Assembly: GCA_951406725.2 (NCBI GenBank)
Contig: OX597816.1
Coordinates: 62,620,001 to 62,684,000 of the forward strand
Source: Octopus vulgaris
Taxonomy: Eukaryota
DNA length: 64,000 bases
Reading direction: 5' to 3'
In this document: positions 1-64,000 of the stretch, piece by piece
Numbering within the stretch: position 1 is the stretch's first letter
Layout of the letters: each line of letters opens with the position of its first letter
Position numbers and translations under genes: made by a program
Notes under the pieces: model-generated
What the model saw: the letters and a program-made list of their open reading frames with translations, nothing else
Told to the model about the DNA's origin: nothing
Databases searched by the model: none

Positions 1-42
1 TACACATTCCTCACAGCATATATATATATATATATATATATA

Positions 43-260
43 TGACAAAACAATTCAGGATAGAAAATGCTAAAATAATTTTATAAAGAACATTTCAGTA
101 CCGGTTTCAGTCATTGAGACTTTTTCAACTGTAACAATTTAATAATTAAATTTAGAAAAGTCAAAATAAAAGTTTTTTAAAAGAATATGTGTATAGTGTT
201 CAAATATAAGTGGCATTTCCCTTGTTTCTGCCTGTCTCTGTCTTTGTTGTTTACTCTTGT
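43..260 (-). mobile_element. (TA)n-embedded repeat island, Penelope-like terminus candidate, with a decayed hammerhead at 93-134
   Basis: 58-260 is a near-identical direct repeat of about 2740-2943. Minus strand reads ttacag TTGAAAA agtc-tcaat-gact GAAA ccgg TA ctgaaa. Confidence 0.6.
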
Positions 261-262
261 AA

Positions 263-330
<68 letters not shown>

Positions 331-535
331 ATATATATATATATATGCATACACACACAGATACATACATACATACATGCATACATACATACAAAAATAC
401 ATACATGTTTGTATACACATGCACACTGAAGCACACACATTCGTACTAAGAAACAAACTCAGCTCTGATAATAGAGTCAATGACTATTGAAGAAGGTTGT
501 AAGACGCAACGGAAATTTTGGAAAGCATAGATAAG

Positions 536-613
<78 letters not shown>

Positions 614-616
<3 letters not shown>

Positions 617-839
617 CGAGCTGGCAGAAACGTTAGCACGCCGGGCGAAGTGCTTAGCGGTATTTCGTTTGCCGTTTCGTTCTGAGTTCAAATTCCGCCG
701 AGGTCGACTTTGCCTTTCATCCTTTCGGGGTCGATAAATTAAGTACCAGTTACGCACTGGGATCGATGTAATCTACTTAATCCGTTTGTCTGACCTTGTT
801 TGTCCCCTCTGTGTTTAGCCCCTTGTGGGTAGTAAAGAA

Positions 840-841
<2 letters not shown>
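614..841 (+). mobile_element. SINE family B (tRNA-like head plus GCCTTTCATCCTTTCGGGGTCGATAAA central domain, Meta-domain-like)
   Basis: Same roughly 230-bp sequence recurs at least 10 times in the window; B-box-like GAGTTCAAATTCC; flanked by (TA)n. Confidence 0.85.
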
Positions 842-885
<44 letters not shown>

Positions 886-890
<5 letters not shown>

Positions 891-1652
891 TACAGGACAC
901 CACAAATAAACGTAGAACTCAACGAGAAACGAAAACACAAAAACAAACTAGGAAACGGCCTTTTTTTAACAACGAAAAAACAGAGTACAAGACAAACAAT
1001 ACAAGAATATTCCCCTTCATCAAATGTTCCTGGTTCAACTCAATGCGTGTTTCGAAGGCAAGGACAGAACACAATCCGTCGAATCAGTACTTCCTGCAAA
1101 AGAATTAAATAAAATTCCTTTGCAGAGGGGTAAAAACAAGGAAAGAAAAAATGTGTCAAGAACAGGACGTAAAAGCAATACAAATAAAAATAGAAATAGA
1201 AATAAAAATACAAATACAAATACAAAATAAAAATACAAATACAAATAAAAATACAGTACACATAAAGAATAAAAACAGGACAATGAAACCAACATTGAGG
1301 GCTTTTTTTTTAAGCCTAGACGATGGAAAAATTCGGAGCGCAAGAAAATGAGGTGTTGACTTGTAGAAAGCTGCGAGTGAAAGGAAGTTGGTAGTCCACT
1401 CAGCAGTGAGACCCCTCTGCAAAGGAATTTTATTTAATTCTTTTACTGGAAGGACTAGTTCGACGGATCGTGTTCTGTCCTTACCTTCGAAACAGGCATT
1501 GAGTCGAACCAGGGACAGCTGATGAAGAGGAATATTCCTTGTATTGTGTGTTGTGTACGCTGTTTTTTCGTTGTTAAAAAAAGTCCGTTTCCTAGTTTGT
1601 TTTTATGTTTTCGTTTCTCGTTGAGTTCTACGTTTATTTGTGGTGCCCTGTA

Positions 1653-1657
<5 letters not shown>
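886..1657. repeat. Fold-back element: about 245-bp inverted arms (886-1131 and 1411-1657) around a 280-bp spacer, within (TA)n
   Basis: atgagtacaggacaccacaaataaacgtagaac...tgcagagggg is mirrored by cccctctgca...gttctacgtttatttgtggtgccctgtactcat. Confidence 0.9.
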
Positions 1658-1706
<49 letters not shown>

Positions 1707-1827
1707 TGTATATATACATGTAGATGTAGGTACGTACATATATGTATGTATGTATGCATATATTTTATTTATTAAATTATTGTATGACTGAGCGCGCTCG
1801 GGTCGTTTCTTTTCTTTTCTCCAAGTA

Positions 1828-1891
<64 letters not shown>

Positions 1892-1892
1892 T

Positions 1893-2570
1893 AGGAAAAA
1901 AGCAACAAGAATGGATTAAAATCTCGGTACGATCGTTTCGTACGAGGACATCTTTAATAAGCTACAAAAAATGCAGTGAATACAGATGGCTCGTACTCGT
2001 CAGCCGAAAAAATATCAGAGAATTCCCAAACATCAAAAGGGGTAGATACAAAAGAGGATGTAAGATTAGCTGCATTGAAGAAAGTTCGATTCATGGAGAT
2101 CCGATGAAAGGTTTTAAACCTATAGAATTTATGCATGTCTACATATAGCTCATATTGAATATTTGATCAAGTTGTATGAAGAAATTTTCGGATACAGTCA
2201 TACAAAATTTCTGAAAATCCGAGTAAGAGGCAAAGTGACTGCCATATCATGTAGAGGAAGGTCAGAGTAAAGGCATAGTGACTGTCATATCGTGTAGAGG
2301 AACAGATTGTTATTGAAATTTACAAGAATCGCAGATAAGTTCGATTTTTTGGAGATCCGATGAAAAAGTCTTGAACTTACAAAATTTGTGTATGTCCTTA
2401 TAGTTCATAATCCAGTTTTGTGGAGAGATTTAGGGTACAATCATGCGAAAATATCAGGGAATCCGAATGAGAAGCAAAATGACGGTCTTATATTGTAGTG
2501 GTTCAGGTTGTTAATGAAATTTTCAAGAATCACAGAAAGAGGAGGAAGGAGGTAGGAATTTAATCAGTTA
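1893..2570 (-). mobile_element. Hammerhead-bearing repeat island (Penelope-like 3' end candidate); inverted paralogue at 29868-30480
   Basis: About 610 bp match 29868-30480 in reverse complement; internal duplicated unit of about 250 bp; ends about 30 nt after a hammerhead, at a (TA)n tract. Confidence 0.75.
1922..2009 (-). ncRNA. Type I hammerhead ribozyme, intact core, extended stem II
   Basis: tttcgg CTGACGA gtacgag...ctcgtac GAAA cgatcg TA ccgaga: 6-bp stem I, 7-bp perfect stem II, palindromic stem III, GUA cleavage triplet. Confidence 0.88.
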
Positions 2571-2645
2571 CTGCTATTTAAGCTGTCAAAGAGAAAGGAA
2601 AGGGGAAGCTAAGGGGATGGGCACAATTTGATACTAACAATTTGA

Positions 2646-2693
<48 letters not shown>

Positions 2694-2739
2694 ATGAAAA
2701 GGAACCTATGAGCTGATATATATGATGGGAAAGAAGTCA

Positions 2740-2943
2740 AGATAGGAAATGCTAAAATAATTTTATAAAAAACATTTCAGTACCGGTTTCACTCATTGAG
2801 ACTTTTTCAACTGTAGCAATTAAACAATTAAATTTAGAAAAATTAAAAGAAAAGTATTTTTTAAAGAATATTTGTATAGTGTTCAAACACAAGTGGCATT
2901 TACCTTGTTTCTGCCTGTCTCTGTCTCTCTTGTTTACTCTTGT
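2740..2943 (-). mobile_element. Second copy of the 43-260 island, with a decayed hammerhead at 2775-2815
   Basis: Direct repeat of 58-260. Confidence 0.6.
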
Positions 2944-3476
2944 GGGTTCGAGGTCGTTGTGAATTCTTGGTAGGGAAGAAGAAGAAAAAGAAGAAGGAGA
3001 GGGAGGAGAAGGGGAAGAGGAAGAAGAAGACATCAAATACGTAGAAACAGGCTGTGTATCTACTCTTCATTTGAAAGTCCATTTCCTCTTCACCATTTTG
3101 TTGCGACTCTATTCTATACTGTTTCCTTCCTCCATTGTTCTCTAATTCCCTTTTACTTCCCTCCCTCTTTCGCCGTTTTCTACCCGTCTGTGTCTCTTTC
3201 CCCCTCTTTCTCTCGCCCCTCATTGTCCATCTTTCTTTTTCCACGTGACCGTCTTTCTTTTCCTGCACGAACGATTTATTTCTGTCTCTTCAGTCTTTTC
3301 TTCTTTCAAAGAGAATATATGTCCCAGCTTTCACTATTTTCCTCTCGTTCTGGTCTAACGAACCTACATATTGGTTTTTGTTGGGTTCCACGTATGTGCC
3401 AACTGTCCTGTTTTTGTTCCCAACTGTGACCCCCTCACCTAAATCCTAAGTTTTATTTTAGAATTTGTGGGAGCGA

Positions 3477-3533
3477 CTGTCTTTGAAGACTCATATTATC
3501 GTTGAATGCTCGCAATGAGGAGTAGATAGACAG
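3477..3533 (+). ncRNA. Decayed hammerhead relic
   Basis: ctgtct TTGAAGA ctcat...atgag gagtagat agacag: stems I (6 bp) and II (5 bp) intact, GAAA/UH segment degenerate. Confidence 0.4.
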
Positions 3534-4022
3534 CCAACAACTGAGGAATGGTCTCTTCTCTGTGTTTAGTTGTCCTGTTTTTACGTATTTCATGTTTTGC
3601 GTAGTTGGCGACGTCCTACACCCGTATATTTGTTACCGTGTCAGCTATATCATAAGCATTTGTACTATCACAATTTGTTGGTATTTTGATGCGTACGTTC
3701 GCTAGATCCAGTAGGTGGACTATTGAAACTTTCTCACATTTTACTATTCTTTATGAGGTGCATAAGGTACTCTAAGTTAGCAGAGTTAACGTAGGATACC
3801 TTCACGGTGTGCCGATTAAAAATAGCATGATATCGATCAGATTTAGGAAAACATTTGTCCAAAGAGGCAAATGGATTTAACCAGACGACATTCTGATTAC
3901 TATATCTGTTGTTAAGCTTATTTGATCAAGTTTGTTGTTCGAAATTGGAACAATTTACACACACGCACGCGCGTGCATACACACATATATATATATACGC
4001 AAACATATTATATTTATATATA

Positions 4023-4276
4023 AATAAATAAATGCACCCTTTTAAAGCCTAGCCAGGCTCATTGGCTCGGTTTCCCGGTTTCTATGGCGTATGTGTTCCC
4101 CAGCTGGACGGGACGCCAGATCATCGCAGCATTACTCACTTTTGCCTGCTGAGGTGGACTGGAGCAACGTGAAATGAAGTGTTTTGCTCAAGAACACAAC
4201 GACTGGTCCAGGAATCGAAACCACAATCTTACGATCATAATGCTGACACCCTAACTACTAAGCCACGCGCCTCCAC
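4023..4276 (-). mobile_element. SINE family D (tRNA head, CORE-like segment, V-domain-like CTGCGATGGACTGGCGTCCCGTCCAG)
   Basis: A/B-box-like head on the minus strand; 16-bp target-site duplication attatatttatatata at 4007-4022 and 4277-4292; homologous to 11728-12235. Confidence 0.88.
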
Positions 4277-4639
4277 ATTATATTTATATATATATCTTAT
4301 TTACTATAGGCATAAGACCGGAAATGCGGGAAGGTACTTGTCGATTATATATGTATGTATGTAAGTTGGTAGATTGGTCTGCATGTATGTAATGTATGTA
4401 CAAATTTTATTTTTCGGCTTCAAAGAAATTTGTTTTGTTTTCTAAAATAAGATCCATGAATTCAACTTGCGTGCCAACAGACGAAGTTTCCTTTCTTCCT
4501 ATTCCAGTTTTATCGCAAAACACGGTTATCTATGCTAGACAGCAATTTCAACGCCTGTTAATGACTTCTGATTCATATAGATAACTTATACTAATTCAAG
4601 ATAGCAAGTAGACAAAACGTACCATTAAGAAAGTATATA

Positions 4640-4833
4640 ATCTTTTCTACTCTAGGTACAAGGTCCGAAATTTTTGGGGGGAGAGGGACAGTCGATTAGA
4701 TTGATCCCAGTACGCGACTGGTAGTTAATTTATCCACACCGAAATAATAAAAGGCAAAGTCGACTTCGGCGGAATTTGAACTCAGAACGTAAAGACAGAC
4801 GAAACACTGCTAAGCATTTGGCCCGGCGTGCCA
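4640..4833 (-). mobile_element. SINE family B
   Basis: Reverse complement of the family B body and tail. Confidence 0.8.
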
Positions 4834-5296
4834 ATCTGACAAAGATTGAAAGCTAGTAGGTTTTAAATATAAATATATTTTTTAATTTGGCGGGACGAGC
4901 TTTCTCTTTGACCTCAAAAGTATGTGTATATACGTATGTATCCATGTCTGATCACTGTACATCCTATACATCCTATCTCTTGAAACATCCAGGGATTTTC
5001 CAGTAACCTCACCAGGTTAGTGTGGTTAGCAGATTTGCTGGAAACCCGCCAGACTTAAACAGGTCCATCACGCTTTAAACAAGACTAAAACAAGATGGAT
5101 GAATCTATTATAAAGTGAATGATTCTAATCTGCAGATGCGCTTTCAGTTTAATATAAATTACAACTATATTTTCAGCGAAGAATTTTACTGATATATTTA
5201 TTTTACTAGTTTTTATAGATCTCTGACAACATTTGCCACCCTCAATCTGTTCATTTGTTAGCTTTGGACCTCTGACAAAGATTAAAAGCTCGTAGG

Positions 5297-5363
<67 letters not shown>

Positions 5364-6032
5364 TATATTAATTTGGCGGGACGAGCTTTTCTCTTCGGGC
5401 TAGAGCTGCGTTACAACTTCAAAAGACTTAACTTTGGAAGTTTTAACAAGCGCTAATTACATCTAGAAGTGAAATACACTCTTGCACAATTGGCGAAACG
5501 TTCTAATTAATTAAGTGTGATAGACAGTATTGCAATAGAACTGCGAAGGGAAATTTTGAACGAACTCCAAATGAATAAACGTCGTGTTACTGGAGGAAAG
5601 AAAGGAAACAGTTGAAACCTGCATCAGGAAGCAAACATGACTTGCATAAATTTGTAGCCAACTGGCAAGAACTTCAGAAGTGTATGATAGATCAGCCAGC
5701 TAAAGAGACAAATTCAATTTGTATAGTGGCAATAGGAACAATTTTATTAAGGAATCCAATCTCAAGGAAGTTGGACAAGATATGGACAAGATTTGTATGA
5801 TTTCAAAGTTGGCACCATATGACGATACATGTACTGATGTTGAGAATGAACATATGATTAGCACAGCACAGGCAAGATTATGAGAAGAAAATAAACTCGT
5901 GGATTTGCGGTCTGTAAAAGAAAAAAGGACTGACTACAAACTTGGTCAGATCGGAAAAATGGACAGGGCGCCAATAAAGCCTGTTGCAGAGTCAAATATG
6001 CTTAATATTTCATACACACACAAACACAAATT

Positions 6033-6070
<38 letters not shown>

Positions 6071-6073
<3 letters not shown>

Positions 6074-6232
6074 CGCAGGAGTGGCTGTGTGGTAAGTAGC
6101 TTGCTTACCAACCACATGGTTCCGGGTTCAGTCCCACTGCGTGGCATCTTGGGCAAGTGTCTTCTACTATAGCCTTGGGCCAACCAAAGCCTTGTGACGG
6201 AAACTGAAAGAAGCCTGTCGTATATATGTATG

Positions 6233-6271
<39 letters not shown>

Positions 6272-6493
6272 ATGTTTGTGTGTCTGTGTTTCTCCCCTTA
6301 GCATTGCTTGACAACCGATGCTGGTGTGTTTACGTCCCCGTCACTTAGAGGTTCGGCAAAAGAGACCGATAGAATAAGTACTAGGCTTACAAAGAATAAG
6401 TCCTGGGGTCGATTTGGTCGACTAAAGGCGGTGCTCCAGCATGGCCGCAGTCAAATGACTGAAACAAGTAAAAGAGTAAAAGAGTAAAAGAGT
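6071..6493 (+). mobile_element. SINE family A (tRNA head, CCTTGGGCAAG CORE-like motif, internal (TA)n(TG)n, CR1-like tail with (GAGTAAAA)n)
   Basis: Full-length copy; at least 12 homologues in the window; head gtggctgtgtggtaag...gggttcagtccc. Confidence 0.9.
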
Positions 6494-6605
6494 ATATATA
6501 AATTCAGGGTGAATACTTGATAACTGTAAGCACCTGTATAAGCCAGTTAGTGGTGTAGGTGATAGGGTATATTTATCAAAAGAAAAGCAGGATGCAAAGG
6601 ATTTA

Positions 6606-6692
6606 GCGGTACATATGTTTCTGGCTTTATTGGACAGTTTATATCAATGCATAATTGATGTAGCATGTATGTCAATAGCCTTCTTCAGCCGC
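6606..6692 (-). ncRNA. Type I hammerhead ribozyme (left arm of palindrome)
   Basis: gcgg CTGAAGA a ggctattg...caataaagcc a GAAA catatg TA ccgc on the minus strand. Confidence 0.75.
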
Positions 6693-6754
6693 GCACAATT
6701 ACCACACCAAAGACATGTATTACATTATATATGTCTTTGGTGTGGTAATTGTGC

Positions 6755-6841
6755 GCGGCTGAAGAAGGCTATTGACATACATGCTACATAAATTATGCAT
6801 TGATATAAACTGTCCAATAAAGCCAGAAACATATGTACCGC
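6755..6841 (+). ncRNA. Type I hammerhead ribozyme (right arm of palindrome)
   Basis: gcgg(6755-58) CTGAAGA(6759-65), long stem II, GAAA(6826-29) catatg TA ccgc(6838-41). Stem II is closed by an A-A mismatch. Confidence 0.75.
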
Positions 6842-6868
6842 TAAATCCTTTGCATCGCGTTTTTCTTT

Positions 6869-6906
<38 letters not shown>

Positions 6907-6919
6907 TATACACATATAT

Positions 6920-7335
6920 AGGTGCACGCGTGGCTAAGGCGTAAGAGGTTTGCTTCCCAACCGTTTGGTTCTGCGCTCAGTCCCACTGCATGGCATCTTG
7001 GGTAACAGTAATTTACAATAGTGGGCTCGGGCCGACCAAAGCCTTCTTAATGGATTTGGTAGAAGGAAACTGAGAGAAGCACGTCGTGTGTATGTGTGTG
7101 TGTGTGATTCAATGTGGGTGAGAGACAGTGCGTGCATGTCTCTGTGTGTGTCTATTTACCCTCCACGGGTGATAGCTAATTTACGTCCTAATAACCTAGC
7201 GGTTCGGCATAATGGACCGATAGAATAAGTACCAATCTTAAAAACACCCAGTACTGTTGTCGATTCATTCGACTAAAAATTTATCATGGCTTTGCTACTT
7301 TAGCATTACTGTCGTCTGATGACTGACTGAAATAA
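6920..7335 (+). mobile_element. SINE family A, diverged
   Basis: Colinear similarity to 6071-6493. Confidence 0.75.
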
Positions 7336-7372
7336 ATAAATGATAATGTATATATAACTCAAACAAACACGC

Positions 7373-7435
<63 letters not shown>

Positions 7436-7702
7436 ACTGTATGTGTGCCTGTATACATAGTAAAATATAGAAATATATACGTATATACATGCACATACGA
7501 AATATACACATACATTCATACATATATATACATGTATTTAATAGACGTTTGAGATGTGAAATTATTGCGGCGTCTCGAACTACTCTGTCTTAATGTAGTA
7601 TAACGATTTTGTCACAATCAAGTTTTTATTTTAGAAAAGTTTTTTTTTATTCTTCTATTAAGAATTTTTGAATGATCATTATTTTTTCAATAACCGTCTT
7701 CG

Positions 7703-7750
<48 letters not shown>

Positions 7751-8452
7751 GCATACATACATACATACATACATACATACATACATACATACATACACAC
7801 ATAAATATATATACATATACGTAGACAGATAGATAAATAGGTAGATGGATAGATAAACATGCATATGCATATTGCTATACACACACCCACACAAATACAC
7901 GTACATACATATATACGTCCATGTATGTGTGTATGTATGTAGATATGTATACATTTATGTATGAAGGTATTTTGTTTTGCATTTATCTTTTACATCCATA
8001 TTAGGCGTTTATCGAATCTCTACGAGTTTTTAACAATAATACATACATCATAATATAATATGTGTTTTTTCTTTTTCTTGAATATGGTTTAAAGCAGCCG
8101 TAAATTCAAAGTGAGACACTCCTTCCAACTAAATTGTTCTTTACAACTTCGGAATTTGCCTTCACGTCTCTGTGAACATCCTTTCTCCTCTCGTTGAGAC
8201 TTTGTTGGTCTTCTTCATTCTTCCTTCGTTCCACAACAATTTCTTCAACACGCGCTCACCAGTCCCGAAGAGATTGTGATTATTGATTGACTCTGTAGAC
8301 ATTTATACATTTATAGATACACATGCATACACACACATAGCGAGACGCACAGACACAACACAGACACACAAACACTCACACAAACACATACACATATTTA
8401 TTGATATAAAGATCTATCTATCTATAGATATGTTATATATATATATATATAT

Positions 8453-8630
8453 GCGCCATTTTCAAGCCTAGCCAGTCTCATGGGCCCGGTTTCGCGGTTT
8501 CTGTGACGTATGTGTTCCCCCCAGCTGAACGGGACTCCAGTCCATCGCAGCGTTACTCAAGAAACGGGAAGAAAGAGTGAGAAAAAGTTGAGGCGAAAGA
8601 GGACAACAGGGGTCGTCACCGCCACCCCCC
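8453..8630 (-). mobile_element. SINE family C, 5'-truncated
   Basis: Matches 12540-12715. Confidence 0.8.
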
Positions 8631-8856
8631 AGTTGAAACTCTCCTGTCACAACCTGGGATCTTGAAGATTGCTTTAATTCAAGAAAGTATACTAGTCCCT
8701 TAATATTTGATATTCAATATTTCATCTATTCAATAAGGCAATCAATACTTCATTTCATTTTACTATATATATCATTTATACCATATATTCTATATTCTAC
8801 CTTAATATTATAAAGAATATAAATAAAATATAAAAAACAGAGTTGGAATTTCTTTG

Positions 8857-8936
<80 letters not shown>

Positions 8937-8981
8937 GTATGTATTTATGTATGTATGTATGTATGTATGTATGTATGTATG

Positions 8982-9023
<42 letters not shown>

Positions 9024-9498
9024 GTATACATACATGAATATGTGCATATTAGCTGTTGACTCTGTGGTCTGATATTAATCTGGTGTGACGAATGGAAGAA
9101 AAGACACAGGGATGCATGAAAATGGTGTCTGGCAGCTCGGAACTTAATACTGTAAAACGCTTGTCTCTTCATTGATATTCATTTCATCTAAACTGTAAGC
9201 CTTATGACAACTGTAAACCGAATTTGCAGCGCAATATATTTTCCTTTGAGCTATTTAGTCAATTCTCTTATATTGCATAGCTGACGACCTTCAGCAAGTC
9301 ATTAACAACAGAGCAACACGTTTCCGACTATACAAATCTGAGAGTTTGCAAAAACAAAACATGTACGTAAAGTATAATGAAAGTAAACTTTTAATAATGT
9401 AGGGAAAGAGAAAACACGCAGTGAATTCATATGCATAACAGTGTGGTTAAGTATTTCGTTTACGAAATTTGCATATGTTACTTGTGCATATTTAGGAA

Positions 9499-9901
9499 AA
9501 GGCGGCGAGCTGGTAGAAACGTTTGAACGCCGGGTGAAATGCTTAGCGGTATTTCGTCTGCCGTTACGTTCTGAGTTAAAATTCCGCCGAGGTCGACTAT
9601 GCCTTTCATACTTTCGGGGTCGATTAAATAAGTATCAATTACTCACTGGGGTCGATATAATCGACTTAATCCGTCTGTCTGTCCTTGTTTGTCCTCTCTG
9701 TGTTTAGCCCCTTGTGGGTAGTTACGAAATAGAAATAGGTATTTCGTCTGCCGCTATGTTCTGAGTTCAAATTCCACCGAGATCGACTTTGCCTTTCATC
9801 CTTTCGGGGTCGATAAATTAAGTACCAGTTGCGTACTGGGGTCGATCTAATCGTCTAGCCCCTCCCTAAAATTTCGGGCCTTGTGCCTAGAGTAGAAAAG
9901 A
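9499..9901 (+). mobile_element. SINE family B, internally duplicated (dimeric)
   Basis: Body ggtatttcgtctgccg...ggggtcgat is present twice. Confidence 0.85.
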
Positions 9902-10736
9902 TTACAGATCAACTGATAGTTGCAACCGTCAAAGAACCAATAATTAAAGCAGGAAATGGTCATTATTGAATTCAAGGAACAATCATAAGCATGTGTCTAT
10001 TTTTTGGTAATGGATATCTCGGAGAAAATCAAGATAACGGTGCTTTACAGGCGATCACTTATCACACTCTACAACGTAAAACCTGTAAATTAATGACTCA
10101 TTCGATGAAAGCCTGGCGCCAGTCATGTAAATATAAGTAGAAAAACTTGATAGGTCTTAATTCCTTGATTTCAAGCTAATAAAATGTTAGTAAATTAAAC
10201 AGTATTTCCACTACCGTTCGTACTCATTATAAGCTTTGATACAATACTGTCGTATCTTCATAGAAGTATTATGATAGTCTGAACCACCTTCGATTCATCA
10301 ATGGTACGTCGTAAAATTCGGAGAAGGGTAATACTCTAAATACTTACTACATTTAATTGCAATCTTCGGTGTCCTGACTTGAAAAATCGTGCAGATTATA
10401 TTCCGGGTTCCATAAAACACCGATAGGGAGAATCAATATTCTATCCAATACAATATTTATTATTGTCTCGTTGTTTTCTGAGTTCAAATGATACTCAGTT
10501 CAACTTTATCATTCATCCTTCCGACGCCAATAAAATAAATCGTTAGCCAAAACTCGAGGAGGGAATTCCATTGCCTATACACTCTCCAACTATTTCCATG
10601 TTTGTGTCAATGAGATAAATCAAAACTATACTTACATTATTCTATCCTCAAGTAACTACACGGCAATTATTCGTTTCATATACACAAACACGCACACATG
10701 CGCACACACACACGCATACAGAAACACACGCACATA

Positions 10737-10767
<31 letters not shown>

Positions 10768-11727
10768 GCAAACACACACTAAGTGTGAGTGAATGAGTAT
10801 TTGTTTATGTATATATGAATGTATGTATATATGTATGTATGTGTATATCTGCGTATCTATCTATACATCTATATAGCTCAATCTATCTACATATCTGTCT
10901 GCCTATGCGTCTGTCTGTGTACACACGCATACACACCACACACACACACACACACACATACACACACACACATACGCACACACAATACAAATAAGTTCTG
11001 AGTTTCGCTTAGGCAGAGGTAATATCGATAACCAGTTTTTAGAACACAGTATACTTATGCTGTTAATTAAACAATCGGGTGACTACAAATAATAATATTA
11101 ATTAATGAATGACAACAAAAGAACATGATTTATACTATTATTTTCATTAGCATACAGACGTTTCTGGTATAAGGGTATCGCAATCAGATCAGAGCGGTCG
11201 TGGCACATAGTATAGCTGCGTCAGAGCCATTTAAACGCAGTGTATGTTTGTTGTGGAAAGCCTTAAATACATAGAATTGGTTTCTTGTAGAACCATGTAG
11301 AATATAATCCACTTTGGGGGATTTGAGCATGAAAACCGTGGCCAGAGAATTAATACGTGTCCTTATATCTGTATACATTTAAGAAATGCATGCAGGTAAA
11401 AATATATGAATTTGAGAATATTTAGATACATACACATATATGTATAGACACATATATACACAGGGGTACACATGTACCCACATATTATTCACACATACAC
11501 ACAAATATACACACGCATAAACACGCGTATGTATACACATGTACAAACAAATATACATACAAACATTCGTCAATACCGATTTCTAAACACACACTGTTAC
11601 AGTAGTTAGACACTTGGATATACACACAAGTAGATCAAACCTGACATATATGAAATTTCAGAAACAGATTAAACAGTGGGCATATATGTAAAAGATAATC
11701 ACAGATGTATAGATTTATTAATCCATA

Positions 11728-12235
11728 AAAATAAATGCACCCTTTTAAAGCCAAGCCAGGATCATGGGCCCGGTTTCCCGATTTCAATGGAGTATGTGTT
11801 CCCCAGCTGGACGGGACGCCAGTCCATCGCAGCGTTACTAATTTTTGCCAGCTGAGTGAACTGGAGCGACATAAAACGAAGTGTTTTGCTCAGGAACTCA
11901 ACGCGTCACCCGGTCCAGGAATCGAAACCACAATCTAACGATCATGATGCTGTCACCCTAGCAACTAATCAACGCGCCTCCACAAATGCGCCCTTTTAAA
12001 GCCTAGCCAGACTCATGGGCCCGGTTCCCCGGTCTCAATGGCGTATGTCTACCCCCTGCTGGACGGGACGCCAGTCCATCGCAGCGTTACTCATTTTTGC
12101 CAGCTGAGTGAACTGGAGCGACGGAAAATGAAGTGTTTTGCTCAAGAACACAACGCGTCGCTCGGTCCAGGAATCGAAACCACAAACTTACGATCATGAT
12201 GCTGATATCCTAATCACTAAGCCACGCGCCTCCAC
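11728..12235 (-). mobile_element. SINE family D tandem dimer
   Basis: Two roughly 250-bp monomers head-to-tail (junction about 11983), flanked by ttatYaatccata at 11715-11727 and 12236-12248. Confidence 0.88.
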
Positions 12236-12537
12236 TTATCAATCCATACATATTTTATATTACTTTTCTCCTGGCGGTAATTTATAGTTAAACTGAGATA
12301 ATTTAGTAGAAATTTTAAAACGAACAGTAAAAAAAAAGCTAAACACATTTGCTTGGTTGTACAGATTATTTGCTACAAGCGTCATAAATGTGTTAACATT
12401 CACTTGGATTAAGGTCCCGAGGAATGAATAAGAAAGATGTCACGCAAGTACGTCGTACTGAGTACAGAAATCCCTGTAACTCAATAAAAGTTCGGTGCAT
12501 CTTCGTCGTTGTTCAAAAAACTGATTTTTAAAAATTT

Positions 12538-12845
12538 ATTTATGCGCCCTTTTCAAGCCTAGCCAGTCTCATGGGCCCGGTTTCCCGGTTTCTATGGCGT
12601 ATGTGTTCCCTCCAGCTGGCCGGGACGCCAGTCCATCGCAGCGTTACTCGAGAAACAGGAAAAAAGGGTGAGAGAAAGTGAGGGCGAAAGAGTACAACAG
12701 GGGTCGCCACCACCCTCTGCCGGACCCTCGTGGAGCTTTAGGAGTTTTCGCTCAATAAACACACACAACGCCCGGTCTGGGAATCGAAACCGCGATCTTC
12801 CGACCGCGAGTCCGCTGCCCTAACCACTGGGCCATTGCGCCTCCA
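12538..12845 (-). mobile_element. SINE family C (tRNA head; resembles octopus OR-type SINEs) with a family-D-type 3' end
   Basis: Head ggaggcgcaatggcccagtggttagg...ggtttcgattccc; the last 95 bp or so are shared with family D. Confidence 0.85.
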
Positions 12846-13623
12846 AACAACTGAATTACCGGCTCTGAATTAACGAGTAAGTAGCTGAGTATTCCACAAA
12901 GATGTGTGCACGTAACGTACTTCACAGGTGGAATCATTGAGAGTGCGTGGTACTTTTACACTTACTAGTAAAATACACGCAATAAGTATCTGAACTCTTT
13001 CCATCAACCTCTTTAACTCATAACACTTAGTTTGACAGGAGTCAATACAAAATGGGCTGAAATTGCCGAAATGCAAGAAATTAAAGAACAAATAGCTTAC
13101 AAACTACAGAGTTTTCTCAAGAAAGCCAGGAGAAAAAGATGTTTTATAAACACATTCTACCAGTATACGAAGTTTAAAAGTGTTTAGTTACAAAGAAATT
13201 ATTTTAAAAATCTGCCGGTCAAAGCGAAAAGATTCAATGGGATTTGCACATGGAGCTGTCGGATCACACTGTACATATTCATCTATGCCTTCTTTTTCTC
13301 CTTTTGATTTGAAGTAAATATGGAGCGGCCACCGACTGGCTAGGCAAGTTTCTTGGTTTAACCGTCATCTTAACATGATGATCTTCCAGCTTTTTAAAAT
13401 CCCACATATCGTGATCATTCATAGTTTATGAAGTATTTGGATTCTATTCGCAAAATTCCATGTTCAGCCATTGTTTGCTCCTATGTATGTATGTATGTAT
13501 GTATGTATGTATGTATGTATGTATGTATGTATGTATGTACGTATGTATGTACGTATGCATGCATGTATATTTCAAAGCAAACACCTTAATCATTTGGATA
13601 TTTCGTCCCACTTTATACATGTG

Positions 13624-13690
<67 letters not shown>

Positions 13691-13720
13691 CTATGTATAT
13701 ATGTATATATGTATTATACA

Positions 13721-13795
<75 letters not shown>

Positions 13796-13796
13796 G

Positions 13797-13998
13797 AAAG
13801 CGGCAAAATCAGTGAAACGCCGAGCGAAATGCTTAATGGGATTTCGTGTCTGTCTTTTCGTTCCCAAATCAAATTCCACCGAGGTCAACTTTGCCTTTCA
13901 TCCTTCCGAGGTCGACAAAATAAACATCAGTTGAGAACCAGATCGATAGAATCGACTGACCGCTCCCCTAATGTCTTTGAAATTGTGCCAAAATTGAA
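13797..13998 (+). mobile_element. SINE family B, diverged
   Basis: aggtcaactttgcctttcatccttccgaggtcgacaaaat domain. Confidence 0.75.
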
Positions 13999-14001
13999 AA
14001 C

Positions 14002-14032
<31 letters not shown>

Positions 14033-14125
14033 TATATATATTCTTTCGATTATTTTACTTTTATGCATATATATATGTATGTATATATATATGTATATAC
14101 ATATATATATGTATGTATATATATG

Positions 14126-14158
<33 letters not shown>

Positions 14159-14320
14159 ACTGACACAGTATTTCCAGAATGAAATCCACTAGACAGATTT
14201 CTGGACAAATGCTATCGATCTAATTAAGTCATAAGGTTTAGTTTGACTCGAGGCCACACAATATCCTAGTCGATGCTATGCAGACAGATCGAAACCGAAA
14301 ACTCGTGATTCTACGTACGC

Positions 14321-14510
<190 letters not shown>

Positions 14511-14701
14511 GCACATATTTGATTGAACTGTGCGTCACCGATGTTTTCTGAAGGAGAGTAAAATCACGTGAATTCTGTTTATTGACCTACATTCGACATC
14601 ACATGAGAATATCTCAGTAACATTCATTGAAATGTAATTTACAATTTTCTCTCTTTTCTCAATGTCTACATGCCTGAGTGTCTGTCTACTTTTCCAACCG
14701 C

Positions 14702-14749
<48 letters not shown>

Positions 14750-15250
14750 TTTCTCCTTTCTTTTGCTCTTTCTCTTACCTTTTCCCCTTTCTCTTTCGTT
14801 CGTCTCTTAATTCGTTCTTCTTGTTTCTTTATTCAGGAACGTTATTTAGATAAGTGTCCACGTATTTTTTTAAAAACTTATATGAGTGTGCGTGTGCGGT
14901 TTGCAGAGAAAGGCGTAGAGCGGAAGAAAGGGAAGGCCAAAGACACATTCACACATACACACAAGCATACATGTATATATATCTATCTATATATATATAT
15001 ATATATTTGCACATACAAATATACAAGCGAACATATACCTAACACGCAAAGTAAATTTCTCTCACGATTCTCAGGCCATGAGTTCAATTCTTCCTGGCTC
15101 ATCGTCTCGTTGAGCTGACGCTTTACTTCCCGTTGCTCCAGTTCACTTAACTTGCAAATATATAAGTTGCACCTGTAATCCAAATGGCAATCCTTTTCAT
15201 CTATCGTTTCCAATATGTAGTCACCACACACACACATACATATGTGTGTG

Positions 15251-15611
<361 letters not shown>

Positions 15612-15982
15612 GTGAACAGAGTAAAAAGGCAAAGAAAATTATTTAACACACCTTTAAAGATTCGCTACAGTTGTTTCCGTATTTGCAAAACCAGTTTACG
15701 CAAAAATTCTAAATGAGAATTTACGTAATGTTTGCGGTTATAGGTATTAAGGAGGCACTCCATCAGACTTGCATCAAATGTCTGTTGTCACCTTATGCGT
15801 TTCCCAGGCGTTGTTTATGGCTTATATCCAGAGGAAAAAATTAGGAAAAATGTGGATATGGGATGAGTTAGTGTGTGTTGTGTGTGTGGGGGGGGATTAT
15901 CTTAATGAAGGGGATGAATACGTAAAAGAGGAAGGAAAAAAGGTAAGGAGTAGGAGGAAACGAGCAGAAGGAGACGAAAGTA

Positions 15983-16100
15983 AAGAAGAAGAAGAAGAAG
16001 AAGAAGAAGAAGAAGAAGAAGAAGAAGAAGAAGAAGAAGAAGAAGAAGAAGAAGAAGAAGAAGAAGAAGAAGAAGAAGAAGAAGAAGAAGAAGAAGAAGA
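15983..16100 (+). repeat. (GAA)n trinucleotide microsatellite
   Basis: About 39 uninterrupted units. Confidence 0.98.
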
Positions 16101-16126
16101 AAGGAGGGTGTTAAACAACAGATAAA

Positions 16127-16351
16127 TTATATATCGTTCAAGTTGATTCGTGATGGAGCAAGACCATTCTTGAACTCAATAAGTTCATGATGCAAACGTT
16201 CCGATAGTTCAAGAAATTGCTCTCTGTGAACACGCGTCATTGCGTTGAGTGAATAACGTGCTGCACAGTACTTAGCACTAATTTCAGGGCAATCAGCTAT
16301 TACAAAAATAGTCGCATAACAGAAGTTGAGATGACCCAAAACCAGCAGCAC
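16127..16351 (-). pseudogene. Possible highly decayed mariner transposase fragment
   Basis: LNFCYATIFVIADCPEISAKYCAARYSLNAMTRVHREQFLELSERL loosely resembles the mariner HTH2/KVCARWVP linker region; no TIR found. Confidence 0.35.
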
Positions 16352-16656
16352 TTGAGGATTTTTTTTATACGACTTTTATACGACTTTACCTTCTCCCAGA
16401 AGGATGTATTTACGGGAACTAGATGTCTTTTACTCCCTGTGGTTCGTGCTAGTCAATACAGAGAAGTAACACGCTATCAAGTTCTATTACTCCGTATCAG
16501 AGTAGACAAAGGAGCGATGGTAGCTAACAAGTGGTTCGACCCTCCTCTGTACTACAATTTTCGGTTAGTTTTTCGAAATCAGTGACGAAAAGTTACTGGA
16601 AAAACGATATAAGAATTTGCATTGGGACCTCCCTTCATCGAAAACCGGTGATTGTC

Positions 16657-16699
16657 GTATGCTGATGACAGGTCAAAACCTAAAAACTGCAGTCCGTGT
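16657..16699 (+). ncRNA. Hammerhead motif with GAAA changed to AAAA
   Basis: gtatg CTGATGA caggt-caaa-accta AAAA ctgcag TC cgtgt. Confidence 0.55.
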
Positions 16700-16752
16700 G
16701 TATCACTTGACAGTCCGTGTGTATCACTTGACAGTCCGTGTGTATCACTTGA
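16690..16752 (+). repeat. 3 x 21-bp perfect tandem repeat CAGTCCGTGTGTATCACTTGA
   Basis: Units at 16690, 16711 and 16732, with no spacers. Confidence 0.97.
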
Positions 16753-17090
16753 CGAGGTTGACGAGGGAAGGGTGACCTCCCTTTGCAAATACCATAAGGG
16801 CACAGAAAGTGTGCCTAAAGCCAGCTGGAGACGATGTTCTCCTGGGGCTACAAGCTACAGTAACACCCACCCTTAGTGGTTAGCCATATTGAGATGGCCA
16901 GTATACCTCACATTTTAGTAAAGAAATAGAGAGAGTAAAGAAAAAAGAAAGCTTCTAATAATGCAGCAAGTTTTACAAAAGCCTTTATATTTCAGGCGCA
17001 AAGGCCCAACTTCAGATGGAGGACATTCAAGAAATGTCTACTTACATCGAACTCGTTATCTTATTTAAACTTCTCGGTATTTGTGTTAAC

Positions 17091-17125
17091 AGCACTAGCA
17101 GCAACTGAGAGTTGCTGCTAGTGCT
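17091..17125. repeat. Perfect hairpin, 16-bp stem with 3-nt loop
   Basis: agcactagcagcaact-gag-agttgctgctagtgct. Confidence 0.95.
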
Positions 17126-17918
17126 AAACCTTTATATTTCAAGGGCAAAAGATAGGCCTTTGGAGCTGAAACAAACGTTTTGTAAAATTTTATGAATTGA
17201 TCGAAGCATTCTTCTTTTATTTTCTTCTCCAGTTACCACGAAGAAAGCATTTTCTCTTATAGTAAAATATTCCCAGATGCCTTTCTGGCCTGTTAGCATT
17301 CCGCAAGTAGAAATAAAAGGGCGATTACCCTAGGCAGATACAAAGCCGTAGCTTTATGTAAAGCCATTCAGTATCACTGAATGGCTTTAACTGCGCTCCT
17401 GGACTGTGTGGTAGGAATGAAAATAAAATCATCGTGAATGTCTTAGCAAGAGTAGACTTACTGCTGATTCAGAGGTTCAGATCTTCTTCAGAAAATGCCT
17501 GGTCTCCAAGAGGTGTAAGGACCAGTAGGTCGTGTAGGTTAACAAAAGCTATATATTGCGCATCACAGAGTGAAACGCACTGTCTCCAAAAAGCATTTCA
17601 GCGTGTCTATATCAATCAATCTGTCTATCTATCTGTCTAGCTAGCTAGCTATCTATGCGTATCTATGTTTCTTTTTATTTTATTTTTTATTTTACTTCCT
17701 TTAGACATTAGACTGCGGTCATGCTCGGGCACCGCCTTGAATACATTTGGCCGAGCGAATCGACTCAAATGTTAATTGATTAATCAATTAATTAATTGTA
17801 AAGCTTGATACTTATTTGACAGATATCTTTTGCTGAACTGCTAGCTTAAAGGGAAGTAAACAAATCCATACTTGTTGTCAAGCCATGGTGGGAGACACAA
17901 ATATATACACACAGAGAT

Positions 17919-17952
<34 letters not shown>

Positions 17953-18268
17953 CATGGTAACGACCATATTATCGGATATCGTCATATATCGCTGGTTACA
18001 ATGCGCTTCGCATTTTTTACCTTTCGAACGATGCTACCCTTCGCTGACTTGGTGGGTAGACCAACGTTCACCTTGGTCGCTAAGTTGTGTCCATGGGTGC
18101 ATTGGTGTGGGCTCTGATCAAACTTTTCGCTTGGCCCGAGGCTTTTTAACAAAAGGCGAAGCCTGGGACTGTGGTTGTAGTCATGGCGGGGTGCGCAGAT
18201 ACGATAGGATGTACTTCTTTTCATGTGTGCAAGGATTAAAAACTTATATTTATACACACACACACACA

Positions 18269-18363
<95 letters not shown>

Positions 18364-18460
18364 CATACATATACATATATATATATATATATATATAAAT
18401 AATATATATATATATATGCATATATACATACACGTATGTACATAAAGAAATATGTATGTA

Positions 18461-19732
18461 TCAGGTCATTCCATAAGTTCTGTCCGATTTTAACTTTTTT
18501 TAAAGTGAATGCAATTTAATAGAATTTTAGAATGTTTAATGAAATTTAAAATTATTGTTATCAATTTGTGTATATTTGAACTAATTAAATGTTATTTTAC
18601 AGAATAATAGAATTAAAATTTCTTTGATTAAAACCCTTTCTAACATGGAAGTATCCAAAGAGCATTTAATGCACATAATGCTTTATGAGTACAAAAGAGG
18701 AAACGCTACAGCCGAAGCGACTCGAAACATACTCTCAGTTAATGAAAGAACTTACAGAAGATGGTTTGAAAAATTCAGAAGTGGAGATTTCAGCCTTGGT
18801 AATGAAGATCGAACGGGACGTCCAGTTGAGTTTGATGATAAACTCCTTGGGGCATTACTTGAAGAAAATCCTGTATTATCACTTGAAGAATTGGCAATAA
18901 AGCTTAGTTCAAACCATACAACTGTTCATCGTCATCTTCAACAACAGAGAAAGGTTCCTAAACTTGGAAAATGGGTGCCTCATGAATTTTTCCAAAAGCA
19001 ACCGCAAATCCCGAGTTGACATACACTCTTCTTTCCCTCCTCGCGAACACATTTCACCCTTTTTGGATAGACTTGTGACGCGTGACGAAAAATGGATCTT
19101 CTAGCAAAATGTTAAATGTCGTAAACAGTTGCTTGGTAAAAGAGAAAAGCTCAACCACAACCGAGAAGGGAACTTCGTGGGAAAAAGGTTCTTCTCTCTA
19201 TCTAGTGGGATTGCAAAGGCGTCATTCATTTTGAATTGTTACCACCTAATGCAACAATCAATGCTTAAGTCTACTGTCTGCAATTAGAGCATTTGAACCA
19301 AGCTTTGAAGAAAAAAAAGCCACGCTTTAGTGAATCGAAAAGGAGTAATGTTTCATCGGGACAATGCGCGACCCCGTACTTCAAAGATCACATCATAGAA
19401 GATCGAAGAGCTTGGTTGAGAAAAAAATTCTTCATCCACCTTATTCTTCTGACCTTGCTCCCTCAGACTATCATATGTTTTGTAGTTTACAGAATCATTT
19501 GGGGGACATAACTTTCGCAAGCCTGGAGGAGATCGAAACTGACATTTCAGAGTTCTTCGCTTTGAAACCAAAAGAGTTTTACATTGATGGGATTAAAAAG
19601 CTTGTAAATAGATGGAAGGAAGTCATAGATAATCAGGGAAAGTGCATTGATAATTAAATTTCAATTAAATATAACATTTGATCACTTGTTTTCTTTATTC
19701 AAAATTCGGACAGAACTTATGGGATGACCTGG
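18461..19732 (+). mobile_element. Full-length mariner (DD34D) transposon, inactivated
   Basis: TIRs tcaggtcattccataagttctgtccga (from 18461) and tcggacagaacttatgggatgacctgg (to 19732); TA at the left flank; about 1.27 kb. Confidence 0.95.
18645..19657 (+). pseudogene. Mariner transposase pseudogene
   Basis: Motifs RRWFEKFRSGDFSL, GRP, WVPHE, VTRDEKW, HRDNARP and HPPYSSDLAPSDY are spread over several frames with stops. Confidence 0.95.
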
Positions 19733-20233
19733 TGTATAGGTATTGTTTTCCATTGTTTCTCTCGAAAAAGAAAGATGATCATTTGAGGAAAGGAACGAGA
19801 GAGGGTAAAGGAGGAAGAGGGAGAGAGAGAGAGAGAGGGACAGTAAAAAAACGAGTTGCATCAAATATATTAAGATAAAATTTACTTGGAAATAGATGCG
19901 TGGCGTTCAATCAAATAATGATATAAATAATACATATGTGTGTGGTTGTGTGTGTATGCATATATAGACACACATATGTACATACACATATATGTATATA
20001 GGTATGCATTTCCAATGTTTCTCTCGTTCTTTACGTAGCCAACATTATTTCGTATTTCATGTCATATTGCTTACGTTTTGTGACGTCCTGTACCCGTATT
20101 AGCATACCTATTATATACATATATATGTATGTAGATATGTGTGTATATATGCATATATATAAAATTTATATTATTATTTGTTTGAACACCACGCATCCAT
20201 TTCCAAGTAAGATTTATCTGTAAGATTTATCTG

Positions 20234-20304
<71 letters not shown>

Positions 20305-20305
<1 letters not shown>

Positions 20306-20500
20306 ATGATAGATCGGTAGCCACTACACACATTTTTTTTCTTTCCTTGTTTCTCTCCGTTTTTCTGTGTCCCTTTCTGTAGAAGAGCGTAGGCCCGAAA
20401 CGTAAAAGACTTTTTCAATTTCTGAGCGTTATACTAATACATCTGTTTGTTTTGTACACCACCTGACTTCGTCTTTTGTTTTTTTCGTGAACTCTCCCCT
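20305..20500 (+). mobile_element. Short repeat (about 195 bp) carrying a minimal hammerhead variant at 20373-20408
   Basis: Homologous to 51616-51793 (+) and 41585-41748 (-); cttt CTGTAGA a gagc-gtag-gccc GAAA cg TA aaag. Confidence 0.7.
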
Positions 20501-21332
20501 TTACATATATACATGCATATGTACATATGTATACCTATGTGCGTGTGTGGGTGGCTTTGTATCTCTATATGCCCCCACCTCAAGTCTCGGCCGCTTCGCA
20601 ACTGGTATGGGTATATTTACGTCCCTGCAAAAAAGAACAAATACAATAAGTGACAGGCTTACGAAAAAACAACTAAAATTTCTCCGAGCGGTGACCCAGC
20701 ATAGCCGCGATCTCGTAAGTGAAGCAAGTACAAGATAAAAGACATATATACTGATATATATATGTCATACCAATTTTTATTTTATATCCTTATCCTATTT
20801 CTCCTTTGAAAAGCAACCACTCCGATTTAAATTCGCGTGGTCTCAGACAAACGCCCAAACGCTCGCAATGGACACACATTGGCAAGCACACACACACACG
20901 CACATACACGGACGTGGACACGATATTTTCTTAAAGTCCTTTATTATTCTGCCCATTCTTCATTTTCTCTCTCACATACATACTTTTCTTTTTATGTGAG
21001 TCTTCCAAGATTAGGTTCCATCTCTGTGTCTTATTTAATTTAAAGAATTGTTTGATTATCTCCAGAGGTTAATGAGTCAGCTTTTCTCAACATTTAATTC
21101 TTTAGGGTCCAACAGGAACTCATTCAATTTATATTTTATTAATATCATGCGCCTTTCACAATTATATCCTAGTTCCAGCGCCATCAGTTTTGTACCACTA
21201 TTCATTATCAGGTCTTCTATAATATATAATATTTATTTTATATATATTCATACATGTATGCATGTATACGCACATGTTTATATATATATATATGTAGACA
21301 TATATAGATATATATTTATGTATATATACGTA

Positions 21333-21369
<37 letters not shown>

Positions 21370-21638
21370 ATACCTATATCTACAAATATATATAAATATA
21401 AATATATATGTATATGCATATATAGGAGACCAAATTTATACGTACACCGCTATATGTATTTATATATGAACATAAATATATAGCGAGACATAGATTATAC
21501 ACGCAAACATATATTGTATACATATGCATCGTATATATATACATATACATATACATATATATTGTATACATACACGTACATTTGCATGCATAATATTCAA
21601 GATTTATATTCTGAATACATACATACGCACACGTATAT

Positions 21639-21682
<44 letters not shown>

Positions 21683-21726
21683 GTGTATGTGTGTGCATTG
21701 TGAGAATGCATGATCATTGACTTTGT

Positions 21727-21835
<109 letters not shown>

Positions 21836-22578
21836 GCCTACGTGCCTACCTCCATACACATCTACTTACTATACATACATACACAATACATAAATACACA
21901 TGTACTCCCAGATTCACACACACACACATATATATACATATACATACTCACACACACATATACCTGCATACATGCATACAGTTATAGATATATACGTCCG
22001 TCAAAAAAAAAAATACAAAGCGTATACAAACATACATACATATCAATAATGTCCTTGTCATTATTTTCAGAAACTTTAAAAAATATTTTGCTTACGCTTT
22101 TTGAATATTTAGTTGTTTATTTACTTACTTATTGTTTATTTGTAATTATTTTCCCGGCCTTACTTCAAAAGTGGCAATAATTACGGTGTATTTGTTCTGA
22201 ACTTAAATAAATATTGCAATTTTGGAGGAATTCAACAGCTTCGTTGCTCGCTTCCCAAATATCAATACAAATCAACCCAATATCTTTAAGTATATCATCA
22301 TTCCAAAGAATCTATAATTAATTAAAAGAAAATTGCGACAAACAAGCGTCAAACAACAGGCAATATATAAAGTGTTATTCTCGGAGGCTTTCATAAATTA
22401 TGTATTTTCTTATCGTCATCATTTAGCTGTGTTTCAAAATACTATTCAGAATTCAAAACTGCATGTAATTCGGTGTGGGTGGTTGTTTGATATTTTGCTA
22501 TAATTCGTTCCTGTTTTAATTTCGCTTTAGCCTACTTCTGCCTCGCGTGTGCAACTATTCATATATATATGCATGTGT

Positions 22579-22622
<44 letters not shown>

Positions 22623-22736
22623 ACATGTTTGAATATACATATATATATACATATATACATATATACACAGACGTATATATACGCATGCAGTCATGTATAT
22701 ATATATATATTTATTTATACATATATATACATAAAT

Positions 22737-22805
<69 letters not shown>

Positions 22806-22819
22806 CATATGTATGTAAG

Positions 22820-22861
<42 letters not shown>

Positions 22862-23049
22862 AGTGTATATATATATATATATATATATGCATATATATAT
22901 ACATTTATATATGTGTGTAAGTCTGTGTATATATATGTCTGCTGTGTATATGTATATATGTGTATGTGTGTATATACGAATATATGTGTACGTATGAACA
23001 CATTTCTTATGTGTACTTTTGTTTATCTGCCTTCCCTTCTTCTTCCATC

Positions 23050-23111
<62 letters not shown>

Positions 23112-23209
23112 ATATACATATATATGTGTGTGTATATGTATATATATGTACATATATATATACATACATTATTACTATAAGAGAAGGAGAAAAAATATTG
23201 TGGATATAC

Positions 23210-23268
<59 letters not shown>

Positions 23269-23925
23269 TACACACACGTAGGAGACCATGTGTGTAAATA
23301 TGACTGTGTATGAATATGCGTGTATGTTTGTGTGCCTGATGCGTATGAGTGCCACAAAACTTTTGCGATAGATGTTGGTCTATTATTGTTTGGTATATTC
23401 TCTCTTTAATCTTTAATCTTTCTTCCTCTCTCTTTGCCTTCTTTTTTGTGTGCTTCTTTGTGTTCTAATTCCTAGCTTGATTGAAGGTGTTCTCGAATGT
23501 TCTTCTCATTATATTTGCTGTCATTTTGTTTATAGTCTTATATCCATTTTCTTTTTCTCTCTCTCTACTTCTTGTCCTTTTTTGTGTTTTTTGATATTCG
23601 TGCTTCAATCTCTTTAGCTATTTCCTTTTTGTTTCCCCACTTCATATATTTATTTAATTGCTGTTTTTTTTTTTTTTTTACTGTATTTATAAGCAACTTT
23701 GTTTTCAAAATTACTAAATGTATTCACTACTTAGAACAGATACACAGTAGGTTGTCGCTTGGATGATAAAATAATATGGATTAAAAAGCAAAAAACAAAA
23801 CAGATATGAAATCAGGGAAATATCGCGGACCTTACAAAATTCGTGTGCACGGGAGCAGACGCAGATTTAATAAAAGAAACTGAGAATGTGGAATATATAC
23901 ACATATACATACACACACACACACA

Positions 23926-23978
<53 letters not shown>

Positions 23979-24002
23979 GTGTGTGAGTCTATGTTTATAT
24001 TC

Positions 24003-24042
<40 letters not shown>

Positions 24043-24066
24043 GTGTGTGAGTCTATGTTTATATTC

Positions 24067-24098
<32 letters not shown>

Positions 24099-24107
24099 GT
24101 GTGATAT

Positions 24108-24155
<48 letters not shown>

Positions 24156-24180
24156 GCATATATATATATATATACCAGTA

Positions 24181-24222
<42 letters not shown>

Positions 24223-24412
24223 GATATGTATGAATGAAAAATCTGAATAAAGAGAATAAGAGTGAGGGAGTAAGAGAATGATAGAGGGAGAAAGAGAGAG
24301 AGTCAGAGTGAGAAAGAGAGATAGATAGAGAGAGACAGAGAGAGACAGAGAGAGAGACTGATGAGCAAACCACTCTGAATACAAAACTTTTGAAAAAGAA
24401 GAAAATTTGTGA

Positions 24413-24448
<36 letters not shown>

Positions 24449-24777
24449 GCTTGTGTGTCTGCGCGCACACTCGTGCGTGTTTGTTTCTGTATTGATACTT
24501 GATGCAATATTACTAATAAAAGCCCTTCATAATATCTGTTTTAATTGGTTAGTATGATTTGTTCGTTTAATCACTATGATAACACGTAGATTGTGTATTT
24601 GGCTTTGGTTCAGAAGGCTTGCATGAACAAGAACGATTTCACGGCTTTAATTGGAACTTGGAGGATAATGAATTCTCTGATCTGGATTCTCACCTTGTCT
24701 AATGTCTTTTTTTTTTTACTCCCATAATAACTTTACCTGGATACTATACCTTACTATAGATAGATACAGGTATAGTC

Positions 24778-25345
24778 TTTACTCTTTTACTCTTTTACTT
24801 GTTTCAGTCATTTGACTGCGGCCATGCCGGAGCACCGCCTTTAGTCGAGCAAATCGACCCCAGGACTTATTCTTTGTAAGCCTAGTACTTATTCTATCGG
24901 TCTCATTTGCCGAACTGCTAAGTTACGGGGACGTAAACACACCAGCATCAGTTGTCAAGCGATGCTGGGGTGACAAACACAGACACACAAACACATACAC
25001 ACACAGACATATATATATAAATATATACATATATACGACAGGTTTCTTTCAGTTTCCATGTCCCAAATCCACTCAAACGGCTTTGGTCAGCTCGAGGCTA
25101 TAGTAGAAGACACTTGCCCAAGGTGCCACGCAGTGGGAATGAACCCGGTGCTTGACAACCGATCCTGGTGTGTTTACGTCCCCGTAACGTTGCGGTTCGC
25201 CAAAAGAAACCGATAGAATAAGTACTGGGCTTTCAAAGAATAAGTCCTGGGGTCGATTTTGCTCGACTAAAGGTGGTGCTCCAGCATGGCAGCAGTCAAA
25301 TGACTGAAACAAGTAAAAGAGTAAAAGAGTAAAAGAGTAAAGAGT
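24778..25345. mobile_element. Two family A SINEs fused in inverted orientation
   Basis: Minus-strand copy 24778-25146 is joined directly to a plus-strand 3' half 25149-25345. Confidence 0.88.
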
Positions 25346-25555
25346 ATATAGTAAAGGATCAGAAAACGGACACAAAAAAAAACCAAAACAAAAACATTAC
25401 AACCTAAGCAGAAAAGAAATGAAGAAGAGCTACACAAACATACACACAATCACATATATACATACGTATATACATGCATACGTATAGACACATATATTCA
25501 TACTACTACATATGTACATACATACATACGGACACACACATACATATATATAAAC

Positions 25556-25618
<63 letters not shown>

Positions 25619-25660
25619 TATATATGTACGTATTTATTCATACATACATATATATATATT

Positions 25661-25708
<48 letters not shown>

Positions 25709-25750
25709 CATATGCATTTATATGTATATGCAATCTCACCCACGTTGATC

Positions 25751-25804
<54 letters not shown>

Positions 25805-26492
25805 TTCTATAAGGATGCATGTGTATACACATGCGTGTGTTTATGGGTCTCTCTTTTCTGTGTGAGCATCCGCGCGTTTATGTTAAAAATAAATTGGTGG
25901 CATGACTCATTGAAGGTCTTATATGTCGTTTCCAAGGTAACATCACGATTCAGTGTTTTGACAAACCTCTACGTTGAAATAATTTTCATTATTGATCTGA
26001 TAACAAGGCATCATAAAGTAGGACGACTTTAAGACTTCTTTAAGAATACATGTAATACATGCATAAACACATACACATACATACATACATACATACATAA
26101 ATACATACATACATACATGCATACATACATACATATATATATATACATATATATACATACATACATATATATAAATGTGTGTGTATACATACACACACAC
26201 GCGCGTGCATACGTTTACATATGTGCATCTGTTGGTAGTAATATATGAGTGAGAGCACTCAATCTATACCATAGAGTATAGTCATTGTTTGGCTAGAACC
26301 ATAGAAGTTTGTTACACGTATGTTTTTCCGTCTAATACTGTTCCATCAGATACCCCCAATGGAGTGAAGATATCAACAAAGGATATTAAGTATAGGTGGG
26401 CGAAATACAAATCCTATTTTCAGAGCAGTGTTCTTGTACATCTATGGAGATTCTAACGAGTGGACTGTGGTATGCTGTAAATATATATACAG

Positions 26493-26600
26493 ATACTAGC
26501 TACGGCGGTAGATATTCTAAAATTAGAACGATACAGAGAAGATTAGCATAGCCCCTACGCAAGGATGACACGCAAATTCGTGAAGCATTCCATATTTTTT
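26493..26600 (+). pseudogene. U6: U6 snRNA full-length copy, probably a pseudogene
   Basis: ctaaaattagaacgatACAGAGAagattAGCatagcccctacgcaaggatgacacgcaaattcgtgaagcattccatattttt is colinear with metazoan U6. Several G>A changes, including in the internal stem-loop, and a damaged 5' stem. Confidence 0.93.
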
Positions 26601-26604
26601 CATA

Positions 26605-27020
26605 GGCGTAAGAGTGGCTGTGTGGCAAGTAGCTTGCTTACGAACCTCATGGTTCCGGGTACAGTCCCACTGCGTGGCACCTTGGGCAAGTGTCTTCTAC
26701 TATAGCCTCGGGCCGACCAAACCCTTGTGAGTGGATTTGGTAGACGGAAACTGAGAAAAAGCCGTCGTATATATGTATATGTATATATATGTGTGTGTGC
26801 GTGTGTATGTTTGTTCCCCCCCCCCCCAACATCGCTTGACAACCGATGCTGGTCTGTTTACCTCCCCGTAACTTAGCGGTCCGGAAAAAGTGACAGATAG
26901 AATAAGTACTATGCTTACAAAGAATAAGTTCCGGGTCGATTTGGTCGACTAAAGGCGGTACTCCAGCATGGCCACAGTCAAACGACTGAAACAAATAAAA
27001 GAGTAAAAGTGTAAAAGAGT
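26605..27020 (+). mobile_element. SINE family A, full length, starting 4 nt after the U6 oligo-T
   Basis: Colinear with 6071-6493. Confidence 0.9.
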
Positions 27021-27577
27021 ATATATATTTGTATATTATAAACCCAGGACCAGGGAGGATAATCTCCCACCTTACTGTACAACAAAGAAAAATAGATGTA
27101 ATCGGCTAATGGTTGAAATATAATGAAATATGTACACATTAATGTCATACTGAGTAGATTTATTTTGCTTAAACGGTTTTTTTTTTGCATGTGGTAATTC
27201 GTCCCGTGAAAGTCTGTTTAATGCTTTGAGTGTTAAAAAAAAACACTATATCTCACAAAGAGGTGCAAAAAATCAACTTGCAGGTGAATGAGAATAGTGG
27301 ATATGGATATATCTTTATAATTTCAGTACAGTATTTTCGTGTCACTTTCGAAACTAATTCGAAACTAACCGCATGAGGTAAATACAGATAGCTTAAAATC
27401 TATCTGCCAGTGTGCTACAAGGTAAACTAGATAAAATTTCGTGTTATAAGCAGCTCTAATAATGTAAACGCTATAAATTTCTCATAATCAATGTGCATAT
27501 CAGCAGATAGGTCTCTATGCTAACTGTATAAATATCAGACCAACGATTTGAATTCGTTCCAAATGTAACACTAGTGT

Positions 27578-27624
27578 ATAGTGCTGATGAGCTGAAGTAA
27601 CAGCGAAATATCGTTATCTACTAT
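27578..27624 (+). ncRNA. Compact type I hammerhead ribozyme, intact core
   Basis: atagtg CTGATGA gctg-aagtaa-cagc GAAA ta-tcgt-ta TC tactat: all three stems pair; AUC site after 27618. Confidence 0.85.
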
Positions 27625-28277
27625 TCTCTTTCACCTGCGGAGCAATTCACTTCACGTGGTCTTGCGGTATACATTTTTAAAGCTTCGCCTCCTGAAAGCG
27701 TTAAACAAAATACATAAAGTAGGCGACATCAATAATGCTAATATAATTAGAGCTCCTTCTAACTCAATATTTGATAATGAAATTTAAGTAAGCAGATTAA
27801 AGTTAAAGTATTGAATATGAATATGATATTTATGTTTTATATACAATATTTTGCTCACAGACAGCGTAATGAGATTGTGTGCGACTACAGAAATACCAAA
27901 CACACCGAATGCATGAACACCTTGACCAGAGTTGCTGTCTTACATACAGTCTTACAATCTGGGATACATATATATCGTTGCTATTATGTTAAACTGTCGT
28001 ATGTCCAAATTTGGCCAAATGCGGTTTCTTAAATATTTATTTTTGCTTGTAATAGCCGGTTCTTTTGGTCAAACTATCATATCTCCAGCTGATTCAGGTG
28101 CCAATATATCAAACATTGTCAAAGCGTAGTACAACGGTTTTGCTATGGAATAGTATAATTTTTTTTTCGTTTTCTGAAAAAGCAAATTTTTGGACTAACG
28201 ACACTTTTGCATAATAGCAACGCCATATGCATCTGTGTGTGTGTTTGTGCGGATACCCACATACATACATATGTATA

Positions 28278-28336
<59 letters not shown>

Positions 28337-28496
28337 TAGATAGATAGATGTACATATATAAATGTATATATATATATATATATTGTATATATGTGTGTGT
28401 GTGTGTGTGAGTGTGTGTCTGTGCATACACAAATATATATGCATATATATACGCATATATATAAGTATATATATGTACATATATATATATATATGA

Positions 28497-28583
<87 letters not shown>

Positions 28584-29288
28584 CGTGTGTGTGTATGTGT
28601 CTGTGTGTTTGTGTTTGTTAGAGAGACCGTCTATAAAATCAGTGATGCAGCTGAGCTGAAGGCATATTTCATGATTAGATCAATATATTGAAATATTGGT
28701 TATTGATTACTCATTTAATTATTGTATTTTACTGGCAGATAAAACAGACAACTGTAAAATAGACCACTGCTGCCGTCCAAAAATTCTCAGTGATACGCAG
28801 CCGCTCTGCAATTAGTCGAAATATTTAACGAACAAACTGCCAAGTCATTGTATTCAGTCGTACCATTCTTGGCTTACAACAGAGGAACGTTTGCAAATTA
28901 AATTTCTCTTTGACGCCTCTTTGGTTATCATATTTCATTATATTTGTATATGTCCCGTTCCTTTTTATTCCCTTGTCATTCGCGATAGGTGTGCGCTGAA
29001 GTATAATAGTTAATTATGGTATACTAATTTTGATACATATTTACTTCCCCCGCATACATATATACTGAGTTTGGATGTCTAGATTAAGGTGTATTTCATA
29101 ACTGACATAGTTGTTCAAAGCTAAATAATATATTTTGCATTTTACGTTCTGAATTCTTCTGGGACTACACTTGTGTCAACTGTAATACCACAAAGAATAA
29201 AGGCACTGCACTATAGGATAGAGAGTTACTGCATGTATACAAACTTTATCTTCTGTGCAAAATCTTGCCTAGTTTTGTACACTAGATC

Positions 29289-29355
<67 letters not shown>

Positions 29356-29567
29356 AATGTTTGTGATTAATCTATATGTTTGTTATTTTTTATTTGTCTT
29401 GCTCGCTTACGTTTCTGGTGTACTAAATTTCCTGGAGAACAATTCTTAGTGGTTGAGACCATAGCGGATCTTCTTTTAGCATAAGGGTTTCCACATAGTG
29501 GTTAAAAAATTCCCTCTTATATTTATATATTTATTTACATATATATATATAGAGAGAGAGATTCAGA

Positions 29568-29627
<60 letters not shown>

Positions 29628-29725
29628 ATAAAACTTACTTGGAAAAGGATGCGTGGAGTTTGATCATATAATAATATAATTAATATATAAAGATATGCAT
29701 ATATATATACATATATGTACATACC

Positions 29726-29776
<51 letters not shown>

Positions 29777-29867
29777 GGTTATGTAATTGAGATTCTAGTG
29801 AATTCTAAAGAATTCACATGAATATGGTCCTTAACCAGGATGCACCGGATATCTATATGGTGTTAGC

Positions 29868-30477
29868 CACTACAATATAAGGCTGTCATTTTTGCTTCTC
29901 ATTCGGACTCCCTGATATTTTCGCATGATTGTACCTTAAATCCCTCCACAAAACTGGATTACGAACTATAAGGACATACACAAATTTTGTAAGTTCAAGA
30001 CTTTTTCATCAGATCTCCAAAAAAATCGAACTTATCTGCGATTCTTGTTAATTTCAATAACAATCTGTTATTCTTCTACACGACATGACAGTCACTATGT
30101 TTTTACTCAGACTTTCCTCTACATGATGTGGCAGTCACTTTGCCTCTTACTCGGATTTTCAGAAATTTTGCATGACTGTATCCGAAAATTTCTTCATACA
30201 ACTTGATCAAATATCCAATATGAGCTATATGTAGACATGCATAAATTCTATAGGTTTAAAACCTTTCATCAGATCTCCATGAATCGAACTCTCTTCAATG
30301 CAGTTAATCCTACAACCTCTTTTATATCTACCCCTTTTGATGTTTGGGAATTCTCTGATATTTTTTCGCCTGACGAGTACGAGCCATCTGTATTCACTGC
30401 ATTTTTTGTAGCTTATTAAAGATGTCCTAGTACGAAACGATCGTACCGAGATTTTAATCCATTCTTGTTGCTTTTTT

Positions 30478-30480
<3 letters not shown>
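29868..30480 (+). mobile_element. Hammerhead-bearing island, inverted paralogue of 1893-2503
   Basis: Near-identical reverse complement; ends in (TA)n at the same position. Confidence 0.75.
30364..30451 (+). ncRNA. Type I hammerhead ribozyme, intact core
   Basis: tttcgc CTGACGA gtacgag...ctagtac GAAA cgatcg TA ccgaga; one mismatch each in stems I and II compared with the 1922-2009 copy. Confidence 0.8.
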
Positions 30481-30541
<61 letters not shown>

Positions 30542-30906
30542 CATGCATATATGGATGCACCATATCAAAAAGTCTTTGAACACAAAGAGAACAAAACAGT
30601 ACAAACAAACGATGACGGCTGTTAAGCCAAGACGATGGAAAAATTATTCTGAACGTTTAAAGAGACGAGCTTATGAAGAGACAGTATAAGCCGTTTAGTC
30701 TTTGCGGAAGTAGTTGTCAGAAAGGTAGATTCCCTCTCGACACATGTCGCTTGACAACCGATGCTGGTGTGTTTACGTCCCCGTAACTTAGTGGTTCGGC
30801 AAAAGAGACCGATAGAATAAGTACTAGGCTTACAAAGAATAAGTCCTGCGTGGGATTTGCTCGACTAAATGCGGTGCTCCAGCATGGCCACAGTCAAATG
30901 ACTAAA

Positions 30907-30939
<33 letters not shown>

Positions 30940-31941
30940 AATATTACAGATAAATTTCTCTATTTACATAATATCTCGGTCTCTCATTCTTTTGTTGTCT
31001 TACCATTTTTATCAATAATATATGTATATATATATATATATGATGTATGTATGTATGTATTTATATATGTATGTATATATACATATATATATACATATGT
31101 ATATATATATGACATATATACATGTATATTACATATTAATATACATATATTACATATACATATACATACATCTACATATATATATGTGCGTGTGTGTGTA
31201 TGTGTATGTGTGTGTATGTCGTGTCTACATCAGCACTGAGATAGTAATTTTGGAATATTAGTAGATTCCGAGACTGTGAACTGTTATAGAATTTTACATT
31301 GTGATTATCTTATTTCTAGCATTGAGTTCACATTTTTTCATAATATTCGTCTGAATCTTAACAGTACTGTTTTCTAATTTTCTCCTTTATTTCTGTGTTT
31401 TGTGTTTTATCAGTATCATCTACTCCAATGTATTTATAAGGGTGGTTCTGGTCTGATTTTCTGATTTCACTGTCTGAATCTATTTATGTTATCTTGGTTT
31501 TAATTAAATTGTGTCTACATTAGAAATCATTATTATCGTTTTCTCTACAACTTAGTAAAGGCGGGAAGAAAATACGTCCGTATATATGTACGTACATACA
31601 TATATACGTGTAGAAATACGAACATACACACACAAACAAACATACACCCTATACATCTACATGTGCACACATATATACGTATCCATATACATAAGTATGT
31701 TTGAATACAAATACGAATACAGGCACATACTCGTTAGAACAATGGACTGTGTACTGCCATACGCGCTGGAACTAAAGAAAACAATATACGTCACCCACAA
31801 TCTGATTTTCAATCAGTAAAGTAACCAAAATGGCGCCTGAGGATGTTAAACGTAAATGAATTTTTTTTTCCTACCATCAAAATATTCTTCTGTTCACCCA
31901 AAGAAGGGATTTCTGAGGTAGGAGTAGCGGCACCGACATTA

Positions 31942-31992
<51 letters not shown>

Positions 31993-32030
31993 GACTACTA
32001 CTACTACTACTAATAATAATAATAATAATA
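31942..32030 (+). repeat. (TAC)n(TAA)n compound microsatellite
   Basis: Direct inspection. Confidence 0.95.
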
Positions 32031-32599
32031 ACAAGAATGATAACACTCGCAGTATTTCTTGTTGATGTCGTTATTGTTGCCGTTGCCTTGTTGTTTTTGT
32101 TGTTTTAGCATTTGTTGTCATAGTATTTAGCTGATGTTTAACCCCACCCAAATCATCCACGATGGAACATAACTATAACCAACGGCGTTCCATTTATAAT
32201 GCCCTCATCATATTTCCAGACATAGTATATGTAGAAAGTCTCATTGCAGACGTTCTTCCTGTTTCTATATTTTAAGACGGCGGGATGGGTTTTGTGGTAG
32301 ATTTGACTGTTATTTCTAGGAGATTTCAATTCATTTCAATACTGGCAGTGAAACTTGTGTTTATAGGCTCATATAAGCCTATTTGTAAATTGAGACCCAA
32401 TGGAGCAAATAGACGAACTGCTCTGGGACGAAACTAAATAACATTTTATCAACGGATACATGATAGCTTTTCATCTTACCTCTAAGTAAAGATGACCAAC
32501 TCTGCATAAGACATTTCTTCCGTGTAACCACAAGGACACGTGATAAGAAGTCAGTTAATTTCTTTCTTTTCTTCTTTCATTTTCCCCACGCATAAACAC

Positions 32600-32835
32600 T
32601 TTACTCCTTACTCTTTTACTTGTTTCAGTCATTTGACTGTGGCCATGCTGTAGCACCGCCTTTAGTCAAGCAAATCGACCCCAGGACATATTCTTTGGAA
32701 GCCCAGCACTTATTCTATCGGTCTCTTTTGCCGAACCGTTATGTTATGGGGACGTAAACACACCAGCATCGGTTGTCAAGCGATGTTGGTGGGGGACAAA
32801 CATAGACACACAATCATATACACATACATACATAC

Positions 32836-32870
<35 letters not shown>

Positions 32871-33033
32871 CGACGGGCTTCTTTCAGTTTCCGTCTACCA
32901 AATCCATTCACAAGGTTTTGGTCTGCCCGAGGCTATAGTAGAAGACACTTGCCCAAGGTGCCACGCAGAGGGAATGAAACCGGAACCATGTGGTTGGTAA
33001 GCAAGCCGCTTACCACACAGCCACTCCTGCACC
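32600..33033 (-). mobile_element. SINE family A, full length
   Basis: Reverse complement of the family A pattern seen at 6071. Confidence 0.9.
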
Positions 33034-33209
33034 TAGAGCAAATTTTTTATCTATGATTGTCTCTGCAGTATTAACCTTTGCTCTAGGAAGGTATTAGCGT
33101 CAGGATTATCAACGTGAACATTGGAAAATACTGGAAGACAGATTCAGTACCGAATCTTTTCGTGATAATGTGTCCTTTATAAAATGCTTGCCAAATGTAT
33201 TTCAAACGA

Positions 33210-33630
33210 AAGGCGGCGAGCTGGCAGAAACGATAGCACGCCGGGCGAAATACGTAGTCGTATTTCGTCTGCCGTTATGTTCTGAGTTCAAATTCTGCCG
33301 GGGTCGACTTTGCTTTCATCCTTTCGGGGTCGTTAAATTAAGTACCAGTTACGCACTGAGGTAGATATAATCGACTTAATCCGTTTGTCTGTTCTTGTTT
33401 GTCCTCTCTGTGTTTAGCCACTTGTGGGTAGTAAAGAAATAGGTATTTCGTCTGCCGTTACGTTCTGAGTTCGAAATCTGCTGACGTCGACTTTGCCTTT
33501 CATCCTTTCGGGGTCGATAAATTAAGTACCAGTTACGCACTGGGGTCGATTTAATCGATTTAATCCGTTTGTCTGTTCTTGTTAGTCCTCTCCGTGTTTA
33601 GCCCCTTGTGGGTAGTAAAGAAATAGGTAT
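33210..33630 (+). mobile_element. SINE family B, dimeric
   Basis: Roughly 185-bp body repeated twice. Confidence 0.87.
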
Positions 33631-35000
33631 TTCAAACGATACGCTAGCATTTTTATTTAAACATCATACGAAACATATTTAATGTTTAACAGTTCTGTAT
33701 GGGGTAGTTGAAGTTAAGTAGATCACTTTGGAACCAAATGTTTTCGGGTACATGGCAACTTAGCTTAGTGACTTCTACTCTAGTCCCAATCGGACCATTT
33801 TATGCGTAAATATAATAGGCGGGAATTGTGTGGAAGCACTCATACATATGCAACCGGTGCGGGTTTGATTACGTTTCCGTAGCATAGCAGTTTCGTCAGA
33901 TGAGATCGGTATAATAAGTGCAGGACGTACAGAAAGAAATATGTATTGTAGTCGATTTGGTCGACTAAACTATCAAAGGTAGTGCCCCAGAATGACCGCA
34001 GTCCAATAACTAAAACAAGTACAAAGAAAACAAAAAGATGGAATAGATTTTAAAAACAAAACAGAAAAACCAGGATATTCATGTTTGGAACGCCATATCT
34101 CCATGAAATCATAATACAACGTTTTAGTATATAATGTCTATGGTACACACGAAGACGCACAGACGAGACAGTCACGGCTCGAAGGCTTTTTGATCAAAAG
34201 TCTCTTCGATCAGGGTTGAAGGAGACAAAACAGCAACAAATACAAGAATTCACTTAGTAAGTTCTCACGCAACAATCCTCCAGACGGTGGTTTTTTCTTC
34301 TTCTTTTTCTGTTTCATGTTTGTATTTCTTGTTCTGATGGCTTGTGGGCTTTTTTTTTATACATTATTTTGTCTGTTATTGCTTTTGTAGCTACTAAAAA
34401 CTATGTAATCGCATCTATGTTAAAGAAATGACAGTTTTATTTGTCAGGGTTTTTTTTTAATATTTGTTTCGTTTTGTTTTATTTCGTTGCTGTCTGCCGC
34501 CGTAAATTTGTTATTTTTAGTTTCTGTGTCAAATGTTAGGAAGTTTCTGGGTCAGAGGATTAACAGAAGCCTGCTGTTGTTTTGGTTATAAGCCAAATGT
34601 AGATCGTGTGTTGGAGATGTTAGAAATATGTCTGACACGTCTGAAAGGCAATAGATGTGTGTATATAAACTCTTGTCATATATCTCGGGTCTCGGTAGGA
34701 AAATAAACAAATAGTTCGTTTCGAATCACACCGATTGCCGGTCACAGTTGTTGTTTGTTGTTGTTGTTGATGATAATGATGATGATGATGATGGTGATGA
34801 TAATGAAATATGTAATTGTTGTTGATGTTATTTTTGGTCTCACCTCAAATCTGATGAGCAGTTATTTGATTGAAGATATTTCAACTCTGACATTCCCATC
34901 TTGATTGTTTTTTTTTTTTCATAAGCGATACGCCCTATCTAACAGAAATACATCATCAAATACATCAATTTCTCATTTAGATTCACAGATCCGAACAAAG

Positions 35001-35047
35001 CTTTCGCTGAAAAGACAAAATCAGGTCGAAACACCGGTGTCTTAGAG
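35001..35047 (+). ncRNA. Hammerhead motif with a G8>A core change
   Basis: ctttcg CTGAAAA gac-aaaatcag-gtc GAAA caccggtg TC ttagag; palindromic stem III, GUC site. Confidence 0.6.
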
Positions 35048-35114
35048 TCCGCTACGTCACGGAATCGAGAATGTCGGCAATATAAAACATATGAGAGGTC
35101 GCATGCGGACAGAT

Positions 35115-35310
35115 TCCTTAGCACGGTGAGCAGATTGCTTAGTGGTATTATTTCGTCCGTCATTACGTTGTGAGTTCAAATTATGGCGAGGTCGACTTTG
35201 GTTTTCATCCTTTCAAAGTCGATAACATATGTACCAGTTGAGTATGGGGATCTCTGTAATCGTCTTACGCCCTCCCCGAACTTGCTGGCCTTGTGCCCAA
35301 ATTTGAAACC
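35115..35310 (+). mobile_element. SINE family B, diverged
   Basis: aggtcgactttggttttcatcctttc domain and tail. Confidence 0.75.
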
Positions 35311-36916
35311 TATATAAAACATTTGAAGAGAGTTGTTCTTCAGACGCGTAATGCAACCACTATTCTAGCATACTCACAGCTAAATATGAAGATACTTATT
35401 AAGAATGATTATGTACATCGTTGCATTATCTAAAGCAATTCTTCTTTTTGTAAAGATTGAATTGCGAGTGATTTTGGGGAGGGAGATTTGGCTGCTATTT
35501 TTAGCAGTGCAAAGAACCAGGTAAATAGAATCTCTCCTATCATCAGTTGCTGGTTGTTACAGATTGTCTATGAAGTCAAGGCCGATGCAAACAATTCGTG
35601 TAGTACTCCACAAATACTACATTATTTCCAGATGTCCTTCAATAAAATAGTGTTCTGCTGGAAGTCAATTGGTTTAATATTATTTCTATTATAAAGATAC
35701 AATAAAGCTAAAACAAATGATTTACATTTTAATGATTTGCAGGAATATTTGCCAAGATGTTTAATTAAATAAAAAAAAAAGAGAAAAGAAATTACGGAGC
35801 ATTTGTGAAGTTAATCATTTTAAATTCTACACACATCTCATTAAATCCAAAAGACGAGAAGATTGCTTCAATTAGAACTAATTCTCTCTTATCTACTTTA
35901 CTTAGATCCTAAATAATAATTAAATACATGATAAATATGTGTAGTAATATATACAAATTGCTTAATTATCAGTAATATTGATTGGGGATATAATTGATTG
36001 CTTTACTTTTAAAGTTTCAGAATAAAAGTATAATTATCGAACAGCTGGAATCGATGATCTACTTTTATTCCCGATATCGTTTTAGGAGTGAGGATGGGGA
36101 AGGATGCATTTGTCCAGAGAGAAAAGTCATCGCAAAATTGGTAGAGCGTCGGACAAAATGCCATGCAATATTTAGTTACATATTTTTACATTCAGACTTC
36201 AAACTAGAGAAATTACACTTTGTCTCACATGCTACATGGGGTTAATAAATATATTTCTTCGTATATTTATGAATCAGTCACTCACTATTCCATCCTGGCT
36301 ATACAAAGTTAGCAATCTAAACCTCGGATATAGTGGTATGCTTACCACTATATCCGAGGTTTAGATTGCTCTCCAGGCTCTTCTATTATAGTGCTCCGCA
36401 ACCTGTATGCTGCGGCACACTGGTGCGCCACGAGACGATGCTAGGTGTGCCAAAGAATATAATTTTATTCCCTTTACTTTTAGTTATATTTATAGTTCAG
36501 GTTGTCGCGGTATTTTGAAAAGTGTTTAAGTGTACCGCAACTGAAAAAAGTTTCCGGAGCAGCATTCTACCGCTTCTCTATAAATTATCTTTACAACATC
36601 AACAGTTTATAACCGCGTGCAACCAGTCGAATCCACGTGGAAATACTCTGATGTTTCTAATAAGCTTTATATGTTTATCATTTTATTCTTTTATTCGTTT
36701 CAACCATACGGCTGCGGTCATAGTGGAGCACTATCATTTGCTTTTCTTTTCAACAAACGCTGCTGAGTTATACTAAATTTTAAATTTTTCTTATGAATTT
36801 TTCAAAATGTAAACGTAATTTAAGTACACACAGTATAATGATCTAGTCCTGTTGAATAAATCAAACCATACCTCACATCCTTCTCGGAGATTGTTTTTAT
36901 CATAGTATAATTTATT

Positions 36917-37386
36917 AAGGTGGCGAGCTGGCAGAATCGTTAGCACGCCTGGCGAAATGCTTAGCCGTATTTCGTCTGTCGTTACGCTGTGAGTCGGGGT
37001 CGATTAAATAAGTACCAGTTATGCACTGGAGTCGATGTAATCGACTTAATCCGTTTGTCTGTCCTTGCTTGTCCTCTCTGTGTTTAGCCCCTACGTTCTG
37101 AGTTCAAATTCCGCCGAGGTCGACTTTGCCTTTCATCCTTTCGGGGTCGATTAAATAAGTACCAGTTACTCACTGTGGTCGATATAATCGACTTAATCCG
37201 TGTGGGTAGTAAAGAAAAAGGTATTTCGTCTGTCTTTACTTTCCCAGTTCAAATTCGCTCGAGGTTGACTTTGCCTTTCATCCTTTCGGGGTCGATAAAT
37301 TAAGAATCAGTTGTGTAATGGGGTCTATCTAATCGACTGGCCTCCTCACCCAGAATTTCGGGCCTTGTGCGTAGAGTTGAAAAGAA
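36917..37386 (+). mobile_element. SINE family B, rearranged multimer
   Basis: Three partial body units in tandem. Confidence 0.85.
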
Positions 37387-37567
37387 CATTATAATTTATC
37401 ATAACACAATAATTCATTAAAATATAAAATGTATAAATATTGTTATCATATACACTCGCAGATTTATTTATTTTATTTTATCTGTTTTTTTAGTTTTTGA
37501 TTTGAAGTATTTTCCGACCAGAACGAAAACAATCAGCGTTATATAAACGGCAAGGAAACTTCTTACT

Positions 37568-37956
37568 GGTGGTGGAAGCACTCCGTCGGTTACGACGACG
37601 AGGGTTCCGGTTGATCCGGATCAACGGAACAGCCTGCTCGTGAAATGAACGTGTAAGTGGCTGAGCACTCCACAGACACGTGTACCCTTAACGTAGTTCT
37701 CGGGGATTTTCAGCGTGACACAGAGAGTGACAAGGCCGGCCCTTTGAAATACAGGTACAACAGAAACAGGAAGTAAGAGTGAGAGAAAGTTGTGGTGAAA
37801 GAGTACAGCAGGGATCACCACCATCCCTGCCGGAGCCGCGTGGAGCTTTAGGTGTTTTCGCTCAATAAACACTCACAACGCCCGGTCTGGGAATCGAAAC
37901 CGCGATCCTATGACCGCGAGTCCGCTGCCCTAACCACTGGGCCATTGCGCCTCCAC
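37568..37956 (-). mobile_element. SINE with family C head and an alternative 3' half
   Basis: Perfect 12-bp TSD aaacttcttact at 37556-37567 and 37957-37968; head matches 12660-12845; 3' half unrelated to that copy. Confidence 0.9.
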
Positions 37957-38159
37957 AAACTTCTTACTATGGGGGTAATCAACCAAAAATGAGGAAGGGA
38001 GTTAATAAGAAACTTCTTAAGCATCGTAACTGATCAATCCAAGATTAAAAAGAGTAAACGTCGTATTTATCTGGGAAGCAAGAATAATGAGAAAAGCGAA
38101 AGGATTAGTAGAAGCAGATGAGTCCCTCAAATAGTTGCCTTGTAGTTGTAAAACAGATT

Positions 38160-38525
38160 TGTAGTTTTCCGGGTTCAATCCCACAGCGTGGCACCATAAA
38201 CAAGTATCTTCTACTATAACCTCTGGCTAACCAAATCCTTACAAGTAGATATGGCAGATGGAAACTGAAAGAAGCTCGTCGTGTCTGTCTGTGTATATAT
38301 ATGTGTGTATGTGTGTCCTTGCGTCTGTGTTTGTCCCCCGCCACGCTTCACAACCGATCTTGGCGTGTATACGTCCCCGTAACTGTAGCGGTACGGCAAA
38401 TGAAACCGCTAGAATAAGTTCTAGGCTTAAGAAATAAGTCCTGGGGCGATTTGTTTGAATAAAATCCTTCAAGGCGGTACTCCAGGATGGCCGCAGTCAA
38501 ATGACTGAAACAGGTAAAGAAGTAA
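38160..38525 (+). mobile_element. SINE family A, diverged
   Basis: Colinear with family A from the B box to the tail. Confidence 0.8.
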
Positions 38526-38763
38526 AATAATATATATATATTTCTTCATTTCAGACATCACTAATATTCTAAAATAGAAAAATGACCCAGCAGTTTGATG
38601 GCACCGACGTGAAATTTCTTGAATATGTTTAAGCAATGAAATGAACAACCATTTCTGTCTAATATTTTTTCAAGGCTTGTTCATTAATCAAAAATAAAGC
38701 AAAAAACGAAGATAAAATACAAGAAAAAACAACGCGAGTACGCTCAGGAAGAAAAAAATGTTA

Positions 38764-38798
38764 GTTTTATGTTTCGAGCAAAGCTGTTCTTCAGAAAC
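38764..38798 (-). ncRNA. Minimal hammerhead motif lacking helix III
   Basis: gttt CTGAAGA a cagc-ttt-gctc GAAA ca TA aaac. Confidence 0.55.
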
Positions 38799-39239
38799 AG
38801 GAGACAGAGGAAAGTCCAAGAGAAAAGGAAGAGGGAGGAAAAAAATCGACAACGATCGACCTTTAATTAATGGTTGTTGCTACCTGAATGTGGTTGTTCC
38901 GTAGAGAACGATGTTACTACTCTTTTCAACCGCAGGTGGACTCCTGTGATTGAAAAGGGTAGTTACATTGGAAACGTTGCCTAAGTATGTAACGGTTTGC
39001 AGCAGCTCCAAATTTTACTGGCTTTCATTGCTCATTCGGGAAGCCTTAAATTATGGTAGAAATTCATTGCATACGGTATTCGAACACGAAAATATGTTGT
39101 TGTGAAACGAGTGTCTTAACCACACAGGCTTGCTTCGATCCACCACGTTCATTTCAAGTGCGATTTTAGTTGGCAGAAGTTCAAATTCTTTGGAGTAACA
39201 TTGGAATACAAGTAATTATGCAGATTTTACATAAATATT

Positions 39240-39650
39240 GATTTCAAATTTTGGCACAAGGCCAGCAGTTTCGTAATGGGGAAACGTCGATTGCATTGGC
39301 CTAAGTATTCAACTGGCATCTATTTTATCGATTCCGAAAGGATGAAAGGCAACGTTGAGACGGACGAAATGTCGCTAAGCATTTAGCCCGGCACGGTAAC
39401 CAACCTGACAGTTGGCCACCTCGTTTTAGGCAAGTCTTTGATTTCATATTTTGGAACTAGGGCAGCAATTTTTGAGGAGGGGACAAGTCGATTGCATCGA
39501 CTCCAGTTCTCAACTGATAATTAATTTATCGATTCCGAAAAGATGGAAAGCAAATTTGGACTCACAAAAATTTGAACTCAGTACGTAAAAAGGGAATAAA
39601 TATCGCTAAGCATTTTGCCCGGTGAGTTAACAACTCTGCCAGTTTTCCGC
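39240..39650 (-). mobile_element. Two diverged family B SINEs in tandem
   Basis: ttatcgattccgaaaggatgaaaggc-like motif occurs twice. Confidence 0.7.

Positions 39651-64000: not shown

Follow-up and report, generated by a model that had tools for sequence, protein, structure and literature searches.

A type I hammerhead with a long three-helix stem II in the pLTR of a Hydra-clade PLE of Octopus vulgaris

We report on a window of 64,000 nucleotides from Octopus vulgaris (assembly GCA_951406725.2, contig OX597816.1, positions 62,620,001 to 62,684,000 of the forward strand; positions below are those of the window) in which two copies of a Penelope-like retroelement (PLE) each carry, in the pseudo-LTR (pLTR), a hammerhead motif with an unusually long stem II (Table 1). 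On the minus strand of copy 1, stem I is formed by UUUCGG (2009-2004) and CCGAGA (1927-1922), the core CUGACGA (2003-1997) is followed by stem II (1996-1940) and GAA, helix III is the 8-nt palindrome ACGAUCGU (1936-1929), and A17 lies at 1928. Stem II consists of the helices GUACGAG/CUCGUAC, CAUCU/AGAUG and CUGCA/UGUAG, and both copies have CUGACGA, GAAA and GUA in type I order. The preliminary description of this DNA had recognized that the hammerhead is complete, that its stem II is long and its helix III palindromic, and that a second motif retains the core, all of which can be read directly in the sequence; it also placed correctly the predicted cut, between 1928 and 1927. A structural scan of the reversed window, both strands, gave zero hammerhead matches, and the stem II interior has a folding z of -4.0, with none of 300 shuffles equally low. 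The hammerhead families of Rfam had no match in the window at the gathering score or at E up to 10, a miss that is likely due to the long insertion.

Table 1. Coordinates of the PLE copies, hammerheads and related features in the window
Feature	Position	Strand	Basis
Copy 1: 5'-truncated Hydra-clade PLE insertion, 3' UTR and pLTR, ORF absent	1892..2639	-	blastn to full-length L068
Copy 1 hammerhead: type I, intact, 57-nt three-helix stem II, GUA triplet	1922..2009	-	sequence, pair counts, folds
AUUAAA hexamer, 3' side of stem II internal loop, candidate pLTR poly(A) signal	1953..1958	-	subfamily survey; function inferred
Old internal duplication of ~170 nt in 3' UTR (2082-2257 vs 2337-2501, 71%)	2082..2501	-	sequence
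Sister-family (F6-like) head-to-head insertion, two hammerheads, 60-nt stem II	6497..6872		structural scan, family context
Copy 2 inverted long 'B' tail, 94 of 118 nt, (TA)n at end	29776..29869	-	sequence, blastn
Copy 2 body: 5'-truncated 3' UTR and pLTR, short 'A' end in (TA)n	29867..30481	+	sequence, blastn
Copy 2 hammerhead: core intact, G>C at 30369, C>A at 30429	30364..30451	+	sequence, fold

Copy 1 lies between (TA)n tracts; its short 'A' end is at 1892, and at the 5' junction 13 nt are locally duplicated. A boundary had been drawn at 2501, and the alignment to L068 shows that the element really continues beyond it (Table 1). No match was obtained when the element ORF was used in tblastn against the window. 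The tail of copy 2 overlaps its body by 3 nt. Both substitutions in the copy 2 hammerhead are helix-breaking: the G>C change breaks the closing pair of stem I and the C>A change falls within stem II, so that the claim of a retained paralogue holds for the core, while the motif as a whole is predicted to misfold.

The window has other features as well. The sole Rfam match is a U6 snRNA (26496-26599, plus strand, 101 bits) with several substitutions and a common repeat directly after it. A 166-nt inverted repeat (840-1005/1538-1703, 95% complementary) surrounds 532 nt, is bounded by (TA)n and is either MITE-like or another inverted insertion, and a 208-aa frame (62293-62919, minus strand) resembles the C-terminal portion of a LINE RT, with frames like it next to several of the loci. 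Moreover, a short-stem hammerhead candidate of another family lies at 27578-27624 (plus strand; 6-bp stem I, 14-nt stem II, near-palindromic helix III, UC triplet), and weaker hammerhead-like matches at 42501 and 56783 (both plus strand) have spacers of 55 nt and 17 nt, respectively. Outside the window, hammerheads of unrelated families with a 12-31-nt stem II adjoin the elements studied here at L069:6878, L080:1758 and L139:6002 (all minus strand).

A search for copy number and for ORF-bearing parents, as the preliminary description had proposed, yielded both. The 631-nt island gave 931 first-look candidates in the 2.8-Gb genome, the best 40 of these 931 being 97-100% identical; a 25-mer of the subfamily has 352 exact genome matches (control 0), and a pattern for the lineage has 2,606 (control 1). 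Intact ORFs of 1,071/1,072 aa are present in two parents, L066 and L068, with the hammerhead, the short end and the tail upstream of the ORF. The unit of ~4.8 kb reads pLTR with hammerhead, 208-nt leader, a single ORF (RT, then GIY-YIG), ~1.4-kb 3' UTR and pLTR, and L068 and others show the pLTR-ORF-pLTR partial tandem that characterizes PLEs. Pfam gave no significant family for the ORF, and the PLE assignment therefore rests on motifs and on alignment with homologues. Non-LTR retrozymes, i.e. non-coding tandem repeats with a hammerhead in each, were considered and rejected, since we find dispersed truncated copies of an ORF-bearing element. In addition, a piece of P0016, annotated as an ankyrin-repeat protein, is 67% identical to the element RT over 40% of the query, and this is probably a gene model fused with an element.

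The Hydra clade is defined by RW[R/K], DKT, a CxCX5C linker, CxxC, CxH and the absence of CCHH (Craig et al. 2021, PMC8557442, sections on clade definition). In the octopus ORF we find RWR (RWK in sister subfamilies), ADKT, CNCRIKSKC, CQLC and CIH together with a C-terminal endonuclease, and no CCHH motif was seen. The likeness to the clade as described in those sections extends to the order of RT and GIY-YIG in a single ORF, the (TA)n targets, the pLTR hammerhead, the inverted 5'-truncated arm and the tail at one end. The differences concern size. The octopus element, with its ~4.8 kb, 1,071 aa and two Asn-rich inserts that lengthen the protein relative to homologues, departs from the Hydra tendency to short elements (<3 kb), which in PMC8557442 is a tendency and not diagnostic; its tail is ~118 nt against 30-40 in the clade; and its stem II spacer measures 57 nt, whereas none of the 26 Hydra rows in File S2 of the same paper exceeds ~26 nt (our own count). 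Hydra-1_Obim, as given in that source, has a different N-terminus and a short-stem hammerhead and hence belongs to another family. A precedent in length is PLE-X1_sMoe in File S2, with a stem II domain of ~53 nt (our own count); this is an endonuclease-less, rDNA-targeting spike-moss element of unrelated sequence, marked there as deviating from the canonical structure. The hammerhead is real and its kind is known; the family is new, within a clade already described.

The three-helix stem II, 46-60 nt long, is common to the lineage in this genome. Among 20 subfamily sequences picked from 42 distinct ones, the structure described above is paired in 87.6% of cells compared with 34-52% for slid partners, and the pairs of stems I and II vary through GC, GU and AU. 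The covariation score exceeds that of 500 out of 500 shuffles, a value that relatedness can inflate. The middle helix is weak among close subfamilies, where two pairs are unpaired in 17 and 12 of the 20 sequences, in part because of gap placement. More distant families have the same three-helix plan in different letters (stem II interior z of -2.3 or lower in only 10 of 14 family representatives), and the helix III palindromes differ by family (ACGAUCGU, ACAAUUGU and ACAUAUGU). Taken together, the GC/GU/AU series in the two stems and the three palindromes argue that the helices are kept by compensatory change, within the limits that relatedness sets on the shuffle control. The sister family F6 (RT 59% identical) has 1,407 matches in the genome (control 0), a 51-nt stem II and the palindrome ACAUAUGU. 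Families F3-F5, in which stem I has decayed in most copies examined, are tied to the lineage only by the ribozyme, the tail layout and one RT fragment.

Outside relatives differ in the length of stem II. Hammerheads were found in 61 of 78 Hydra-like metagenome loci, and all 67 spacers listed are 10-29 nt, so that by sequence comparison the stem II arm of the octopus lineage appears to exceed that of its relatives two- to fivefold in length. In an RT tree of this genome's RTs and homologues (stops read as X; P0016, the host-gene fusion, left out), the ten RTs of this genome fall on one side of a branch with 99/97 support, versus 22 homologues; the tips L142 and L145 are labelled as long-stem group, with the hammerhead not found in the stretch fetched. 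By eye, a short TTGAGCAC motif recurs in many of the outside Hydra-like loci (L153-L230), either a little upstream of the ORF start or following the hammerhead; it is a candidate signal for protein binding or for priming.

The loci fetched contain 107 distinct ends, of which 53 are short (mostly 34-38 nt beyond the cut), 44 are long (mostly 151-161 nt, ~118 nt further) and 10 are internal and run into the ORF. Head-to-head pairs within 7 kb combine one short and one long end in 27 out of 27 cases, each with an inverted 5'-truncated arm and a one-sided tail, as described for PLEs in the relevant parts of PMC8557442. The arms are at least 97.6% identical in 21 of the 27 pairs; the values of 85-95% in the other six probably come from alignments that overrun the junction. 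The window itself holds such a single-event pair at 6497-6872, with cores at 6688 (minus) and 6759 (plus), a long end to the left, a short end to the right and AAUAAA 16 nt before each cut. The defined element 3' end deduced earlier is accordingly real as an end shared by the two window copies, 34-36 nt beyond the cut, and is one of two termini. The ~118-nt tail folds into hairpins and is three to four times longer than the described PLE tail.

In the PAc Poseidon element of Anolis, two internal starts of reverse transcription account for the tail, as found in vitro (Frangieh et al. 2024, PMC11167929, in the results available to us). By analogy, the two octopus end sites, ~35 and ~154 nt past the cut, may be internal reverse-transcription starts, one for each nicked (TA)n strand. 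On this view, the octopus element and PAc as described there have in common a tail bounded by two starts, nicking of both strands at AT-rich targets, a hammerhead upstream of the starts and the copying of uncut RNA; they differ in that PAc belongs to another clade and has its starts inside the ORF with a 30-40-nt tail, while the octopus sites would lie ~118 nt apart in a non-coding leader. Both insertion ends are downstream of the cut. Of 13 ORF starts examined, five hold the cut, and in all five the 5' pLTR reaches 55-322 nt upstream; the other eight are truncated downstream of the cut and, by eye, none is truncated at it. At either end, inserted copies retain sequence from both sides of the cut, so the RNA that was copied was uncut or re-ligated, and cutting would then act on another RNA pool than the reverse-transcription template (unit-length or messenger RNA).

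The leader between cut and ATG (L068:1848-2059, L081) has conserved hairpins closed by a long-range helix, in which the U-rich stretch after the cut is paired with bases around the start codon; upstream ATGs also occur in it, as does, 5 nt short of the start codon, an acceptor-like sequence. An intron, suggested by this sequence or by a similar one in stem II, gained no support, the AG and GT of stem II not being kept in all subfamilies. The pLTR of L066 is covered by contigs from eight runs, for seven of which an RNA origin was guessed, and some of the contigs span the cut; neither a splice joint nor a loose poly(A) end was seen there, but such contigs show neither ends nor strand and hence weigh on neither side.

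Fold predictions suggest that a single hammerhead of this type would rarely form. The probability of helix III is at most 0.04 in the monomers of all 20 subfamily sequences. With two molecules, the MFE fold of copy 1 is a double hammerhead (-60.4 versus 2 x -27.2 kcal/mol), i.e. 6 kcal/mol below two monomers at standard state, which fits the dimer model for PLE hammerheads as put forward in PMC4209133. The RNAalifold consensus of the 20 sequences is not a hammerhead and has instead the distal hairpin plus an alternative hairpin that joins the 3' strand of stem II to the cut site. The latter has a probability of at least 0.33 in 12 of the 20 sequences, of 0.00 in copy 1 and of 0.89 in copy 2, and the copy 2 hammerhead is thus predicted to be misfolded into this off-state hairpin. 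The published PLE hammerheads, as far as described in the accessible sections of PMC4209133, likewise are type I with a 7-bp proximal helix II and a palindromic helix III, depend on dimers, and in metazoans cleave poorly in vitro; those presented there are without a multi-helix extension of stem II and without a poly(A) hexamer.

Stem II of the octopus lineage also contains an AWUAAA hexamer. In copy 1 an AUUAAA ends 25 nt before the cut and sister subfamilies have AAUAAA; in all 20 subfamily sequences one of the two ends 25-26 nt before the cut, within stem II. In F2 and F6 the hexamer is at -17 to -24, and in F3-F5 the long stem II is without it, 11 of 13 copies having it at +12 to +19. In hammerheads outside this genome, a hexamer ends at +5 to +15 in 39 of 68, equal to 15 of 27-29 sequence clusters. 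The rate in background windows of the same size is 1%, and shuffles predict 1.3-1.4 clusters; the DNA is AT-rich, and the +5 to +15 interval was chosen after seeing the data. The idea of a poly(A) signal was formed on the 20 subfamily sequences and the wider survey came afterwards. By eye, further AAUAAA sites are present in the long 3' UTR, and the ends of the metagenome contigs neither carry a poly(A) tail nor accumulate at the cut.

The preliminary description had treated the two window copies as one inverted duplication 28 kb apart that could form long-range dsRNA if co-transcribed, and several observations bear on this and on what the hammerhead does. That the copies are arms of one giant element, or one insertion split by rearrangement, with a 610-bp inverted repeat that could form dsRNA, would agree with their head-to-head orientation, as in true pairs, and with their termination at the same base. 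Yet both copies are short-ended, whereas all 27 close pairs combine a short and a long end; their islands are 95% identical over 646 aligned nt and the copies 95.6% alike, below the figure for most true pairs; and each is closer to copies elsewhere, the nearest relatives outside the window being 99.0% identical to copy 1 and 96.9% to copy 2. Copy 2, having its own inverted long tail, is a complete head-to-head insertion by itself, and ~0.7 chance pairs within 30 kb are expected from ~250 insertions in 2.8 Gb. We therefore regard a common origin as one unit as very improbable, and both a giant element and a terminal-inverted-repeat DNA transposon were rejected on the ends, the tail and the identities; judged from their sequences, the window copies are independent insertions. 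Long-range dsRNA between them would need a 28-kb read-through transcript, and such an RNA would contain one sense and one antisense copy and hence no double hammerhead. The motif pairs reported in the relevant part of PMC4209133 are 100-700 bp apart on opposite strands, and the 28-kb inverted pair itself is ordinary and incidental. For the ribozyme, a non-cutting role as a structural or protein-binding pLTR element, held off by the long stem II and the alternative hairpin, would be in line with the dominance of that hairpin in many subfamilies, with an uncut template and with the finding, in the data seen from PMC11167929, that PAc hammerhead mutants still insert in vitro, i.e. that PAc transposes there without hammerhead cutting. 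It is at odds with the conservation of the catalytic core, the NUH triplet and a palindromic helix III of varying sequence between families that share only 59% RT identity, and with the motif's presence in most of the outside loci (61 of 78), and we hold it to be distinctly unlikely. The opposite proposal, that cutting and re-ligation produce a unit-length circle as template and run-on reverse transcription the variable 5' pLTR, was made by Cervera and de la Pena (PMC4209133, in the portion consulted) and suits the presence of an intact ribozyme at each end and the 55-322-nt reach of the 5' pLTRs; the same anatomy is explained by an uncut longer-than-unit transcript, the dominant PAc substrate according to that part of PMC11167929, and the circle seems to us unlikely. 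We are highly confident of the reading preferred here, in which the motif is a hammerhead in the pLTR of a young Hydra-clade PLE, the window copies are independent 5'-truncated (TA)n insertions, and the ribozyme, which is predicted to be inactive when single, likely needs a double hammerhead or the element protein in order to cut.

With respect to the hexamer, a spacing of 25 nt fits a TATA box with a start near the cut, and the AT-richness of the DNA would make coincidence plausible as well. AUUAAA is the commonest tolerated variant of the poly(A) signal, and the only change seen in the subfamilies is that from AAUAAA to AUUAAA. Moreover, U/GU-rich sequence follows the cut, and within -60 to +40 the hexamer is single in 19 of 21 representatives of this genome and never double (0 of 21). 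Promoters do occur in pLTRs, and the Penelope promoter is TATA-less (both according to the text seen of PMC2377424, in which the word 'polyadenylation' is absent). A promoter box or a chance AT-rich string is, on this evidence, quite possible if somewhat doubtful, and we lean slightly towards the long stem II carrying a working pLTR poly(A) hexamer, which outside relatives would keep just 3' of the cut. A search of the open-access literature found no paper on the long-stem variant or on a hexamer-hammerhead link. A parallel is the discontinuous Clec2 hammerhead (review PMC6765202, in the passage on this ribozyme), which also has a large insertion and a cut tied to a poly(A) signal. The Clec2 cut strips the signal from the mRNA, as the outside Hydra layout (+5 to +15) would; unlike in Clec2, the hexamer of the octopus lineage would remain on the upstream product. 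One step further, and more tentatively (we consider it rather unlikely), Hydra-clade pLTRs may couple the hammerhead to the poly(A) signal, moved here into an enlarged stem II, with the ribozyme domain as a switch. In that case the hammerhead would compete with the poly(A) machinery for one RNA at nearly one cut position, the outcome being either a polyadenylated message without the reverse-transcription start sites or a read-through RNA that stays uncut and is copied into the genome.

Earlier publications already describe pLTR hammerheads, (TA)n targets, tails and a helix III of the dimer type; what is new is the 46-60-nt three-helix stem II and the shift of the hexamer from after the cut into stem II, and the long tail with its strict end rule also sets the family apart. 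The genome holds ~4,000 such motifs (2,606 and 1,407 matches), whose spacers went undetected by Rfam here and would also escape short-spacer descriptors. The family is young, has intact ORFs and follows a strict two-end rule, through which the two-strand priming model can be read in genomic copies. The only in vitro PLE system, PAc, does not need its hammerhead, as reported in the available part of PMC11167929. Finally, a hexamer fixed in position beside the cut in many Hydra-like families, together with its shift into stem II in the octopus lineage, provides a direct test of a possible link between ribozyme and 3'-end processing.

Follow-up and report, generated by a model that had tools for sequence, protein, structure and literature searches.

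A palindrome with two opposed hammerhead motifs in the octopus genome, very probably left by a single Penelope-like insertion

The palindrome at the locus

The window, a stretch of 64,000 nucleotides from Octopus vulgaris analysed as a whole, is AT-rich, microsatellite-dense animal DNA. Two arms of 153 nt each, 6568-6720 and 6727-6879, form an inverted repeat; they are 96% complementary, enclose a loop of 6 nt and, within a core of 147 nt, differ at five positions (6730, 6790, 6857, 6858 and 6860). The palindrome described in an earlier note on this DNA was thus confirmed, but of the extent given for it (6574..6873) only the right end stood: on the left, a tail of 74 nt had been missed. Since the left arm alone bears this tail, which is typical of the family described below, the start is placed near 6500, and the insertion, at about 6500-6873, is larger than had been stated. 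The features are as follows.

6073..6492, plus strand: dispersed repeat flanking the insertion, outside the element (15 BLAST rows in the window, counting the repeat itself)
6500..6729, minus strand: left arm, a pLTR copy that is 5' truncated and has the long 3' end with the tail (BLAST against locus L017)
6500..6573, minus strand: tail of 74 nt, left arm only (BLAST comparison with element copies)
6606..6692, minus strand: mirror-image hammerhead motif, predicted cut 6610/6609 (fold)
6721..6730, no strand: inversion junction, where the two 5'-truncated ends share about 3 nt of microhomology, ATA (gap -3)
6727..6873, plus strand: right arm, a 5'-truncated pLTR copy whose short 3' end (TTTTGATA) adjoins (TA)n
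6755..6841, plus strand: type I hammerhead motif, predicted cut 6837/6838 (sequence, fold, family alignment and pair counts)
6874..6900, no strand: (TA)n target microsatellite, right side (sequence)

Relative to C3 of the hammerhead, the left arm spans -42 (6729) to +188 (6500) and matched L017 with 98% in BLAST, and the right arm spans -32 to about +120 (95%). A short TATATA lies on the left at about 6493-6499, and no distinct target-site duplication was discernible between this flank and the (TA)n on the right. The flanking dispersed repeat, which we take to be SINE-like, has an older copy on the other side of the insertion (about 6924-7277). Further inverted repeats of 180 to 370 bp are present at 840-1703, 19873-20219, 39485-40543 and 24778-25333, the last being a pair of SINE-like copies. 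Also present in the window are a LINE reverse transcriptase (RVT_1) at 62296-63998 on the minus strand, whose endonuclease lies beyond the window end, a fragment of a mariner-type HTH at 18585-19016 on the plus strand, and, at 26496-27022, a full-length U6 snRNA copy (101 bits in Rfam, several substitutions) with a SINE-like repeat copy within 7 nt after it, possibly a U6-SINE retro-chimera.

The hammerhead motifs and their predicted activity

The positions and strands previously given for the two hammerheads match the motifs read from the sequence. In the plus-strand motif, stem I has 4 bp (6755-6758 with 6838-6841), CUGAAGA lies at 6759-6765, GAAA at 6826-6829 and the triplet is GUA. The core (CUGANGA, GAAA and NUH) is intact in both arms. 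The description of each arm as a full hammerhead calls for qualification: helix III has only 2 bp (AC/GU around AUAU, inside the palindrome ACAUAUGU), stem II is about 60 nt long, and positions 10.1/11.1 are A-A in place of the R10.1-Y11.1 pair that closes stem II. Moreover, Rfam matched no hammerhead in the whole window at gathering score, and none of its 43 hits at E ≤ 10 in 6400-7000 was one. Hits to miRNA families below gathering score were discarded; they merely reflect the hairpin.

The motif was found in the pLTR of 82 aligned copies, and the window-type core was its commonest form (46 of 82), with most other copies differing at one site. Across 15 hand-picked representatives, whose sequences are related, stems I and II are kept, and 91% of cells were paired, compared to 23 to 35% in slid controls. 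Changes on both sides were seen at three pairs, two of them in proximal stem II, whereas helix III is invariant and therefore uninformative on covariation. Positions 10.1/11.1 read A-A in the subfamily to which the window arms belong; the youngest subfamily has A-C there, and 2 of the 15 representatives have G-C. A stepwise erosion from G-C via A-C to A-A was considered and dropped, because it is A-C that marks the youngest subfamily, whose arms mostly diverge by 0 to 2%, and A-A is older.

Like the minimal hammerheads of metazoan Penelope-like elements, as described in the portion of PMC4209133 (Cervera and de la Pena 2014) consulted, the motif is of type I and has a short helix I and a palindromic minimal helix III. 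However, those hammerheads keep G10.1-C11.1 with a bulged base, whereas 13 of the 15 representatives here have A-A or A-C, and stem II is far longer here. The same portion reports that a single minimal hammerhead is inactive and that dimers cleave weakly; a cis dimer between the two hammerheads of the window is impossible, since they lie on different strands. The parts of PMC3088659 seen contain nothing on positions 10.1/11.1.

Both ribozymes of the window are predicted to be inactive from the 2-bp helix III, the A-A at 10.1-11.1 and the hairpin, whose computed fold is -255.5 kcal/mol. The share of the monomer ribozyme fold was put, as a rough prediction, at about 1e-6 for one arm and at a negligible value inside the hairpin, and by an equally rough estimate the hairpin would already have reached -82 kcal/mol when synthesis of the core begins. 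Whichever strand is read, the antisense copy comes before the sense copy, and sequestration of the ribozyme in the hairpin is therefore predicted, as had been proposed. A lone arm is also predicted to cleave poorly, and the hairpin therefore probably switches off little. Nor was a pile-up of 5' truncations seen at +79, the cleavage site, in the 25 pieces whose truncation lies downstream of +25.

Other hammerhead-like motifs were seen as well. One with a long stem II, CUGACGA ... GAAAC GAUC GUA and a G-C closing pair, belongs to a different repeat family and occurs at 30370 (plus strand) and 2003 (minus strand); another, at 42501, lies beside an older palindrome of 280 bp (79%; 42062-42335); and a compact candidate lies at 56783. 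Locus L100, finally, holds a short tandem and inverted array of yet another hammerhead-like repeat.

The parent element

Judged from its sequence, each arm is a 5'-truncated 3' end (pLTR) of a Penelope-like retrotransposon, and the Penelope-like origin that had been suggested is borne out by a link to an ORF with a Hydra-type reverse transcriptase (RT) and a GIY-YIG nuclease. In 20 fetched regions of 10 kb and in L061, a locus with the long ORF of a second Hydra-type family, we looked for this linkage; in many, not all, of the fetched loci, arm sequence was found about 2 to 4 kb downstream of the end of the GIY-YIG ORF. The order in L168 is an inverted short-ended copy, pLTR-tail-ORF, 3' UTR and pLTR-tail, with an ORF of 640 + 209 amino acids interrupted by one frameshift and a distance of 4.7 kb from hammerhead to hammerhead. 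The tail runs on into the 5' UTR and the start of the ORF in L092, L089 and L168. All ORF-bearing copies found were broken or truncated, and the window copy has no ORF. Two of them, L162 (C1:103539000-103545500) and L168 (C1:13052400-13061500), are nevertheless near-intact and very young copies of the sister subfamily, with arms diverged by 0 to 1% and ORF pieces of 627 and 640 amino acids, and the family may thus have been active recently.

L168, L162 and L164 encode the RT motifs QFDI, MGS, YRDD and FLDV and the nuclease motif VIY..YIG. The single ORF with RT and GIY-YIG, the pLTR layout and the hammerhead in the pLTR together point to an EN+ Penelope-like element. The marks listed for the Hydra clade in the excerpts of PMC8557442 (Craig et al. 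2021) at hand (DKT, RW(K/A), CxCX5C, CxxC and CxH, without CCHH) are present as PADKTG, RIRWAA (with the RWK form in the homologue P0003), CNCRCASEC, CQLCCVE (CxxC-E) and NKRSE..CIH (N-CxH); the GIY-YIG domain is C-terminal and a CCHH motif is absent. Thirteen protein homologues were found, from Argonauta and Octopus among others. Since Pfam matched 0 of 3 and again 0 of 3 ORF pieces of the family, and the PDB sequence search with the family protein returned nothing significant, the Hydra-clade assignment is one by motif and not by tree. Naiad was dropped as a candidate, because its EN is N-terminal and its motif is DKA, and Neptune was dropped on motif grounds.

In the excerpts of PMC8557442, Hydra-clade elements resemble the present family in the C-terminal GIY-YIG and motif set, in the (TA)n target and in a hammerhead near the 3' end. 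In agreement with this insertion preference, BLAST placed most 3' ends of 30 loci directly against (TA)n. Many of the hammerheads listed there are also unpaired at 10.1/11.1, although theirs are U-U. The family differs in its unit of about 4.7 kb compared to generally less than 3 kb, a figure that is descriptive and not diagnostic, in its long 3' UTR and asparagine-rich inserts, in a stem II of 50 to 65 nt (theirs about 10 to 25 nt) and in a tail of about 70 to 78 nt (theirs 30 to 40 nt). The excerpted supplement lists one octopus Hydra family, Hydra-1_Obim; its hammerhead is different, and the family described here is therefore another one. A literature search on hammerhead, Penelope and octopus found no paper on this octopus family.

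The head-to-head layout itself has precedents. Inverted 5'-truncated copies of Penelope-like elements are described in the legend to Fig. 2 of PMC8557442, and the excerpted supplement describes Penelope-13_HM with such a copy and a hammerhead on each strand; opposite-strand hammerhead pairs 100 to 700 bp apart in Schistosoma appear in the part of PMC4209133 seen, and the layout is also found in that of PMC3846280. Head-to-head hammerheads are thus already published for Penelope-like elements, a Hydra-clade one included. What the family adds is a hammerhead variant with a long stem II that Rfam misses.

Head-to-head pairs and their possible origin

In the 2.8-Gb assembly, the right arm had 1,266 first-look candidates, 40 of which were scored. 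A 23-nt motif of the window subfamily matched exactly 317 times and its reversed control not once, which excludes chance, and a pattern for the sister subfamilies matched 2,293 times (control, 0), giving at least 2,600 motif copies for the family. The copies are variably 5' truncated. Two positions occur for the 3' end, near +120 and near +190 counted from C3 of the hammerhead, and (TA)n usually adjoins it. Among the first 100 matches listed for each pattern, pairs with arms within 5.2 kb, counted by eye, were 9 head to head and 1 tail to tail in the window subfamily and 25 and 1 in the sister subfamilies. From these we estimate roughly 600 head-to-head pairs genome-wide. One, at C4:114228424, is about as tight as the window pair, and with hundreds of such pairs likely, the window pair is ordinary.

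A script identified 59 distinct head-to-head pairs. Fifty-six combined a long with a short 3' end, one had two long ends and two were unclassified (p = 4e-16 against 50:50). After L092 had been moved to the exceptions, because its long piece continues into the ORF, 55 of 57 classifiable pairs had one end of each kind; the two exceptions are L019, with two long ends, and L092, with short outer ends. The loci had been chosen by similarity or motif and not by tail, and the unpaired copies in 60 pattern loci comprised 17 short and 15 long ends.

Junctions and arm lengths vary from pair to pair, and this bears on another reading: a small, palindromic, hammerhead-bearing and multi-copy sequence could be taken for a non-autonomous element, either a retrozyme or a MITE with terminal inverted repeats. 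Fixed termini were not found in the 59 pairs, the arms correspond to the 3' end of an element that carries an ORF, and short tandem arrays of monomers were not seen in the fetched loci; this reading is largely refuted, and we consider it highly improbable. An assembly or library artefact, that is, a fold-back chimera, is even harder to believe. Logan contigs contained only short pieces of the family and the SINE, and none crossed the junction, as an artefact would have it; but the arms differ at five positions and each has private changes relative to the nearest copy, L005, the ends are the two natural ends of the family with the tail on one arm, as in the other pairs, and the flanks differ. 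The private changes and natural ends make an artefact unlikely, and the earlier argument from the arm mismatches therefore holds.

The hairpin of about 150 bp predicted from either strand could also suggest an element selected by the host, as a source of siRNA, an ADAR substrate or a ribozyme switch. Long hairpin dsRNA is a generic substrate of ADAR and Dicer. However, the arms have drifted at 5 of 147 positions, about as the age of the subfamily predicts (3.0% between the window arms, 4.5% to other copies), and equivalent pairs are estimated in hundreds. A scan of 70 of the 106 candidate ORFs in 84 kb, made up of the window with 10 kb to either side, revealed transposon-type domains only and no coding exon of the host, although short exons would escape it. 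Among the sequencing runs on record as RNA, none was listed as containing the stretch, and no listed run contained half of its sequence words. We thus find no support for any particular involvement of Dicer or ADAR and regard a selected regulatory hairpin as very unlikely. The locus itself is of little importance, but hundreds of near-perfect retroelement hairpins in one genome might supply dsRNA in bulk, and this in animals known for heavy A-to-I editing.

Of the 35 pairs whose arms overlap sufficiently, 32 had arms nearer to each other than to the subfamily median (1.5 versus 4.1%), and both window arms have a GCTACAT variant that was found elsewhere only in L005 among the 82 aligned copies. 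Shared rare variants and mutual closeness argue for one source per pair. They would also be expected if the second arm had arisen by fold-back or self-priming, from the first cDNA or antisense RNA of the same element instead of from the second target strand; the short overlaps at the junctions agree with this, and the explanation preferred for head-to-head junctions in the portion of PMC3846280 consulted is self-priming on an antisense template. But a simple fold-back requires nested arms, and among 20 tight pairs the arm with the greater 5' reach was the short one in 10 and the long one in 8, the two being equal in 2. Since the 5' reach is mixed, neither arm is a simple copy of the other, and in some pairs, such as L123 (3-120 and 124-196) and L126, the arms do not overlap at all. 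We therefore consider fold-back unlikely. The one-tail rule, the shared variants and the non-nested arms together fit priming from both cut strands with two fixed RT starts.

The locus is thus very probably one insertion of a Penelope-like element with Hydra motifs, in which twin priming likely placed two 5'-truncated, hammerhead-bearing 3' ends head to head within a TA repeat, and which is likely inert. The steps are read from genomic footprints. The GIY-YIG nuclease of the element would cleave the two strands of the (TA)n target, and each 3'-OH would prime cDNA synthesis on RNA that stems from a single source copy, one from a distal start at the tail end (+188) and the other from a proximal start (+120). 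Both cDNAs would stop 30 to 40 nt past the hammerhead and be joined via the 3-nt microhomology. The template would have been uncut or circular RNA, given that the cleavage site is bridged in each arm. Each arm would later have gained two or three private substitutions and, if transcribed, the locus would give a hairpin RNA of about 150 bp, with neither ribozyme folded.

For Poseidon PAc of Anolis, the sections of PMC11167929 (Frangieh et al. 2024) consulted report cutting and extension of both target strands, two RT start sites with the tail between them, and a dispensable hammerhead cleavage. The present family is alike in the two fixed 3' ends bounding the tail, the AT-rich target and the read-through of the hammerhead site, but it belongs to a different clade, and the PAc ORF begins inside the hammerhead, whereas here some 75 nt separate the tail from the ORF start. 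A strict rule of one tail per pair is absent from those sections; no difference in start site was found between the strands of PAc, and a strand-independent start leaves the tail asymmetry unexplained. We hold it an even question whether insertion is obligately asymmetric, one RNP priming one strand distally and the other proximally on uncut RNA from one source so that exactly one tail results, with the octopod hammerhead (stem II of 50 to 65 nt, no 10.1-11.1 pair) being perhaps protein-assisted or a structural RNA and not an autonomous ribozyme. The family puts numbers on a tail asymmetry so far described only qualitatively in papers and thereby yields a testable prediction for the steps of Penelope-like insertion, and with its many motif copies, its tail and its young near-intact copies, the octopod Hydra family is a direct test bed for it. 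At a separate locus, two arms 2.6 kb apart (L101:3793 and L101:6723) have in common a change by which helix III is broken; either their source transposed although its ribozyme was dead, or the arms were converted.
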